62,763 nt of DNA from Capsulimonadales bacterium (GTDB taxonomy: Bacteria > Armatimonadota > Armatimonadia > Armatimonadales > Armatimonadaceae): NCBI GenBank assembly GCA_033762295.1, contig JANRLW010000089.1:1-62763 (forward strand), in the 5' to 3' direction. Both the position numbers and the translations under genes were made by a program. Below are positions 1 to 62,763 of this stretch, piece after piece (positions within the stretch are counted from its first letter, which is position 1; each line of letters opens with the position of its first letter). The notes under the pieces were generated by a model. The model had not been told where the DNA came from, did no database searches, and saw only the letters and a list, made by a program, of their open reading frames with translations.

Positions 1-254
1 AGGGCGATGACGTTATCGTCCGCGCCGATGTAGATGTCGCCCCGGTCAACGGCGGGTGTCCCTTCGACTTTGCCGATGCGGGTTCGCCAGAGGGGGCGTG
101 GCGTGGTGAACGTCGGTCTGGGTTTTGGTTTCGGTTTGGGCGGGGGTGGGGGCGGGGTGGTTTCGACGATGATCGGGTCCTGCGCCTTCGCGGTATGGCA
201 GGTAAGGGCGATGCCCAGAGCGACAGCGATACCGAGCGGTTGACGTGTGTTCAC
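1..254 (-). CDS. Secreted PQQ-like/BamB-type beta-propeller protein (N-terminal part; runs off window)
   Basis: Manual translation from GTG 254: MNTRQPLGIAVALGIALTCHTAKAQ (signal peptide), Pro/Lys linker, then LWRTRIGKVEGTPAVDRGDIYIGADDNVIAL, a typical first propeller blade. Not in the ORF track. Confidence 0.65.
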   Translation of the reverse strand, partial: MNTRQPLGIAVALGIALTCHTAKAQDPIIVETTPPPPPPKPKPKPRPTFTTPRPLWRTRIGKVEGTPAVDRGDIYIGADDNVIA

Positions 255-355
255 GGTGCCATGGTAGCACAGGCGGCGGGGAAGGTCAACGGGGGCTTCG
301 GTCGAACGGCGCGATCGGTCGGCGGAACGGGACACGCTCCGCCGACCGGAGAGGA

Positions 356-1231
356 TCAGGCGGTAAGTTCGCCACCGGTCACGGCGTACGTTGCGCCGAC
401 GATGAAGCTGGCCTGATCGGAGGCGAGCAGGACGAAGACGGGGGCGAGTTCGGCCGGCTGCGCGGGTCGTCCGATGGGCGCATCCTTGCCGAAGTCCGTC
501 GGGTCGAGGGTGGAGGGAATCAGCGGCGTCCAGACGGGACCGGGCGCAACGCTATTGACGCGGATTCCTTTTTTGATCGCCTGTTTGGCGAGTGATTTGG
601 TGAAGCTGATGATGGCCGCTTTGGTAGCGGCATAGGGCATCAGGTTGGGACTGGGATCGTAGCCCTGAACGGACGAGGTATTGATGATGGCGCCCCCGGT
701 GTCCAGCCCGCCTTCGGCGAGGGCCGCCTTGCACAGATGGAACTGGGCGAAAAGATTGATCCGGAAGGTTTTTTCCAGTTCGTCGGCGGTGATTTCGGAG
801 ATGTCGTTAAAACTTTTCTGGTAGGCGGCGTTATTGACGAGGACGTCCAGTCGGCCAAATTCCTGACGGGTCCGTCGGATGATTTCGCGGCAGTGGTTTT
901 CGTCGGCGATATCTCCGGGGAGCCGGATGGCCCGTCGTCCGGCTTCCCGGACAAGCCGTTCGGTTTCCCGGGCGTCCTCTTCTTCGCTGAGGTAGGAGAT
1001 GGCGACATCGGCTCCTTCACGGGCGAAGGCGAGGGCGACAGCCCGTCCGATCCCGGAGTCGGCGCCGGTTATCAGGGTGACTTTTCCCTCGAGTTTTCCG
1101 CTACCCCGGTAGCTCTCCTCACCGTGGTCGGCTTTTGGTGTCATCTCCTTTTCGGTGCCGGGGATCGGGAGTGGATCCTGTTCATCGAAGGGCGGCGTCG
1201 GGTGTTTCTCCCTGGGATCGGTTGTTTCCAT
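356..1231 (-). CDS. SDR oxidoreductase, YdaD/YghA (general stress protein 39)-like
   Basis: YRGSGKLEGKVTLITGADSGIGRAVA, NNAA, YAATK catalytic motif, VAPGPVWTPLIP. Confidence 0.92.
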   Translation of the reverse strand: METTDPREKHPTPPFDEQDPLPIPGTEKEMTPKADHGEESYRGSGKLEGKVTLITGADSGIGRAVALAFAREGADVAISYLSEEEDARETERLVREAGRRAIRLPGDIADENHCREIIRRTRQEFGRLDVLVNNAAYQKSFNDISEITADELEKTFRINLFAQFHLCKAALAEGGLDTGGAIINTSSVQGYDPSPNLMPYAATKAAIISFTKSLAKQAIKKGIRVNSVAPGPVWTPLIPSTLDPTDFGKDAPIGRPAQPAELAPVFVLLASDQASFIVGATYAVTGGELTA

Positions 1232-1261
1232 GGTGGGTTAATCCTCATGTTTCGGTGGGTT

Positions 1262-1287
1262 GACGAACAGAAGACCGGCGCGTTTCA
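1262..1287 (-). promoter_or_regulatory. ECF-type promoter of the SDR gene
   Basis: TGAAAC-N16-CGTC on minus strand about 30 nt upstream of the ATG. Confidence 0.5.
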
Positions 1288-1346
1288 GCGGCGGTTCCGC
1301 CGAAGGCAAGGGCGGTGTAAATAATATACATTTGTCTCCTATTTTC

Positions 1347-1372
1347 GGAACATGTCCTGAGGTCACGGCGTA
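1347..1372 (+). promoter_or_regulatory. ECF-type promoter of the KGG gene
   Basis: GGAAC-N17-CGTA. Confidence 0.5.
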
Positions 1373-1479
1373 TTTTTCGCAGTTTTGGAGGCATCGAGCG
1401 AGAGGGAGTGTTCTCGCGGGCGGTGTCTGAATGCCGAATGCGATCGTTTGTTCCCGGTGACGGGAGAAAGGATGAAGGA

Positions 1480-1833
1480 ATGGCAGCCAACGAAAATCGA
1501 GGAAACGAAGAGAATCAGGGCAAAATGTCTCGCGAGGAAGCGGGGCGAAAGGGCGGCGAGGCGGTAAGCCAGGATCGTGAACATATGGCGGAGATCGGCC
1601 GCAAGGGTGGCGAGGCCGTGAGCGAGGATCGCGAGCACATGGCGGAGATCGGCCGTAAGGGCGGTGAAGCATCGCACGGCGGCGGAAATCGCGGCGGCAA
1701 CCAGGGCGGTGATCAGGGCGGCGATCAGGACGAGGACCAGGGTAATTCCGGTCAACGTGGCGGATCGGGTCAGCGTGGCGGATCGAGCGAGCAGCATTCT
1801 CGCGCCGGTTCGCAGAGCCATAAGAACGAATAG
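1480..1833 (+). CDS. KGG-repeat stress-induced hydrophilin (GsiB/YciG/Con-10-like)
   Basis: MSREEAGRKGGEAVSQDREHMAEIGRKGG repeats; C-terminal GGSSEQHSRAGSQSHKN; AAGGA upstream of ATG 1480. Confidence 0.9.
   Translation: MAANENRGNEENQGKMSREEAGRKGGEAVSQDREHMAEIGRKGGEAVSEDREHMAEIGRKGGEASHGGGNRGGNQGGDQGGDQDEDQGNSGQRGGSGQRGGSSEQHSRAGSQSHKNE
1546..1671 (+). repeat. 54-bp coding tandem repeat (18 aa RKGGEAVSxDREHMAEIG, about 2.3 copies)
   Basis: Seen in both DNA and protein. Confidence 0.85.
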
Positions 1834-1852
1834 GGCCGTCCGTTCTCGGGAT

Positions 1853-1882
1853 AAGGGAGGGAGTTCGTTCCCTCCCTTTTTT
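1853..1882 (+). terminator. Intrinsic terminator
   Basis: AAGGGAGGGA-gttcgt-TCCCTCCCTT followed by T-tract, between convergent genes. Confidence 0.85.
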
Positions 1883-1893
1883 GCGTCGGAGGT

Positions 1894-2655
1894 CTATTCG
1901 GCCAGTCCGGTGTCGTTTCGGAACGCCTGCCAGGCGCGTTCGAGTTGTGGGTAGAGCAGGGAACTGACGATGGGTTTATGCAGATATGCGGAGACCCCTA
2001 TTTCCCGTGCCTGTCGTTCGTACTCCTCGAGGGAGTAGGCGGTCAAAATGACGATGCAGACCGGGTACTGTGTCAGAATGCGGCGGGACGCTTCGAAACC
2101 ATCCATGACGGGCATATTGAGGTCCATCAGGACGAGATCGGGCCTTTCGCGGAGGACGACTTCGACACCGTCCTGACCGTCACCGGCGGTCCCCGCGACG
2201 ATGATTCCGGCGCGGGTGAGGGTTCTCCGAAGTTGGATACGGGTGATGCCTTCGTCCTCGACGATGACGGCGCGGCGTCCGGTCAGGGACGGGGTCGGGA
2301 CATTGCGGGTCGCGTCAGCGGTTTCCGGCGCGGATGGAAAAGCGGGGCCGGATGGTTTTTTCCCTTGCTCCGTCGGACTCGCGCCTTTCGGTTCGTAGTG
2401 ACCCGCGAAGGTTCTGTTCCGGCATCGCCCGGCGGGGTATTCCGGCGGGACCGTCCGTGGAATCGAGATCGTCCGGTTCCCAGGGAACCAGGGCATCGAT
2501 TGGGAGCAGGTATTCCTTCTCCGATGGTTTCCAGTACAGGGCAATGTGGTCATATGCGCTCGATCGGGTTCGGTTCGTATGAAGTTGGTCGGATATTCGT
2601 ATCCGCAGGAATGCCCTCGTTCCGGATCATTACGGGCGCGTGTTCGCAAAGGCAT
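1894..2655 (-). CDS. Response regulator receiver-domain protein (C-terminal REC; true start uncertain)
   Basis: AVIVEDE...PDLVLMDLNMPVMDG...VILTA...YLHKP; N-terminal ~120 aa do not look like a folded domain. Confidence 0.8.
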   Translation of the reverse strand: MPLRTRARNDPERGHSCGYEYPTNFIRTEPDRAHMTTLPCTGNHRRRNTCSQSMPWFPGNRTISIPRTVPPEYPAGRCRNRTFAGHYEPKGASPTEQGKKPSGPAFPSAPETADATRNVPTPSLTGRRAVIVEDEGITRIQLRRTLTRAGIIVAGTAGDGQDGVEVVLRERPDLVLMDLNMPVMDGFEASRRILTQYPVCIVILTAYSLEEYERQAREIGVSAYLHKPIVSSLLYPQLERAWQAFRNDTGLAE

Positions 2656-2789
2656 CGGAAGCGGAACTCGGATTCCCGGAATTCATCGACGGTCCGCAGG
2701 CTTTCCTGTCGGATAGGAGCGAGGGAAGCGGCTCGATGGTTTCGGCGCCGGATTTGCTTCGTCGGATCGATTTCGGTATCGGTATCCAT
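2550..2789 (-). pseudogene. Possible truncated PAS-domain fragment upstream of the receiver ORF
   Basis: RESEFRFRCLCEHAPVMI resembles the SExRFRxLxExAPVMIW PAS entry helix, then similarity stops; overlaps REC ORF in another frame. Confidence 0.4.
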
Positions 2790-2997
2790 CGCGTCCGCTC
2801 CTCTTTCCGTGTAATCGCCCCATAAACTTTGCCGTCGGGTGGGAAAACCCTTCATAAATGTCCAAAAAAACACCTTTAAAAGACGAAAAAAGTAGAATTA
2901 ATTACCTGTACAAGGCGCAATTCCCCGGCGAGGCGCGATGCCTCGCCGGGATTGTAACTCGGACAGGGATCGCCCGTTCGTTCGGCGTGGCCGAATT

Positions 2998-3993
2998 TTA
3001 CCGGGGGAAGGACTTGCAGAAGCGGACGATCTCCTCGAGGGAGGCGGTCGCGAGGCAGGTGACGGTATCGGCGGCGCCGTAGTAGAGTTTGATCTCACCG
3101 GAGGGTTCCGGGACGAGTGCGGTCGGGAACACGACATTGTTGCGAAACCCGCCATTGACCTCGTACGGGGCCTGGGGAATCATCAGGGGTTCCCGGGTGA
3201 CGGCGAGTACCCGGCGGGGGTCATCGAGGTCGAGAAGCATGGCTCCGACGGTATAGCGGCTTTGCCACGAGTCTTCCCATCCGTTTTTTCCGCGGTCCGG
3301 GTCAACATCGACGGCATGGAACAGAACGAGCCAGCCTTCCCCGGTGCGGATGGGGGGTGGCCCGGCTCCGAGGCGTTCATTGGCAAACGGAACGTCTTCT
3401 ACTGCGAGCAGCAACTGCGCTTTGCCCCAGTAGTTGAGGTCGGGCGATTCGGAGATCCAGATATCGAAACGCCGTTGATTATTGCGGCTATCGATGGGGA
3501 AGGGTCGTTCCAGGCGGAGGAAACGGCTGTCGATCCGTTCGGGGAAGAGAACCATATCGCGGTTATCGGGCACGGTGCGGTCGGCGATTTCAAAATTCAC
3601 GAAGTCGTCGGTGATGGCAATGGTGGCGCGGTAGCCGTGTGCGGTCCACTGGCAGTAAGTGATATGGATGCGGTCGTCGATAAGAACAAGGCGGGGATCG
3701 ATGTCCCCGCGCACGTCGGGATCGTCGGAGGGATGGAGGGTTTCCGGACGGACGTCCCACCGGATGCCATCTTCGGAGAAGGCGAGTCCCAGCTGGAAAT
3801 CGGGCGGTTTTTGTGCGTCGGGCGCCCATCCGGAGTCGTTGCGAAAGACCATGACGTACCGTCCGTCACGGCGCACGACGCCCGCATTGTAGGCGAGCTG
3901 CGACGGGTACGGCACGTCCCGGGGAGAGAGGACGGGGTTTCCGGGATAGCGGCGGAGGATGCCGCTGTCCCGGAGTGGGCCGACCGTATTCAT
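2998..3993 (-). CDS. Glycoside hydrolase family 130 (beta-mannoside phosphorylase-like)
   Basis: RYPGNPVL, YNAGV, DPRL, NRDMVLFP, ERP, GAGPPPI, NVVFP, YYGAADT; ATGA overlap with upstream gene. Confidence 0.9.
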   Translation of the reverse strand: MNTVGPLRDSGILRRYPGNPVLSPRDVPYPSQLAYNAGVVRRDGRYVMVFRNDSGWAPDAQKPPDFQLGLAFSEDGIRWDVRPETLHPSDDPDVRGDIDPRLVLIDDRIHITYCQWTAHGYRATIAITDDFVNFEIADRTVPDNRDMVLFPERIDSRFLRLERPFPIDSRNNQRRFDIWISESPDLNYWGKAQLLLAVEDVPFANERLGAGPPPIRTGEGWLVLFHAVDVDPDRGKNGWEDSWQSRYTVGAMLLDLDDPRRVLAVTREPLMIPQAPYEVNGGFRNNVVFPTALVPEPSGEIKLYYGAADTVTCLATASLEEIVRFCKSFPR

Positions 3994-6197
3994 TCGGAGT
4001 TCCTCCATCGGAGAACGAACTCCGCGCCGCCGTTGAGCGGAAACTCGCAATGTCCCTCGGGAGTTACCTGTCCGCCGATGACCTCTCCTTCGGGGGTTTC
4101 GAGGCGGATTCCGGCGACGGGGACCTCCGTCTCGGGAATCACCCGGATTCGGAAGCGGGATTGCGGGAGTCCGCTGGCGACGAAGGCAGCCGAATCGTCC
4201 GTTTCGGTTCGGATGGTGAGGGGATATTCGGAGAACAGAAGATAGGGTGCGTTTTTCAGTTTTCGAAAGGCGCGGCTGGTGAGCGCGAGGGCGATGCCGC
4301 TGCCATAGATCTCCTGTCCGACCTGTCCGGCAAGCTGTCCGTCCGCGTAGAGGTCTTCGACGGGGAACGCCAGAAGGCGGTCGATGTGTCCGTTTCGGAT
4401 TTCCGTCGCCAGGCTATCGGCGGGCAGATGATCGGGGAAGAAGTACCAGGCCCGATTCAGGGTGAAGCGGCAGAACTCCGCCAGCAGCAGCGCGACCGAT
4501 TCGGGGAGCGCCGCCCTGTATTCGGTGAGAATTTTATGAAAGGCGGCAAAGGACTCGGCGCATTCGTAGGGGGCCATGTAGGGTCCGTCGTGCAGGCAGG
4601 TCGCGCCGAAGAATTCCGGGTACCGCTCGGCGTTCCCGATCTCGGACTCCCAGAGGACGCAGTTATGGAAGTAGCTGGCCAGGAAGACCCATGCCTGATC
4701 GCGGAAGAAAGCGTCCCCGGTCAAACGGTGGAGTTTCAGGCAGGCGAGAAGGCCGTAGGCGGTGAGGTTGGTCTGGTAGGTCAGATTGAAGGCCAGCCCA
4801 CGTGTGGCATGGATGGCCTTTCGGGCTTCTTCGAAGTAGAGGGTATCACCTGTGAGATCGTACGCCTGGAGCATGAGGTGCGCGTAGATTCCCCCGACAT
4901 CGGACTGACCGGGCTGTCCGGGTTGCCGTTCGGCCTGAATCACCTCAAGTGTGTCGATTCGGAAGAGAATGGGCCACGTGTAGTTGAAGCGATGGGCGAC
5001 TTTGATGGCGTAGGGCAACGATCCGAGGAGGAGGTCACGTGCTTCGGCATCCTTCTCCTCCTCGGCCAGTCGGGCGAGGTTGATGAGCGGGTGGTAGAGG
5101 TACCAGGAATCCACCTTACTGGCGTCTTTGTCCTCGCCGACGCTGGGCAGGTAACGTCGCATGGTTCCGAGTTCGATATCGAAGAAGTGGCGGACCCCGG
5201 CGCGCAGTTCATCGGCAAGCGGCAGGGGTTCGTTTCGCCATCGGGCATATTCGCGCAGTGCGATGAGGACGGTCAACTGCACCATGCTATCGGGATATTC
5301 GGCGTCGGTATAGGGTCGGAGATAGCGGTATCCGTGCTCTTTCAGCGTCGCTTTCGGAGATGCTTTCAGGTCGCGGACGGTTTCGGCGGCAAGGCGCGGC
5401 CAGGGATGGAATCGGGTTTCCGGCATAGTCAGATGCGGATAGATGCCGGCGAGGAGGTCAATGAACCGAAGCGCGGTCGCGCGTTCGTCGTCCTCGCTCT
5501 CCGGAGTTGCGTGGAGATAGACGTCCGAAAGGATGACCTCGCGTCCGTGAGGAAGGGGGCGGGCTTCGGAGACGGGCATTTTGTAACCGAGTTCGGGCCA
5601 CTCGCCGCCGACGACGCCATCCGGTCGTGTGGCCGTAATTCGGAAATAGTCATTCAGCCGGGTGAAATCCTGCCAGTAGAGAAACGAGCCGAACGCCGGT
5701 TCTACGAGGGTCGCATAGACCAGACCGGCGTTGACTCCGCGTTGCGCGGCGGCGACCTGACCGACGGCGACGGTCGGATCGCCGGCGGCATCGATTGCGT
5801 AGAGGTCGCGCGGCCAGTAGTCGAGGAGCAGGTCGGCGTTCGGGATGACGGAGGTCGTCACATGGATCAGCGGCTGTCCCACCACCGGGAGGCGAACGGT
5901 GACGCGAAAGGCACCGACGGCGGAGGAGGCGCGGAACTCGCAGAAATCCTCTCGCGGGCAAAACGTTTCGACTTTGAGCGGGGGACCGGGCGCCCAGGCG
6001 GTTCGCAGGGCGAGACCGCCTTTGCCGTTTCGTTTGAGGAGGAACCAGAGCGAATCGACGCCCTGACGCACCTCGATACGATAGCCTGCGCCGACGGGGA
6101 GGGTTGCGTGATGCACCATCCGGCCGCCGGCGATTTCGTGTTTGAGTGTGAGCGCGCCGGAGGGTAAGCCGGCGCTATTCTGCAGGAGATTCGTCAT
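3990..6197 (-). CDS. Uncharacterised 735-aa protein, probable (alpha/alpha)6 glycosidase-like fold
   Basis: Long ORF coupled between SDR and GH130; helical repeats AYDLTGDTLYFEEA, LHRLTGDAFFRDQA. Confidence 0.75.
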   Translation of the reverse strand: MTNLLQNSAGLPSGALTLKHEIAGGRMVHHATLPVGAGYRIEVRQGVDSLWFLLKRNGKGGLALRTAWAPGPPLKVETFCPREDFCEFRASSAVGAFRVTVRLPVVGQPLIHVTTSVIPNADLLLDYWPRDLYAIDAAGDPTVAVGQVAAAQRGVNAGLVYATLVEPAFGSFLYWQDFTRLNDYFRITATRPDGVVGGEWPELGYKMPVSEARPLPHGREVILSDVYLHATPESEDDERATALRFIDLLAGIYPHLTMPETRFHPWPRLAAETVRDLKASPKATLKEHGYRYLRPYTDAEYPDSMVQLTVLIALREYARWRNEPLPLADELRAGVRHFFDIELGTMRRYLPSVGEDKDASKVDSWYLYHPLINLARLAEEEKDAEARDLLLGSLPYAIKVAHRFNYTWPILFRIDTLEVIQAERQPGQPGQSDVGGIYAHLMLQAYDLTGDTLYFEEARKAIHATRGLAFNLTYQTNLTAYGLLACLKLHRLTGDAFFRDQAWVFLASYFHNCVLWESEIGNAERYPEFFGATCLHDGPYMAPYECAESFAAFHKILTEYRAALPESVALLLAEFCRFTLNRAWYFFPDHLPADSLATEIRNGHIDRLLAFPVEDLYADGQLAGQVGQEIYGSGIALALTSRAFRKLKNAPYLLFSEYPLTIRTETDDSAAFVASGLPQSRFRIRVIPETEVPVAGIRLETPEGEVIGGQVTPEGHCEFPLNGGAEFVLRWRNSE

Positions 6198-6226
6198 TTT
6201 CGGTTACCGGTGAACGGGGGGTTCGG

Positions 6227-6982
6227 TCAGATTTCCTGTCGGTGGGGTCGGATGCGAACCTCGATCACGTCGCAGCGTTCCGGTTGTGTCAGCGTGTAAA
6301 AGATGCATTCGGCGATGTCTTCGGCTTTGAGCATTTCGCCGGCCTCTGCTTTCGCGGGTTGTTTTTCGACGGGGGTGTTTTCGGCGGTCATGTCGGTGCC
6401 GACGAGTCCCGGTTCGATCAGGGTGACTTTGATGCCGAATTCGTTGACTTCCTTACGGAAGGCTTCGGAGAACCCTTCGATACCGGCCTTGGTCGCGACG
6501 TAGACGGAACTGCCCTTTTCGCGGACTTTCGCGCTGAGGGAGCCGACGTTGACGATATGGCCCCCGCCCTGTTCTTTCATGCGTTTCGCCGCCTCCTGCG
6601 CGAAGGCGACGTACCCGGAAAGATTGGCATCGATCACGTAGCGCCATTCGTCCGGGGTCATCTCCTGAACGCCCTGTGCGGGGAGGGCGGCGTTATTGAT
6701 GAGGATCGCGGTCGGTCCGATCTTCGGTTCGGCGGCCTCGAAGACGCGCAGCACGTCTTCCTGCCGGGCGGTATCCGCGGTCATGCCATGGACGTCGACG
6801 GACCCATGGGCGCGAAGGTGGGTAAGGGCATCCCGGAGTTCGGCTTCATGGCGTCCGAAAACGAAAATGCGCGCCCCGGCGCGAGCGAGTCGTTCGGCGG
6901 TCGCTCGTCCGATACCGGTCGTTCCGCCGGTAATCAGTACGCCTTTGCCGTTGAGATCGAGCGGCTGGTATTCGTAGCTCAT
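6227..6982 (-). CDS. SDR family oxidoreductase
   Basis: ITGGTTGIG, INNAA, YVATK, IEPGLVGT; AGGAG RBS before MSYEY. Confidence 0.92.
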   Translation of the reverse strand: MSYEYQPLDLNGKGVLITGGTTGIGRATAERLARAGARIFVFGRHEAELRDALTHLRAHGSVDVHGMTADTARQEDVLRVFEAAEPKIGPTAILINNAALPAQGVQEMTPDEWRYVIDANLSGYVAFAQEAAKRMKEQGGGHIVNVGSLSAKVREKGSSVYVATKAGIEGFSEAFRKEVNEFGIKVTLIEPGLVGTDMTAENTPVEKQPAKAEAGEMLKAEDIAECIFYTLTQPERCDVIEVRIRPHRQEI

Positions 6983-7033
6983 CGCGTGTGTTCTCCTGAT
7001 CGGTTTCCGCAACGGAAACGTAGTCGTAGAGCA

Positions 7034-7059
7034 GACGGGAAAGAGCACGAGGGGGTTTC
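7034..7059 (-). promoter_or_regulatory. ECF-type promoter of SDR/735-aa/GH130 operon
   Basis: GAAAC-N17-CGTC on minus strand. Confidence 0.45.
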
Positions 7060-7349
7060 GTCGGGGTTTGGGGTTTGTTGAGAGGATTTCCGCCGTCGGG
7101 AACCCGGTACATTTTCCTGATTTTTCGTTCGTCAGGGATTTTCCTGGCAGATTTCGTCGGGAATGAGGAACAAATATGAGTGGAAACAGGTAGGTTGATT
7201 TGTAAATTGTCGTTGCCTGACTTGTGACAAAGTGTCAGGTGAAACGATAAGGGCGAACCGGATTTCCAGGACGCGTCCTATCGTCGCCATAATCCTGTTG
7301 ACATATGCATTCGCTTGCCATTCCGGGCTGTGCGGATGATAATCGGAGT

Positions 7350-7408
7350 GAATTGAGATACCTGTATTGGATTGATTCCGTGCCCGACTTCGGTCGGGCT
7401 TTTTTTTT
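7350..7408 (+). ncRNA. Candidate ~60-nt small RNA
   Basis: TTGCCA(7315)-N17-GATAAT(7338) promoter and a plus-polarity terminator in an intergenic region whose neighbours are both minus strand. Confidence 0.4.
7382..7408 (+). terminator. Intrinsic terminator
   Basis: GCCCGAC-TTCG-GTCGGGC followed by T9. Confidence 0.85.
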
Positions 7409-9812
7409 ACTGCGGGATCAGGCGGTATTTTTTGCCGGCGAGCGCCGGAAAGGTGGTGGGTTCGGTCGTCGGGTCGGCGGCATCGGCCCTTCGGCTTCGG
7501 AGGGGGCGGAGGTTGATGTCCGATCCGGCGTGGAGAACGGCTTCGACGAGTTTTCCCTGTTTCCAGGCGATGTCGACGATCAGGTTGCCACGGGCGCGCA
7601 GTCCCCGAACGTTGCCGTCGGGCCAGGCACCGGGCAGGGCGGGAAGGATTTCGAGTTCGACGGTCCGGGAGGCGGCATCGAAACGGCTTTGCAGGAGCAT
7701 TTCGGCGACCCCGGCGGTATAGCCGAAGTTGCCATCGATCTGAAACGGCGGGTGGAGATCGAAAAGGTTCGGCGCGGTCCGTTCGGGGGTCAACAGATCG
7801 GCGACGAGTTTGAAGGCATGGTTTCCGTCTCGGAGGCGCGCCCAGAGGTTGATTTTCCAGCCCATGCTCCATCCGGTGGCTTCGTCCCCGCGGATTTCGA
7901 GCGATTTGCGGGCGGCGGCGAACAGGTCGGGGGTCCGGTGGGGATCGATCTGCTGACCGGGATAGAGTCCGTAGAGGTGGGAGACGTGGCGGTGTCGGAT
8001 TTCGGGGGCGTCCATGTCCCAGTCCTCCTGCCATTCCTGAAGCTGTCCGGCATTGCCGATGCGCATCGGCGCGAGTCGTTCGCGCGCGGAAGTGACCTCT
8101 TTGCGAAAGTCGGGGTCGAGGTCGAGAATTTCCGCCGACCGGACGACCGCATCGAACAGGTCGCGTAGAATGGCGTTATCCATGGTCGGACCGGCGCAGA
8201 CGCTGACGTCGGAATGGTGGGCGTTTTCGGGGGAGACGGACGGGCAGGTGACGAGGAATCCGGTGCGTGGATCGACGACCAGCGTTTCGACGAAGAAGCG
8301 GGCGGCCTCGCGGAGGTGGGGATAGTGTTTTCGGAGGGCTTCCCGGTCGAGGGTGTATTCGTAGTGATCCCAGACGGCTTTGCAGAGCCAGGCACCGCCG
8401 GTCGGCCACATTCCCCAGAAGGCTCCATCGACGGGCGCGGCTCCGCGCCAGAGGTCGGTGTTGTGGTGTGTCACCCAGCCGTTCGCGCCGTACTGGTCCC
8501 TGGCCATTTTCCTTCCGGTGACGGCCAGATCGCGAATCATGGCGAAGAGGGGTTCGCAGCATTCGGCCAGGTTGGCGGGAAGGGCGGGCCAGTAGTTCAT
8601 TTCGGTATTGATGTTGATCGTGTATTTGGAGCCCCAGGGCGGGTTGAGGGATTCGTTCCAGATTCCCTGGAGGTTGGCGGGCTGGGTTCCGGGGCGTGAG
8701 GAGGCGATCAGCAGGTAGCGTCCGAACTGGAACTGGAGGACGGCGAGGTGCGGGTCGTTCGCGTTTTTGAACGTGGCGACGCGTTCCGGGGTCGGTTTTT
8801 CGGCATCGGGGGTGGTTCCGAGGTCGAGGGAGACGCGTTGAAAGAGGGGTCGGTAATCGGCGAGGTGTGCGGCGCGCAGGGAATCGACGGTTCGGGAGGC
8901 GGCCTTTGCCAGGGTTTCGGCGGTGCGTCGGGCGGGATCGGCGGTCAGGTCGTCGTAGGCGCGGTGGTTGGTCGCGATGGCGACGAGGACGGTCAGGGCA
9001 TCGGCTTTGCGGACATGAATGCGGCCCTGTTCGGCGACGAGGGTTCCGCCTTCGTTTCGGAGTTGCGCGCTGGCGCGGAAACGGACCTGGCCGGGGATAC
9101 CGGCGGATGCGCCACTGACGCCGGTAAGCAGGAGGGTGTTTTCGCCTTCGCCGGTAACCTCGGAGGTTTGCGGACTGGCGAAGGTGGCGGTGAGGGTGAT
9201 GCTGCCGGGGCGGTCGGCGGTCAACCGGAGAACGAGGACGTCGTCGGGCGCGGAGGCGAAGTATTCCCGCGTGAAGCGAACGCCGTTCGCGGTGTAGTGA
9301 ATGCGAACGGTGGCGTCCCGGAGGTCGAGTTCGCGTCGGTATTCGGTGGCGTCGGCGGCGTCGGGGAAGTCCAGGATCAGGTCTCCGACGGTCTGGTAGG
9401 GCATCTGGGTGATGGGCTGTCCGGCGAAATCGGCGTTGATGCGTTCCTGGGCGTCCCGGTATTTTTCGGCGAAGACCAGTTTCCGGATTTCGGGCAGGGC
9501 GTCGAGCGCGCGCGGATTAGCGTAGTCGTGGGGTCCGCCGGCCCAGACGGTGTCCTCGTTCAGCTGAAGTCGTTCCCGGTCCGTGCCACCGAAGACCATC
9601 GCGCCGAGGCGTCCGTTTCCGAGCGGCAGGGCTTCGAGCCATTGACGCGCGGGTTCCCGGAACCGGACGGACAGGGATTCTTCCGGGGCGGCGGCCTCGA
9701 CGGGTGGGGCGACGGCGGATACGACGGATTCGGCGGCGAGGGCGAGCGGGACGGCGGCCAGGGTACCGAGTCCGGCGGCCAGCAGGTCACGGCGATTGAG
9801 GGAGGTGTTCAT
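7407..9812 (-). CDS. Glycoside hydrolase family 95 (alpha-L-fucosidase-like), Tat-exported
   Basis: NRRDLL twin-Arg signal; [46 protein letters not shown]. Confidence 0.95.
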
Positions 9813-9879
9813 GACGGGCACAGGTTCTTCGTCGGAGCCTGCATTTCCTTTGTCGGAACGGCGCGTTTGCCGGCGCGGT

Positions 9880-10359
9880 TCACTCTCTTCCGGCGAATTC
9901 GCGGCGGGCTTCCCGTTCGCGGTCCCGGTCGGCGATGGCCTCCCGTTTGTCGTAGAGTTTCTTTCCGCGTCCGACTCCGAGTTCGAGTTTGGCGAAACCC
10001 CGTTCGAAGTAGATGGAAAGGGGAATCAGGGTCAGGCCCTTTTGCTGAACGACTCCGGCCAGGCGGTCGAGCTCTCGGCGGGTAAGGAGCAGTTTGCGGG
10101 GGCGGAGCGGTTCGACGTTGAACCGGTTGCCTTCGGCATGCGGGGAGATATGCGCTCCGTAGAGAAAGAGTTCGTTGTTGCGGTCGAACTGGGCGAACGC
10201 TCCGGTGAGGTTGACCCGTCCGGCGCGGAGGGATTTGACCTCGGTGCCGACGAGGACGAGGCCGGCGGCGTAGGTATCGTCAATGAAGTAGTCATGCCGC
10301 GCCCTGCGGTTGACGGTGACGGTTTTGCGTCCGCCCGATTTGTCCTCTTTGTTTCCCAT
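9880..10359 (-). CDS. smpB: SsrA-binding protein
   Basis: [35 protein letters not shown]. Confidence 0.98.
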
Positions 10360-10384
10360 AAGACGTCATTATACCGTGCCGGTG

Positions 10385-10409
10385 CGGACGGAGGAGAATC
10401 CTCCGTCCG
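10385..10409. terminator. Perfect 11-bp hairpin downstream of lysA (no clear U-tract)
   Basis: CGGACGGAGGA-gaa-TCCTCCGTCCG. Confidence 0.45.
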
Positions 10410-10432
10410 GTTTGAGGGGGAATGACGTGGGG

Positions 10433-11761
10433 TTACGGTCGGAAGCGGTCGGGGATTCGGTCCTGACGAAGGAGATCGTCGAGGGTTTCCCGTTCGTAGA
10501 CAACCTCGGCCTGACCGTCGCGGACGAACACGACGGTGGGCCGGGGCAGGCGGTTGTAGTTGGAGGCCATGGCGTGATTGTACGCGCCGGTGGTTTGAAC
10601 GGCGAGGATATCGCCGGTTTCGGTGTCGCCGAGGGGCAGGTTCCAGATCAGGATATCGGTCTCGCAGTGTTTGCCGGCGATGGTAACGACGCGTTCCTTC
10701 GGCTGTGCGGCGCGGTTGGCGACGAGAGCATCGTAGACGGAATCGTAAAGCTGGGGGCGGGGGTTATCGCTCATGCCACCGTCGACGGAGACGTAGAAGC
10801 GGTAGCCGGGTTCCTCCGGGATGCCGACGCGTTTGGTCGCGCCGATGGTGTAGAGCGTGGCGCCGGTTTCGGCGACCAGTGCGCGGCCCGGCTCCTGAAG
10901 GAGGCGGGGCGGCGACACCTGGTATTTTTCCAAGGCGGTTTCCAGGGAGGCGCAGATCCGTTCGGCGAACTCGTCGTAGGTGGGCGGCTGATGTTTTTCG
11001 AGATAGCGGACGCCGAGTCCGCCGCCGATATTGAGTTCTTCCATCGTGTGTCCGGTGGTTTCCCGGATGGTGGCGAGAAAGTTCACCATGACGTCGATCG
11101 CGTCCTCGTGAGATTGGGCGTCCAGAAGCTGGGAGCCGACGTGGCAGTGGATTCCGAGGAGGCGGATGGGAGAGAGTTCGAGGGCTTCTCGGACGGCGGC
11201 GAGGGCCGCGCCGTCGGAAATATTGATGCCGAACTTGGTGTCTTCCTGTCCGGTGCGGATGCGTCGGTGGGTATGCGGGTCGATGCCGGGGGTGACGCGA
11301 AGGAGGATCGGCTGGACGCGCCCGTATTCCCCGGCGATCGTCGCGAGTCGTCGGAGTTCCCAGGGGTTATCGACGACGAACCGACCGACGCCGGCGGCCA
11401 CGCCCTGTCGAATCTCGTCATCGGATTTATTGTTGCCGTGGAAGAGGATCTGTTCGGCGGGGAATCCGGCGGTCAGGGCGGTATGGAGTTCTCCGCCCGA
11501 AGCGACATCGAGCTGGAGTCCTTCCTGTGCGACGAGGAGGGCCATGGCTTGGACGAGGAAGGCTTTTCCGGCGTAGGTCACGACGGATTCACCGGGGTAC
11601 CGTCGGGCGAACGCGGCTTGATAGCGCTGGCAGTTGTCACGGAGGAACGCTTCATCCATGACATAGAGCGGCGTCCCGAAGGTACGGGCGAGTTCGACGG
11701 TGTCGCACCCTCCGATTTCCAGATGTCCTCGATCGTTGATCCGCTGGGTCCCGAGCAGCAT
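10433..11761 (-). CDS. lysA: Diaminopimelate decarboxylase
   Basis: FGTPLYV, YAGKAF (PLP Lys), HCHVGSQ, EPGR, GKHCETD, GAY..MASNYN. Confidence 0.97.
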   Translation of the reverse strand: MLLGTQRINDRGHLEIGGCDTVELARTFGTPLYVMDEAFLRDNCQRYQAAFARRYPGESVVTYAGKAFLVQAMALLVAQEGLQLDVASGGELHTALTAGFPAEQILFHGNNKSDDEIRQGVAAGVGRFVVDNPWELRRLATIAGEYGRVQPILLRVTPGIDPHTHRRIRTGQEDTKFGINISDGAALAAVREALELSPIRLLGIHCHVGSQLLDAQSHEDAIDVMVNFLATIRETTGHTMEELNIGGGLGVRYLEKHQPPTYDEFAERICASLETALEKYQVSPPRLLQEPGRALVAETGATLYTIGATKRVGIPEEPGYRFYVSVDGGMSDNPRPQLYDSVYDALVANRAAQPKERVVTIAGKHCETDILIWNLPLGDTETGDILAVQTTGAYNHAMASNYNRLPRPTVVFVRDGQAEVVYERETLDDLLRQDRIPDRFRP

Positions 11762-11817
11762 GGTTCCTTTCGTCCTTTCGTGCCGACCCCGGCGAGAGGG
11801 GCTTTGGTCCGGGGTGC

Positions 11818-11851
11818 AAAAAGGCGCGACCGCTCAAACAACGGTCACGCC
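11818..11851 (-). promoter_or_regulatory. Terminator-like hairpin in lysA 5' leader
   Basis: Minus strand GGCGTGACCG-N9-CGGTCGCGCC-TTTTT just after a TACAGT -10-like box. Confidence 0.5.
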
Positions 11852-12022
11852 GTCTCGCACTGTACCATGTTCGGGCATCGAATGCCAAAGGAGTATAGGC
11901 TGATATCGACCGGGGTGGTCGGCGCGTAGAGCGTGTTTGTTAAGTCTTTCGAGTGGTCTTTTCCTACCTGCTAATTCGAGCCAGAATAACCGTATGAAAA
12001 GCGATAAACCTGGATCGGAAAA

Positions 12023-12094
12023 TGATCTTCCGTCGAAAGTACGGACAAGCAGATAACAAGCCTCGCCTCATCGGTAAAATTTCGTATCGAGCGA
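12023..12094 (+). repeat. Left copy of 72-bp inverted repeat
   Basis: 68 of 72 positions match the reverse complement of 13494-13564 (3 mismatches, 1 gap; manual alignment). Confidence 0.95.
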
Positions 12095-12120
12095 CTCCAA
12101 ACTCGCACTGAAGTAAACCC

Positions 12121-12149
12121 TTGCGTCCGGCGGACAGAGCCTCTATACT
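12121..12149 (+). promoter_or_regulatory. Sigma70-type promoter of the two-gene cassette
   Basis: TTGCGT-N17-TATACT. Confidence 0.65.
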
Positions 12150-12216
12150 ATTTGTAGTGGGAAAGTGGGAACGGCCCACTTCTCTATGGAGTCGGAAAAT
12201 GAGGGGTGAGAGCGTT

Positions 12217-12804
12217 ATGAGTCTACTGATGGAGACGACGGAATTTAAGGTCGCCGACCAGAAAGGGCGGGTCGCCCTGGGAAGCAAATGGGCGGGGAAG
12301 CGTTTTGCCGTTTATGAGGAGTCGGATGGCAAGGTGATGCTGTCACCGGTTCTGGTTGTGCCAGAAAGCGAACATCCTCTGACCGCATCACGCTTGCGGG
12401 AGAGTTTCGCCTTCCTGGAAGGCCTGACCGACAACTGGGACGGTCGCGGTTCGCTTGCTCCCGACCCGGCGACCATCGCGTCCGCCCGCGAAGCGCTGGG
12501 ACTGCTTCAGGCCAGTGCGCTTGCTCGCGGGATGGGTTGGGTCGAACCGCATATCGGCGCGAACGAGCGCGGTCAGATTACTCTGGAATGGTGGCAGGAG
12601 AATCGCTCCGTCACGGTGTTCATCCGCGCCGAAAACCAGGTGGACTATCTTAAGGCTTGGGGAACCAACATTGAGGCGGAGATGCAGGACGGGGAAATTA
12701 CTACCATCGCCGACTTTATCGCCCTATCGCACTGGCTCAACCCGGGGCAGAGAGCGGGTAGAGCGATTCCTTCGGAATCGGCAGGGGAGGGGCAGGCCAC
12801 ATGA
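12217..12804 (+). CDS. Putative antitoxin/regulator: AbrB/MraZ-like N-terminus fused to uncharacterised LxxLxDNWDG domain
   Basis: KVADQKGRVALG..AGKRFAVYEESDGKVMLSP swapped-hairpin pattern; LEGLTDNWDGRGSLAP...GQITLEWW. Confidence 0.7.
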   Translation: MSLLMETTEFKVADQKGRVALGSKWAGKRFAVYEESDGKVMLSPVLVVPESEHPLTASRLRESFAFLEGLTDNWDGRGSLAPDPATIASAREALGLLQASALARGMGWVEPHIGANERGQITLEWWQENRSVTVFIRAENQVDYLKAWGTNIEAEMQDGEITTIADFIALSHWLNPGQRAGRAIPSESAGEGQAT

Positions 12805-13265
12805 GCGACATTTTGATGCCTTCCCCTGCGGACCCGGTGACCGATGACGAAATCTTGTACCGGGCGCTTTCCGCAGATCCGCGCTATCTCGCCCCGGACG
12901 GACAGGGCGGCTTTCGCATCAGCAGTATGGCCTTCAACGATGCGGGCCGTCGCCCGTCGGTGGACCGGGCCGCGCTCTGCCCCGATGGCGCGGTGGAGAT
13001 ACAGGCGCGCTTCTCTCCCGGAAGCGGCGTTCTGTCACTGGTTGCGCGGGAGGTACGTAGTTTGCAGACGGTCCATGGCGGAACGGGGCTGGTCTACGGG
13101 GTGGATGTGGAACCGGTGCCGCTACCCGACAATCCCGCCCATGCCGAGATATTCGGGCATCCACCTTTCGATACGGACAAGGTGTTCGACCGCATCAAGC
13201 AGGCTCTCGCACGTATCGCAACGGTCGTTATTCTCCCCACCAAATCCGAGACTGATCTGCCCTGA
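12801..13265 (+). CDS. Hypothetical protein, putative ADP-ribosyltransferase-fold toxin
   Basis: ATGA-coupled to upstream gene; DEILYRAL...SSMAF...PSVDR...DNPAHAEI motif order; fold is inference. Confidence 0.65.
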   Translation: MSDILMPSPADPVTDDEILYRALSADPRYLAPDGQGGFRISSMAFNDAGRRPSVDRAALCPDGAVEIQARFSPGSGVLSLVAREVRSLQTVHGGTGLVYGVDVEPVPLPDNPAHAEIFGHPPFDTDKVFDRIKQALARIATVVILPTKSETDLP

Positions 13266-13340
13266 CTCTTGATCCTCCCCCAGTTTCACGTACATTCGAT
13301 CAAAAAGCCATCGCCCGCCGTTGCTCTCCCTTTCCTGCCT

Positions 13341-13480
13341 CTACCTGCTGCGAATACCGACGCTCGAACGTCTCCGGGCTAACGGTCCCCAAAGACGAAT
13401 GCCGACGCGCCCGGTTGTACCAAACCTCGTTCGGTGAACTAACTCCCGCTTCAGGCTTCCGAAAAGTTTGCGTTCTGCCA
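13341..13480 (-). pseudogene. Decayed IS3-family transposase C-terminal fragment
   Basis: LFGSLKRELVHRTRF matches the IS3 integrase-core motif ESFFGSLKRELVHRTRF; degenerate RRRSSVG follows. Confidence 0.7.
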
Positions 13481-13493
13481 TCTGTTCCTCGCT

Positions 13494-13564
13494 TCGCTCG
13501 TTACGATATTTTACGATGAGGCGAGGCTTGTTATCTGCCTGTCCGTACTTTCGACGGAAGATCA
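13494..13564 (-). repeat. Right copy of 72-bp inverted repeat
   Basis: Reverse complement of 12023-12094. Confidence 0.95.
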
Positions 13565-13732
13565 GTTGCGACGTTTGACCGGTCCGGTGGCCGTTGAAAA
13601 GGGCAGAATACGGCAAAAACGGACGGCTCGAAGAAATGTACAGACTTAACAAACAAACGCGTATTTTTGTTTATCGGCGAAGGGGTTCGGATCGATAGTG
13701 AGACGGAAGGGCGTCGAAGGCGTCCGCAATGC

Positions 13733-13858
13733 AAGGAAGGTATTTTATGATTGCTCCGGTCGTGAAAAGTGAGGGCTTCGGGGGAAGCCGTTCGTCGATT
13801 CGTTCCGTTTTCCTTCGGGGGGACGGAACCTGCTTTTCACGACCGGGAGAATCCTGCG
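13733..13858 (+). promoter_or_regulatory. Structured 5' leader (three-way junction) with uORF start; putative translational attenuator
   Basis: Perfect 14-bp stem 13756-13769/13833-13846 enclosing hairpins 13774-13789 and 13802-13829 (cUUCGg loop); overlaps RBS GGGAGA; AAGGAAGG + ATG 13747. Confidence 0.65.
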
Positions 13859-14305
13859 TTGAGTTATTCCGCCAAACGTTTGCAGAAGAAAGAGCGGCGC
13901 GAGGGCCGCGAGTCGGCCTCGTCCCATCGTAACGAGGGAAAGCGAAACGGTGCGCCGGTCGGGGACTGGTTCGCCTGTATTCACTGTGGGCTGCCGGTAC
14001 CGACGGCTGCGCCGGGCACCGAGCATCGCAACCATTGTCCGGCGTGTCTTCGGAGCAGGCATGTCGATGAGGAACCGGGGGACCGGGCTTCGGAGTGCGG
14101 TTCGGTGATGGACCCGATCGCGGTCTGGTCGCGTCCGGGCGGCGACTGGGCGATTATTCATCGTTGCCGGGGATGCGGGACGCTGCATTCCAACCGGATC
14201 GCCGGGGACGATAACGAGGTGGCGCTGGTGGCTCTGGCGACCCGTGCGATCGCGACGCCGCCGTTTCCGCTGAACCGTCTGGCGACGGTGGCGAGCCGGG
14301 AATAG
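13859..14305 (+). CDS. RNHCP domain zinc-binding protein
   Basis: FACIHCG...HRNHCPACLRSRHVD..PGDRAS.C...HRCRGCG...NRIAGDDN; TTG start after GGGAGA. Confidence 0.93.
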   Translation: MSYSAKRLQKKERREGRESASSHRNEGKRNGAPVGDWFACIHCGLPVPTAAPGTEHRNHCPACLRSRHVDEEPGDRASECGSVMDPIAVWSRPGGDWAIIHRCRGCGTLHSNRIAGDDNEVALVALATRAIATPPFPLNRLATVASRE

Positions 14306-14318
14306 AGGAGGCGACCGA

Positions 14319-14867
14319 ATGGAAGGTTTGGAGAAGGTAAGGGTCGGGGAGGTCCGGATGGACCGGTTCTTTCACGGGCCGCGTCCGATGTCGCTTCCGT
14401 CGATCGTTTTGATTCAGCCGAAGTATGCGCATAACGTCGGGCAGGTGTTTCGGATCGCGGCGTGTTTCGGCGTCGAGCAGGTGTGGACGTCGGGTCGGCG
14501 GATTCGGGATGCGGTGGCGATGCTGGATCGTCTGCCGCGGGAGGAGCGGAATCGGGGGTATCGTGAGGTGACGCTGATCGGTTGTGACGACCCGCTGGAA
14601 CATCTTCCTTCGGAGGCGGAGCCGGTGGCGGTGGAGGTGCGGGCGCAGTCGGAGAGCCTTCCGGAGTTCGTTCATCCGGCGAACGCCGTTTATGTCTTCG
14701 GTCCGGAGGACGGCAGTTTGGACCGGAGCGTTCTGACCCGCTGTCATCGGTTCGTGCGTATTCCGACCCGCCACTGCCTGAACCTGTCGGTGGCGGTCGG
14801 GACGGTGCTTTACGATCGGGCGGCGAAGGCGTCCACATTTTCGGAGCGGGAGTTTCCGGCATTCTGA
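14319..14867 (+). CDS. TrmH/SpoU family RNA methyltransferase (SPOUT domain only)
   Basis: PKYAHNVGQVFR, YVFGPEDGSL, IPTRHCLNLSVAVGTVLYDR. Confidence 0.88.
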   Translation: MEGLEKVRVGEVRMDRFFHGPRPMSLPSIVLIQPKYAHNVGQVFRIAACFGVEQVWTSGRRIRDAVAMLDRLPREERNRGYREVTLIGCDDPLEHLPSEAEPVAVEVRAQSESLPEFVHPANAVYVFGPEDGSLDRSVLTRCHRFVRIPTRHCLNLSVAVGTVLYDRAAKASTFSEREFPAF

Positions 14868-14993
14868 AAATATCCTTCCGTCGTCCGCACGGGCCGCGCC
14901 GTTCCATCCGGCGGCGGTCGGTCGCCGGGGTTGAGGAGATCGGCGGTCGATTGGCGAAAGTACGACCGTCAATCTTTTCGGAGGTGGATCGAG

Positions 14994-16112
14994 ATGACGA
15001 TTGGAAAAGCGGCGGTTTTGAACGAGGCGGGCAAGGACGCCGAGATTATCGATATCGAGGTGGATGCGCCGGGACCGAACGAGGTTCTGGTACGGCTGGT
15101 GGCGTCGGGGGTATGCCATACGGACCTGACGGTGAAGGTTTTGCACGGCAACGGGATGCCTTTCCCGATCGTTCTGGGGCATGAGGGAAGCGGTATTGTG
15201 GAGGCGGTCGGGGAGGGCGTGACCCATTTGAAGCCGGGGGACCCGGTGGTGATTGCGTATCGCGCTCCGTGCGAGCAGTGTCCGGCGTGTCGTCGGGGCG
15301 ATCCGCGCCACTGTTATGCGGCGTTGCGGGCGGGGAAGCGGATTCGTCGGAAGTCGGACGGGGCGTACTGTTCGCAGGTGTTGCGGTGCGGAACGTTTGC
15401 GACGCACACGGTGGTGCATTCGAAGGCGGCGATCAAGATGCCGGAGGCGATGCCGCTGGAGAAGGCGTGTCTGATCGCCTGCGGGGTGGTGACGGGTGTC
15501 GGCGCGACGATGAACACGGTGAAGGTCTGGCCGGGCGCGAGCGTGGCGGTCGTCGGCTGCGGCGGCGTCGGTCTGTCGGTGATTGCCGGGGCGAAGATCG
15601 CCCATGCGAAGCAGATCATCGCGGTGGACGTCAACCCGACGAAACTGGAGTGGGCGAAGGAGTTCGGCGCGACGCATACGGTGAATGCGAAGGAGACCGA
15701 TCCGGTGGCGGCGGTGCGCGGCCTGGTGACGGATGACTGGGCGGGTTATGAGGGCGGCGTCGATTTCGCGTTCGAGGCGACGGGCAAGATGTTCTGTATC
15801 GAGCAGGCGGTCCGGATGGTGAACTACAACGGGACGGCGGTCACGATCGGTTTTCCGGCGTCGACGGACGAGGTGACGCTGAACGTCGGCAATATTGATA
15901 CGGGCGTTTACTGGAACAAGGTCAATCTGGCGGTCTGTCATTGCGGTGACGCGTTACCGTCGCATGATTTCCCGTTGCTGGCGCAGTTCTATCTGCAGGG
16001 GCAGTTGAATCTCGACCGGATGGTGACGCAGGAGATCGAACTGGGCGATGTCGAGGCGGCGTTCCACAAGATGGAAGAGGGGAACGTGATCCGATCGGTC
16101 ATCCGGTTCTGA
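14994..16112 (+). CDS. Zn-dependent alcohol dehydrogenase (class III/thiol-dependent formaldehyde dehydrogenase-like)
   Basis: GVCHTD, LGHEG, CxxCxxC..C structural Zn site, GCGGVG. Confidence 0.92.
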   Translation: MTIGKAAVLNEAGKDAEIIDIEVDAPGPNEVLVRLVASGVCHTDLTVKVLHGNGMPFPIVLGHEGSGIVEAVGEGVTHLKPGDPVVIAYRAPCEQCPACRRGDPRHCYAALRAGKRIRRKSDGAYCSQVLRCGTFATHTVVHSKAAIKMPEAMPLEKACLIACGVVTGVGATMNTVKVWPGASVAVVGCGGVGLSVIAGAKIAHAKQIIAVDVNPTKLEWAKEFGATHTVNAKETDPVAAVRGLVTDDWAGYEGGVDFAFEATGKMFCIEQAVRMVNYNGTAVTIGFPASTDEVTLNVGNIDTGVYWNKVNLAVCHCGDALPSHDFPLLAQFYLQGQLNLDRMVTQEIELGDVEAAFHKMEEGNVIRSVIRF

Positions 16113-16180
16113 CGCAGGCGCGAAGGAGCGAACCCTCTCCTTTGCCGATGGACGGTCGAAGGAGGGGGTATACTTTTGCC

Positions 16181-16528
16181 ATGTCCGAAGCCATGTCCGA
16201 TTCCGTGAACGAGCCGTTTCGTCGTCTGTCGCCGGCGGAGGTCGAGGCGATCCTGGACCGGGGCGATGAGGTGTTTGTGGTCGACGTGCGTGAACCGCGA
16301 GCGTTCCGCGAGGGGCATATATCGGAGGCGATTTCCCTGCCGGCGGACGACTTCGCCGATCGGTATTCGCGCGAGATTTCGCCGGACGATCCGGTGATCG
16401 TCGTCTGTCAGCGTGGGCAGACGTCGGTAGCGGCGGCGGGATTCCTGGCGTCGCAGGGGTTTACGAACGTTTCCACGATGGAGGGTGGGATGAACGCGTG
16501 GAACGGCCCGCTTCAAACCCGTGATTAG
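16181..16528 (+). CDS. Rhodanese-like domain protein
   Basis: VDVRE..F..GHI..A, VCQRGQTS, MEGGMNAW. Confidence 0.92.
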   Translation: MSEAMSDSVNEPFRRLSPAEVEAILDRGDEVFVVDVREPRAFREGHISEAISLPADDFADRYSREISPDDPVIVVCQRGQTSVAAAGFLASQGFTNVSTMEGGMNAWNGPLQTRD

Positions 16529-16653
16529 CGTCAAAAATCGGGGGAATAATCCGTTTCGAATTCGAACTTCCGTTTTGAAACGTCCGTATCTTTAAATGAG
16601 GCGTATTTCGGGGTAATTTCCCCGTTCGGATAGTTTGGAAAGAGGAACTACGG

Positions 16654-17430
16654 ATGATCAACAAAACCCGATCGCGGATTTTGTTCACGCTGTTGACCGG
16701 TTTGACCGCAGCCATGATGGCGATTGCTCCGGCTGCGGCGCAGGAGCCGTCCGGAACATCGCCGTCTCGATCGGTTGCGGCCCGTCGCCCGCGGCCCGCG
16801 CCCTATGTCTCGTTGAATGTGCAGAACGCGCCCGTCCGGCTCGCACTGGAGCGGTTGTTTCAGGAAGCGCGTCGTGATTATGTGATCGCCCACGATGTTT
16901 CGGGGGTGATTTCGATGCAGGTAACGCGCAGACCGTTCTCGGAGGCGTTGCGTTTACTGCTGAACAATGCCTCCCCCGCACTGGAAATGGAGCAGGAGAG
17001 CGGGATTTTCCTGATTCGTCGCAAGGTGACGGAAGCATCGGAGAACGGCGGGAAATCGGTGGCTCGGAACGAGGCCGCCTCGAAACCGACGGAGGAGACG
17101 GAGGAGACGGACGCCGCGCCGACGGAGAATCGTCCGGGTTCCGGTTATTACGGCGGTTGGCAGATCGGCGGCGAGATGCCGAGGTTTTCGGCGGGCATTC
17201 CGGGGTATCCGGGGATCGGGTTGCCGACGAACGGGTTTGGCAACGCCTTTACGCCGTATCAGTACCCGGTGTTCTTCGTCGAACCGCTGGCCGGTCCCGG
17301 ATTTTTCCAGGCTCCGGTTCTTTCGCTTGCGCCGGGGGTGACGGTATTCGGGGCGTTCGGTGCGACGCCGTTCGGAGCCGCGCCGTTCCCGGTCATACCG
17401 AACGGCGGTTTTTTCCCGTCCCCGTATTAG
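16654..17430 (+). CDS. Secreted protein with secretin/TonB N-terminal (STN)-like domain and Pro/Gly/aromatic tail
   Basis: Signal peptide ending AAAQ; VSLNVQNAPVRLALERLF...DYVIAHDVSGVISM...PFSEALRLLL. Confidence 0.75.
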   Translation: MINKTRSRILFTLLTGLTAAMMAIAPAAAQEPSGTSPSRSVAARRPRPAPYVSLNVQNAPVRLALERLFQEARRDYVIAHDVSGVISMQVTRRPFSEALRLLLNNASPALEMEQESGIFLIRRKVTEASENGGKSVARNEAASKPTEETEETDAAPTENRPGSGYYGGWQIGGEMPRFSAGIPGYPGIGLPTNGFGNAFTPYQYPVFFVEPLAGPGFFQAPVLSLAPGVTVFGAFGATPFGAAPFPVIPNGGFFPSPY

Positions 17431-17608
17431 ACCCGAATTAGAAGATGAGAAGATGACCCGGGCAACCGCCGTGATCCCTGCGGCGGTTGTCCTGTCCCGA
17501 AACGGGCAATTCGAACCGAACCGAACCTCTTTTTTTCAAGACCGTCTTTTATGTTGAGACACACGGAACGCCCGGCGACGGGCGTTCCGGTTTGAAAAGA
17601 GGCACAGG

Positions 17609-18406
17609 ATGAAACAGGGAATATATCAGCGTCTTCCGCTGGCGCTGCTGGCGGGTATTGTCGTACTGACGGTCGGCGTCGTTCCGGCGTCGGCGCAACA
17701 GTCCGCATCAAAATCCAGGAAGCGTTCGGCAGCGGTTCGTTCCAAGCGAACGACGACGACGCGGACCGCGCGCCAGGGCCCCCTGGTCACGGTGAGTTTC
17801 GACAACGTCCCGGTACGAGCGGCGTTGCTGGAACTGTTCCGGAAGGGACGGAGGGACTATTCGATCGACGGTGATGTGCAGGGGATCGTGAATTTGAAGG
17901 CGACGCGAAAGCCGTTTTCGGACGTTCTTCGTCTGCTGTCCGCGAATGCGACGACTCCACTGACCTATACGGTGCAGAACGGCGTCTATTTCGTTCGTCC
18001 GGTGGCAATACGAAGCGTTCGAAGCGCCGGGGCATCGGTCGCGCAGACGGGGGGGAACCTTCCGGAGGACCCGGCCCGGTTAGCGGAGGCGGCGGAGGTG
18101 AACACGCCGACGGTCCGGTATCCGTCCGGCGTGCAGGTCGGTGGTCAGGCTCCGGCATTTCCGTTAGGGGTTCCGGGGTATCCGGGACTGGGATTCCCGC
18201 AGAATAATTTCGGTGGAGCATTCCCGGTGTACCAGTATCCTTCGTTATATGTCCAACCGTTTGCGGGGGTTCCTTTCGGCGGCGGGGCGAACGTCTTCTA
18301 CCAGACCCCGTTCGTCGGCGTCGGTCCGGGAACGACCGTTATCGGTACGGGTCCGGCGACGGTGACTCCGGTGACGCCGACCGTGCCGAATAATCCGGTG
18401 CCGTAG
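17609..18406 (+). CDS. Paralogous secreted STN-like domain protein with Pro/Gly/aromatic tail
   Basis: Signal peptide ending ASAQ; VTVSFDNVPVRAALLELF...DYSIDGDVQGIVNL...PFSDVLRLL. Confidence 0.75.
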   Translation: MKQGIYQRLPLALLAGIVVLTVGVVPASAQQSASKSRKRSAAVRSKRTTTTRTARQGPLVTVSFDNVPVRAALLELFRKGRRDYSIDGDVQGIVNLKATRKPFSDVLRLLSANATTPLTYTVQNGVYFVRPVAIRSVRSAGASVAQTGGNLPEDPARLAEAAEVNTPTVRYPSGVQVGGQAPAFPLGVPGYPGLGFPQNNFGGAFPVYQYPSLYVQPFAGVPFGGGANVFYQTPFVGVGPGTTVIGTGPATVTPVTPTVPNNPVP

Positions 18407-18433
18407 ACCGGATCGCCGGTGTAGCCGGGTCGT

Positions 18434-20140
18434 TCAGGGTTTCCCGTCCCCTTCGGTCAGGGTGTGACGGGTGTTCACGGCGACGGTCGGCCAGGTTTCC
18501 GTAAGGCCGCCGGCCCACCGAACGGTGACCGCGACCGTCCTGCCCGTGTCCTTGCCCAGACCGAAATGTACCCGGGGATCGGACGAGGAAAAAAAGGAAC
18601 CGTCGGCGTGACAGATGCGGGTCCGGGTCGTGTTTCCGATCCGGACGGTCACTACCGCGCCATAGGCATCCCGATGTCGTTTTTTCCCTACCAGGCGAAG
18701 TGTCAGGTAGTTGCCGCCGTCGGTCGTTTCGTTATGCAGGAGCAGGGGAGGGCCTTCGCCATCGACGATCAGAAGGTCGATACGTCCATCGTTATCGTAG
18801 TCGCCGGTTGCGAGTCCGCGCCCGACGATCGGTCGTCGGGCTTCCTCGCGGATCGATTCCCCGAGATCGGCGAAGCGTTGGCCTTTTTCGTTGCGGAAGA
18901 ACCGGGTGGGCTGTCGGTAGGTGAGTTCGGGATTGATATCGGCGATGTTGTCCGACGTGTGGCCGTTCGCCAGAGCCAGATCGAGCCATCCGTCGTTGTC
19001 GAAGTCGAGCCATTTGACTCCGAAGGCGACGTCGGGGCTGGTGGGAGCGACCAGTCCCATCGTTTGTGACACCTCGGAGAAGAGTCCGTCTCCTTCGTTG
19101 CGATAGAGGGGCTTATCTTCACGGGCATAGGCCGTCACCATCAGGTCGATTTTCCCGTCGTTATCGAAATCGCCCCAATCCAGACCCATTCCGGCGTAGG
19201 GTTTTCCGGCGGGTCCGTAGGCGGTTCCGGCGGTGTCGCCGATGTTTTCGAACTTCCCTTGCCGGTTGACAAGAAGGTCGCCCGGCACGCCGTCATTGGC
19301 CAGGGCGAGGTGTTGTCTTCCGGAGTTATCGAAATCGGCAAACGCGACACCGAGGGTTTTGCCGCTGACCGTGTGTGCGCCCCAGTCCTTCGTCGCCTCC
19401 CGAAAGCGGCCGTTCCCCTGGTTCAGGTAGAGGACGCCCTTTTCGGGGGCGTAGCCATGGGGCGTGCAGGCGGTCATAATGCCGTTGGTGGCGCACAGTT
19501 GGGGCGCATCGGGTCCGAATCGGACATAGTTTCCCACGTACAGATCGAGAAGCCCGTCTCCGTTGATATCTCCCCAGGCGCAGGCTCCGCCCCAGGGCTG
19601 CGGGGTCATTCCCGATGTCGGGGTGACGTTTCGGAAGCGTTTCCCTTCCTCGTTGCGGAAGAGCAGGCCGGTTCGGAAACCGCTGATGTAGAGATCGGGG
19701 AAGCCATCGTTGTCATAGTCTCCGACGGCGCAACCACGGAAGTCGGCCTGCGTATCGTCGAGGCGCAGGGCGGCGGTGACGTCGGAAAAGCGTCCTTTTC
19801 CATCGCCCCGGTAGATCGCGGGACGTGGTCCGATCAGGAGAATGTCCAACCGGTCGTCCCGGTCATAGTCGAGGAAGGCGCAACCGTATCCGATGGTCTG
19901 CAGGATATTCAGGGGTCGTTTTGTCGGTCGGGGCCAGCGGTAGTTCAGTCCGGCGGCCGACGTCACGTCGCGGAAGGCGACCGGCGAGGGGGCAGTCGGC
20001 GAGGAGGCGGGTGGCGACGAGGGGCCGGGCGAGGCAGTGACCGGGCCGGTTTCGTTTTGTCGGGGCGACAGGCATCCGTACAGGACGGAGGGCAGCAGGA
20101 GGGCGAGAAGCGACAGTGGGCTAACGCGCGGCGTCGGCAT
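18434..20140 (-). CDS. CRTAC1 family protein (FG-GAP repeats + ASPIC/UnbV), probable lipoprotein
   Basis: Repeated GDYDNDGxxDL motifs; SSSDPRVHFGLG; LYGC lipobox-like. Confidence 0.92.
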   Translation of the reverse strand: MPTPRVSPLSLLALLLPSVLYGCLSPRQNETGPVTASPGPSSPPASSPTAPSPVAFRDVTSAAGLNYRWPRPTKRPLNILQTIGYGCAFLDYDRDDRLDILLIGPRPAIYRGDGKGRFSDVTAALRLDDTQADFRGCAVGDYDNDGFPDLYISGFRTGLLFRNEEGKRFRNVTPTSGMTPQPWGGACAWGDINGDGLLDLYVGNYVRFGPDAPQLCATNGIMTACTPHGYAPEKGVLYLNQGNGRFREATKDWGAHTVSGKTLGVAFADFDNSGRQHLALANDGVPGDLLVNRQGKFENIGDTAGTAYGPAGKPYAGMGLDWGDFDNDGKIDLMVTAYAREDKPLYRNEGDGLFSEVSQTMGLVAPTSPDVAFGVKWLDFDNDGWLDLALANGHTSDNIADINPELTYRQPTRFFRNEKGQRFADLGESIREEARRPIVGRGLATGDYDNDGRIDLLIVDGEGPPLLLHNETTDGGNYLTLRLVGKKRHRDAYGAVVTVRIGNTTRTRICHADGSFFSSSDPRVHFGLGKDTGRTVAVTVRWAGGLTETWPTVAVNTRHTLTEGDGKP

Positions 20141-21320
20141 ATCGTTTCCTCAACGCTTCAAGGGCGGCACGGGCGGTGTCCGCGCCGACATTCCGGTCGA
20201 TCATCTGGCGGTAGACGCCGACGGTATCGCGGATATTGCCGCGAGATTCGTAGAGGCGGGCGAGTTTTATGCGCAAGGCGGCATCCTGAGGATGGGCGTC
20301 CACCTGCGATCGGAGGGTGCGGATCTCGGACTTATAGGCGATGATTTCCCGATGCCGGGCGACGGCGAGGGCGGCTTCTTTTTGCCTTCCCAGTCCACGA
20401 TAGACGGAAATCAACAGGAAATGGATCTCTTCGTCACCGGGGTTGCCTCGGGCGCCCTCTTCGAGGAAGGGAAGCGCCTGTGACCATTTCCGTTCCTTAC
20501 GATAGGTTTCCCCCTGATAGCGCAGGGCCATGACGCGCCATGCGGGTGCCAGGTCGGAGGGTTGCAGTAGCGGGGCGAGGATTTGTCGCGCTTCCTCGTA
20601 GGCGGCGGGGGTCGTCGCCGAGTCGATCAGGGCGTTCGCCAGGTAGAGACGCGGTTCGGGTTGGAGGGGAGCAAGCCGTACGGCGTCCCGGTATCGGGGG
20701 ATCGCTTCGGCGTACTGTTTTTGCAGCTCCTCGACCCTGCCCATTCCGACAACGGGTTGCCAGTCGTCGGGGGTCAATTCGGCGGCTTTTCGGAAGGCAT
20801 CGCGGGCCGTGTCGAGGTGCCGCAACAGCAGGCCGGTATCTCCGATCAGACGCCAGTAGTCCGGTTGTCGGGCGTCGATTCGGGCGGCCTGTTCGGCCAG
20901 ATCGAAGGCGGTGGGGTAATCGCCGTTTCCCTGTGCGATCTTTGCGCGTTCGAACAGAGCGGGTGCGCAGGCGGGATGGACTTTGAGGCATTCTTTGAGG
21001 ACGAGGTCGGCCGCGCCGCCGCCGCCGACGAACCCGGTCGCCTTCGCCCAGAGGAGCCAGGCTTCCGGGTCCTGGGGCTCGGCGCGGACGGCTTTTTCGG
21101 CGGCGGTGGCGGCGACGTCGTACCGTTTTTGCTCGATCGCGCGACGGGCGAGGGTCATTTGTACCCCGGCATCGGCGGGGGAGGTTCGGCTATTTTCGAG
21201 AAGGCGATCGAAGGAGGCGGTCGCGAGGTAGTTCTGCCGCATCGTCTGGCGAATTCGGAGTCCGCCGGCGACAAGCACCGTCACTCCCAGCAAGATCAAC
21301 AAAATACGTCGGCGTGTCAC
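20121..21320 (-). CDS. Tetratricopeptide repeat protein with N-terminal membrane anchor
   Basis: Repeated A..A....P TPR pattern; overlaps CRTAC1 start. Confidence 0.85.
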   Translation of the reverse strand: MTRRRILLILLGVTVLVAGGLRIRQTMRQNYLATASFDRLLENSRTSPADAGVQMTLARRAIEQKRYDVAATAAEKAVRAEPQDPEAWLLWAKATGFVGGGGAADLVLKECLKVHPACAPALFERAKIAQGNGDYPTAFDLAEQAARIDARQPDYWRLIGDTGLLLRHLDTARDAFRKAAELTPDDWQPVVGMGRVEELQKQYAEAIPRYRDAVRLAPLQPEPRLYLANALIDSATTPAAYEEARQILAPLLQPSDLAPAWRVMALRYQGETYRKERKWSQALPFLEEGARGNPGDEEIHFLLISVYRGLGRQKEAALAVARHREIIAYKSEIRTLRSQVDAHPQDAALRIKLARLYESRGNIRDTVGVYRQMIDRNVGADTARAALEALRKRYADAAR

Positions 21321-21460
21321 ATCGAGCCTGCTTTTCCACGTTACTTCGCTTCCTTATGCTACCATACGGACCGGTTTTGTTCCTTGGTGCCGGTCCGTTC
21401 CGGAATGGCCGGTTTTGCGTTATACTCAGGCAGCGAAATCCGTGTGGGAGCGAGGGTGGC

Positions 21461-22447
21461 GTGAGCAAGCGATTACTGGTAACCGGCGCGACCGGCAAGG
21501 TGGGGCAGGCGTTTTTGCGGGCATTTTCGGAGGACGGGCGTTTTGCCGACTGGAGCGCGCGGGCCTTCTGTCATAACCGGCAGCTTTCCCCGACCGACCG
21601 AATGGATGTGGTGCGTGGATCGATCGCGCGGCGTGAGGATGTTGCGCGGGCAATGGAGGGTGTGACCCATGTTCTGCATCTGGCGACGGTCAAGGAGACG
21701 CCGGACGAGATCATGGATGTCGCCGTCAAGGGGATGTTTCTGCTACTGGAGGCTTGTCGGCAGAGCACGGAGTTCGAGCAGTTTCTTCTGGTCGGCGGGG
21801 ACGCGGGCGTGGGGCATTTCGTGTATCCGCATCCGATCCCGGTGACGGAGACGCAGCGTCATTCGGCCTACCGGGGGTGTTACGCGCTGTCGAAGGTGCT
21901 GGAGGAGGTGATGCTGGAGCAGTATTACATCCAGTACGACCTGAACGGCTGCTGTCTGCGCGCCCCGTGGATTATGGAGAAGGATGATTTCCGTTACACG
22001 CTCAGTTTCGGCGAGGATGTTTTCGGGGGTCCCCGGTGGCGGGAACTGGTTTCCGTTGCGGAGGCGGAGGAGTATGTCCGGACGCAGACGGTTCCGGTGA
22101 TGCTGGACCCGAACGGCGAACCGGTGCTGCGAAATTTCGTGCATGTGGACGATCTGGTGTCGGCGATTCTGGCGTCTTTGGACCATCCGAGGGCGCGTCA
22201 GCAGACGTTCAACATCTGCATGGACGAACCGGTCGACTACCGGTTCGTCGGCGAGTATCTGGCGCGGACGCGCGGTTTGCCGACGACGGATATCGTTACG
22301 GAGTTTCACCGGACGTGGCTGGACAATTCGAAGGCGAAGTTCCTTCTGGGATGGCGTCCCGCGTACGACACGGCGCGTCTGATCGATGCCGCCTGGGCGT
22401 ACGAGCGTTCCGCCGACGACCCGCGAATTATCTGGTATCCGGGTTGA
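21461..22447 (+). CDS. NAD-dependent epimerase/dehydratase family protein
   Basis: LLVTGATGKVG, HLA, YALSK, RNFVHVDDL. Confidence 0.9.
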   Translation: MSKRLLVTGATGKVGQAFLRAFSEDGRFADWSARAFCHNRQLSPTDRMDVVRGSIARREDVARAMEGVTHVLHLATVKETPDEIMDVAVKGMFLLLEACRQSTEFEQFLLVGGDAGVGHFVYPHPIPVTETQRHSAYRGCYALSKVLEEVMLEQYYIQYDLNGCCLRAPWIMEKDDFRYTLSFGEDVFGGPRWRELVSVAEAEEYVRTQTVPVMLDPNGEPVLRNFVHVDDLVSAILASLDHPRARQQTFNICMDEPVDYRFVGEYLARTRGLPTTDIVTEFHRTWLDNSKAKFLLGWRPAYDTARLIDAAWAYERSADDPRIIWYPG

Positions 22448-23201
22448 TGGATGTCGGCCGATGGACGGTGGCGTCGGCCTGGCGGAGTTTTTCGGCCGGC
22501 GAGATGAGCCAGCCGGGGACGAGTTCGATCCCGCCGTACTCGCCCATTTCGGCGAGGCAGGGGAGGGAGTTGGTCCGGAGGCAGTTGTCGTTCAGATAGG
22601 ATTGTTTGACCCAGAGATCGGCGCAATAGATGGTGGACCCATCGGTGAAGGAGTTGGGCAGGCGGCGTCGGCGGTAGGGAACGGCGACATCCTCGGAGGT
22701 GAGTCCGGCCAGGAATCCTCGATCGGTATCGTCGGTGAACTTCCCCTTCATGGAGTAGATGCGATCGGCGAGATAGCGCATATATTCGCGGTCGCTATCG
22801 ACTTCGGGCTGGAAGCTGAACAGCACCATGCAGGGGAGGGTCTGGTCGCCGGGCTGTAGCAGGGCGGCGTGCGCCTGAACGACGTATCCGGTGACGGGGA
22901 CTCCGTTCTGGACGACCCGTCGGAGGTGGTGGAAGCGGACCTGGGTTCGTTGCACCCGGCGCAGTCCGATGATTCCGCGGACGACGAGGGCGAGTCCGAA
23001 CGGGATCAGGGGCCAGACGGCGGTGACTCCCTGCACCAGGAAAAAGATCACCAGTCCGGTCAGCAGGGCGGACCCGAGGGTGAGGGCGGCCATCAGATAC
23101 CAGCGCCGCGGGTCCCGAGGCGCGTACTCCCGGTCCAGAAACGCGATGAAACGTTCGTTTACCGATGTGTTGGTTTCGTATCGGGCCGGAAGAGATTCCA
23201 T
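22428..23201 (-). CDS. Hypothetical membrane protein (2 N-terminal TM helices)
   Basis: Two hydrophobic segments followed by a soluble domain; fills gap between known genes. Confidence 0.7.
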   Translation of the reverse strand: MESLPARYETNTSVNERFIAFLDREYAPRDPRRWYLMAALTLGSALLTGLVIFFLVQGVTAVWPLIPFGLALVVRGIIGLRRVQRTQVRFHHLRRVVQNGVPVTGYVVQAHAALLQPGDQTLPCMVLFSFQPEVDSDREYMRYLADRIYSMKGKFTDDTDRGFLAGLTSEDVAVPYRRRRLPNSFTDGSTIYCADLWVKQSYLNDNCLRTNSLPCLAEMGEYGGIELVPGWLISPAEKLRQADATVHRPTSINPDTR

Positions 23202-23393
23202 GTTTAAGTCGCTTCCCTGTCTATTTTCGGATTTTCCCGACGGGGTCCGGGTTCTATACGGATGACGCGGTCACCGGTGGTCAGGTTGCGGCGGTCCGAC
23301 CCTCATTGGTGAGACGGTTTGTTCCATCGTACCATAACGCGGCCTTCCGTCAATGGGTTTTTGCGCAGGTTTCCGCATGGTTTGAGAAAGAAT

Positions 23394-24254
23394 TCACGAG
23401 CCGGCGAGGACGGCCTCAACGGCTTCGCGCATCCGATCGATGGACGGCTCGCGTCCGGTCCAGTGTCGGAAGGAGATCGCGCCCTGTCGAACCAGCATCT
23501 CGATACCGTTCTGTGTTCGGCAGCCGGACTCCCGCGCCTGACGGAGGAGACGGGTTTCGATCGGGTTATAGATCAGATCGACCACGAGCAGTCGTCCTGG
23601 CAGCGTCGCGGGTACGGGCAGGACCTCCTCGGTGTGCGGGGCCATGCCGACACTGGTGGTGTTAACCAGAAGGTCGGCATTTTCGAGGGCGTTCCGGAGG
23701 GCGGGTTCCTCCAGTGCGGTAAGGTCGATGTGTGGGTCCGGGAGTCCGTCGGTGACGGCCCGTACGAGGTCGGCGGCGCGGTTCGGGGTGCGGTTGGCGA
23801 CGATCACGTGCGCTCCGGCTTCGAGGAGGGCGCGGATGACGGCGCGCGCGGACCCGCCTGCGCCAAGAACGACGGCGCGGGTTTGCGGTCGGACGGGCAG
23901 TCCGGCATGATGGAGCGCGGCGAGGAATCCGGGGCCGTCGGTGGATTCGCCGTGGAGGCGGCCCTCGCGATGCACGATGGTGTTGACGGAACCGATGGCG
24001 CGTGCGGATTCGGAGCAGGAGTCGAGGTAGGGCAGAACCCGTTCCTTGAGCGGGACGGTTACGTTAACGCCGACGATATTCAGCGCGCGGACTCCTTCGA
24101 GGGCTTGCCCGACGGATTTCGGGGCGACGGCGAAGGGGACGTAGACCCAGTCGAGGCCGAGGTCGGCGAAGGCGGCGTTGTGCATGGCGGGTGAGGCGGA
24201 GTGGCGTACGGGCCATCCGAACACGCCGACGACGGAGGTGGTTCCCCGGACCAT
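23394..24254 (-). CDS. aroE: Shikimate dehydrogenase
   Basis: GWPVRHSASPAMHN, NVTVPLK, TDGPG, GAGGSARA, NTTSVGM, DLIYNP. Confidence 0.96.
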   Translation of the reverse strand: MVRGTTSVVGVFGWPVRHSASPAMHNAAFADLGLDWVYVPFAVAPKSVGQALEGVRALNIVGVNVTVPLKERVLPYLDSCSESARAIGSVNTIVHREGRLHGESTDGPGFLAALHHAGLPVRPQTRAVVLGAGGSARAVIRALLEAGAHVIVANRTPNRAADLVRAVTDGLPDPHIDLTALEEPALRNALENADLLVNTTSVGMAPHTEEVLPVPATLPGRLLVVDLIYNPIETRLLRQARESGCRTQNGIEMLVRQGAISFRHWTGREPSIDRMREAVEAVLAGS

Positions 24255-24256
24255 GT

Positions 24257-25783
24257 TTATTCGGCGCTCACGACTTTGATTTCGTACCGGCCGAGGTCGG
24301 CGGCATTGGTGAAGAAGTCGGTGATTTCGCCTTCGGAGAGTTTGAGGTGGGTGGCGTCGGCGTAGGGAACGCCCCAGGTCGGTTCGAGGGCGACCCAGCG
24401 GTCGACGCCATCGGGTCCGGTCCCGACCCAGACTTCGGGCCAGGCGTGTCCGAAGAACGACGAGCCGGCATAGGCGAGACCGACGCACTGTTTGGTCGGG
24501 AGTCCGGCGGCGCGGGCGATGGTGGTGAAGAAGAGGGTGAAGTCACGGCAGACGCCGCGCGGGTCGCGTCGGAGATCGGTGGCGGCCCGGAGGTTACTGA
24601 TGGCGGGATCGGGCTTCATCGTTCCGGAGACATAATCGGAGATGCGTGCGGCGGCGCGTGCGGCGTCGGTTTCTCCGGCGAGGATTTTCCGGGCGAGGTT
24701 TTTGAATTCCGGGTGGTCGGCGGTGACGAACAGGGTGGACTCCAGATAGGGGCGGAGGTGTTCGGGCGCTTCTTTCGGGGCGGTGAACAGACGCACGGTC
24801 GGCGTTTCCGGAAGAGGGCGGGCGGTCACGGTGACGGTGGCGATCTCACCGCCGCCGCTGGGATCGGGCGAGTAGGTGACGGTCTGGACCGAGTCGTCCT
24901 TGGGCAGTTTGTTGAGTCCGTTTCTCAGTTCGTAACGGACGGTCCGGAGTTGTCGAGGGTCTTTCAGTTCGACGCCGGACGGTTTCAGACCGGCGACGGC
25001 GAGGAGTTCGGTCTTTTTCCCGGCCGGAGCGAGGGCGACGTTTTTGGGTTCGCGTCGAATCTGCATCCCGAGGATGCTGTCGGTGCGGAGCATATCCCCG
25101 GCTTCGTTCAGGTACATGGTGGACGGCGAGAGCGGATTTTTGTCGACGACTTTGTAGGCGCTGACGGTCTGGCCGCCGACCACGATGGGTTCCTTGCTGA
25201 CGACGCGGATCTCGGAATCGACGATTTTGAGGAGGACCGGGTCCGCCATGAACATCTTCCCTTTGAGCACCATTCCGACGCGGGGGGTATCGCCGCCGCT
25301 GCCGGTCGGGTCACTGAGGAAGGCTTCACCGGGTTTGAGGTAGAGGGTGTCTTTCTTGATCGATCCGGTGACATCGGCTTCGTAGCGGACGCTGTTCCGG
25401 GTGAAGAACGCCTTAACGACGGAGACGGCCCCTCCGGAGTCGGTTCGGGATTCGGTATAGAGCGGGTGTCCGGTTTTGGGTTCCGTGTAGGAGGTGGTGG
25501 TACTCTCGATGGCGGTCCGGGTTCCCATGACGTTCATGTCGATTGCGAGGACGGTATCGGTGCGGACGGCCGGACGGTTGTTCCAGGCGGCCCGGTCGTT
25601 TCGTGTCATGGACACGTATCCGAGTTTGTTATCCTTCATATAGACGCCGTAGTAGGATGTCTCACGGGGGGACGAGACCGGCGGTTTTTGAACGGCGTCA
25701 TTGGGGTTCCGGGCAAGGCTCGCGGAGGCGACGCCGAGCAGGAGAATCAGTGCGGCGATCAGGAGGCGGCGATTGTTTTTCAT
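24257..25783 (-). CDS. Secreted transglutaminase-like domain protein
   Basis: Signal peptide; GVCRDF, GHAWPEVW, WVALEPTW. Confidence 0.88.
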   Translation of the reverse strand: MKNNRRLLIAALILLLGVASASLARNPNDAVQKPPVSSPRETSYYGVYMKDNKLGYVSMTRNDRAAWNNRPAVRTDTVLAIDMNVMGTRTAIESTTTSYTEPKTGHPLYTESRTDSGGAVSVVKAFFTRNSVRYEADVTGSIKKDTLYLKPGEAFLSDPTGSGGDTPRVGMVLKGKMFMADPVLLKIVDSEIRVVSKEPIVVGGQTVSAYKVVDKNPLSPSTMYLNEAGDMLRTDSILGMQIRREPKNVALAPAGKKTELLAVAGLKPSGVELKDPRQLRTVRYELRNGLNKLPKDDSVQTVTYSPDPSGGGEIATVTVTARPLPETPTVRLFTAPKEAPEHLRPYLESTLFVTADHPEFKNLARKILAGETDAARAAARISDYVSGTMKPDPAISNLRAATDLRRDPRGVCRDFTLFFTTIARAAGLPTKQCVGLAYAGSSFFGHAWPEVWVGTGPDGVDRWVALEPTWGVPYADATHLKLSEGEITDFFTNAADLGRYEIKVVSAE

Positions 25784-25793
25784 CGGGCAGCGA

Positions 25794-26750
25794 CTATTCT
25801 TTAGCAATGCCTACAGGTACGGGAATCCGGTTCAAAATGTCCCCGATCACGGCGGTATCGGCGATACCTCGCGCCCTGGCTTCGGGTGAGAGGACGGTCC
25901 GGTGGGCGAGGACATAGGGAGCGAGGCTTTTGACGTCGTCGGGCAGGGCGTAGTTGCGTCCCTGCATGGCGGCGTGGGCCTGAGCGGCGTGCAGGAGGGC
26001 GAGCGATCCGCGCGGGCTGGCTCCGATTTCGATCTGGTTGTGGTTGCGGGTGGCGGTGACGATGTCGACGATGTATGCCTGAACCGACGGGTGGACGAAG
26101 ACCGAGCGAACGGCATCCTGGAGGGCGACGAGTTCCTCAGCGGAGAGGAGCGGCCGAACGTTTTCGATCGGGTGGCGATGAACCTGCAGGGAGAGGATTT
26201 TGCGTTCGTCGTCCTGGGTCGGGTAGCCGATACCGACGCGCATCAGGAACCGGTCCAGCTGCGCTTCGGGCAGGGCATAGGTTCCGGCGTGTTCGATATT
26301 ATTCTGGGTGGCGATGACGAAGAAGGGTCGTGGCAGGGAGTGGGTGATACCGTCGCTGGTGACCTGAAGTTCCTCCATGCATTCGAGCAATGCGGCCTGT
26401 GTTTTCGCGGTGGTCCGGTTGATTTCGTCGGCGAGGATGATATTGGCGAAGACGGGACCGGGTCGGAATTCGAAGTCCTGGGTTTTCTGGTTGTAGATCG
26501 AGGTGCCGGTGATATCGGCGGGGAGGAGGTCCGGCGTAAACTGAATCCGTTTGAAGAGGCATCCGAGCGACAGGGCGAGGGTTTTCGCGAGGGTCGTTTT
26601 GCCGACGCCGGGGATATCTTCAATCAGGAGATGTCCGTTGCAAAGCAGGGCGACGACAGAGAGTTCGACGGTTTCTCGTTTGCCGACGATGACCGTTTCC
26701 ACCCTTTCGACGACCTGTCGAATCCGTTCCGCCATTTCCGCTGTGGGCAT
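25794..26750 (-). CDS. MoxR family AAA+ ATPase
   Basis: [50 protein letters not shown]. Confidence 0.96.
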
Positions 26751-26854
26751 AAATCGCGTCTGTCCCTTGCCAATTAAGCGTTTCCGGGATCAAGTGTACC
26801 ACAAACGAGGAACCCCTGTTAGATTCTCCGGCAACCGTTTCGAAAATGGGGGCA

Positions 26855-27796
26855 TCAGGCGACGTAGGGGCCTTCGCGCAGGGTCACGCCGTCGTCGGTG
26901 GCGACGCACCAGTTCCATTTGCCGTGGACACGATCGAACCCGGATTCGGAGGCGGCCGCCCCGACGGCTCCGTCCTTGCGCAGGGCGATGAGTGCGGCTC
27001 CGTAGCGACCGTGCTGTTCCGGCGGTCGTTTGCGAAGGAGGTACCGGATCGCCTCGGCGCAGGCTTCGGTGGGATCGAATCCCTGTTCCATGAGCAGGAC
27101 GGCGCGATAGGCGAGGCAGGCTTTCATCATTTCGTCGCCATGGCCGGTGGCGGAGACGGCTCCGACGGCGTTATCGACGTAGAGGCCGGAACCGATGATG
27201 GGCGAGTCTCCGACCCGTCCGGGGACTTTCCAGGCCATCCCGCTGGTGGTGCAGCCGACGGCCAGGTTGCCGTCGCGATCGAGGGCGCACAGTCCGATGG
27301 TGTCGTGATCTTCCGGCGTGCCGGCGGTTTCTCCGTGGGTGAAGTGGGCGACCTCGGGTCCGCTTCTGCGCTGTTGCCAGTCGGCATAGGCATCGGCGGC
27401 GACGGGTGACAGAGTTTCCTCCGCCGGGAATCCTTCGCGTTGGGCGAACCGGCGGGCGTTATCGCCGACGAGGAGGACATGGGGGGTGCGTTCCATGACC
27501 CGTCGGGCGACGGAGATGGCGCATCGGACGCCGGTCAGTCCGGCGACCGATCCGGCGGCATGGGTTCTTCCGTCCATGATCGCGGCATCGAGTTCGACGA
27601 CCCCGTCGGCATTGGGCAGTCCGCCGTACCCGACGGAGGAGACTGTGGGGTCGAGTTCGGTGACATTGGCCGCGCGTTCGACGGCATCGAGGGCGGTTCC
27701 GCCGGCGGCGAGCAGGCGGAATCCGGTTTCGGCGGCGTCCCTGCCGAAGGGCCAGGTGGTGACGATGACGGGTCGGATGAGCGAAGTTTCGGGCAT
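26855..27796 (-). CDS. N(4)-(beta-N-acetylglucosaminyl)-L-asparaginase family Ntn hydrolase
   Basis: SVGYGGLP, ELDAAIMDG, HDTIG cleavage site, TTSG..K.PGRVGDSP. Confidence 0.92.
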   Translation of the reverse strand: MPETSLIRPVIVTTWPFGRDAAETGFRLLAAGGTALDAVERAANVTELDPTVSSVGYGGLPNADGVVELDAAIMDGRTHAAGSVAGLTGVRCAISVARRVMERTPHVLLVGDNARRFAQREGFPAEETLSPVAADAYADWQQRRSGPEVAHFTHGETAGTPEDHDTIGLCALDRDGNLAVGCTTSGMAWKVPGRVGDSPIIGSGLYVDNAVGAVSATGHGDEMMKACLAYRAVLLMEQGFDPTEACAEAIRYLLRKRPPEQHGRYGAALIALRKDGAVGAAASESGFDRVHGKWNWCVATDDGVTLREGPYVA

Positions 27797-27871
27797 ACGT
27801 AGAGTATACCGACCGACCGTCGTAAATCCGCCGACCGTGCGTTCCGGACCGGGATCAAACGCGGTTTGGCG

Positions 27872-28774
27872 TCAGACGCGGTCCGGAACCGGTTCGTTGA
27901 CGCCGGCGACGACGATCCGTCCGTCCTCGACCTCGGTGACGACGATCGGGGTGTTGACGGGGAGGAAGTCGCCCTCGGTCACGACGGGGACGCGAATGCC
28001 ATTGAAATCGGCTTCACCGATCGGTCGGAGCGGGGTCAGGGTACGTCCGGTCTGTCCGGCCAGCACGGTCGTCACGACGGCGTTCCGCGCTTCGTCGGAG
28101 AGGCTGGGCAGGAAGGGGCTTTCGGGAAGTCCGTGTCCGTTGACCAGGGCTTGCTGTTGCATTTTGATGCGCAGTTCCCGCCAGGCGGGCGATTTGGGCA
28201 GGTAGGCGAGGAAGGCCAGTCCGCTGACGGCAATCAGGAAGGCGGTGATCGAGAGAGCGAAAGCGGGGTCCCGGGTGCCTCCCAGGCAAAGGAACATCCC
28301 GGCGAACATCAGGACGAAACCGAGCAGGGCGGACCCGAATCCGGGGAAAACGTGGACTTCGAGGAGAACGGCGGCCAGTCCGGCGAGCAGGAGAAGTTCA
28401 CCGACCCATCCGCGGTCTCCGGTGGCGATGAAGGCGGCGAAAACGACGCCCATGCAGATCACGCCGAGGGTGCCGGTAACGCCCCAGGTGGTGGGTGTCA
28501 GCAGGTCATGAAACAGGAGGAGGCATCCGGCGACGAGCAGAGCGATAGTGACATAGGGAATGGTGACGGTATTGGCCGCCTGAATCCAGAAAGGGGGGGA
28601 CGCCGCCGTTCCGGTGGTCTCCTGCGCGAAGCAGGCGAGCGCACTCCCGACCAGGCACAGCACCGCCAGGAGCCACCGTCCGAGGCGAGTGCGTGCGGCG
28701 GCGAACGTCCGACCGACGTTCTCGTGGGCGAGCCGTCGGTCGGATCGGAACCGATATTCCGGGTAAACGGTCAT
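27872..28774 (-). CDS. NfeD family membrane protein
   Basis: Multiple TM helices, LEVHVFPGFG, C-terminal GQTGRTLTPLRPIG..VVTEGDFL OB-fold. Confidence 0.88.
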   Translation of the reverse strand: MTVYPEYRFRSDRRLAHENVGRTFAAARTRLGRWLLAVLCLVGSALACFAQETTGTAASPPFWIQAANTVTIPYVTIALLVAGCLLLFHDLLTPTTWGVTGTLGVICMGVVFAAFIATGDRGWVGELLLLAGLAAVLLEVHVFPGFGSALLGFVLMFAGMFLCLGGTRDPAFALSITAFLIAVSGLAFLAYLPKSPAWRELRIKMQQQALVNGHGLPESPFLPSLSDEARNAVVTTVLAGQTGRTLTPLRPIGEADFNGIRVPVVTEGDFLPVNTPIVVTEVEDGRIVVAGVNEPVPDRV

Positions 28775-28805
28775 GATCCTTCTCCTTTGTTCCGTCGGGC
28801 CGACG

Positions 28806-29237
28806 TTAACGGTATCCCTCGCCTTCGCCGATCGGGAGGTTATCGGCCAGCAGGTATTTTCGGAGTCGGGTTTCGGTGGTCATGGCGAGCGCCTGAGTGA
28901 ACATGATGGCCCCGGCAGCGACGGTGCCGAGGAATTTGCCCGCCCGCAGGCGGAGTCGCGCCGCGATGGAGAGGCGTTCCTCGGCCTGTATGGCGGCGAT
29001 TTTCGGGGCCATTTCGGCCCAGATATCGAGAACGGGTTCGCGTTTGGGCAGCCGGTGGTGAAGAAAACCGAGCATGGCCGCCATTTCGCGTTCCTCCTGC
29101 GCGCAGGAGTCGCAATCCTTTAAGTGTCCTGTTACGCTCTGCCGGAGGGACGGTGGGAGTCCGCCCTCCATGTGGTCCGACAGTGCCTCACGGACGACCT
29201 GACACCGCATCGTGTTCGTGTCGTTTCCGCTGCTCAT
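28806..29237 (-). CDS. Zinc-finger (zf-HC2) anti-sigma factor
   Basis: CQVVREALSDHMEG...HLKDCDSC; ATGA-coupled to sigma gene. Confidence 0.9.
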   Translation of the reverse strand: MSSGNDTNTMRCQVVREALSDHMEGGLPPSLRQSVTGHLKDCDSCAQEEREMAAMLGFLHHRLPKREPVLDIWAEMAPKIAAIQAEERLSIAARLRLRAGKFLGTVAAGAIMFTQALAMTTETRLRKYLLADNLPIGEGEGYR

Positions 29238-29992
29238 CGTCCGACACCCCCTTCCAGAAGTTCGAGATAGGGCTGGAAGCGTTTTTTGAACGCCTGCCGG
29301 GCCCGGTGTATTTTGGATTTGACATTAACGATCGACAATTCGGTTACCTGTGAAATCTCCTCGTAGCTCAATTGTTCGAAGTCCCTCAGGATCAATAGCA
29401 TTCGGGCTTCGGCGGGCATGGTTTGCAGCAGATCATCGACCACGCGCTGCAGTTCCCGCGTTTCGCACATTCGATTGACGTTCATATCGACGTCGATCGG
29501 TTCGTTGCCCGGATGTTCCTCCTGGGACTCGTCGAGCGAGTCCTCTCCAATAACGTTTTTATGGCGCAAATGGTTCAAGCAGGTGTGTCGTGCAATAGTG
29601 AACAGCCAGGTGGAGAACTTGGCATCTCCGCGAAAGGAGCGCAAGTGCTTGTAGGCTTTCAGGAACACGTCCTGCGTCAGATCGTAGGCGTCTTCGCCTC
29701 GCACCATCCGGGTGACCAGATTGAAGATCGGCGTCTGGTATTTCCGGAACAGCGCTTCGAACGCCTTCGGGTCTCCGGCGAGATGCTGTCGGACGAGGAG
29801 TGCGTCGGGATCGGGCGCACGCATGGTCCGTGTCGGCAGGGCGGAGACGACGCTGCCGGGGGCGGTCGCGGCGACGGGTTTCGTTCCTCCCTTACCCAGA
29901 ACGGTCATCGTGACGTTATCTCCGGCCAGGATCGTCGATCCCAGCACCGCACTTGTCGCATTCGGCATCGGCGTTCGGACAGTGAAACGCAT
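29234..29992 (-). CDS. ECF RNA polymerase sigma factor
   Basis: GDPKAFEAL, DLTQDVFLKAY, FSTWLFTIA, LSYEEI...VKSKIHRAR; start uncertain. Confidence 0.94.
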   Translation of the reverse strand: MRFTVRTPMPNATSAVLGSTILAGDNVTMTVLGKGGTKPVAATAPGSVVSALPTRTMRAPDPDALLVRQHLAGDPKAFEALFRKYQTPIFNLVTRMVRGEDAYDLTQDVFLKAYKHLRSFRGDAKFSTWLFTIARHTCLNHLRHKNVIGEDSLDESQEEHPGNEPIDVDMNVNRMCETRELQRVVDDLLQTMPAEARMLLILRDFEQLSYEEISQVTELSIVNVKSKIHRARQAFKKRFQPYLELLEGGVGR

Positions 29993-30038
29993 CGTACATA
30001 CACCTTTTGACTCATCCTCAGGCCCGGTCGTTCCCGCG

Positions 30039-30998
30039 TTATCGCGGTTGCCGGGCCGACTCCCCGGCCGGGGGCGTTTTCGCGGGCGGTACATTCCCGT
30101 CGAACTTTCCGCCGGTCAGGTCACGGAAAAACTGTGCCCGCTGTTCGGGCGCAAGCGCATTGATCTTTTTCATGACGGCTGTCGCCTGGGATTGCATCTG
30201 TCCGAACAGGGCTTTTCGCGTTTCGGGGTCCATGTTCAGCAGGTTGTCGATCTGTTGTTCGATGGCCCGTAGGCGTTGCTCCGGGCTCATGGCCATATAG
30301 TTGCGAAGCCCTTCGGCCTGTAGACGCGCAGATTTGCCGACGAGGTTTTCGGAGCCGGGGTTACTGAGCAGCAGGACGGGTTTCAGGCGCAGAGTGGCGA
30401 GCAGAGGCGCGGCCTCCTCCGGTGAAAGGCGTCGTCCGGCGACGTCGAGCATCGGTCGGCGTGGGGTATCGCCGGTCGGCGTTTGGGTGGCAAGGGTGAC
30501 TTCCTGCATCTGACAGAGCTGCGCTAGCAGGTCGGCATCCGGAATCGGGCTTTCGGCCGGTACGGCGACCCAGCGGACGACGGTTCCGGGGATCAGTCGA
30601 GCGATACCATCGGCCAGTTCGGGCAGGGTGAGCGTTCCGGTACGAAAGGTGACGGGCGTCGCGGCAACGACGCTGTCGGCCAGGATGGGGATACCGACGC
30701 GTTTCGAGAGATCGGGCAGGAGTTCGGCGACCGGCGTTCGGTCCGCGTTCATGGGCGCGATCGGCAGTTTCAGCGCATCCTTCCAGTTTTCGGTCGGCAT
30801 CGTCTTAGCGGCTTTGCCTGTCTGGTCGGCTTTGCCGGTTTCGCTCGCTTTGTTCGCTTTCGTTGCCGGGGCCGGTCCGGCGGCGGAAGGCGTGTTCGGC
30901 GACTGGGCTTTCGCCGTCGGTGCGAGCAGGGCAAGACCGAGCGCGGCGAAACCGAACGCGCGCCCTGGCCGTGCCCCCCTGTTTCCCAAATTCATCAT
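30039..30998 (-). CDS. Secreted hypothetical protein (possible STN-like domain)
   Basis: Signal peptide ending AKAQ; PVAELLPDLSKRVGIPILAD; AGGAG RBS. Confidence 0.7.
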   Translation of the reverse strand: MMNLGNRGARPGRAFGFAALGLALLAPTAKAQSPNTPSAAGPAPATKANKASETGKADQTGKAAKTMPTENWKDALKLPIAPMNADRTPVAELLPDLSKRVGIPILADSVVAATPVTFRTGTLTLPELADGIARLIPGTVVRWVAVPAESPIPDADLLAQLCQMQEVTLATQTPTGDTPRRPMLDVAGRRLSPEEAAPLLATLRLKPVLLLSNPGSENLVGKSARLQAEGLRNYMAMSPEQRLRAIEQQIDNLLNMDPETRKALFGQMQSQATAVMKKINALAPEQRAQFFRDLTGGKFDGNVPPAKTPPAGESARQPR

Positions 30999-31152
30999 TT
31001 CCGATATCTCCTGAAAGGAAGACAATCCGCGCCGAATTTTGTTGCGCACTCCCATGTTCGCTTTCCCGAATCGTGGTATAAGGGTTTTATGGGGGAGCGA
31101 GCGGTCGATGGTCGGATCGACGTGGAATCGCCGACTAATTTGGTCGGAGCTA

Positions 31153-31181
31153 TTGACGTGACGTGGTCCGGGCGGTAGTAT
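31153..31181 (+). promoter_or_regulatory. Sigma70-type promoter of feo operon
   Basis: TTGACG-N17-TAGTAT. Confidence 0.6.
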
Positions 31182-31353
31182 GGATTCACGGATCGTTAAC
31201 ACCAATGTAACGTCCCCGGCGACTTTCGAAACGGGTTCCGGATCGGAGTCGAAATTGCCGAATTAACGGTTGGGAGTTTGTTTCTCGCCTCTTCATCGTT
31301 CAGTTTTGTCAGTCCTGTTGGCGCGTTCGGATGCGAGGTTAGCCGTGAAGCGT

Positions 31354-31752
31354 ATGCAGTGTGAGCCGGTTTGCTCACTGGGTCTGAAGGAGTGTTCGCT
31401 CGACTGCCTGGGGCGCGGCCAGAAGGGTCGTGTCAGTGTGGTCGCGGGCCCGAATCGTTGCCGGCTTCTGGAACTGGGCTTTACCCGGGGTACGGAGGTG
31501 GAGGTTTCGCGGCGGGCGGCGTTCGGCGGGCCGATGGAGGTCCGACTACGTTCCTATCGTCTATCGCTTCGCATGGATGAAGCGGCGTCGATTCATGTGG
31601 AAACGGACGACGACCGGACGGCGCCCTGCGGGAGACCGTGGGAGGAGATGGCGGCGAACTGTGTGACGGCGTTGAACAAGATGGTGGTCCGCCCCTCGGA
31701 AACGGCGTCCGATCCCACGTCCGCCGAACCGTCTCCGGGAGCGGAATCGTGA
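31354..31752 (+). CDS. feoA: Ferrous iron transport protein A
   Basis: RLLELGFTRGTEV...AAFGGPMEV.LRSYRLSLR. Confidence 0.9.
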   Translation: MQCEPVCSLGLKECSLDCLGRGQKGRVSVVAGPNRCRLLELGFTRGTEVEVSRRAAFGGPMEVRLRSYRLSLRMDEAASIHVETDDDRTAPCGRPWEEMAANCVTALNKMVVRPSETASDPTSAEPSPGAES

Positions 31753-33935
31753 CAGGCGGCGCGGCCGCCGTATCCGATGCACCGACCGTCCCCTCCCCGC
31801 CGAAACGCCTCACTCTGGCCCTGGTCGGAAACCCGAACAGCGGCAAGACGACCCTTTTCAACGCTCTGACCGGATTACGCCAGAAGGTCGGCAACTATCC
31901 GGGAGTAACCGTCGAGCGAAAAGAGGGCAGTCTGGTTTTGCCGGGTCTGGGCAGCCTTCGTCTGATCGATCTTCCGGGTCTGTACTCCCTGACGCCACAT
32001 TCGCCGGATGAGCGGATCGCGCGGGACGTTCTGCTGGGGTATCGGAGCGATTCTCCCCGTCCGGACGCGATTCTCAATGTAGTGGATGCGTCCAACCTCG
32101 AGCGAAACCTCTATCTGACCTCTCAGCTGGCGGATCTCGGGCTGCCGGTGATTGTCGCGCTGACCATGACGGATACGGCCCTTCAGCACGGGATTCGCGT
32201 CGATGCGGAGGCATTGTCGCGTGCGCTCGGGATTCCGGTGGTGCCGGTGGTGGCATCCCGCCGTCAGGGTTTCGAGGCGCTGTATTCCGCCCTGGACCGT
32301 CTGCCGGAGCAGTCTCCGCCCCCGGCGCGGGAGTGGCGGCTTCCGGCGGCGGTCGAGGAGGAGGTGGCGGAGTTAACGGCCCTGCTCCAGCGGGACCATC
32401 CTCTGCGCCCGACGGAAGCGTTCTCGGAGGCGTTGCTGCTTCTGGGACTGCCGGAGGAGCGTGACGAGGCGCACCTTCCGCGCTGGTCCCCGGCGATCCA
32501 GGAGCATCTTCGCGGCGACCGGATGCGTCTCGCTTCGGAGGGGGTGGATGTTTCGGTGGCGATCGCGGAGGCGCGGTACGCGGATGTGGGGCGTGCGGTC
32601 AGTCGTTCCCTGCGTCGGGAGTCGGTGCCGCCGGTTTCGCTTTCGGACCGGCTGGACGCGGTCTTTCTGCACCGGTTCTGGGGGTATGTGATCTTCCTGC
32701 TGGTGATGCTCCTGGTGTTTCAGGCGATGTTTTCGTGGGCTTCGTATCCGGCGGACCTGATTCAGGCGGGGGTGGACCGGATCGGACAGGAAGTGGCGGC
32801 GCGGATGCCGGAGGGGGACCTTCGGGATTTGATCATCAACGGCATTCTGGGCGGTGTCGGAAGCACGGTGGTCTTTCTGCCGCAGATTCTTCTGTTGTTC
32901 CTTTTCATATCGACCCTGGAGGATACGGGCTATCTGGCGCGGGCCGCGTTTCTGATGGACCGGTTGATGAGTCGGGTCGGTTTGCACGGGAAATCCTTTA
33001 TTCCTCTGTTGTCGTCGTATGCGTGTGCGATTCCGGGCATTCTGGCGACGCGGACGATCGACTCGCAGCGGGCGCGGACGTTGACGATTCTGGTGGCTCC
33101 GTTGATGTCCTGTTCGGCGCGTCTGCCGGTCTACGGGGTCATGATCGGGGCGTTCATTCCGGCGGTCACGGTGGTCGGCGTCCATATCGGCGGTTTTTCG
33201 GTCGGGTTGACGTTGCCGACCCTCACGTTGTTCGCGATGTACGCTCTGGGGACGGTCATGGCGTTCGCGATGGCAGCGTTATTCAACCGGACGCTGTTGC
33301 GGGGCGATCCGCCGTCGTTCCTGCTGGAGATGCCGCCGTACCGTCTGCCGTCGTTCCGAACGGTCGTCTTTCAGATGCTGGAGCGGGCGTGGCTGTTTTT
33401 GAAACGCGCCGGGACGGTCATTCTGTCGCTGTCGGTCGTTCTCTGGTTTCTGTCCTCGTATCCGAAAATGCCTCCGGAGGCTCCGGCGTCGGAGCGGTTG
33501 TATCACAGTTACGCGGGGCGTCTGGGGCGGATTCTGGAACCGGTCATCCGACCTCTGGGTTTCGACTGGAAGATCGGGATCGGTCTGATTTCGTCGTTCG
33601 CGGCGCGTGAGGTGTTCGTCACGGCGATGGGGACGGTGTACAACGTCGGCGAGGATACGGCGAGCGACGAGGAGAAGCTGAGTACGGCGGTCGGGGACAA
33701 GATGCGGGAGGACCGGGACCCTCGCACGGGTCGGCGGGTTTTCACGCCGCTCGTGGCGGTCGCTTTGATGGTGTACTATGTGCTGGCGATGCAGTGTATC
33801 AGTACGGTGGCGGTCGTTCGTCGGGAGACGAACTCCTGGTACTGGACGATCTTCCAGCTGGTCTATATGACGGTTCTTGCCTGGGTGGTCACCTTTGTGG
33901 TGTATCAGGGCGGGAGGGCGCTGGGATGGGGTTGA
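31749..33935 (+). CDS. feoB: Ferrous iron transport protein B
   Basis: GNPNSGKT, VGNYPGVTVE, DLPG, CSARLP, FAAREV. Confidence 0.97.
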   Translation: MTGGAAAVSDAPTVPSPPKRLTLALVGNPNSGKTTLFNALTGLRQKVGNYPGVTVERKEGSLVLPGLGSLRLIDLPGLYSLTPHSPDERIARDVLLGYRSDSPRPDAILNVVDASNLERNLYLTSQLADLGLPVIVALTMTDTALQHGIRVDAEALSRALGIPVVPVVASRRQGFEALYSALDRLPEQSPPPAREWRLPAAVEEEVAELTALLQRDHPLRPTEAFSEALLLLGLPEERDEAHLPRWSPAIQEHLRGDRMRLASEGVDVSVAIAEARYADVGRAVSRSLRRESVPPVSLSDRLDAVFLHRFWGYVIFLLVMLLVFQAMFSWASYPADLIQAGVDRIGQEVAARMPEGDLRDLIINGILGGVGSTVVFLPQILLLFLFISTLEDTGYLARAAFLMDRLMSRVGLHGKSFIPLLSSYACAIPGILATRTIDSQRARTLTILVAPLMSCSARLPVYGVMIGAFIPAVTVVGVHIGGFSVGLTLPTLTLFAMYALGTVMAFAMAALFNRTLLRGDPPSFLLEMPPYRLPSFRTVVFQMLERAWLFLKRAGTVILSLSVVLWFLSSYPKMPPEAPASERLYHSYAGRLGRILEPVIRPLGFDWKIGIGLISSFAAREVFVTAMGTVYNVGEDTASDEEKLSTAVGDKMREDRDPRTGRRVFTPLVAVALMVYYVLAMQCISTVAVVRRETNSWYWTIFQLVYMTVLAWVVTFVVYQGGRALGWG

Positions 33936-34192
33936 TGGGGATTTTCGCCCGGGTGTCGGGGGACTGGCAGCAGTCGGTCACTCTCGGCGCGGTTCTGGTC
34001 GCATCGCTATTCCTGCTCCGGCATATCGTCCGGAGCGTTCGACCGAACGGCGAGGAGGGGTGCGCCGGATGCGGCGGTTGTGGGAAGCCGAACGAGCATC
34101 GTCCGGGTTTGCGTCCCGCGCCGCAGGCGAAACCTCTGGTGACGCTGTCGCCGGCTCCGCGCCGTCGTCCGTCCCCTCCGACCGGTTCGTAA
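33935..34192 (+). CDS. FeoB-associated Cys-rich membrane protein
   Basis: TGATG coupling; single TM followed by GCAGCGGC. Confidence 0.8.
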   Translation: MGIFARVSGDWQQSVTLGAVLVASLFLLRHIVRSVRPNGEEGCAGCGGCGKPNEHRPGLRPAPQAKPLVTLSPAPRRRPSPPTGS

Positions 34193-34292
34193 CCGCAACG
34201 CTTCGTAACCGGAACGGCGGACCGGGTGTCTTTGTATAAGAGGGTAGGGGGCGTTTCGGCCTCCGCGAAGGGGAGCGAAAGCGACACGCGAC

Positions 34293-35237
34293 ATGCTCGG
34301 GCAAAACTTCAGGGGTCAGAATTTTGATGATCGGACGCCGCTGTCGGAGGCGGAGATGCGTCGGGTCATGGATTTGCACGACGAACGGACCGGACTGGGT
34401 TCGGCGGCATCGGTTCGTCGGGCCGCGTCGGCGGACGTTTCGGCGGCGAACCGTCCGACGGTCGGCGATGTGGCGGAGCTTCTGGGGGTAACGCCGGCAG
34501 AGGTGTTGCAGTTACTGGGACGGGTTCGCGAGGAGGAGCGTCAGCGGGCGGCGCGTCGGGCGGAGATGCGGGTTCCGACGCCGCCGCAGGTGACGACCGG
34601 CGCTCCCACGTATTCGGCGGCTCCGCCGGGAACGACGGTCATTCAGAACGTGATCGTCGACTCGCACGCCCACCTTTTCCGGCGGTTTGAGGATCGGAAC
34701 GGCCATTTCACGGCGACGTGGAACTGGGGGGCGTTCTGGTTCGGCCCGCTCTGGTACTTTTACAAAGGGATGTGGGCCAAGGGGCTACTTTACACGTTGC
34801 TTTATTTCACGACGGTCGCGCCGACGTTCGGCACGGTGACGCTGTTGTTTCCGCTCTTCCTGGCGTTGATGGGGAACTTCGACTACTATCTGCTTCGCTG
34901 CCACGATACGCAACTCTGGGACCGGAAACGAACGCTTCCTCGTGCGCCATGGCCGGTTTCGCAGGCGGCTCCCACTCCGTCGGCGGGAACGTTCGAATCG
35001 GGACCGGGCGTTGTGGCGGAACCGGATTTGCATCAGACGGCCCGGAAGCTGCAGGTGCTGCGGGAAACCTACGATCGCGGCCTGATTACGCAGTCGGAAT
35101 TTGAGGAGAAACGGCTTGCTCTGTTGAACGAAGTGGAGAATCACGCGGATTTGAAACGACTGGCGGAAGCGCACCGTCTCGGCCTGCTGACCGAGGAGGA
35201 GTACGAGATCAAACGGGCCGCGCTTCTTTACCGCTGA
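34293..35237 (+). CDS. Membrane protein with DUF2628-like domain and two SHOCT repeats
   Basis: WNWGAFWFGPLWYFYKGMW; GLITQSEFEEKR and GLLTEEEYEIKR. Confidence 0.82.
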   Translation: MLGQNFRGQNFDDRTPLSEAEMRRVMDLHDERTGLGSAASVRRAASADVSAANRPTVGDVAELLGVTPAEVLQLLGRVREEERQRAARRAEMRVPTPPQVTTGAPTYSAAPPGTTVIQNVIVDSHAHLFRRFEDRNGHFTATWNWGAFWFGPLWYFYKGMWAKGLLYTLLYFTTVAPTFGTVTLLFPLFLALMGNFDYYLLRCHDTQLWDRKRTLPRAPWPVSQAAPTPSAGTFESGPGVVAEPDLHQTARKLQVLRETYDRGLITQSEFEEKRLALLNEVENHADLKRLAEAHRLGLLTEEEYEIKRAALLYR

Positions 35238-35254
35238 TTCGGAACGGGGCCGTC

Positions 35255-36061
35255 ATGCGAATCATTCGATATCAGGACGCGATGGGTGTCGTCGGCTTTG
35301 CGGCCGACCGGGGCGACGGAACGGCGCGGGTGGTGGAGGGCGATCTTTTCGGCGAATTCACCGTCACGGAGGCGGTGGCGCAGGTCACGCGTGTGCTGGC
35401 GCCGATCGTTCCGACCGCGATTCTCTGCACGGGGATGAACTACCGGAAGCACGCGGAGGAGACGGGCGCGAAGATTCCGGAGTACCCGGTGTTGTTTGTC
35501 AAGGGTCCGAACAGTGTGCAGGACCCGGACGAACCGATCGTTTTGCCGCGTTTTTTGCGCAGCGACGAGGTGGATTTCGAGTGCGAACTGGCGGTGGTGA
35601 TCGGGCGGCCCTGTAAGAACGTTCGCGCGGAGGACGCGCTGGACTACGTTCTGGGTTATACGTGCGCGAATGATGTTTCGGCGCGCGACTGGCAGATCAC
35701 ACGTGGCGGTTCGCAGTGGTGTCGGGGGAAATTTTTCGATACGTTCTGTCCGCTCGGTCCGGCGCTGGTCACCCCCGACTCGATTCCGGACCCGAACGCT
35801 CTCTCGATCCGGACGGTCTTGAACGGCGAAACGGTTCAGGATTCGACGACGTCGGACATGATTTTCAACGTTCCTCGATTGATCGAGTTTTATTCCGGAA
35901 GCTGCACGCTGTCGCCGGGGACTGTGATTCTGACGGGGACGCCGTCGGGGGTCGGTATGGCGCGTAAGCCACCGCTCTGGCTGAAGGGCGGCGACGTGGT
36001 GACGATCGAGATCGAGGGGATCGGTTCGCTGACGAATCCGGTGGTCGAGGAATCGATTTAG
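35255..36061 (+). CDS. Fumarylacetoacetate hydrolase family protein
   Basis: GMNYRKH, VDFECELAVVIG, NDVSARDWQ, GKFFDTFCPLGP, TGTPSGVG. Confidence 0.95.
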   Translation: MRIIRYQDAMGVVGFAADRGDGTARVVEGDLFGEFTVTEAVAQVTRVLAPIVPTAILCTGMNYRKHAEETGAKIPEYPVLFVKGPNSVQDPDEPIVLPRFLRSDEVDFECELAVVIGRPCKNVRAEDALDYVLGYTCANDVSARDWQITRGGSQWCRGKFFDTFCPLGPALVTPDSIPDPNALSIRTVLNGETVQDSTTSDMIFNVPRLIEFYSGSCTLSPGTVILTGTPSGVGMARKPPLWLKGGDVVTIEIEGIGSLTNPVVEESI

Positions 36062-36091
36062 GGTCGATCCGATGGCGGTCCGGGGGGCGAC

Positions 36092-37099
36092 CTACCACTC
36101 GCCCTTGCGGGACCGGGTCATGAGCGAGGCGACCGCTTCGCGCGGGGCGAGTCCGTCGAACAGAAGCGCGGCGACGGTCCGGCAGACGGGCATTTCGACT
36201 CCCTTTCGTTCGGCGAGCGAGCGCAGCGCCCTGGCGGTGGGCACCCCTTCGGCGACCTGTCCGAGCCGTTGCAGCAGATCGTCGAGTGGTTCTCCCCGGG
36301 CGATTCCCTCTCCGACCCGCCAGTTTCTGGACAATCGGGATGCGGCAGTGGCCATGAGGTCTCCGACGCCGGCCAGTCCGAAGAAGGTTTCGGCGTCCGC
36401 TCCGAGAGCGACGCCGAAGCGGGTCATTTCCGCGAGCCCGCGAGTTAGCAGGGCGGCCTTGGTATTCTCTCCGAAGCCGAGTCCGTCGGAGACGCCTGCG
36501 GCAATGGCGAGGACATTTTTGACGGCTCCCCCGATTTCGACTCCGATCCGGTCGTTCCCGGTGTAGACCCGATAAGTCGGGCCGTTGAAGCGGTCGGCGA
36601 CATGTTCGGCGGCGGTTCGTTCGGGGCAGGCGGCGACGGCGGCGGTCGGGATGCCTCGGGCGACTTCGAGGGCCAGATTCGGGCCGGACAGGGCGACGAT
36701 ATCGGGCGCGACCCGGTCGGTTCCCAGGACGTCTTCGGCGACTTCGGCGGGGAGCAGACAGGAGTCGGCTTCCAGGCCTTTAGCTGCCAGGACGAGGAAT
36801 CGGGCGGAATCGGGGAGGGGCAGGCAGCGGGTCAGGACGTCTCGGACGCCGGCCGAGGGCACGGCGACGACGAGCATTTCGGCACCGGCGAGGGCTTCGT
36901 TCAGGTCGCCGGTCGGGGCGACGGATTCGGGTAGCGGGAATCCGGGCAAGTATCGACGGTTTTCCCGGTGTTCACGCAGGGCGTGCACCTGGGATTCGTT
37001 TCGGTCCCAGAGGGCGACGGATCGGTGGTTCTGCGCCAGAAGCAGGGCGAGGGCGGTCCCCCAGGAACCGCCCCCGAGTACGGTCGTTCGGCCATCCAT
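36092..37099 (-). CDS. gpsA: NAD(P)H-dependent glycerol-3-phosphate dehydrogenase
   Basis: GGGSWGTALA, SGPNLA, GAVKNVLAI, GVGDL.AT..S.LSRN. Confidence 0.97.
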   Translation of the reverse strand: MDGRTTVLGGGSWGTALALLLAQNHRSVALWDRNESQVHALREHRENRRYLPGFPLPESVAPTGDLNEALAGAEMLVVAVPSAGVRDVLTRCLPLPDSARFLVLAAKGLEADSCLLPAEVAEDVLGTDRVAPDIVALSGPNLALEVARGIPTAAVAACPERTAAEHVADRFNGPTYRVYTGNDRIGVEIGGAVKNVLAIAAGVSDGLGFGENTKAALLTRGLAEMTRFGVALGADAETFFGLAGVGDLMATAASRLSRNWRVGEGIARGEPLDDLLQRLGQVAEGVPTARALRSLAERKGVEMPVCRTVAALLFDGLAPREAVASLMTRSRKGEW

Positions 37100-37156
37100 G
37101 CCGCGCATTATACGGACCCGCCCCGGTTCGTGCCAGAATCCGGGGCGGAGGTAGGG

Positions 37157-37966
37157 TTACGGTCGGCAGTCGTTGGTGGTCGGGTTGAGGGTGGTGGCCG
37201 GTCGCCAGGGCAGACAGGCGTTGCCGCTGGAGTTGTAGTAGACCGGGGACCCCTGGTTGTTGAAGGCGGAGCCATCTCGGGCGACACGGTTGCAGCGGAG
37301 GTACTTGGCATGTCCGTCGACATAGGTAATGTTCATGCCGTTGCTGTGGCCGCAGAAGCTTTCGTTATCCTCTTCGTCGACATCGTTGGAGTCGAGGTCG
37401 CCATCGCCGCGTCCTTCCATAATCATGTAGGCTTCGGCGGGGCGATCCCAGACGGCCAGACCGGTGACGTTGGTTTCGCCGACGATGGAGTCGTTGATGG
37501 CGTAGTTGGCGAGGTAGGCATAGGTACCGTCGGCTCGCAGGGTCAGGCGGTAGCGTCCGACGAGATCGATTCCGAGGACGAGGGCGTTGTTGACCTGGGA
37601 CTGGCTGAGGCCACGGATGATGGTGTTGCTCGGGCAGGCGTAGACATTTCCGCGCGGGGAGGACCAGTCGGACGGCGCGGCGGAGATGTAGTTGCCGATG
37701 TAGAACGGCCAGATATCGGCGATCAGTTCGGGCCAGTTACCGCCGGCCGGGTTGGCGCCGCGCGGCTGGTTCGGGAACTGCTCATCGTAGTCCTGAACGT
37801 ACATCATCATCGCGAGGCCGATCTGCTTGTTGTTGGAGAGGCAGGAGGTCTGGCGGGCTTTTTCGCGAGCCTGAGCAAAGACGGGGAAAAGGATCGCGGC
37901 GAGAATGGCGATAATCGCGATAACCACGAGCAGTTCGATCAGAGTGAAAGCGTTTTGCTTGCGCAT
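37157..37966 (-). CDS. Prepilin-type N-terminal cleavage/methylation protein (DUF1559 / H-X9-DG)
   Basis: [53 protein letters not shown]. Confidence 0.95.
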
Positions 37967-38079
37967 TACAGTATCCTAGCGGTTAAAAAATGGTATGAAC
38001 GGAGTTCATCCGGCATTATAACGCGTTCGCAGCTTCGGTAGATTAACTTTGTGTTAAATTTTTCGGGGATCAAAGCGGA

Positions 38080-38106
38080 CAAGGGGTCGACAATGTCGAC
38101 CCCTTG
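38080..38106 (-). terminator. 12-bp hairpin downstream of glgP
   Basis: CAAGGGGTCGAC-aat-GTCGACCCCTTG; weak U-tract. Confidence 0.6.
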
Positions 38107-38129
38107 CTTGCGTGTGCCGGGTGGCCGTT

Positions 38130-40703
38130 CTACTCCCAGGTGATGAGGGGCAGTTCCTGAGGCAGGACGGCGTCGGCGTTGGCGGGAAGGACGCGGACGG
38201 TGAATCCGTGCTGGCCGCTGATTTCGGAGGGCAGGAAGCCGGAATAGAGGTGTACGCCTCCGCCGACGGAATTATCGAGGGTCATGGGAACGGCGGTAGC
38301 CGCATTGAGGTTACGGTCGGCGTCGATTCGTCCGGTGTACAACTGAACCGCGACGTCCTCCGGGTTGAGGGACGCGCCCAGGTGAACTCGTGCATGGACG
38401 GGTACGCGGTCTCCGGCGCGCAGGTGTTCGGTTTCGGCCCGGACCGATTCGATCCGGATCTCATGCCAGGAGGATTGCACGCGACGTTTCCACTGAACGA
38501 GGGCTTTGGTGCGGGCGAAGTCGTTTTCGGCGAGCAGTCGCGCCCGTTCGGCGGCGGGGACGTAATAGGTTTCGGCGTATTCGCGGACCATGCGGGTGGT
38601 GTTGTAAACGGGGGCGAGCCGCATCATGGATGTTTTGATCTTGGCGATCCATCCGGTGGGCAGTCCGTCCTGATTCCGTTCGTAGAAGAGGGGAATGATC
38701 TCTCTTTCGAGGGTATCGTAGACATCGTGCGCTTCGACGTGGTCCTGGTATCCGTAGTCGTCGTACTCCTCGCCGCGTCCGATCTCCCAGCCGACGCCGG
38801 GTTCGTAGGCTTCGGCCCACCAACCGTCGAGGATGGAGAAGTTGAGTCCGCCGTTGGCGACGACTTTCATTCCGGAGGTGCCGGAGGCTTCCATGGGGCG
38901 GCGGGGGTTATTGAGCCAGACATCGACGCCCTGAACGAGGTACCGGGCCATCGCCATATCATAATCCTCGAGGAAGACGATGCGTCGTCGAATCTCGGGG
39001 TCGCGGGAGAAGTGGACGATGTGCTGGATCAGTCGTTTGCCTTCTTCATCGCGCGGGTGGGCCTTGCCGGCGAAGACGAACTGAACGGGTCGGGTCGGGT
39101 GATTGAGCATCCTTTTGAGCCGGTCGACATCCCGGAGGAGCAGGTCTCCGCGTTTGTAGGTGGCGAAACGGCGGGCGAACCCGATGGTAAGGATTCCGGG
39201 GTCGAGGATTTCGAGGGCTTCGGCGACTTCGCGTTCGGCGGCCCCGCGCCGTTCGAGGCGTTTGACCTGGTACTGGCGTGCCCATTCGACGAGTCGGTGT
39301 CGTCGTCGTTCGCGCACGGTCCACAGTTCGAAGTCCGGGACGTCCTTGACTCCGGCCCAGTAGTCGGGCTGCGCGAGGTTATCGGAGGTCGGCGATCCGA
39401 GGTAGGAGTCGAGCAGTTCGGTCATTTCGGAGGAGAGGAAGGTGCGGGTATGGATGCCGTTGGTCACGCTTCCGACCGGGACTTCATCGAGCGGGATACC
39501 GGGGTAGACGGGTTCGACCATCTTGCGGGAGACTTCGCCGTGGAGTTTGGATACGCCGTTGATGTATCGGGCGTTGCGGCCGGCGAGGATCGCCATGTTG
39601 AGCGGTTCGCTCGGATTGTTGCGGTTTTCTCGTCCGCGGGCCATCAGGTCCTCGAACGGGATGTGGACATCGTTCAGATAGCTTTCGAAGTAGCGGTACA
39701 TGAGATCGGGCGGGAACTTGTCAAACCCTGCGGGGACGGGGGTGTGGGTGGTAAACAGGTTCCCGGCGGCGGCGGCTTCTACGGCTTCGGCGAAGGTGAG
39801 TCCGCGTTCGTGCACCAGGCGTCGGACGCGTTCGAGCGCGAGGAAGGCGGAGTGTCCTTCGTTCATGTGGCAGACGGTGGGTCGGACGCCCATGGCGGCG
39901 AGGGCATGAATGCCGCCGATACCGAGAACGATCTCCTGTTGAATCCGGGTTTCGTTATCTCCGCCGTAGAGGTTTCCGGCGATAAAGCGGTCCGCCTCGG
40001 TGTTCTCAGGCAGGTTGGTATCGAGGAGGAAGAGGGAGACGCGTCCGACCTGGGCTTTCCAGACCTGTGCGGTCACCATGCGTCCGGGGAAACGTACCTG
40101 AACTTTGACCGGTCCGCCCTCACGGTTTCCGTTCTGGTAGGTGGGGAGGATCGGAAGGGAGTAGAAATCGGTAGTCGGGTAGTTTTCGATCTGCCAGCCG
40201 TCGGCATTGAGCGCCTGCCGGAAGTAGCCTTTCTGGTAGAGGAAACCGACGCCGACGAGCGGGAGTCCGAGGTCGGAGGCGGATTTGAGGTGGTCACCGG
40301 CGAGGACGCCGAGGCCACCGGAGTAGATGGGGAGGGATTCGGTGATGCCGAACTCGGCGGAGAAGTAGCCGATTCGGAAGTCGGCGGGGAAGCGATCGCC
40401 GTGGTGGCGGGTCCACCAGGTTTCGGCGTTGAGGTAGCGTTGAAATTCGGCATGAACGGCATCGAGTTGTCCGAGGAAATCCTGGTCTGCGGTCAGATCG
40501 TCCAGTCGTTTCCGGGAGACGAGGCCGAGAAGTTTGGCCGGGTTATGTCCGGACGTTTCCCAGTTCGCCGGGTCGACCTCTCGGAAGAGCTGGGTCGTGG
40601 AATGATCCCAGGACCAGCGCAGATTATAGGCGAGTTCCCGAAGGGCGGCGAGTCGTTCGGGCAGATCAGGGGTGACGGTGTAGGTATGGAGAGTGCGCGG
40701 CAT
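38130..40703 (-). CDS. glgP: Alpha-glucan (glycogen) phosphorylase
   Basis: YSGGLGVLAGD, HMNEGH, GFARRFATYKR, EASGTSGMK. Confidence 0.97.
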   Translation of the reverse strand: MPRTLHTYTVTPDLPERLAALRELAYNLRWSWDHSTTQLFREVDPANWETSGHNPAKLLGLVSRKRLDDLTADQDFLGQLDAVHAEFQRYLNAETWWTRHHGDRFPADFRIGYFSAEFGITESLPIYSGGLGVLAGDHLKSASDLGLPLVGVGFLYQKGYFRQALNADGWQIENYPTTDFYSLPILPTYQNGNREGGPVKVQVRFPGRMVTAQVWKAQVGRVSLFLLDTNLPENTEADRFIAGNLYGGDNETRIQQEIVLGIGGIHALAAMGVRPTVCHMNEGHSAFLALERVRRLVHERGLTFAEAVEAAAAGNLFTTHTPVPAGFDKFPPDLMYRYFESYLNDVHIPFEDLMARGRENRNNPSEPLNMAILAGRNARYINGVSKLHGEVSRKMVEPVYPGIPLDEVPVGSVTNGIHTRTFLSSEMTELLDSYLGSPTSDNLAQPDYWAGVKDVPDFELWTVRERRRHRLVEWARQYQVKRLERRGAAEREVAEALEILDPGILTIGFARRFATYKRGDLLLRDVDRLKRMLNHPTRPVQFVFAGKAHPRDEEGKRLIQHIVHFSRDPEIRRRIVFLEDYDMAMARYLVQGVDVWLNNPRRPMEASGTSGMKVVANGGLNFSILDGWWAEAYEPGVGWEIGRGEEYDDYGYQDHVEAHDVYDTLEREIIPLFYERNQDGLPTGWIAKIKTSMMRLAPVYNTTRMVREYAETYYVPAAERARLLAENDFARTKALVQWKRRVQSSWHEIRIESVRAETEHLRAGDRVPVHARVHLGASLNPEDVAVQLYTGRIDADRNLNAATAVPMTLDNSVGGGVHLYSGFLPSEISGQHGFTVRVLPANADAVLPQELPLITWE

Positions 40704-40906
40704 GCGGGCGATATGCTCCTGTTCGTTTGTCCGGGTAAAACCGATCAAGGGTTCCGTTTCTGGTAGAACCTGCAAAAACGGGGCCAATCCGAAGGCATCA
40801 TTTCAAGTATACCCTTATTGTCGGCTGGCACCTGCGGATATTGCAGGTATATTTAACAGGTTAGTCGGTGGTCGATCCGGGGGATTTATCGGTGGGAGAA
40901 TTCGGC

Positions 40907-40933
40907 TTGACGGTCGTCGGCATCGGGTATAAT
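40907..40933 (+). promoter_or_regulatory. Possible promoter of the polysaccharide locus
   Basis: TTGACG-N15-TATAAT (short spacer). Confidence 0.45.
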
Positions 40934-41021
40934 AGGCGCGATCGTTCCGATGGTGGTTCGAAAACGGTTGACTTTTGCCGACAGTGAGCCGTTATTCCTT
41001 CGGTCCGGGGAATTTCGTTAC

Positions 41022-41831
41022 GTGTCCGTACTTTCGCGTTCCGTATTTGCCAGTGTGACGACACACCGGGAACTGGTGGAAAACCTGATTCTTCGGGATG
41101 TCCGCGCACGTTACAAACAATCTGCGCTCGGTTATGCGTGGGCGGTATTTCATCCGTTGATGCTGGCGTTGATCTACACGCTGGTGGGCGGTTTTTTCCT
41201 TGGGCAGGCATCGTCGCCGGGGCTGTTCGCCCTTCAGGCGTACATGGGCGTTCTCTTCTGGCAGTTGTTCGCCACGGGTCTGATGACGGCGACGGAGGGG
41301 CTGGTTTCCCACCTGAGTTTGATTACGAAGGTGTATTTCCCTCGGGAGGTGTTTCCGGTTTCGGCGGTGGCGAGCAAGCTTTTCGATTTTGCGTTCGGTC
41401 TGGTGGGTTTGATTCCGTTTATGGTGATCTACCGGGTGTTTCCGGGTCCGGGAATCTGGCTGGTGATTCCGCTTTTACTGATCCAGGTGTTGTTCACGAC
41501 GGGGTTGGGTCTGCTGACTTCGGCGGCGAACCTGTTTTACCGGGATGTTCGGTATCTGGTGCAGCTGGCGCTGGGGTTGATGATCTATCTGGTGCCGAAC
41601 CTGTATCCGCTGTCGCGTGTGGAATCGCATCCCTGGTTTTACCGGCTGTACCTGTTGAATCCGATGGCGGTCATAATCGAGGCGTCCCGTCGGGCGACGT
41701 TTTCGGAGTTCGGTCCGGTGGAGCCGCTGATTCCGTATATTCTACTGGCGGGCTTGACGTCCGTTCTGGTGTTCGGTATCGGGTATGTCGTCTTCAAGCG
41801 GCAGGAGCCCCATTTCGCGGAGTTCGTCTGA
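41022..41831 (+). CDS. ABC-2 polysaccharide export permease (Wzm-like) 1
   Basis: RDVRARYKQSALGYAW..HPL, LITKVYFPRE, YRDV, LNPM. Confidence 0.93.
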   Translation: MSVLSRSVFASVTTHRELVENLILRDVRARYKQSALGYAWAVFHPLMLALIYTLVGGFFLGQASSPGLFALQAYMGVLFWQLFATGLMTATEGLVSHLSLITKVYFPREVFPVSAVASKLFDFAFGLVGLIPFMVIYRVFPGPGIWLVIPLLLIQVLFTTGLGLLTSAANLFYRDVRYLVQLALGLMIYLVPNLYPLSRVESHPWFYRLYLLNPMAVIIEASRRATFSEFGPVEPLIPYILLAGLTSVLVFGIGYVVFKRQEPHFAEFV

Positions 41832-42848
<1,017 letters not shown>

Positions 42849-42878
42849 GATCGCGACAACCGAGAGGCGAGGTGCCGT

Positions 42879-43826
42879 TTGCGCATTTTGATAACGGGGG
42901 CGACCGGATTTGTCGGGGGTTGGCTGGCGCAGGAGATCGCGCGCACGACTCCGGGGGCGACGCTTTTCGGGACGTCGCATCGGGCGGTCCGCGCGGGGGA
43001 CCTGCCGGCGGGGACGATCGTTCGCCCGGTCGATCTGCTCGATTCCGCCGGCCTGCGGGAAATGGTGGAATTGGCGCGTCCGGACCGGGTGTTTCATCTG
43101 GCGGGCTACGCTTCGGGCGCGGGAACCGACCGTGAGGCGATCTTCCGGGCGAACGTCGACGGAACCCGTCGTCTCCTGGAGGCATTGACGGCGGCGGGCG
43201 GTCCGTGTCGCGTTCTGCTGGCGTCGTCGGGGTATGTTTACGGGCAGACGGCTCCCGGTCGTGCGGCGCGGGAGTCGGACCCACCTGCACCGCACGGTCC
43301 CTATGCCGAATCGAAGCGGGCGATGGAGGAGATGGCGCAGGGGTTTGCGGGGACGGGTCCGCTTTCGCTTCTGGTCACGCGTTCGTTCAACCACACCGGT
43401 CCGCGTCAGGGGGCGGATTTCGTCGTTCCGGCGTTCGCCCGGCAGATCGCCCGGATCGAGCGCGGTCTGGAGCCACCGACGGTCAAACACGGGAATCTGG
43501 ATGCGCTCCGGGACTTTCTTTACGTGGGTGACGTGGTTCGTGCGTACCGCCTGCTGATGGATTCGGAAACGATGCCGAACTGGCGCATCGTGAATGTGGC
43601 CTCGGGCGTAGCGGTTTCGGTCGGTTCGCTTCTGGACCGTCTGATCGATTTGTCGACCGTCGCGGTCGGTCAGGAAACGGACCCGTCGCGGATGCGTCCT
43701 TCGGATCTTGCGGAATGCATCGGCGATCCGGAGCTTCTGAGGTCGTTGACGGGCTGGCGTCCGGAGATCGATCTATCGGCGATGCTGGAGGAAACGCTGG
43801 CCTGGTGGCGACAGCAGCCCCTTTGA
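42879..43826 (+). CDS. GDP-4-keto-6-deoxy-D-mannose reductase (Rmd-like)
   Basis: ITGATGFVG, YAESK, RSFNHTGPRQ..FVVPAFARQIA, GNLDALRDF; follows gmd. Confidence 0.85.
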   Translation: MRILITGATGFVGGWLAQEIARTTPGATLFGTSHRAVRAGDLPAGTIVRPVDLLDSAGLREMVELARPDRVFHLAGYASGAGTDREAIFRANVDGTRRLLEALTAAGGPCRVLLASSGYVYGQTAPGRAARESDPPAPHGPYAESKRAMEEMAQGFAGTGPLSLLVTRSFNHTGPRQGADFVVPAFARQIARIERGLEPPTVKHGNLDALRDFLYVGDVVRAYRLLMDSETMPNWRIVNVASGVAVSVGSLLDRLIDLSTVAVGQETDPSRMRPSDLAECIGDPELLRSLTGWRPEIDLSAMLEETLAWWRQQPL

Positions 43827-44692
43827 TGCCGTCTCCGTCGCGTTCGAGGGTCCATCGTACGATACTTCCGGGTCGCGGGTTCGCGGCGTTGCGGCTGGGC
43901 GATCTCTGGGAGTACCGCGATCTCTGGCTGACGCTTTCAGGTCGGGATATCCGTCTGCGTTACCGGCAGACGGCGCTCGGAGCGATCTGGGTCCTTTTGC
44001 AACCGCTGACGGGCGCGGCGATATTGACGTTCGTGTTCGGGCAGGTGGCGGGTCTGGCGTCGACGCGGTCGGACGTTCCGTATTTCGTGCCGGTGTTGAT
44101 CGGGCAGGTGGGGTGGGCGTTGTTCGCCGGGACGCTGACGAAAATGGCGAACAGCCTGGTGCAGAATGCCGCGTTAATCTCCAAGGTATTTTTCCCGCGT
44201 CTGGTGTTGCCGCTGTCGACGATCGGTTCCTCGCTGATCGACCTGGGGGTCGGCGTTGCGGTCATCGCGGTCCTCGTCACGGTGCTGGGGGTTCCGGGGC
44301 GGCTGGCGGGCCTTTCTTTGCTGTCGTTGCCGGTCTGGATCGCGCTTTTGCTGCTGCTGTCGAGCGGGATCGGGCTGATGGCGGCCGCGGTGATGGTCCG
44401 TTATCGGGATGTGATCCAGATTCTGCCGGTGATCGTGCAGTTTCTCCTGCTGGGGTCGCCGACGGGCTGGATGCTGTCGGACCTGCGTCGCCATGTGCCG
44501 GACTCGCTGCAGACGACCTATTTTCTTTTGAACCCGGTGGCTGTCCTGATCGAGGGGTTTCGCTGGTCGTGGCTTGGCGGGGATCTGCCGTGGGGTTGGG
44601 CGGGATACTCGGCCGGCGTATCGGTCGTCGTATTTTTGGTGGGCGTGTTCGTGTTCCGTCAGCAGGAGCGGAGTTTCGCGGATGTCATCTGA
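43826..44692 (+). CDS. ABC-2 polysaccharide export permease (Wzm-like) 2
   Basis: LWEYRDL..RDIRLRYRQTALG..W..LQPL, LISKVFFPRL, ERSFADVI. Confidence 0.93.
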   Translation: MPSPSRSRVHRTILPGRGFAALRLGDLWEYRDLWLTLSGRDIRLRYRQTALGAIWVLLQPLTGAAILTFVFGQVAGLASTRSDVPYFVPVLIGQVGWALFAGTLTKMANSLVQNAALISKVFFPRLVLPLSTIGSSLIDLGVGVAVIAVLVTVLGVPGRLAGLSLLSLPVWIALLLLLSSGIGLMAAAVMVRYRDVIQILPVIVQFLLLGSPTGWMLSDLRRHVPDSLQTTYFLLNPVAVLIEGFRWSWLGGDLPWGWAGYSAGVSVVVFLVGVFVFRQQERSFADVI

Positions 44693-45932
44693 AACGGCGG
44701 TATCGGTGCGCGGGCTGGGCAAGACGTACCGGATCACGCCGACCGGGTCGCATCCGGGAACTCTGGCGGAAACGGTGCTGGCGCGGGTGACCGGGCGCGC
44801 GGCCCGCGCGGAGACGTTTCACGCGTTGCGGGACGTGTCGTTCGAGATTCGTGAAGGAACGGTCGTCGGGATCATCGGCCGCAACGGGGCGGGGAAATCG
44901 ACGCTGTTGAAGCTGCTGTCACGGATCACGGAGCCGACGTCCGGGCGAATCGACCTGTACGGTCGGGTGGGCAGTCTGCTCGAGGTCGGAACGGGGTTTC
45001 ATCCGGAGTTGACGGGCCGTGAGAATATTTTCCTGAACGGCGCGATTCTGGGCATGACGCGGCGCGAGATCGCGCGTCGGTTCGAGGCGATCGTCGAATT
45101 CGCCGGAACGGAAGCGTTTCTGGACCTGCCGGTGAAGCGGTATTCGTCGGGCATGTACGTTCGTCTGGCGTTCGCGGTCGCCGCGCATCTGGAACCGGAG
45201 ATTCTGATCGTCGACGAGGTACTGGCGGTCGGGGACGCGGAGTTTCAGAAAAAGTGTGTCGGCAAGATGCAGGAGGTCTCGCACGGGGCCGGTCGGACGG
45301 TGATCGTGGTATCGCACAACCTGGCGACGGTTCGGACTTTATGTGACGAGGGAATTCTTTTGCGGGAGGGGCGGGTGGCGTCCCAAGGGCCGATCCGTGC
45401 GGTTATCGAGGCGTATCTGGCGGCGGCGGGCGATGCGAACGGGGAGTGGATTCGCAATTTCCCCCTTTCCACGATTCCGGGCGTCTATTTGATGAGGGTC
45501 CGTATCCGCGACGCGAGCGGGAAGGTGAGGGGTGTAATCCCGACCGGGCAGGCGTTCGTGATCGAGGCGGATGTCCGGGCGACCGGCGAGATTCCGGGTA
45601 CGCAGGTGAACTTCCGGCTGGTGAATCCGGAGGGCGTGAACGTGATGACTACGACGACGGCGGACGTTCCTGCGGCGGCGTTCCGGATTCCGGTGGGGGT
45701 TCACCGGCTATCGACGGAGATTCCGGGGAATCTGCTGCTGCCGGGCGAGTATTCGCTGTGCTGCGATTCCTTCGTTCCGAATGTCGTCGGGTTCGATCAT
45801 CTGGCGGATATCGTCCGGTTTCGTCTGGAGAATTCCGGTACGCATGTCTCGCTGCCGAACGACGGCCGGCTCGGGGTGGTAGGACCGATTCTGCCCTGGC
45901 GGCTGGTTACCGGGGTGAAGGAGAACGATTGA
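44682..45932 (+). CDS. Polysaccharide ABC transporter ATPase with C-terminal Wzt-C domain
   Basis: GRNGAGKST, GFHPELTGRENI, YSSGM, DEVLAVGD. Confidence 0.95.
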   Translation: MSSETAVSVRGLGKTYRITPTGSHPGTLAETVLARVTGRAARAETFHALRDVSFEIREGTVVGIIGRNGAGKSTLLKLLSRITEPTSGRIDLYGRVGSLLEVGTGFHPELTGRENIFLNGAILGMTRREIARRFEAIVEFAGTEAFLDLPVKRYSSGMYVRLAFAVAAHLEPEILIVDEVLAVGDAEFQKKCVGKMQEVSHGAGRTVIVVSHNLATVRTLCDEGILLREGRVASQGPIRAVIEAYLAAAGDANGEWIRNFPLSTIPGVYLMRVRIRDASGKVRGVIPTGQAFVIEADVRATGEIPGTQVNFRLVNPEGVNVMTTTTADVPAAAFRIPVGVHRLSTEIPGNLLLPGEYSLCCDSFVPNVVGFDHLADIVRFRLENSGTHVSLPNDGRLGVVGPILPWRLVTGVKEND

Positions 45933-47137
45933 CGGCGATCCGGGTCGGGATCGATGTGTCGTCGCTGGCGGACGCCGCGCTGACGGGTATTCCGTTGTCT
46001 GTGGAGTCGCTGCTCCGCGAGTATTTCGCGTCGCCGGGCGAGGAGCGGTGGGTGCTGGCGGGCAGTCCGGCCGGTTCGGACCTGACGGGTTGGGTTCGCG
46101 CCCGGGGGTTCGACCTTCCGGGAACGGCGGAGGTGGTTCCGATGACGGACCTGCGGCTGGGTTCGCGGTTTCCCGGTTTCGGTCAGGGCCGTTTTCGGAG
46201 CGTGGTGGACGGGCGTTTGTTGCTTCCGCTCGGGAATCTCCTTTCGTCGGGGAGGGTGCCACGGGTGGATGTGTTCCATCACACGGCGATTCTGCGGATT
46301 TCGTCGGGTCGCGCCCGGCGGAATATCGTGACGATCTACGATCTGACGACCCGTTTCTTTCCGGAGGCGCATCATCGGGTCAATATTCGGGAGTGGGAGC
46401 GGGTGTTCCGGTTTGCGCGGGATCGAGCCGATATGGTGGTGACGGATTCGGAGTCGGCGCGCGAGGATATCGTTCGTTACCTGGGCGTCGCCCCGTCTCG
46501 CGTCCGGGCGATCCCGCTGGGGGTTCGAACGTTTTCCGCCGATCCGTCGCTGTCCGCCGATCCGTCCCGTCAGGACCGATACGGGTTGGAAGGGCGACGT
46601 TTCGTGCTCTGCGTCGGATCGCTCGAACCGAGGAAAAATGTGCCGCGTCTGATCGAGGCATTTTCGAGCGTGGTACGGCGGGCGGAGTTTTCGGATGTTT
46701 GTCTGGTCCTGACGGGGGCGCGTTTGCACGGCGCATCGGCGATCGAGGAGGCGATTCGGCGTGCGGGCATCGGGGATCGGGTCGTGATCACGGGATATGT
46801 TGCGGACCGTGATCTGGCATGGTTGATGCAAAACTGCACATCCTTCGTCTACCCATCACTCTATGAAGGCTTCGGATTGCCGGTGGTCGAAGCGATGGCG
46901 ATGGGTGCGCCGGTGGCGACTTCCGATGTGTCGGCGTTGCCGGAGGTCGCCGGGGATGCCGCGCTGTTGTTCGACCCGAACTCTTCGGCGGGGATGGCGG
47001 AGGCGATGGTTCGGCTGTTGACGGAACCGGAGCTGGCGTGGGAACTGCGCCGTCGTGGGAGGGAGCGGGCGGCCCTTTTCACCTGGAAACGGTGTGCGGA
47101 CGAGCATCGCCGTTTGTACCGCGAGGTCGCGGCTTGA
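45929..47137 (+). CDS. Glycosyltransferase family 4
   Basis: VGSLEPRKN, YPSLYEGFGLPVVEAMA. Confidence 0.93.
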   Translation: MTAIRVGIDVSSLADAALTGIPLSVESLLREYFASPGEERWVLAGSPAGSDLTGWVRARGFDLPGTAEVVPMTDLRLGSRFPGFGQGRFRSVVDGRLLLPLGNLLSSGRVPRVDVFHHTAILRISSGRARRNIVTIYDLTTRFFPEAHHRVNIREWERVFRFARDRADMVVTDSESAREDIVRYLGVAPSRVRAIPLGVRTFSADPSLSADPSRQDRYGLEGRRFVLCVGSLEPRKNVPRLIEAFSSVVRRAEFSDVCLVLTGARLHGASAIEEAIRRAGIGDRVVITGYVADRDLAWLMQNCTSFVYPSLYEGFGLPVVEAMAMGAPVATSDVSALPEVAGDAALLFDPNSSAGMAEAMVRLLTEPELAWELRRRGRERAALFTWKRCADEHRRLYREVAA

Positions 47138-47155
47138 CGGATGGAACGGAGGGAT

Positions 47156-48439
47156 ATGTCGATCAAAATCGCGCTGGTAGCGCATTATCTTCCGCCGAAC
47201 GGCTGGGGGGGCGTGGAAAACTATACGGTTCTGGTGGGAAAGGCGCTGGCCAAGCGAGGTCATTCGGTTTGCCTGTATGCCCGCGGCACTCGCACGGACG
47301 TCCCGGAAGGATTTGAGGAGACGGATCATCGGTTCGGCGACGGTATCGAAGTGACGGAGAGCCACCGTGGCGGCGGGGAACTGCGAACGGAACGGCGGCT
47401 TCGGCTGTTGCAGAGCGATCGTTTCGCGGCGTTTCTGGAGCGGACCCGACCGGACGTCGTTCACTTTCAGCATTTGCTCTACCATTCGATCGACTTTCCG
47501 GCACAGGCGAAGCGTGCGGGGGCGGCGGTGGTTCTGACGATCCACGACTTCTGGTTCGACTGCCCGACGGTGCTCCGGGTAGACCATACGGGTGCGATCT
47601 GCGATCGGGTGGCGGGATCGAACTGTCTTCCGTGTCTCTGGGGCGGGCGCAAGTCGCGCGTTCTACCGGCTGCGACGCTGGCGACGTTGATGCGCACGCC
47701 CGGGCTTCGGGTTCTGACCGATCTCCATCCGTACATCGACGAACTGGAAAACTGGCCGCGTAATTCGGAGCGGAGTCTTCGTTCCGTCGACATCGCGATC
47801 AGTCCGTCGCGGTGGGTCGCGGAGAATCTGGCGGCGAAGGGAATCTCGGGTCCGCGCCTGCGCGTTCTCGATAACGGCGTCGCGAAGCCGACGGACGGAA
47901 CGGGGGATTCGCCACGTTCGGCGGACGGCGTCCTGCGTTTCGGCCTGATCGCGACCCACCCGCTGAAGGGCGGAGCGGTGGCGGTGGAGGCGTTTCGACG
48001 GTTGGAAGGGCGACCGGTTCGGCTGTTGCTTTTCGGTAAACCGCCGGACGGTCCGTTGCCGTCGAACGTCGTGGTGGAGGGCAGGTATGGTCGGGAGGAG
48101 ACGGACCGGGTCTTTCGTTCGTTCGATGTGCTGATCGTTCCGTCGCTGTGGTACGAGAACGCGCCGCTGGTGATACGCGAAGCGTTCGCGCGTAAGCGAC
48201 CGGTGATCGCTTCGGCGATCGGCGGCATGAAGGAGTCGGTACGGGAAGGAGTGGACGGGCTGTTGTTTCCGGTCGGGGATGCCGGGGCGCTGGCGGAATG
48301 CGTTCGTCGTATTGCGGACGAGCCGGGCCTGCATACGAACCTTCGCGCGGGGATTCGTCCGCCGATTTTCGAGGAGGAGCACGTGAACGAACTGGTGGAG
48401 ATTTACCGGCAGGCGCTTCGGTCGCGGCGTGAGGAGTGA
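47156..48439 (+). CDS. Glycosyltransferase family 4
   Basis: GGVENY, TIHDFWFDCP, PSLWYENAPLVIREA. Confidence 0.92.
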   Translation: MSIKIALVAHYLPPNGWGGVENYTVLVGKALAKRGHSVCLYARGTRTDVPEGFEETDHRFGDGIEVTESHRGGGELRTERRLRLLQSDRFAAFLERTRPDVVHFQHLLYHSIDFPAQAKRAGAAVVLTIHDFWFDCPTVLRVDHTGAICDRVAGSNCLPCLWGGRKSRVLPAATLATLMRTPGLRVLTDLHPYIDELENWPRNSERSLRSVDIAISPSRWVAENLAAKGISGPRLRVLDNGVAKPTDGTGDSPRSADGVLRFGLIATHPLKGGAVAVEAFRRLEGRPVRLLLFGKPPDGPLPSNVVVEGRYGREETDRVFRSFDVLIVPSLWYENAPLVIREAFARKRPVIASAIGGMKESVREGVDGLLFPVGDAGALAECVRRIADEPGLHTNLRAGIRPPIFEEEHVNELVEIYRQALRSRREE

Positions 48440-48445
48440 TGGCGG

Positions 48446-49678
48446 TTGACGGAGCGGCATCTGTTGTGCGTTTCACCGTGGTGGCCGTACCCTGCGGACA
48501 ACGGTTCCCGCTTGCGGGTGTTTCATCTTCTGCGGGATTTACGGGAGCGCGGTTTCGTGATCCGGCTGGTCGCCGGGGTGCAGGAGGATGTCCGCGAGTC
48601 CGTTTCTCGCGGAATTCCGTCGGAGTTACGGGCGATCTGTCCGGTGACGGTTCCGGTTCCCTGGGTCTGGTACGATCCGGCGCGGCGCGGACCGGGCGGT
48701 CGGTTCGGCGGCTGGCTGACGTCGACGCCTCGTTCGATCGCGGAGACACGTAATCCCGCCTTTGCGGAAGCGGTTCACCGGCAACTGGCCTTTCCGACCG
48801 ACGCGATCCTGGCGATGGAGATCGGTGCGGACGCCTATCTCGGGACGTTGCCGCCGGGCATACCGGTGATTCTGGATCAGGCGGAGTTTTCGGGACCGGA
48901 GCGGGCGTTCCGAAGCGCGGCGGGCTGGCAGGAACGTCTTCGGCGTTACGCCACCTACCGGAAAGGCGCGGCTTACTGGTCGAAGCGTCTGGCACGGTAC
49001 GACCTGGTGACGGCGGTATCGGAGGCGGAGGCAGAGGCGGTTCGCCGGGTGGCAGGTCCATCGGTTCCGATCCTGATCGTGCCGAACGGGACCGATGTTG
49101 CGGCGTACCCCGATCGTCCGTCGACCGAGCGGATTCCCGGGCAGTTGATTCATCCGGGCGCGATGACGTACGGACCGAATCGGGACGCGGTACACTGGTT
49201 TGCGGAAGCGATCCTCCCGCGGATCGCGGCGAGAGTTCCGGAGGCGCATCTGGTGGTGACGGGGCGTTACGGATCGGAGGATATCGCGGGTCTAAAGGAT
49301 GACCGGCGGATCGTTCTGACCGGCTATCTGGAAGATCCGAAGCCGATCCTGAGGCGTTCGATGGCGGCGGTCATTCCTTTGCGCGTCGGCGGCGGGACCC
49401 GTTTAAAGATACTGGAGGCGTTCGCGGCTCAGGTCCCGGTGGTTTCGACGACGATCGGCGCGACCGGCCTCGCGGTGGAGTCCGGCCGGCATCTTCTGGT
49501 CGCCGATACCGAGGAGGCGTTCGCGAACGGTGTGATCCGTGTATTGACGGACCCGATTCTGTCGGCGGAACTGGCCGCGAACGGGCGTGAACGGGTGAGC
49601 GAACGGTACGACTGGCGGATTTCAGGGGGTGTGCTGGCGGACGCGTTGGACCGTCTGTGCGCCCGGAGGGCAGATTGA
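48446..49678 (+). CDS. Glycosyltransferase family 4 (PEP-CTERM/EpsH-associated type)
   Basis: PYPADNGSRLR, GGGTRLKILEAFA. Confidence 0.9.
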   Translation: MTERHLLCVSPWWPYPADNGSRLRVFHLLRDLRERGFVIRLVAGVQEDVRESVSRGIPSELRAICPVTVPVPWVWYDPARRGPGGRFGGWLTSTPRSIAETRNPAFAEAVHRQLAFPTDAILAMEIGADAYLGTLPPGIPVILDQAEFSGPERAFRSAAGWQERLRRYATYRKGAAYWSKRLARYDLVTAVSEAEAEAVRRVAGPSVPILIVPNGTDVAAYPDRPSTERIPGQLIHPGAMTYGPNRDAVHWFAEAILPRIAARVPEAHLVVTGRYGSEDIAGLKDDRRIVLTGYLEDPKPILRRSMAAVIPLRVGGGTRLKILEAFAAQVPVVSTTIGATGLAVESGRHLLVADTEEAFANGVIRVLTDPILSAELAANGRERVSERYDWRISGGVLADALDRLCARRAD

Positions 49679-51279
49679 GGGAGTACGAGGTGGGGGAAGG
49701 CGCGGAGGGGCGGCGGGCGACCCCGGACCTGACGAGCCTCGAGTTGCAGCGTCGGGCGTTCTACCTGATCCTGGTCTTGCTGACCGGTTTTCTCATCGGA
49801 ACCGGCGTACTCTCGATGGCGCGTGGCGGCGGGTCGGTCGGCTGGCTGGCGGTGGCGGCGGTCGCGTCGGCGGTGCTGGCGATCCTGGTGATCGCTTATC
49901 ATCGTGGGCGGGTGGACAGCCTGTTTTCCTGGCTGATCGTCGGCTTCTTTCTGGTTTGCTGGATCGCGGTCGGCACTCCGTCGGTGGCGGAGGGGCAATC
50001 GGGCGGCGGTTCCAAGAGTCTTTTTATCAGCCAGGCGGGGCTGACGGTTTTGCTCGTTCTCCGGGCGATCGACCTCGTGCTGCGGGGAGGCCGTTCGGAA
50101 GGTCGCGCACCCCTTTTCGTACCGATCGCGGCGTATCTTGCGGTCTGCGTTCTGTCGACGGTTCTGGCTCTTTTGTTTCCGAACGAGGCGGTGACGCAGT
50201 TTTCGATGAAGACGGCGGTTCCGGTGAACGCTCTGGAACTGGCGACCCGATTTCTGGCGCTCGGGGGTCTGTTGATGGTCGGGGCGCGGCTGCGCGGTCG
50301 GGCGTTGCCCTTCGGCGCGGCGGCGATACTGGTTCCCGGTCTGCTGACCTTTTCGGGCCTGTTCGGTTTTCTTTCCTCGTCGCTGTTTACGGTCTTCCCC
50401 CAGATCATCAGCATGTCGGTGCTGGCGGCGTTTTCCCTGTCGGACCCGGGCCGGTTGCGGACGGGGATGCGTCTGGCGGCGGGCGGGGTCGCGCTTTCGA
50501 TTGTCGCGACGTATTTTCTGAAGGGAACGGATTGGGTTTCCGGGTGGGCGGCGGCGTTGATCGCCCTCGTGATCGTCTGCTGGCATCTGAATCGTCGTCT
50601 ACTGGTGGCGGGTGTGGCGGTGTTATTCCTGGTGGTGGCAATCCATCCGGTGTATTTCTATTCGGAGGTGTACGAGAAGAATTTCTACGGCAAGTTCCTG
50701 AAGCCGTCGGGACCGGATCGCGGGCGTGAGTATTCGGCCTTCGATAACGACCGGCTCCGGATGTTAAAAGGCGCGTTTCTGTACGCCGAGCGGTTTCCGT
50801 TCGGGATCGGACCGGGGAATTACCGGGCGTACAACCATTACTTCGGTCGGCCCGAGGTGTGGAACACGACGACATTTACGTCGGCGCACGGGACCTATAC
50901 GCAGGCGCTGGCGGAGACGGGTTGGCCGGGTCTGGCGGCTCTGCTGGCGATTCTGTTCGGGGCGTGTCGGATGATGTTCGGGTACGTTCGCCGGTTCGAG
51001 GCGGGGTCGTGGCAGCGGACGTACGTCCTGGGCGTGGCGGCGGCGTGCGTCGGCACGTTCTTTTCGGCGAGCATCGGGGACTATCTGTTTCCGACCTACC
51101 ACAACGGGGGACTGACGTCGTTCGGCAACTGTGTCTATACGTGGCTGGCGATCGGGGTGACCATGGCGATGGGGCAGGTGTATGGGGGGTCGGAGGAACG
51201 GTCCGTGGAGGAGGAAGCGCCGGTCGCGGCGCGTTGGAGGCGGGGATCGGGTTGGAGCGGCCCGGACGATGGGGAGTGA
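49657..51279 (+). CDS. O-antigen ligase/Wzy_C family membrane protein
   Basis: Many TM helices; DNDRL...PFGIGPGNY...SAHGTYTQALAETGWPGL. Confidence 0.85.
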   Translation: MRPEGRLREYEVGEGAEGRRATPDLTSLELQRRAFYLILVLLTGFLIGTGVLSMARGGGSVGWLAVAAVASAVLAILVIAYHRGRVDSLFSWLIVGFFLVCWIAVGTPSVAEGQSGGGSKSLFISQAGLTVLLVLRAIDLVLRGGRSEGRAPLFVPIAAYLAVCVLSTVLALLFPNEAVTQFSMKTAVPVNALELATRFLALGGLLMVGARLRGRALPFGAAAILVPGLLTFSGLFGFLSSSLFTVFPQIISMSVLAAFSLSDPGRLRTGMRLAAGGVALSIVATYFLKGTDWVSGWAAALIALVIVCWHLNRRLLVAGVAVLFLVVAIHPVYFYSEVYEKNFYGKFLKPSGPDRGREYSAFDNDRLRMLKGAFLYAERFPFGIGPGNYRAYNHYFGRPEVWNTTTFTSAHGTYTQALAETGWPGLAALLAILFGACRMMFGYVRRFEAGSWQRTYVLGVAAACVGTFFSASIGDYLFPTYHNGGLTSFGNCVYTWLAIGVTMAMGQVYGGSEERSVEEEAPVAARWRRGSGWSGPDDGE

Positions 51280-52144
51280 GGGGAGGGACGGAAGGGACGG
51301 CGGGGCGACCCTGGCGGTGATCGTCGTTTCGTGGAACACTCGCCCATTGCTGGAGAACTGCCTTCGGTCGCTTTTCGCGGGGAATGTCGATGGGGGGACG
51401 GAGGTGTTTGTCGTGGATAACGCTTCCGGCGACGGCAGTGCGGCGATGGTGCGGACCTTTTTTCCGGACGTGCGATTGCTGCAGACCGGGGAGAACCTGG
51501 GGTTCGCGCGGGCGAACAATCGGGCGTTACGGCAGGCGGACGCGCGGTACTGTCTGCTTTTGAATCCGGATACGATCGTCCCGGCGGGCACGTTACGGCA
51601 ACTGGTAGAGGTCGCGGAGGCGTCTCCGAGGGTGGCGGCGTGCGGGCCGCTCCTTTTAAACGAAGACGGGTCACCGCAGTTCTGCTGGGCGCGTTTTCCC
51701 GGGGCGGCGTTCGAGTGGTCCGGGCGGCACGATCTTTCGCAATCGCCGTATCCGCTCGTCGATTTTGCCGACCCCGAGCGTCGTTCCCGGATGAAACCGT
51801 TTGTGGCGGACTGGGTCGGCGGGGCCTGTCTTCTGGTGCGGTCTTCGGCGCTGAGGCAGGTCGGCCTGCTGGACGAGGGGTATTTCATGTATACGGAGGA
51901 GACGGACTGGTGTTACCGGTTTCGGGCGGCGGGTTATGAGACGCTGTGCGTTCCGTCGGTGACGGTGACCCACCTGGGGGGTGGCAGCAGTCGTCTGGTG
52001 CCGGAGCGGACGCGGGATCGAATGTACCGGTCGCGATTACGATTTTACCGCAAGTGGTACGGGCCGATCGGATCGCTGGCCCCCTGTTTGATGGCGACCC
52101 TGCGCCATCGGGCGTCGTTGCTGCGGAGCGGTCGGTCACGGTGA
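51269..52144 (+). CDS. Glycosyltransferase family 2
   Basis: VIVVSWN, VVDNASGDGS, NLGFARANN, LLNPD, FMYTEETDW. Confidence 0.93.
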   Translation: MGSEGRDGRDGGATLAVIVVSWNTRPLLENCLRSLFAGNVDGGTEVFVVDNASGDGSAAMVRTFFPDVRLLQTGENLGFARANNRALRQADARYCLLLNPDTIVPAGTLRQLVEVAEASPRVAACGPLLLNEDGSPQFCWARFPGAAFEWSGRHDLSQSPYPLVDFADPERRSRMKPFVADWVGGACLLVRSSALRQVGLLDEGYFMYTEETDWCYRFRAAGYETLCVPSVTVTHLGGGSSRLVPERTRDRMYRSRLRFYRKWYGPIGSLAPCLMATLRHRASLLRSGRSR

Positions 52145-52719
52145 GACACCCTCAGTTACCGGAGATCGAAATCGGTGAGGACTGGCGGATTCTGGAGGTC
52201 GGGTGCGGTCCGAACCGACTGTTTCCCCATTCGACGACCCTGGACCGGAATGCGCGGTTCCGTCCGGATATTTTGCACGATCTGAACCGGACCCCGTTCC
52301 CGATTGCGGACGACCGGTTCGACCTGATCGTCTGCCTGCACGTTCTGGAACATGTGACCCATCTTGTGGAGGCGACGACCGAACTGCATCGCATCCTGAA
52401 GCCGGGCGGCCTGCTCTTTGTCGAGGTGCCGTATTTTACGAGCGTTCATTATCACACCGATCCGACCCATGTCCATGCGTTCACCACGCGTTCGTTCGAT
52501 TACTACGTCGCGGGGACGGCGGTTTCGGGGTTCGAGTATTCGCCGGCGCGTTTTCGGAAGGAACGGGTGCATCTGGTGGTGCCGGGCGACGGTCCGGTGA
52601 ATCGATGGTGGCGGAACTGGGTGAATTCCCACCATCGTATCTACGAGGAACGGCTGGCTTATTTGCTTCCGCGTCACGTTCTGCAGTTTACTCTGCGGGC
52701 GGAGAAGGAGGGTGGATGA
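52141..52719 (+). CDS. Class I SAM-dependent methyltransferase domain protein
   Basis: ILEVGCG, HVLEH, ELHRILKPGG, DPTH. Confidence 0.88.
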   Translation: MRHPQLPEIEIGEDWRILEVGCGPNRLFPHSTTLDRNARFRPDILHDLNRTPFPIADDRFDLIVCLHVLEHVTHLVEATTELHRILKPGGLLFVEVPYFTSVHYHTDPTHVHAFTTRSFDYYVAGTAVSGFEYSPARFRKERVHLVVPGDGPVNRWWRNWVNSHHRIYEERLAYLLPRHVLQFTLRAEKEGG

Positions 52720-53858
52720 AGGATTTGCCGCGCATCGTCCTGGACGCTCGCCCGCTGACCCACCCGCAGACGGGAGGGTTCCGGACGTACGTACGTTCGC
52801 TGTTGACGGGACTTGCGGAGCGGGAGCGGGACGGTCTGCGGGAGTTTCGGTTATTGATCTATACGGATCGTCCGCTGACCGGGGAAGCGGCGGCCTGTCT
52901 GCCGGAGTCCGCAGAGGTCCGAACGCTGGATTGCCGCCGTCTGCGGACGGATTTCCGGCTTTTTGCCGAACAGGTGCGCCGGGATCGTCCGGATCTGGTC
53001 CACGGCACGATGAACTATCTTCCGCTCGGGATCCGGGGTGCGGCGACGGTGACCATCCACGACGCGATGGGGGTCCGGCTCTATCCCTGGTCGTTCCGGG
53101 TGTCCCGGACGGCCCGCCAGTGGGCGATGACCGCCTACTGGCGCGGGATGACCGAACGCTCGGCCCGTCGGGCGAAGGGTATCCTGACGGTTTCGCAGGG
53201 GGCGGCGGCCGAACTCTCGCGGGCGCTGTCGCTTCCGGCGGGGAGTCTGACCGTGGTTTACAACGGTATCTCGCCGCCCCGGACGCTCGACGGTCCGCCC
53301 CGCGCCCACGACGTCGTGTTGATGATGGCCTCGTCGGACCGTCGGAAGAATCCGGAGGTGGTGTACCGGGCGATGGTCGAGGAACGACGCCGATGGTCGC
53401 AGGGAGCGGAACTTCGGGTAGTTTGCGGAGATCGCCGGACGGCGGACCGGGCCGAGGCGGTACTGCGCGAGGGACGTGCGGAGCGGTTTCGCGTTCTGGT
53501 GACGCCGGGCGATGGCGACCTGTCGCGGCTGTATTCGCAGGCGACGGTCTTTGTCTGGTCATCGCGGCATGAAGGGTTCGGGTTGCCGCCTCTGGAGGCG
53601 ATGGGCGCCGGTTGTCCGGTATTGAGTTCTTCGGCTCCGGTGATGCCGGAGATTCTGGGCGAGGCTCCGCGCTACTTCGATCCGGAGTGTCCCGCTCAGC
53701 TGGCGACGGAACTGGACGCCTTGTTGTCGTCCCCGACGGAGCGGGCCGAACGTGGGGTGGCGGGACGTCGGCAGGCGGCGGAGTACTCGTGTCGGCGGAT
53801 GGCGGAGGGGACGGTCGATTTCTGGCGGCGGGCGATTGTCGGGGCGGGGGGGAGTTAG
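52716..53858 (+). CDS. Glycosyltransferase family 4
   Basis: VTIHD, RKN, EGFGLPPLEAM. Confidence 0.92.
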   Translation: MKDLPRIVLDARPLTHPQTGGFRTYVRSLLTGLAERERDGLREFRLLIYTDRPLTGEAAACLPESAEVRTLDCRRLRTDFRLFAEQVRRDRPDLVHGTMNYLPLGIRGAATVTIHDAMGVRLYPWSFRVSRTARQWAMTAYWRGMTERSARRAKGILTVSQGAAAELSRALSLPAGSLTVVYNGISPPRTLDGPPRAHDVVLMMASSDRRKNPEVVYRAMVEERRRWSQGAELRVVCGDRRTADRAEAVLREGRAERFRVLVTPGDGDLSRLYSQATVFVWSSRHEGFGLPPLEAMGAGCPVLSSSAPVMPEILGEAPRYFDPECPAQLATELDALLSSPTERAERGVAGRRQAAEYSCRRMAEGTVDFWRRAIVGAGGS

Positions 53859-55093
53859 TGGCGCGCGCCCGGCTGTTGTTCCTCGCGCAGCTTCTTCCCT
53901 GGCCGTTGATCGGGGGCGGGCAGATCCGTTCGTACTATCTGTTGCGGAGCCTGGCGGAGGATTACGATATTCGTCTGCTTTCCCTGATTCGGCGGGAAAG
54001 CGAGCGTGCGTATCTTTCCGAGGTCGCGCCGTTCTGTCGTCTCGGAGCGGAGACGGTTCGGTTGCGGCGGGATCGTTTGCGGGACGGATGGACGGCGGCG
54101 GCGTCGGTTTTGACGGGGCGTTCGTTTCTGGTGGAGCGCGACCGGGCGGCGGGGATGACGGGCGCGGTCCGTCGGGAAATCGCCGGGGGCGGGTACGACC
54201 TGATCTGGGCGGACCATCTTCCGATGATCGGGTTCGTCCCGGAGGATCGGGGGCGGGCGCGACTGGTACTCGGGGAGCATAATGTGGAGTACCGGATTCC
54301 GGAGCGGTATGCGGAAACGGCGGACGCGTTCTGGCTACGCGCATTTGCCCGCGCGGAAAGCCTCCGGTTGAAGCGGTTCGAAACGGCGTCGGTTCGGCGG
54401 GCGGATTGGACGGTGACGGTTTCGGAGGAGGATGCGCGTACGCTGCGGTCTCTGGTTCCGGAGTGTTCCGACCGGGTCTTTTCCGTGCCGATCGGTATCG
54501 ACACCGGGTATTTCTCGCCGCTGGAGCGCGATCCGAACGCGCGGACTCTGCTTTCGATCGGAACCATGTACTGGCCGCCGAATGTGGATGCGATCCACTA
54601 CTTCCACGAGCGGATCTACCCGAAAATAAAGGCGGAATTTCCCTCCGTTCGCCTGAACATTGTCGGAACCGGTCCGGTATCGTCGATCGTCGCATTAGGG
54701 AAAGCGGATGAGAGTGTTACGGTAACCGGGACGGTGCCGGATGTTCGTCCTTACGGGCGGGACTGTGCGGCGTTTATCGTTCCGCTTCGTTCCGGCAGCG
54801 GAATGCGTGTGAAGATATTGAATGCGATGGCCATGGGATTGCCGGTCGTGTCGACCACGATGGGCGCGGAGGGGATCGACGTCACCCCGGAACGGGATAT
54901 TCTTCTGGCGGACACGCCGGAGGCGTTCGCGTCGGCGGTCCTTTCCCTGTTGCGGTCGCCGGACCGGGCGGAGGAACTGGGGCGGAACGGTCGGCGTCTG
55001 GCGGAGGCGCGGTATTCCTGGCAGCGGGTGGGCAGCGATTTACGGTCCGCGTTGCGGGCGCGTCTGGCCGGGGGCGGAGCGGCGGCAGGATGA
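53858..55093 (+). CDS. Glycosyltransferase family 4
   Basis: LPWPLIGGGQIR, HNVE, GSGMRVKILNAMA. Confidence 0.92.
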   Translation: MARARLLFLAQLLPWPLIGGGQIRSYYLLRSLAEDYDIRLLSLIRRESERAYLSEVAPFCRLGAETVRLRRDRLRDGWTAAASVLTGRSFLVERDRAAGMTGAVRREIAGGGYDLIWADHLPMIGFVPEDRGRARLVLGEHNVEYRIPERYAETADAFWLRAFARAESLRLKRFETASVRRADWTVTVSEEDARTLRSLVPECSDRVFSVPIGIDTGYFSPLERDPNARTLLSIGTMYWPPNVDAIHYFHERIYPKIKAEFPSVRLNIVGTGPVSSIVALGKADESVTVTGTVPDVRPYGRDCAAFIVPLRSGSGMRVKILNAMAMGLPVVSTTMGAEGIDVTPERDILLADTPEAFASAVLSLLRSPDRAEELGRNGRRLAEARYSWQRVGSDLRSALRARLAGGGAAAG

Positions 55094-56304
55094 AGGTCTC
55101 GTTGCGGATACTGTTTGTTCTGCCGTACGTTCCGTCGCTGATCCGGGTCCGGTCTTTTCAGATCATTCGTTCTCTGGCGGAGGCGGGTCACCGTATTACG
55201 GTCGTAGCGTTGGACGACGGGCATATCGACCCGGCGCGGACGGAGCAACTGGCGTCGGCGTGCGAACGCGTCCATGTGGTGCCGCACCCGCGCTGGCGGG
55301 CCGCTTTGAACTGCCTGGGGTCACTGCCGACTCCGGTTCCGCTCTGGGGCGCCTATGCTCGTTCGGAGCCGATGGCGCGGCTGCTGTCGGACCTGGCGGG
55401 AAGCGGACGGTTCGATGTGGCGCATGTGGAGCATTTGCGGGCGGCGCACCTCTGGTCGTCGCTCGGTTCACTGCCCCGTGTGCTGGATGCGGTGGACTGT
55501 ATCGTGGCGTTGCGTCGGCAGATCACGGCGCGTTCGCAGGGAATGCGCTGGCTGGCTTCGGCCTGGGAGGGGCGAAAACTGGCGTGGTACGAACCACGGA
55601 CGTACCGTCATTTCGACCGGGTGGCGGTGACGTCCCGTCATGACGAGGCGGCCTTACGGCAGTCGGGTCTGGGGGAACGGTCGGCGATCGACGTCATTCC
55701 GAACGGAACGGATCTCGGGTATTTTCGTCCGAACGGGGACGGCGGTCCGGAGGGGCGGACGGTCATCTTTTCGGGCAAGATGAGTTATGTGGCGAACGAG
55801 GACGCCGCGCGTTTTCTGCTGACCGAGTTGATGCCTCGTCTCCGGCGGCGGTTTCCGGACCTGGCGTTGATTCTGGCGGGGAGCGGTCCGTCGATGGCGA
55901 TCAAGTCGCTGGCTCGGTCGACCGGCGGGGTGACCGTGACGGAGTACGTGGACGATATCCGTCCGTTTCTGGAGCGGGCGCGTTTCGCGATCTGCCCGAT
56001 GCGGATCAGCGTCGGAATACAGAACAAGGCGCTGGAGGCGATGGCGATGGGAAGGCCGGTGGTGGCGACGCCTCTTGCGGGCCGGGCCTTGCCGGGGGCG
56101 GTGGAATGCGGGGCGCTGCGTCTGGCGGAAAGCGCGGACGATCTGGCGTCCGCCTGCGCGACGTTTCTTTCGGACCCGGAGATGGCGGAGCGTGCGGGTC
56201 GGGAGGCGCGGCGTTACGTCGAGGCGCACCATCGCTGGGAGACGGCGGCGGATCGATTCACGGAGTCGTATTTGCGGGCGATCGCCGACCATCGACGGCA
56301 GTGA
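55090..56304 (+). CDS. Glycosyltransferase family 4
   Basis: FSGKMSYVAN, GIQNKALEAMA. Confidence 0.92.
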   Translation: MKVSLRILFVLPYVPSLIRVRSFQIIRSLAEAGHRITVVALDDGHIDPARTEQLASACERVHVVPHPRWRAALNCLGSLPTPVPLWGAYARSEPMARLLSDLAGSGRFDVAHVEHLRAAHLWSSLGSLPRVLDAVDCIVALRRQITARSQGMRWLASAWEGRKLAWYEPRTYRHFDRVAVTSRHDEAALRQSGLGERSAIDVIPNGTDLGYFRPNGDGGPEGRTVIFSGKMSYVANEDAARFLLTELMPRLRRRFPDLALILAGSGPSMAIKSLARSTGGVTVTEYVDDIRPFLERARFAICPMRISVGIQNKALEAMAMGRPVVATPLAGRALPGAVECGALRLAESADDLASACATFLSDPEMAERAGREARRYVEAHHRWETAADRFTESYLRAIADHRRQ

Positions 56305-56386
56305 AGGAATTCACAGGTGCGGGAATGGCGTATCGGAATGCGGAAACGGTCACAATAGACCGGGGCCTGTTAAAAAGCCGGGGGTA

Positions 56387-57232
56387 ATGGTGGATCTAAG
56401 TTCAATCATCGTGCGCTCCGTGGGATGGAAGCGGTCCTGCCTGCCGGGATCGGCCCGCCTGTTCGCGGCTTCGGTGGCGATTGGCACCGGCGGGTCGGGT
56501 AACGGACCGTCGACCCATCTTGCGGGCGATCGGACCTCGCCGGAAATGTTCCCTCGTCCGGTCTGCGAGCCGTATGCCGGACCGTTGAACCCGGTATTCG
56601 CCCCGGCCTCCCCGGTCTATCTGGCGGCGAAGCGCGGGCTGGATATTTTCGGCTCCCTGATCGGGCTGATCGTGCTTTCTCCGTTGTTCCTCCTGCTGTA
56701 TGTCCTCGTTCGCCTGGATTCGCCCGGTTTCGGGTTCCATCGTCGGCGGGTTCTGGCCCGGCAGTCGCTGGACGGGGGGGCGGTGGAGACGTTCGACGCG
56801 TTCAAGTTCCGCACGATGGTGGTCAATGCGGACCAGTTACTGGAGAGCCGTCCGGAACTGATGAGGGAGTATCGCAAGGCGTACAAGCTCCGGCGGGACC
56901 CCCGTGTCACCAGGATCGGCGGACCGTTGCGCCGGAGCAGTCTGGACGAACTGCCGCAGTTGTGGAACGTATTGCGCGGGCAGATGAGCCTGGTGGGTCC
57001 CCGGATGATTACGCCGCCGGAACTGGCGCATTACGGAGCGGATGCGGCCCGTTTGCTCGCGGTGAAGCCGGGGTTGACGGGATTGTGGCAGGTGAGCGGT
57101 CGTGCGAACATCTCGTATTCGGAGCGGGTGCGGCTCGATATGCTGTACATTGAGCATCGTTCGCTGTGGCTCGATGGCGAGATTCTGCTCCGGACGTTCG
57201 GATGCGTGTTCAACCGTCGAGGAGCCATCTGA
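56387..57232 (+). CDS. Priming sugar-phosphate transferase (bacterial sugar transferase; start uncertain)
   Basis: KRGLDI, FKFRTM, DPRVTRIG..LRRSSLDELPQLWNVLRGQMSLVGPR, KPGLTGLWQVSGR. Confidence 0.93.
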   Translation: MVDLSSIIVRSVGWKRSCLPGSARLFAASVAIGTGGSGNGPSTHLAGDRTSPEMFPRPVCEPYAGPLNPVFAPASPVYLAAKRGLDIFGSLIGLIVLSPLFLLLYVLVRLDSPGFGFHRRRVLARQSLDGGAVETFDAFKFRTMVVNADQLLESRPELMREYRKAYKLRRDPRVTRIGGPLRRSSLDELPQLWNVLRGQMSLVGPRMITPPELAHYGADAARLLAVKPGLTGLWQVSGRANISYSERVRLDMLYIEHRSLWLDGEILLRTFGCVFNRRGAI

Positions 57233-59043
57233 CGTCACCGGTCGGATCGGAGCGCCCGCCGTTCCCCCTGGTTTGGGGGGTCCTTTTTCTGGCGGTCGGC
57301 GTGCTCTGTCTCTGGCACGTCTTCCGGAATTACGCACCGGGCGACCTTTCCGAGGAGGGGATGGACACGGTGCAGGCCGCGCGTTACCTGGCGCGGACCG
57401 GGCGTTTCGGGACGCAGGTGGTTCGTCCGTTGCTGGCGAATGACGCGGAACCGTTCCCGGATGGGGCGTTACCGGACCTCGGTCATGCGCCGCTCTTCCG
57501 GCTTCCGGCGGCGGCGGCGATCCGGCTGTTGCGGCATACCTCGATCGGCCAGGGGGACCGGGAAACGGTGATGCTGTCGGCGCTGTTTCATGCGTTGGGG
57601 ATCGGCCTGGCCGGGTTGCTGGCGTACCGGCTCTTTCGTCCCGCCCGAAGCGGTCTGTCGGCCTGGTTGGTACCGACTGCCCTGATGTTTGCGTCGTTCG
57701 GAACGGACGGGTGGCGGCGTTCGTTGAATCCGACGGCGATCTCGCTGGCCTCGGTCCTTTTCACCCTGTTGCTGCTGGCGCTATTCACCCTGGACTCGCC
57801 GTCGTCGGACGAGTCCGCCGAGACCGGCGCGGGAAGGCGTGCCGGTCCCGGCGGCGTGTTGCTGGCGGGTTTTTTGTTCGGTCTGCTGTTTTTGAGTCTG
57901 TACTCCGCGTTGCTTTTGTTGCCTCCGATCCTGTTTTACGTCTGGCGTGTCGGCGGGAGGGAACTACGCGCCCCGCTTCTCTTTCTGGCGGCGGCGGCGG
58001 TGATGGCGGCTCCGCTGCTCTACCGGAACTGGAGTCTGACCGGTTTTCCGCTGTACCATTCGGGGTTATACGAACTGGTGGCGAACACGGACACTTACGG
58101 GGGGGCGGGTGTTTTTCGCAGCGCCGCGCTGCCGATGCCGATTCCGCAGTTTCTGGCGAACGGCGGATTCGGGCAACTGGCGCGGAAGGCGGCGGGCAAC
58201 CTTTCGGGAACCGTTTCGCTTCTGCCCGGAACCCTCGGGGTGGGGCTTTTCCCGCTGTTTCTGGGCGGTTTTCTGATCCGGTTTCCGGATGCCCGTGTGG
58301 GCCGGCTTCGCTGGCTGGTCGGGGGGTGTCTGGCGGCGCATTTGGCGGGGCTGGCCTTTTTTCACCCGCCGGAACGGATCGCTCCGGTCCTGCTGGTTTA
58401 CGGTCCGTTCATCGCGGCGTTGGCGTCCGGTTTCCTGGTGTCGGTGTCGGTGGCGCGGAACCGTCCGTTGATGCTCGGTCGGGTGACGATTCTCGGGTGG
58501 GTGGCGATCGTTTGCCTTCCCGGTCTCTGGTCGTTCGTCGTGTGGCCTTTCCGCCCGAACCGGGCGACGGTGAATTCGAATCTTTACTATTATTTGAATA
58601 CGGTTTCTCCGGAGATGGAGACGATTCGAACCCGGAGGATCGGGTTGCTGGTGTCGGACGCGCCGTGGGACCTGGCGTTCCGGTGCGACGTTCCGACGGT
58701 CTGGCTGCCAAACGATACGGGGGCGTTTCAGGCGGTGGAGGAACGGTTCGGAAAACCGATCGTCGGTGTGGCGTTGACCTCGAAACTCCGGAGGGATTAC
58801 GCGGAGGATGCGGAGGCGGAACCGTATGTCACGACCTACGACCGGCTGGTTTCGCTGACGACGGTGGCGGCGAAGGTCGATGCGGACCTGCGGGAGCGGT
58901 TGATCGGTCGGGCGCGGGTCTTTTATCCGGCGCGAATCGCGGGGGCGATGCGGGGATTTCAGCCGATGCCGTTACCGGAGGACGACGGGAGCGGCTATTC
59001 GATGCTTTTTCTGAGCCGTCGGGTGTTTCCGGGTGTGAAATAG
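57202..59043 (+). CDS. Polytopic membrane protein, probable GT-C (ArnT/PMT-like) glycosyltransferase; start uncertain
   Basis: TM then acidic loop (SEEGMD..Q.ARYLA..G), APLF, many TMs, PLLYRNWSLTGFP. Confidence 0.65.
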   Translation: MRVQPSRSHLTSPVGSERPPFPLVWGVLFLAVGVLCLWHVFRNYAPGDLSEEGMDTVQAARYLARTGRFGTQVVRPLLANDAEPFPDGALPDLGHAPLFRLPAAAAIRLLRHTSIGQGDRETVMLSALFHALGIGLAGLLAYRLFRPARSGLSAWLVPTALMFASFGTDGWRRSLNPTAISLASVLFTLLLLALFTLDSPSSDESAETGAGRRAGPGGVLLAGFLFGLLFLSLYSALLLLPPILFYVWRVGGRELRAPLLFLAAAAVMAAPLLYRNWSLTGFPLYHSGLYELVANTDTYGGAGVFRSAALPMPIPQFLANGGFGQLARKAAGNLSGTVSLLPGTLGVGLFPLFLGGFLIRFPDARVGRLRWLVGGCLAAHLAGLAFFHPPERIAPVLLVYGPFIAALASGFLVSVSVARNRPLMLGRVTILGWVAIVCLPGLWSFVVWPFRPNRATVNSNLYYYLNTVSPEMETIRTRRIGLLVSDAPWDLAFRCDVPTVWLPNDTGAFQAVEERFGKPIVGVALTSKLRRDYAEDAEAEPYVTTYDRLVSLTTVAAKVDADLRERLIGRARVFYPARIAGAMRGFQPMPLPEDDGSGYSMLFLSRRVFPGVK

Positions 59044-59158
59044 GTGACGTCGTGCAGGAATTTCGCCGCAAAATAGGCGATAATGAACACGGCTTTGAGT
59101 GCGCGCGGTTCCGTCCGGCGGCCTGATTGCCGGCGACGAATGAGGTGAATGGATTCCG

Positions 59159-60121
59159 ATGAGTGCGACCCCGATCCCGACCGTGGACGAGTTCGGCGAA
59201 CCGTCGTCGGCACGGTCTATGCCCTTGCCGATTCCGCTGATGGCCGTGGCGGCGGTTCTGTTTCTGGGCATTTACGGTCCGACGTTCCTCTGGATGATGC
59301 AGCGATGGAACGCCGATCCGTCGGCGACGCATGGCTGGCTGGTGATCCCGATCGCCGGGGCGGTGGCGTACGGTCGGCGGGAGCGTTTGCGTCGTCTCCC
59401 GCTGTCGTCGCACCCGGCCGGTTTGACGGTGATGGGTTGCGCGCTGTTTCTGCACCTGTTGGAGAAGTTTTTCGATATCAACGGTCCGTCGCCGCTGTCG
59501 ATCCCGTTCTTTCTGGCGGGGGCGGTCTGGTACTTTGCCGGGACCGCCTGGCTCCGGGAGTTATCGTTTCCGCTGGCCTATCTTCTGTTTATGGTGCCGA
59601 TTCCGGGCGCGGTGAACCAGTTCGTGTCGTTTCCGTTGCGTTTGCTGGCGCATAACGGGTCGAAGGCGATTGCGGGTCTGTTCGGGGTGGAGATCGCCGG
59701 AGCGGGAATGAGCATGGAGTTCTGGCGTCCCGGAAGCGACCATACGAACCCGGAACGGGACCTGGTGTCGCTGATGGTGGCCGACCCCTGTTCGGGTCTG
59801 CACTCGCTGATGGCGATCAAGGCGCTCCACGCGATCACGGCGTATCTTTCGCGTTTGAATCTGACGTGGAAGTGGATTCTGTTCTGGTGCGCCCTGCCGA
59901 TCTCGCTGCTGGCGAACGTCTTCCGGATGGTTTTCATCATTCTGGTCAGCGCGTATGCGGACAAGAATTTCGGGTTGCACCTGTTTCACGATTACTCCCC
60001 CTACCTGCTGTTCCTGTTCGTTTTCGGGATTCTGTTTTTCGTCGGGCTGGTTATGGAACTGGTGACCGGCGCGTACAGCCGGGAGGATTCGGCGCACGGA
60101 GGACTGGCCAATGTCGGATAG
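59159..60121 (+). CDS. Exosortase/archaeosortase family protein
   Basis: HGWLV, FPLAYLLFMVPIP, triad C (DPCSGL), R (ANVFR), H (FHDY). Confidence 0.93.
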   Translation: MSATPIPTVDEFGEPSSARSMPLPIPLMAVAAVLFLGIYGPTFLWMMQRWNADPSATHGWLVIPIAGAVAYGRRERLRRLPLSSHPAGLTVMGCALFLHLLEKFFDINGPSPLSIPFFLAGAVWYFAGTAWLRELSFPLAYLLFMVPIPGAVNQFVSFPLRLLAHNGSKAIAGLFGVEIAGAGMSMEFWRPGSDHTNPERDLVSLMVADPCSGLHSLMAIKALHAITAYLSRLNLTWKWILFWCALPISLLANVFRMVFIILVSAYADKNFGLHLFHDYSPYLLFLFVFGILFFVGLVMELVTGAYSREDSAHGGLANVG

Positions 60122-61250
60122 CGGATTCCGGATCCTGGTTTTGCTGGCGGGAGTGGCCGTCCTGATCGGCGTCGGTTTCTTTTTCGCGCGGCTGGGCGGT
60201 GAAGCGGCGTATCGAAAGGGTTACCCCCGTCCGTTCGGCTTCCTGCTCGGGTTTTATTTTACGGTGATCGGTCTGGCGATTCTGCGCGGCATGAAACCGA
60301 ACGAGTTCGAGTTGCGGCGGCGGGCGGAGGCGGCTTCGCTTCCGCCTCCGGATCGGGAGGCGGGCGGAGCGAAGGAGTCCCTTCCCTGGGACAATCTGGT
60401 GTATCCGGGCAATCGTCCGAACTTTCGGGCGGCGATCGTTTTTCTGGCGATCGGTTGCGGGTTGACCTGGATGCTGCAGTTCCGTCCGGAGGACCTGGGC
60501 GGGCGTCAGGCGACGGTTCGGTCGGTGCCGTATGAGGTGGGACCGTGGAAGTGTGTCGCCGAGCAGACGAAGTCCTCGAGCGGAACGACGCTGTTGCGGT
60601 TTTTCGGCAACGAGGGCGGTGTCTGGCAGTGTCTTCGGGAGCAGTCGGCGGGGGACCAGGGGCAGGACGCGGTCATGCAGCAGTTGAAAGCCGACGACTA
60701 TTTTATGAGGACCTATGTCAACCAGAACGATGGTCATGTCGTTCAACTGTATCTGGTGTATCGGCGTTACGGTCGACGGGAGTTCAACCACAATCCGGAC
60801 ATGTGTTTCCCGGCAGGCGGTTACGTTCTGAAGATGCGCGATGTGGCGGATCTGCCGTATGCGGGTCGGATGGCCCCGGCGGTGCACATGACGTTCGACG
60901 GAAGCAAGGTGGAGCGTGCGCCGGGTCAGGTCGGGGTTCCGGAGACGACCGTTTCGTATTTGTTTGCGTCGGGCCGGAAGACGGAGCATCAGTTTCTGCG
61001 TCAGCAGTTGTGGATGGCGCTGGAGCGTCTTCTGCCGAACAAGAACGGTTGGGCGTTGCTCCGTCTGACGACGGAACACCAACGAATGACGGGTCCGTCG
61101 ACAACGGAACCGATTTCGGCGAACGAGGCATTATCGGCGCAGCAGGACTTCATGCAGGCGGTGGGTGGCGAAATCGAGAAGGCGATTACGACGGACGCCA
61201 CGACGGAGGCGCCGATCGTGAACGCGGACGGCACGCTCGTTACGCCGTAG
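60111..61250 (+). CDS. Exosortase-associated EpsI family protein with N-terminal membrane extension
   Basis: VPYEVGPW, LKADDYFMRTY, HNPDMCFPAGGY, ALLRL. Confidence 0.85.
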   Translation: MSDSGFRILVLLAGVAVLIGVGFFFARLGGEAAYRKGYPRPFGFLLGFYFTVIGLAILRGMKPNEFELRRRAEAASLPPPDREAGGAKESLPWDNLVYPGNRPNFRAAIVFLAIGCGLTWMLQFRPEDLGGRQATVRSVPYEVGPWKCVAEQTKSSSGTTLLRFFGNEGGVWQCLREQSAGDQGQDAVMQQLKADDYFMRTYVNQNDGHVVQLYLVYRRYGRREFNHNPDMCFPAGGYVLKMRDVADLPYAGRMAPAVHMTFDGSKVERAPGQVGVPETTVSYLFASGRKTEHQFLRQQLWMALERLLPNKNGWALLRLTTEHQRMTGPSTTEPISANEALSAQQDFMQAVGGEIEKAITTDATTEAPIVNADGTLVTP

Positions 61251-61291
61251 TCGGCATTTCGGCGGGTTTGCCGGTACGATATCGGGTGGCT

Positions 61292-61924
61292 ATGAATCTG
61301 GCAGTTTTTGTGGGGCCGCGTGGCCGAGGGTCGAACCTTTCGGCGCTCTGTACGGCTATTTCGGAGGGGCGGCTTTCGGCGCGGATCGTTCTGGTTCTGG
61401 GAACGAAGCCGGACGCCCCGGCGTTGTTGCGGGCGGCGGAGATCGGCTTGCCCACCCTGGTGGTCGATCCGCGCGGGGACGCAACGGAGTACGGGGAGCG
61501 GCTTCTGGGCGCGCTTGCCGCGGCAGGGGCGGATACGATCGCTCTGGCGGGGTATCTGCGTCGGCTGCCGTCGTCGGTGGTCGGAGCGTTTCCGCACCGC
61601 ATCGTGAACATTCATCCCTCGCTGCTCCCGGCGTTTGGCGGTCAGGGGATGTACGGCGAGCACGTCCACCGCGCGGTTCTGGAGTACGGGGCGAAGGTAT
61701 CGGGTTGTACGGTTCATTTCGTGGATGAATCGTACGATACGGGACCGATCATTCTTCAGCGAGCGGTTCCGGTGGAGGAGAACGATACGCCGGAAACTCT
61801 GGCGGCGCGGATACTTCCGGCGGAGCATCGTTTGTTTGCGGAGGCGTTGCAGCTTCTGGCGGCGGGTCGTTTACGGGTGGAGGGTCGGATCGTCCGGATT
61901 TACCAGGGCGACGATCCGGCGTAG
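61292..61924 (+). CDS. purN: Phosphoribosylglycinamide formyltransferase
   Basis: GRGSNL, LAGY, NIHPSLLPAFGG, SGCTVHFV..YDTGPII. Confidence 0.97.
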   Translation: MNLAVFVGPRGRGSNLSALCTAISEGRLSARIVLVLGTKPDAPALLRAAEIGLPTLVVDPRGDATEYGERLLGALAAAGADTIALAGYLRRLPSSVVGAFPHRIVNIHPSLLPAFGGQGMYGEHVHRAVLEYGAKVSGCTVHFVDESYDTGPIILQRAVPVEENDTPETLAARILPAEHRLFAEALQLLAAGRLRVEGRIVRIYQGDDPA

Positions 61925-62403
61925 TCCGACCAGGTCGGGTGGGTGTCGTCGGTTTCGGGCGGTTCCGAAGATGCGACGGCCCGTTGCAGGACGGCGGCGA
62001 TCTCCTCCGGGGTGAAGCCCTCCTCGGCGGCGGCTTCGGCCATCTCCTCCTCGTTCGTCTCTCCTCGCGTTTGCCGGTAGTACTCCACGAATTGCGCGGC
62101 GGCGTTCAGGCAGCCTTCGTGTCGTCCGGTGAGATGTTCGAGGAGCAGGTTTTCGACAAGATCCTCGGCGAGGGCCAGCAGTTCGTCGTCGGTAATCTCC
62201 TCCAGGTGGCGTTCCCGCACAGGATTTCCGGGAAACCTGGCGATATCTTTTAAGGTGAAAACGATCAATTCGTTTATCGATTCCTTTCCGTCTCTCCCGG
62301 AAGGAGTACTGAATCGGTGAGAGGCGGACCGGAAATCGGAGAGGGCCGGAGGTTTGTCGGCGTAAAATCTACCGGTGGGGCCGATTGGTCGGATTGTCCA
62401 CAA
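61900..62403 (-). CDS. Acidic hypothetical protein (start uncertain)
   Basis: Only plausible ORF between purN and nrdR; helical acidic composition. Confidence 0.6.
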   Translation of the reverse strand: MWTIRPIGPTGRFYADKPPALSDFRSASHRFSTPSGRDGKESINELIVFTLKDIARFPGNPVRERHLEEITDDELLALAEDLVENLLLEHLTGRHEGCLNAAAQFVEYYRQTRGETNEEEMAEAAAEEGFTPEEIAAVLQRAVASSEPPETDDTHPTWSDYAGSSPW

Positions 62404-62421
62404 AATAGGCGGTTCATCCTC

Positions 62422-62475
62422 TTGACTTCCCTATATATGGTGGGTAAAATCGTCGTGTCATACAAGATATAGTTC
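62422..62475 (+). promoter_or_regulatory. nrdR promoter with two tandem NrdR boxes
   Basis: TTGACT-N17-TAAAAT; TCCCTATATATGGTGG (62428) and ATACAAGATATAGTTC (62460), 32 bp apart, resemble acaCwAtATaTwGtgt. Confidence 0.8.
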
Positions 62476-62502
62476 CGACGCCGTGGAATTGCGAACCTAC
62501 AT

Positions 62503-62763
62503 ATGAAATGCCCGTATTGCGGCACGCTGGACAAGGATCACGTTCTGGATTCCCGCCCGGTTCGAGAGGGTGCGGCGATCAAGCGTCGGCGGGAGTGCGA
62601 AGCTTGCAAAGGTCGCTTTACGACCTTTGAGGAGATTGAGGAGTTACGGGTCATGGTGGTAAAGCGGGAAGGGCGTTCCCGCGAGGCGTTCGACCGCATG
62701 AAATTGCGCCGTGCCGTCGAACTCGCCTGTAAAAAGCGCCCGGTGAATGCGGATCAGATCACG
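62503..62763 (+). CDS. nrdR: Transcriptional repressor NrdR (runs off window)
   Basis: Manual translation MKCPYCG...VLDSR...[18 protein letters not shown]...[14 protein letters not shown]; not in ORF track. Confidence 0.97.

Follow-up and report, generated by a model that had tools for sequence, protein, structure and literature searches.

The window analysed here is a 62,763-nucleotide stretch of DNA (contig JANRLW010000089.1) from a Capsulimonadales bacterium. It carries a locus of two genes, referred to below as gene 1 and gene 2, whose features are collected in Table 1. The open reading frame containing gene 1 spans 12121-12804; homologues support the ATG at 12217 as its start, which gives a protein of 195 aa. 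The genes are joined by an ATGA at 12801-12804, in which the start of gene 2 overlaps the stop of gene 1, and 4-nt overlaps are also found in relatives (L002, L012 and the first two genes of L026). This is the anatomy that a sequence-only reading of this DNA had described, and the motifs that it had picked out (DQKGRVALG, NWDGRGSLAP and ITLEWW in gene 1; LYR, SSMAF, PSVDR and HAEI in gene 2) are present and fall on conserved columns.

Table 1. Features of the two-gene locus and its surroundings (positions in the window)
Feature	Position	Strand	Remark
Gene 1	12217..12804	+	195 aa, putative antitoxin and repressor
Gene 2	12801..13265	+	154 aa, ART-fold putative toxin
Gene 1, beta-rich N-terminal domain	12241-12357		residues ~9-47
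Gene 1, alpha/beta 'NWDG' domain	12385-12741		residues ~57-175
Promoter-like site	12121..12149	+	TTGCGT (12121-12126), 17-nt spacer, TATACT (12144-12149)
Putative operator	12156..12180	+	tandem AGTGGGAA x2 (12156-12171) and palindrome AGTGGG-AACGG-CCCACT (12164-12180)
Inverted repeat, left arm	12020..12094	.	72-75 nt arms bracketing the pair
Inverted repeat, right arm	13494..13567	.	72-75 nt arms bracketing the pair
Probable relic of an IS3-type transposase C-terminus	13280..13465	-	blastn to contig C51, assigned by eye

The pair had also been credited with its own promoter. The TTGCGT hexamer agrees with the -35 consensus at only 3 of 6 positions, which is why the site falls below the threshold of a consensus scan; nevertheless, the position of the -10-like hexamer is kept in all five distinct homologous upstream regions examined (among them those of L001, L002, L020-22 and L023-24). 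In all five, the stretch from the -10 box to the ribosome-binding site also contains a palindrome, GTGGG(A)-N-(T)CCCAC. The conservation of this palindrome behind the -10 box argues for autoregulation of the gene pair, in agreement with the putative autoregulated module of the earlier reading. An Rfam search of 11500-14300 returned a single sub-threshold chance match.

The gene pair is carried on an insertion of about 1.7 kb between housekeeping genes. The distance from lysA to the RNHCP gene is about 0.5 kb in a genome of the same family and 2.2 kb here, GC content falls to 0.50-0.52 at both flanks, and an inverted repeat brackets the pair. These observations bear out the description of the locus as part of a mobile cassette. 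The arms of the repeat match over 59 nt at 93% in one comparison and over 72-75 nt at 93-94% in others; the 5.16 Mb assembly has no copy besides these two, and the repeat is absent from the other loci that were fetched. We considered the arms as the ends of a transposable unit, but saw no duplicated target site where they end and no further genomic copy. Next to gene 2, blastn of the stretch at 13280-13465 against contig C51 aligned 153 nt at 89% identity and 39 nt at 100%, and the open reading frame matched there ends in a transposase-like C-terminus. A Pfam search with the corresponding open reading frame of the window found no match, so the assignment as a transposase relic is without Pfam backing.

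Neither protein matches any family in Pfam or NCBIfam, and a PHROGs search with both gave nothing usable (sole match, E 0.12). For gene 2, however, an AlphaFold2 model of high quality (pLDDT 94.4) supports an ART-like fold of the split beta-sheet, NAD+-binding type. In structural comparisons it matches best, and most often, the NAD+-binding lobe of the RNA 2'-phosphotransferase Tpt1/KptA, with NAD- and ADPR-bound entries among the matches; the alignments cover only chain residues ~85-182. The second-best match is Tse2, for which we know of no demonstrated ART activity. Since the alignments with heat-labile enterotoxin and cholera toxin begin at model residue 18 = chain residue 4 and at model residue 15 = chain residue 1, respectively, R21 of gene 2 would be set opposite Arg7 of these toxins, a correspondence that is drawn from the alignment start points and not from a residue-level alignment. 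Five residues (R21, S53, R56, R86 and H114) show no variation among 61 sequences, and each keeps a conservation of at least 90% in a set of 148. In the model R21 closes the strand 18-23 and S53, in PSVDR, lies on the next core strand (53-56). The ART-like fold that had been proposed finds support in the structural matches, and the strand-1 Arg is a feature that gene 2 has in common with the R-S-E (cholera-toxin-like) clade.

The same does not hold for the catalytic glutamate that 'HAEI' had seemed to provide. The strand 114-120 begins with the invariant H114 and has no invariant Glu: at the E116 position of 'HAEI', distant members have L, Q, R or I. E104, with a conservation of at least 90% among the 61 sequences, lies on another strand. 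Judging from the aligned sequences, a canonical catalytic Glu cannot be placed in gene 2. No sequence link to an ART family was found in Pfam, NCBIfam or the PDB, whether with the single protein, a profile or relatives, and neither gene 2 nor its relatives match the RES domain profile of Pfam. Foldseek searches with gene 2 returned no match at E≤0.001 among PDB structures (top row, an Xre-RES complex at E 0.19) or viral models (best, an unnamed protein at E 0.023), and a search of the ESM Atlas returned only clusters of 'hypothetical protein'. Gene 2 could, then, have an ART fold without being an NAD+-dependent enzyme, acting in some other way with gene 1 as its binding inhibitor, and the missing Glu and the absence of sequence similarity to any ART family would fit this. 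We regard it as improbable, given that the Tpt1/KptA lobe that it matches best and most often binds NAD+ and that the Arg and Ser typical of R-S-E ARTs are invariant.

The gene-1 protein is less easily placed. PDB sequence searches, with the single protein or a profile, gave only rows at chance level, and Foldseek found no PDB structure at E≤0.001. The NWDG domain is modelled as an alpha/beta fold that resembles small immunity and chaperone proteins; the VIA lists of structural matches span residues 57-181 only and do not extend to the N-terminal domain. The latter had been read as AbrB/MraZ-like. In the monomer model two short strands (12-13 and 19-20) are followed by a turn at 23-25 and by strands 29-34 and 40-45, and this beta-beta-alpha-beta-beta topology, with the KGR motif, is all that fits. 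SpoVT ranks second in Foldseek, but at E 0.14. Pfam detected AbrB in 0 of 43 gene-1 homologues even at E≤1; a whole-genome search with PF04014 found nothing here, although controls gave matches in 9 of 14 genomes; a PDB profile search with gene 1 found no AbrB or MazE; and hhalign of the N-terminus against 10 genuine PF04014 domains from related genomes gave a probability of 2.4%. As every sequence test for an AbrB, SpoVT or MazE identity was negative, we do not file the domain under AbrB/MazE, and for that reason we infer DNA binding by gene 1 solely from the conserved palindrome. The NWDG domain also occurs in one 420-aa protein together with PF07394; this is probably a gene-call fusion and is weak evidence either way.

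In co-folding, the two proteins are predicted to form a complex. Three runs gave ipSAE values of 0.86, 0.85 and 0.86, compared with 0.01 for the best of three controls; of 157 solved complexes 116 attain the ipSAE mark used, as do 2 of 215 mismatched pairs, counts that hold only approximately since own alignments were used. The runs share at least 97% of their contacts, with a pLDDT of at least 87 for the partner, and sequence searches of the PDB (single protein and profile) detected no similar solved complex. The result supports direct binding of gene 1 to gene 2 without demonstrating it. In the prediction, gene 1 sets its NWDG and NER motifs on the conserved AFxD..PS loop of the putative toxin, consistent with the role of neutraliser that had been suggested for the NWDG domain. 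R21 and H114 are absent from the predicted interface, and the idea that the active site is occluded therefore has only partial support.

We then consider how the two families are distributed. At E≤0.001 the two proteins have 63 and 160 homologues, and the relatives of gene 2 amount to 949 cluster representatives at the 50% identity level, with members in Armatimonadota, Chloroflexota, Planctomycetota, Acidobacteriota, Pseudomonadota and phages. By tblastn, the NWDG domain lies directly upstream in 8 of the 12 genome loci found with gene 2; two more (L007 and L012) pair by PADLOC matches to PDC-M32A, bringing adjacency to 10 of 12. Conversely, gene 1 as query led to 6 metagenome loci, 5 of which have gene 2 downstream. 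A Ralstonia phage and two IMG/VR contigs carry the pair as well (open reading frames examined in one of the contigs). The expected co-occurrence of the two families is therefore borne out. Of 32 genomes from the bacterial family to which this one belongs, 2 carry the pair; this genome has one copy, and decayed copies are found at L025, L041 and L010.

These results lead us to favour, with fair but not strong confidence, the view that the locus is an autoregulated module of the toxin-antitoxin type on a small insertion, in which an ART-fold toxin is neutralised by gene 1. A different role, that of a non-toxic enzyme with a dedicated regulator, for instance a Tpt1-like activity in RNA or DNA end modification or repair controlled by gene 1, could be argued from the closest structures to gene 2, which belong to an RNA-repair enzyme family, and from the conserved operator, which implies regulation. 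This seems to us very improbable. The 154 aa of gene 2 align with the ~85-182 segment only and lack the N-terminal lobe, and high-confidence predicted binding of a regulator to the conserved face of an enzyme is typical of toxin-antitoxin pairs, as are a patchy distribution, decayed copies and an insertion context. We give hardly any credence to the idea that the locus is the remnant of a polymorphic toxin/immunity cassette for contact-dependent competition between bacteria. Gene 2 does match the Rhs ART toxins TreX (4.7) and TreTu (4.2), but here the immunity gene comes first and the toxin is free-standing: the best 150 of the 949 gene-2 representatives are all 108-266 aa long and none is fused to a delivery domain. 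Moreover, a conserved promoter and operator and a putative DNA-binding-type N-terminus fit a toxin-antitoxin module. Measured against TreTu/TriTu and TreX/TriX, the likeness is limited to the common fold, whereas gene 2 lacks a delivery domain, the gene order is reversed and the immunity-like domain of gene 1 is fused to a regulator-type N-terminus.

Among known systems, RES-Xre is a type II toxin-antitoxin system that combines an NAD+-degrading ART-fold toxin with a DNA-binding antitoxin. Like it, the present locus would have an ART-fold toxin and an upstream antitoxin with a putative DNA-binding domain acting on its own promoter, and, as noted above, an Xre-RES complex heads the Foldseek rows for gene 2. 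In contrast to RES, however, gene 2 has no RES-domain match in Pfam and conserves R, S, R, R and H instead; gene 1 has no HTH/Xre or DUF2384-type domain but a beta-rich N-terminus and an alpha/beta sandwich. From Tpt1/KptA, gene 2 differs in lacking the two-lobe architecture with its N-terminal RNA-binding lobe, the family profile and any sequence similarity, in having Arg where Tpt1/KptA has His on strand 1, and in being encoded beside a predicted binding partner in an accessory insertion. DarTG, ParT and CmdT are further ART toxin-antitoxin or defence systems. The pair has no sequence relationship to DarTG, in which the neutraliser DarG works enzymatically by way of a macrodomain, whereas gene 1 is predicted to act through direct binding by a non-enzymatic domain.

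The only PADLOC family matched was PDC-M32. Like PDC-M32, the pair is a two-gene unit in the same order, and its NWDG domain aligns with M32A and relatives of gene 2 with M32B. The C-terminal domain of gene 1 matches PDC-M32A at E 6.2e-5 over positions 264-367 of 375 (~255-367 for NWDG domains overall), the pair at L007 matches both M32A (7.1e-11) and M32B (7.3e-6), and 11 of the 148 gene-2 relatives match PDC-M32B weakly, with further weak matches elsewhere. There are also differences. All matches are weak, with E values no better than 7.1e-11 for A and in the range 5.6e-5 to 7.3e-6 for B, coverage of M32A is confined to the C-terminal third, a full-length match of both genes to M32A and M32B was not obtained, gene 2 itself matches no PADLOC model, and gene 1 has a distinct short N-terminus of putative DNA-binding type. 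PADLOC would not call the locus in the window. According to the source preprint, PDC systems derive from genes that sit within BREX, DISARM and type I RM loci, and 145 untested candidates are described (bioRxiv 10.1101/2024.01.29.577857); its main text contains no mention of 'PDC-M'. A literature search for 'PDC-M32' found a mere listing of PADLOC matches. No description of the pair appeared in the literature searched, which took in the main text of the PDC preprint, whose supplementary tables may cover PDC-M32. Of the proposal that the system is undescribed, the part that stands is that nothing described and validated is matched; the weak and distant kinship to the candidate PDC-M32 qualifies it. 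With this proviso, the pair has the look of a toxin-antitoxin or phage-defence family that has not been named before.

This kinship raises the question of whether the pair serves first of all in abortive infection against phages, as a divergent branch of PDC-M32, rather than as a simple addiction module, with gene 1 holding the ART effector until infection frees it. Such a reading overlaps with the toxin-antitoxin module that we favour and differs only in the selected function. It would suit the PDC-M32 matches of both genes' families, to the exclusion of other PADLOC families, and the embedding of PDC systems in defence loci reported in the same preprint. A P2-like Ralstonia phage record has a three-gene relative near its end, and on an IMG/VR contig a minimal pair has an M15 peptidase gene on one side and a tail-fibre-sized gene on the other. 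Against it, PDC-M32 is a candidate system only, without a match to gene 2 itself, and the neighbours in the window are housekeeping and not defence genes. Scans matched none of 72,556 plasmids and only 1 of 50,697 phage records, and a viral scan with a distant member as query found no match. We consider a primary role in abortive infection possible, though on balance doubtful.

For the toxin-antitoxin module, a mechanism can be proposed. Gene 2 would ADP-ribosylate some target in the cell with NAD+ as substrate or, with lower probability, destroy NAD+. The PDB titles of Tpt1/KptA entries include NAD-bound and 5'-p-ADPR-DNA complexes, which show the fold at work on nucleic-acid phosphates; because of the closeness of gene 2 to this NAD lobe and its invariant arginines, the target would most likely be a nucleic acid. 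Gene 1 may neutralise the toxin through direct binding by its NWDG domain, whose invariant D75 and N116-E117 loops and beta-sheet are predicted to contact three parts of gene 2: its conserved loop 41-53, the segment 84-91 and the C-terminal helix. Among the predicted contacts are D75, N116, E117, L145 and I152 of gene 1 and, on the side of gene 2, residues 46-48 and 130-135. The N-terminal beta-rich domain, probably as a dimer, would bind the GTGGG-N5-CCCAC element behind the -10 box and repress the operon. If host gene expression were shut off, a phage infected the cell or the element were lost, the antitoxin would disappear and the freed toxin would arrest growth.

Bacteria in conflict repeatedly use ART-fold toxins (DarT, RES, ParT, CmdT and Rhs tips) as weapons, and to our knowledge every new clade of them so far has led to a new target or chemistry. 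A broader and rather unlikely reading is that gene 2 is the first example of an extensive, so far overlooked clade of minimal ART enzymes, which would act in abortive infection by ADP-ribosylating the ends or bases of nucleic acids. Their dedicated immunity module would be the NWDG domain, wired to an operator-binding domain here, to a TIGR04255 protein in three-gene operons and to nothing on phages, and PDC-M32 would be one branch. The basis for this is the 949 cluster representatives, the absence of any Pfam or NCBIfam model and the Tpt1/KptA NAD lobe as closest structure. In any case, a widespread family is invisible to Pfam and NCBIfam, and its putative toxin to PADLOC as well. The pair is directly testable because the partner is compact and confidently modelled and the operator recognisable. 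If active, it would provide a function for the candidate PDC-M32. A literature search for 'TIGR04255' found nothing, and a scan of this genome for the family gave no match, which carries no information because its control matched nowhere; a protein of this family accompanies distant relatives of the pair in three-gene operons, and activity of the pair would give the family its first functional context.

The best-supported reading of the gene pair, which we hold to be moderately probable, is a type II toxin-antitoxin-type module with an ADP-ribosyltransferase (ART)-fold toxin, neutralisation by a bound NWDG domain and repression at a palindrome. The ART-fold protein encoded by gene 2 (P0002) would be the toxin; gene 1 (P0001) would neutralise it by direct binding through its C-terminal domain, called NWDG after the motif NWDGRGSLAP, and would also repress the operon at a conserved palindrome. 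The pair is a well-defined, testable candidate and no surprise. In an ORF reading of the window, gene 1 lies in a frame running from a TTG at 12121 to a stop at 12804; alignment with homologues placed its start at an internal ATG, with GAGGGG about 10 nt 5' of it. The coupling of two genes claimed by the sequence-only reading was seen as described, gene 2 beginning within the ATGA that closes gene 1. The claimed promoter stood in part: both hexamers are present with a 17-nt spacer, but the -35 matches the consensus at only three of six positions and the site is absent from the list of a consensus promoter scan.

Features of the gene pair and the bracketing repeat
Feature	Position	Strand	Details
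gene 1 / P0001	12217-12804	+	195 aa; start from homologue alignment
gene 2 / P0002	12801-13265	+	154 aa; ATGA overlap with gene 1
promoter-like hexamers	12121-12126 and 12144-12149		TTGCGT, TATACT; read from sequence
inverted repeat arms	12020-12094 and 13494-13567		72-75 nt, 93-94% identical; bracket gene pair, span 1,548 bp

In its AlphaFold2 model (61-row alignment; pLDDT 94.4, pTM 0.88), gene 2 is an ART fold. Foldseek returned no PDB match to it at E<=0.001, yet its weak top rows include an Xre-RES toxin, KptA/Tpt1 and cholera toxin. In a second structure search, independent of Foldseek and covering 48,161 representative chains, ART-fold proteins filled all ten top rows: KptA (score 7.3; rmsd 2.8, 88 aligned), Tse2 (6.6; rmsd 3.1, 104 aligned), AvrPphF ORF2 (5.8), two Tpt1 entries (5.4 and 5.3), TreX (4.7), diphtheria toxin (4.7), Scabin (4.3), the VPA0770 toxin (4.2) and TreTu (4.2). 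Among these, we take Tse2, AvrPphF ORF2, TreX and VPA0770 to be ART-fold proteins, a label not in their entry titles. Pertussis toxin, NarE, DarT, CopC and EcPltA appeared lower in the same listing.

The conserved residues of gene 2 fit an ART fold. All 61 sequences share R21, S53, R56, R86, H114, F129 and L136; across 148 representatives further removed, R21, S53, D55, R56, R86, N111 and H114 are still conserved at 90% or more. In the model R21 closes the first core strand, and the following strand carries S53. Structure alignments start with model residue 18 at chain residue 4 of heat-labile enterotoxin and with 15 at 1 of cholera toxin, which brings R21 into register with Arg7, the residue that PDB entry 1ltg names in its title. 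The ten ART-fold rows and the invariant R21 and S53 on successive strands bear out the fold proposed from sequence. The further proposal, that the motif order agrees with a strand-1 Arg and a strand-2 Ser, is in keeping with R21 and S53. No catalytic Glu could be placed: at E116, the Glu of 'HAEI', distant members have L, Q, R or I instead. An ART-fold protein acting without NAD+ is the less likely alternative here. We favour NAD+-dependent ADP-ribosylation, which would most likely act on nucleic acid, since the nearest structures are the NAD lobe of Tpt1/KptA (the entries matched include NAD-bound and 5'-p-ADPR-DNA complexes) and since several invariant arginines could make contacts to phosphate. 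The same likeness bears on another reading, in which gene 2 is a Tpt1-like enzyme without toxicity and gene 1 its regulator; we consider this, too, less likely than a toxin.

Pfam, NCBIfam and PHROGs gave nothing usable for either protein, and PDB sequence and profile searches gave nothing for gene 2 and chance-level rows only for gene 1. A word-indexed search retained 160 of 272 candidate relatives of P0002 and 63 of 427 of P0001 at E<=0.001, the two sets often on contigs of equal length; one pair from an Armatimonadetes MAG carries the consecutive locus tags IT210_15985 and IT210_15990. A gene-2 profile built from 61 relatives matched, among 1.84 billion cluster representatives, 949 at E<=0.001, 611 at E<=1e-10 and 167 at E<=1e-30. 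All of the top 150 of the 949 are 108-266 aa long and are therefore free-standing proteins; that the window pair is what is left of a polymorphic toxin cassette seems less likely than a toxin-antitoxin module. The ESM Atlas held 'hypothetical protein' clusters only, from Acidobacteriota, Pseudomonadota and Planctomycetota. Gene 2 is single-copy in the window genome, and only 2 of the 32 genomes of the taxonomic family have matches, those in the other genome being fragmentary or at contig ends. G001, a genome of this family, has a further, more distantly related NWDG/ART pair that is truncated at the ends of contigs C56 and C61 (loci L042 and L043) and, on C183, a C-terminal piece, 74 aa long, of a protein closely homologous to gene 2 (L041 1510-1734), which suggests repeated or mobile copies with decay.

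Co-folding of genes 1 and 2 gave ipSAE values of 0.86, 0.85 and 0.86 in three runs, the best of three controls reaching 0.01; of 157 solved complexes 116 passed the mark used, as did 2 of 215 mismatched pairs, counts that apply only roughly because our own alignments were used. The runs shared at least 97% of contacts, with a partner pLDDT of at least 87. No similar solved complex was detectable by PDB sequence or profile searches. On gene 1 the predicted interface comprises residue 66, residues 75-80 (the DGRGSL of NWDG), 112-118 with the invariant N116 and E117, and the sheet to residue 158; on gene 2 it consists of 24-53 (with S53 and the conserved AFND..RRPS segment), 84-91 and helix 126-139 at the C-terminus. 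The model thus supports binding of gene 2 by gene 1, and the suggestion that the NWDG domain is the neutraliser agrees with it. R21 and H114 lie outside the confident contacts, and occlusion of the catalytic pocket is therefore plausible rather than established.

The gene-1 model (pLDDT 85.5) has a short, beta-rich N-terminus (residues ~9-47) and a second domain from ~57 to 175 made of a helix, five strands and a helix. Structure comparison likened the latter to small alpha/beta sandwiches, which we read as a generic binding fold in the model and not as homology. The AbrB/MraZ-like label of the sequence-only reading for the N-terminus failed in the sequence tests. No AbrB/MazE Pfam match was found in 43 homologues, even at E<=1; PF04014 matched nothing in the whole window genome in a search positive in 9 of 14 control genomes; an N-terminal profile found nothing in the PDB; and hhalign, run against ten genuine PF04014 domains taken from related genomes, returned a probability of 2.4%. 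The AbrB-like traits left are the beta-beta-alpha-beta-beta order and a KGR-x-x-LG motif, and SpoVT was the second-ranked Foldseek row (E 0.14).

Two copies of AGTGGGAA stand in tandem directly behind the -10 hexamer (12156-12171), the second forming the palindrome AGTGGG-AACGG-CCCACT (12164-12180). Upstream of gene-1 homologues a -10-like hexamer is followed after 6-10 nt by a GTGGG(A)-N-(T)CCCAC palindrome, then by a ribosome-binding site and ATG. This arrangement recurs at L001, L002 and the L020/21/22 and L023/24 groups of homologous loci, and is present in all five distinct upstream sequences compared. The comparison argues for a putative protein-binding site controlling the operon, in line with the autoregulation proposed earlier; its binder would most obviously be the N-terminal domain of gene 1. 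The tandem doubling of the half-site is confined to the window, homologous loci having a single palindrome.

The two families co-occur, as the earlier pairing had supposed. Among 12 genome loci collected with gene 2, the NWDG domain lies directly upstream on the same strand in 8 by tblastn and an NWDG protein in two more (L007, L012) by matches to PDC-M32A (gene A of PDC-M32, a candidate phage-defence system of PADLOC), giving 10 of 12; L009 has a 182-aa ORF without family at that position, and L008 is a fragment. Gene 2 lies downstream in 5 of 6 metagenome loci collected with gene 1. The sixth, L025, has a truncated gene 1 adjoining a Fic-domain gene and no gene 2, and is probably a decayed copy; there the orphan homologue is N-terminally altered and the Fic/DOC-domain gene is on the opposite strand (294-743 and 833-1192 (-)).

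Three architectures were found. The window form, an AbrB-like N-terminus plus NWDG followed by the ART-like protein, has its nearest counterparts in L001 and L002 from Chthonomonadaceae MAGs, with 59% and 70% identity in the two proteins respectively. A three-gene form encodes a TIGR04255-family protein (E 3e-42 in L003, 3.1e-17 in L007, 4.8e-12 in L012), an NWDG protein whose N-terminus differs, and the ART-like protein; its hosts are Chloroflexota, Phycisphaerae and deltaproteobacterial MAGs, and an ORF reading places it near the record end of the P2-like Ralstonia phage YO139_2, which may be an accessory or defence cargo site. In the minimal form, on an IMG/VR contig (L044), the gene of an NWDG-only protein of 114 aa overlaps that of an ART-like protein of 110 aa; the two are flanked by an M15 peptidase gene on one side and, on the other, by a gene of tail-fibre size (934 aa). 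From this comparison, the invariant core is the NWDG domain plus the ART-like protein. Three-gene loci are L003 (4684-6471), L004, L005, L007, L010, L011, L012 and L026 (194-2061), often with 4-nt overlaps; L026 is the YO139_2 copy (ON170239.1, 34615-36449), less than ~2 kb from the end of an unannotated Peduoviridae record. The minimal pair spans L044 3643-4309 of a ~55 kb viral contig, and L045 is near-identical. 'TIGR04255' occurs in none of the papers searched; the three-gene operon gives this family a first conserved genomic context.

Across PADLOC scans, NWDG proteins matched PDC-M32A and ART-like proteins PDC-M32B, the only other family being AbiEi in two marginal rows, both for the L003 ART-like protein (E 0.011 and 0.042). 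The L007 pair matched at E 7.1e-11 (M32A) and 7.3e-6 (M32B), 11 of 148 gene-2 representatives matched M32B (best E 5.6e-5), and a further scan added weak PDC-M32 matches. For the window pair the outcome was divided: the sole family match of the gene-1 C-terminal domain is to the C-terminal part of M32A (E 6.2e-5, profile positions 264-367 of 375), but no PADLOC model matched P0002. PDC systems are presented as 145 untested candidates drawn from genes that lie within BREX, DISARM and type I RM loci (bioRxiv 10.1101/2024.01.29.577857), a source whose main text does not contain the term 'PDC-M'; in the one paper found with the name, PMC12429752, 'PDC-M32' is only a table entry among PADLOC matches in Sinorhizobium prophages. 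This distant kinship and the phage-borne relatives speak for a defence (abortive-infection) role, a rival reading that overlaps with ours, although PDC-M32 is itself an untested candidate and the window locus has no defence neighbours. The claim of an undescribed system holds for the family, the NWDG immunity domain and the modular variants, none described in the libraries and literature searched, but not for the kind of system: RES-Xre already joins an ART-fold toxin to an antitoxin that binds DNA and neutralises the toxin directly, and PDC-M32 is a distant, untested cousin.

The pair is flanked by lysA and SmpB on one side and by an RNHCP-domain gene and a SpoU methylase on the other. The lysA-RNHCP gap is ~0.5 kb in G003, a genome of the same family, versus 2.2 kb in the window, and the intervening sequence cannot be aligned; ~1.7 kb is therefore an insertion. 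With the drop in GC at both edges (from ~0.62-0.67 to 0.50-0.52) and the bracketing inverted repeat, this agrees with the mobile cassette claimed earlier. Each repeat arm holds a small hairpin (TCCGT..ACGGA); no further copy was found in the 5.16 Mb assembly or any fetched homologous locus, and no target-site duplication was seen. Rfam found no family in the region. Positions 13280-13465 (-) match a stretch of G000 contig C51 encoding a transposase-like C-terminus, and the two may be related relics of it, as judged by sequence; Pfam did not confirm the window relic. The C51 relic (~23290-23770) adjoins a PIN-domain-like (VapC-type) ORF and an integrase-like fragment. Immediately downstream of the inserted stretch, 13769-14305 (+) encodes the RNHCP-domain protein (Pfam E 1.5e-38), whose N-terminal ~65 residues are low-complexity and basic.
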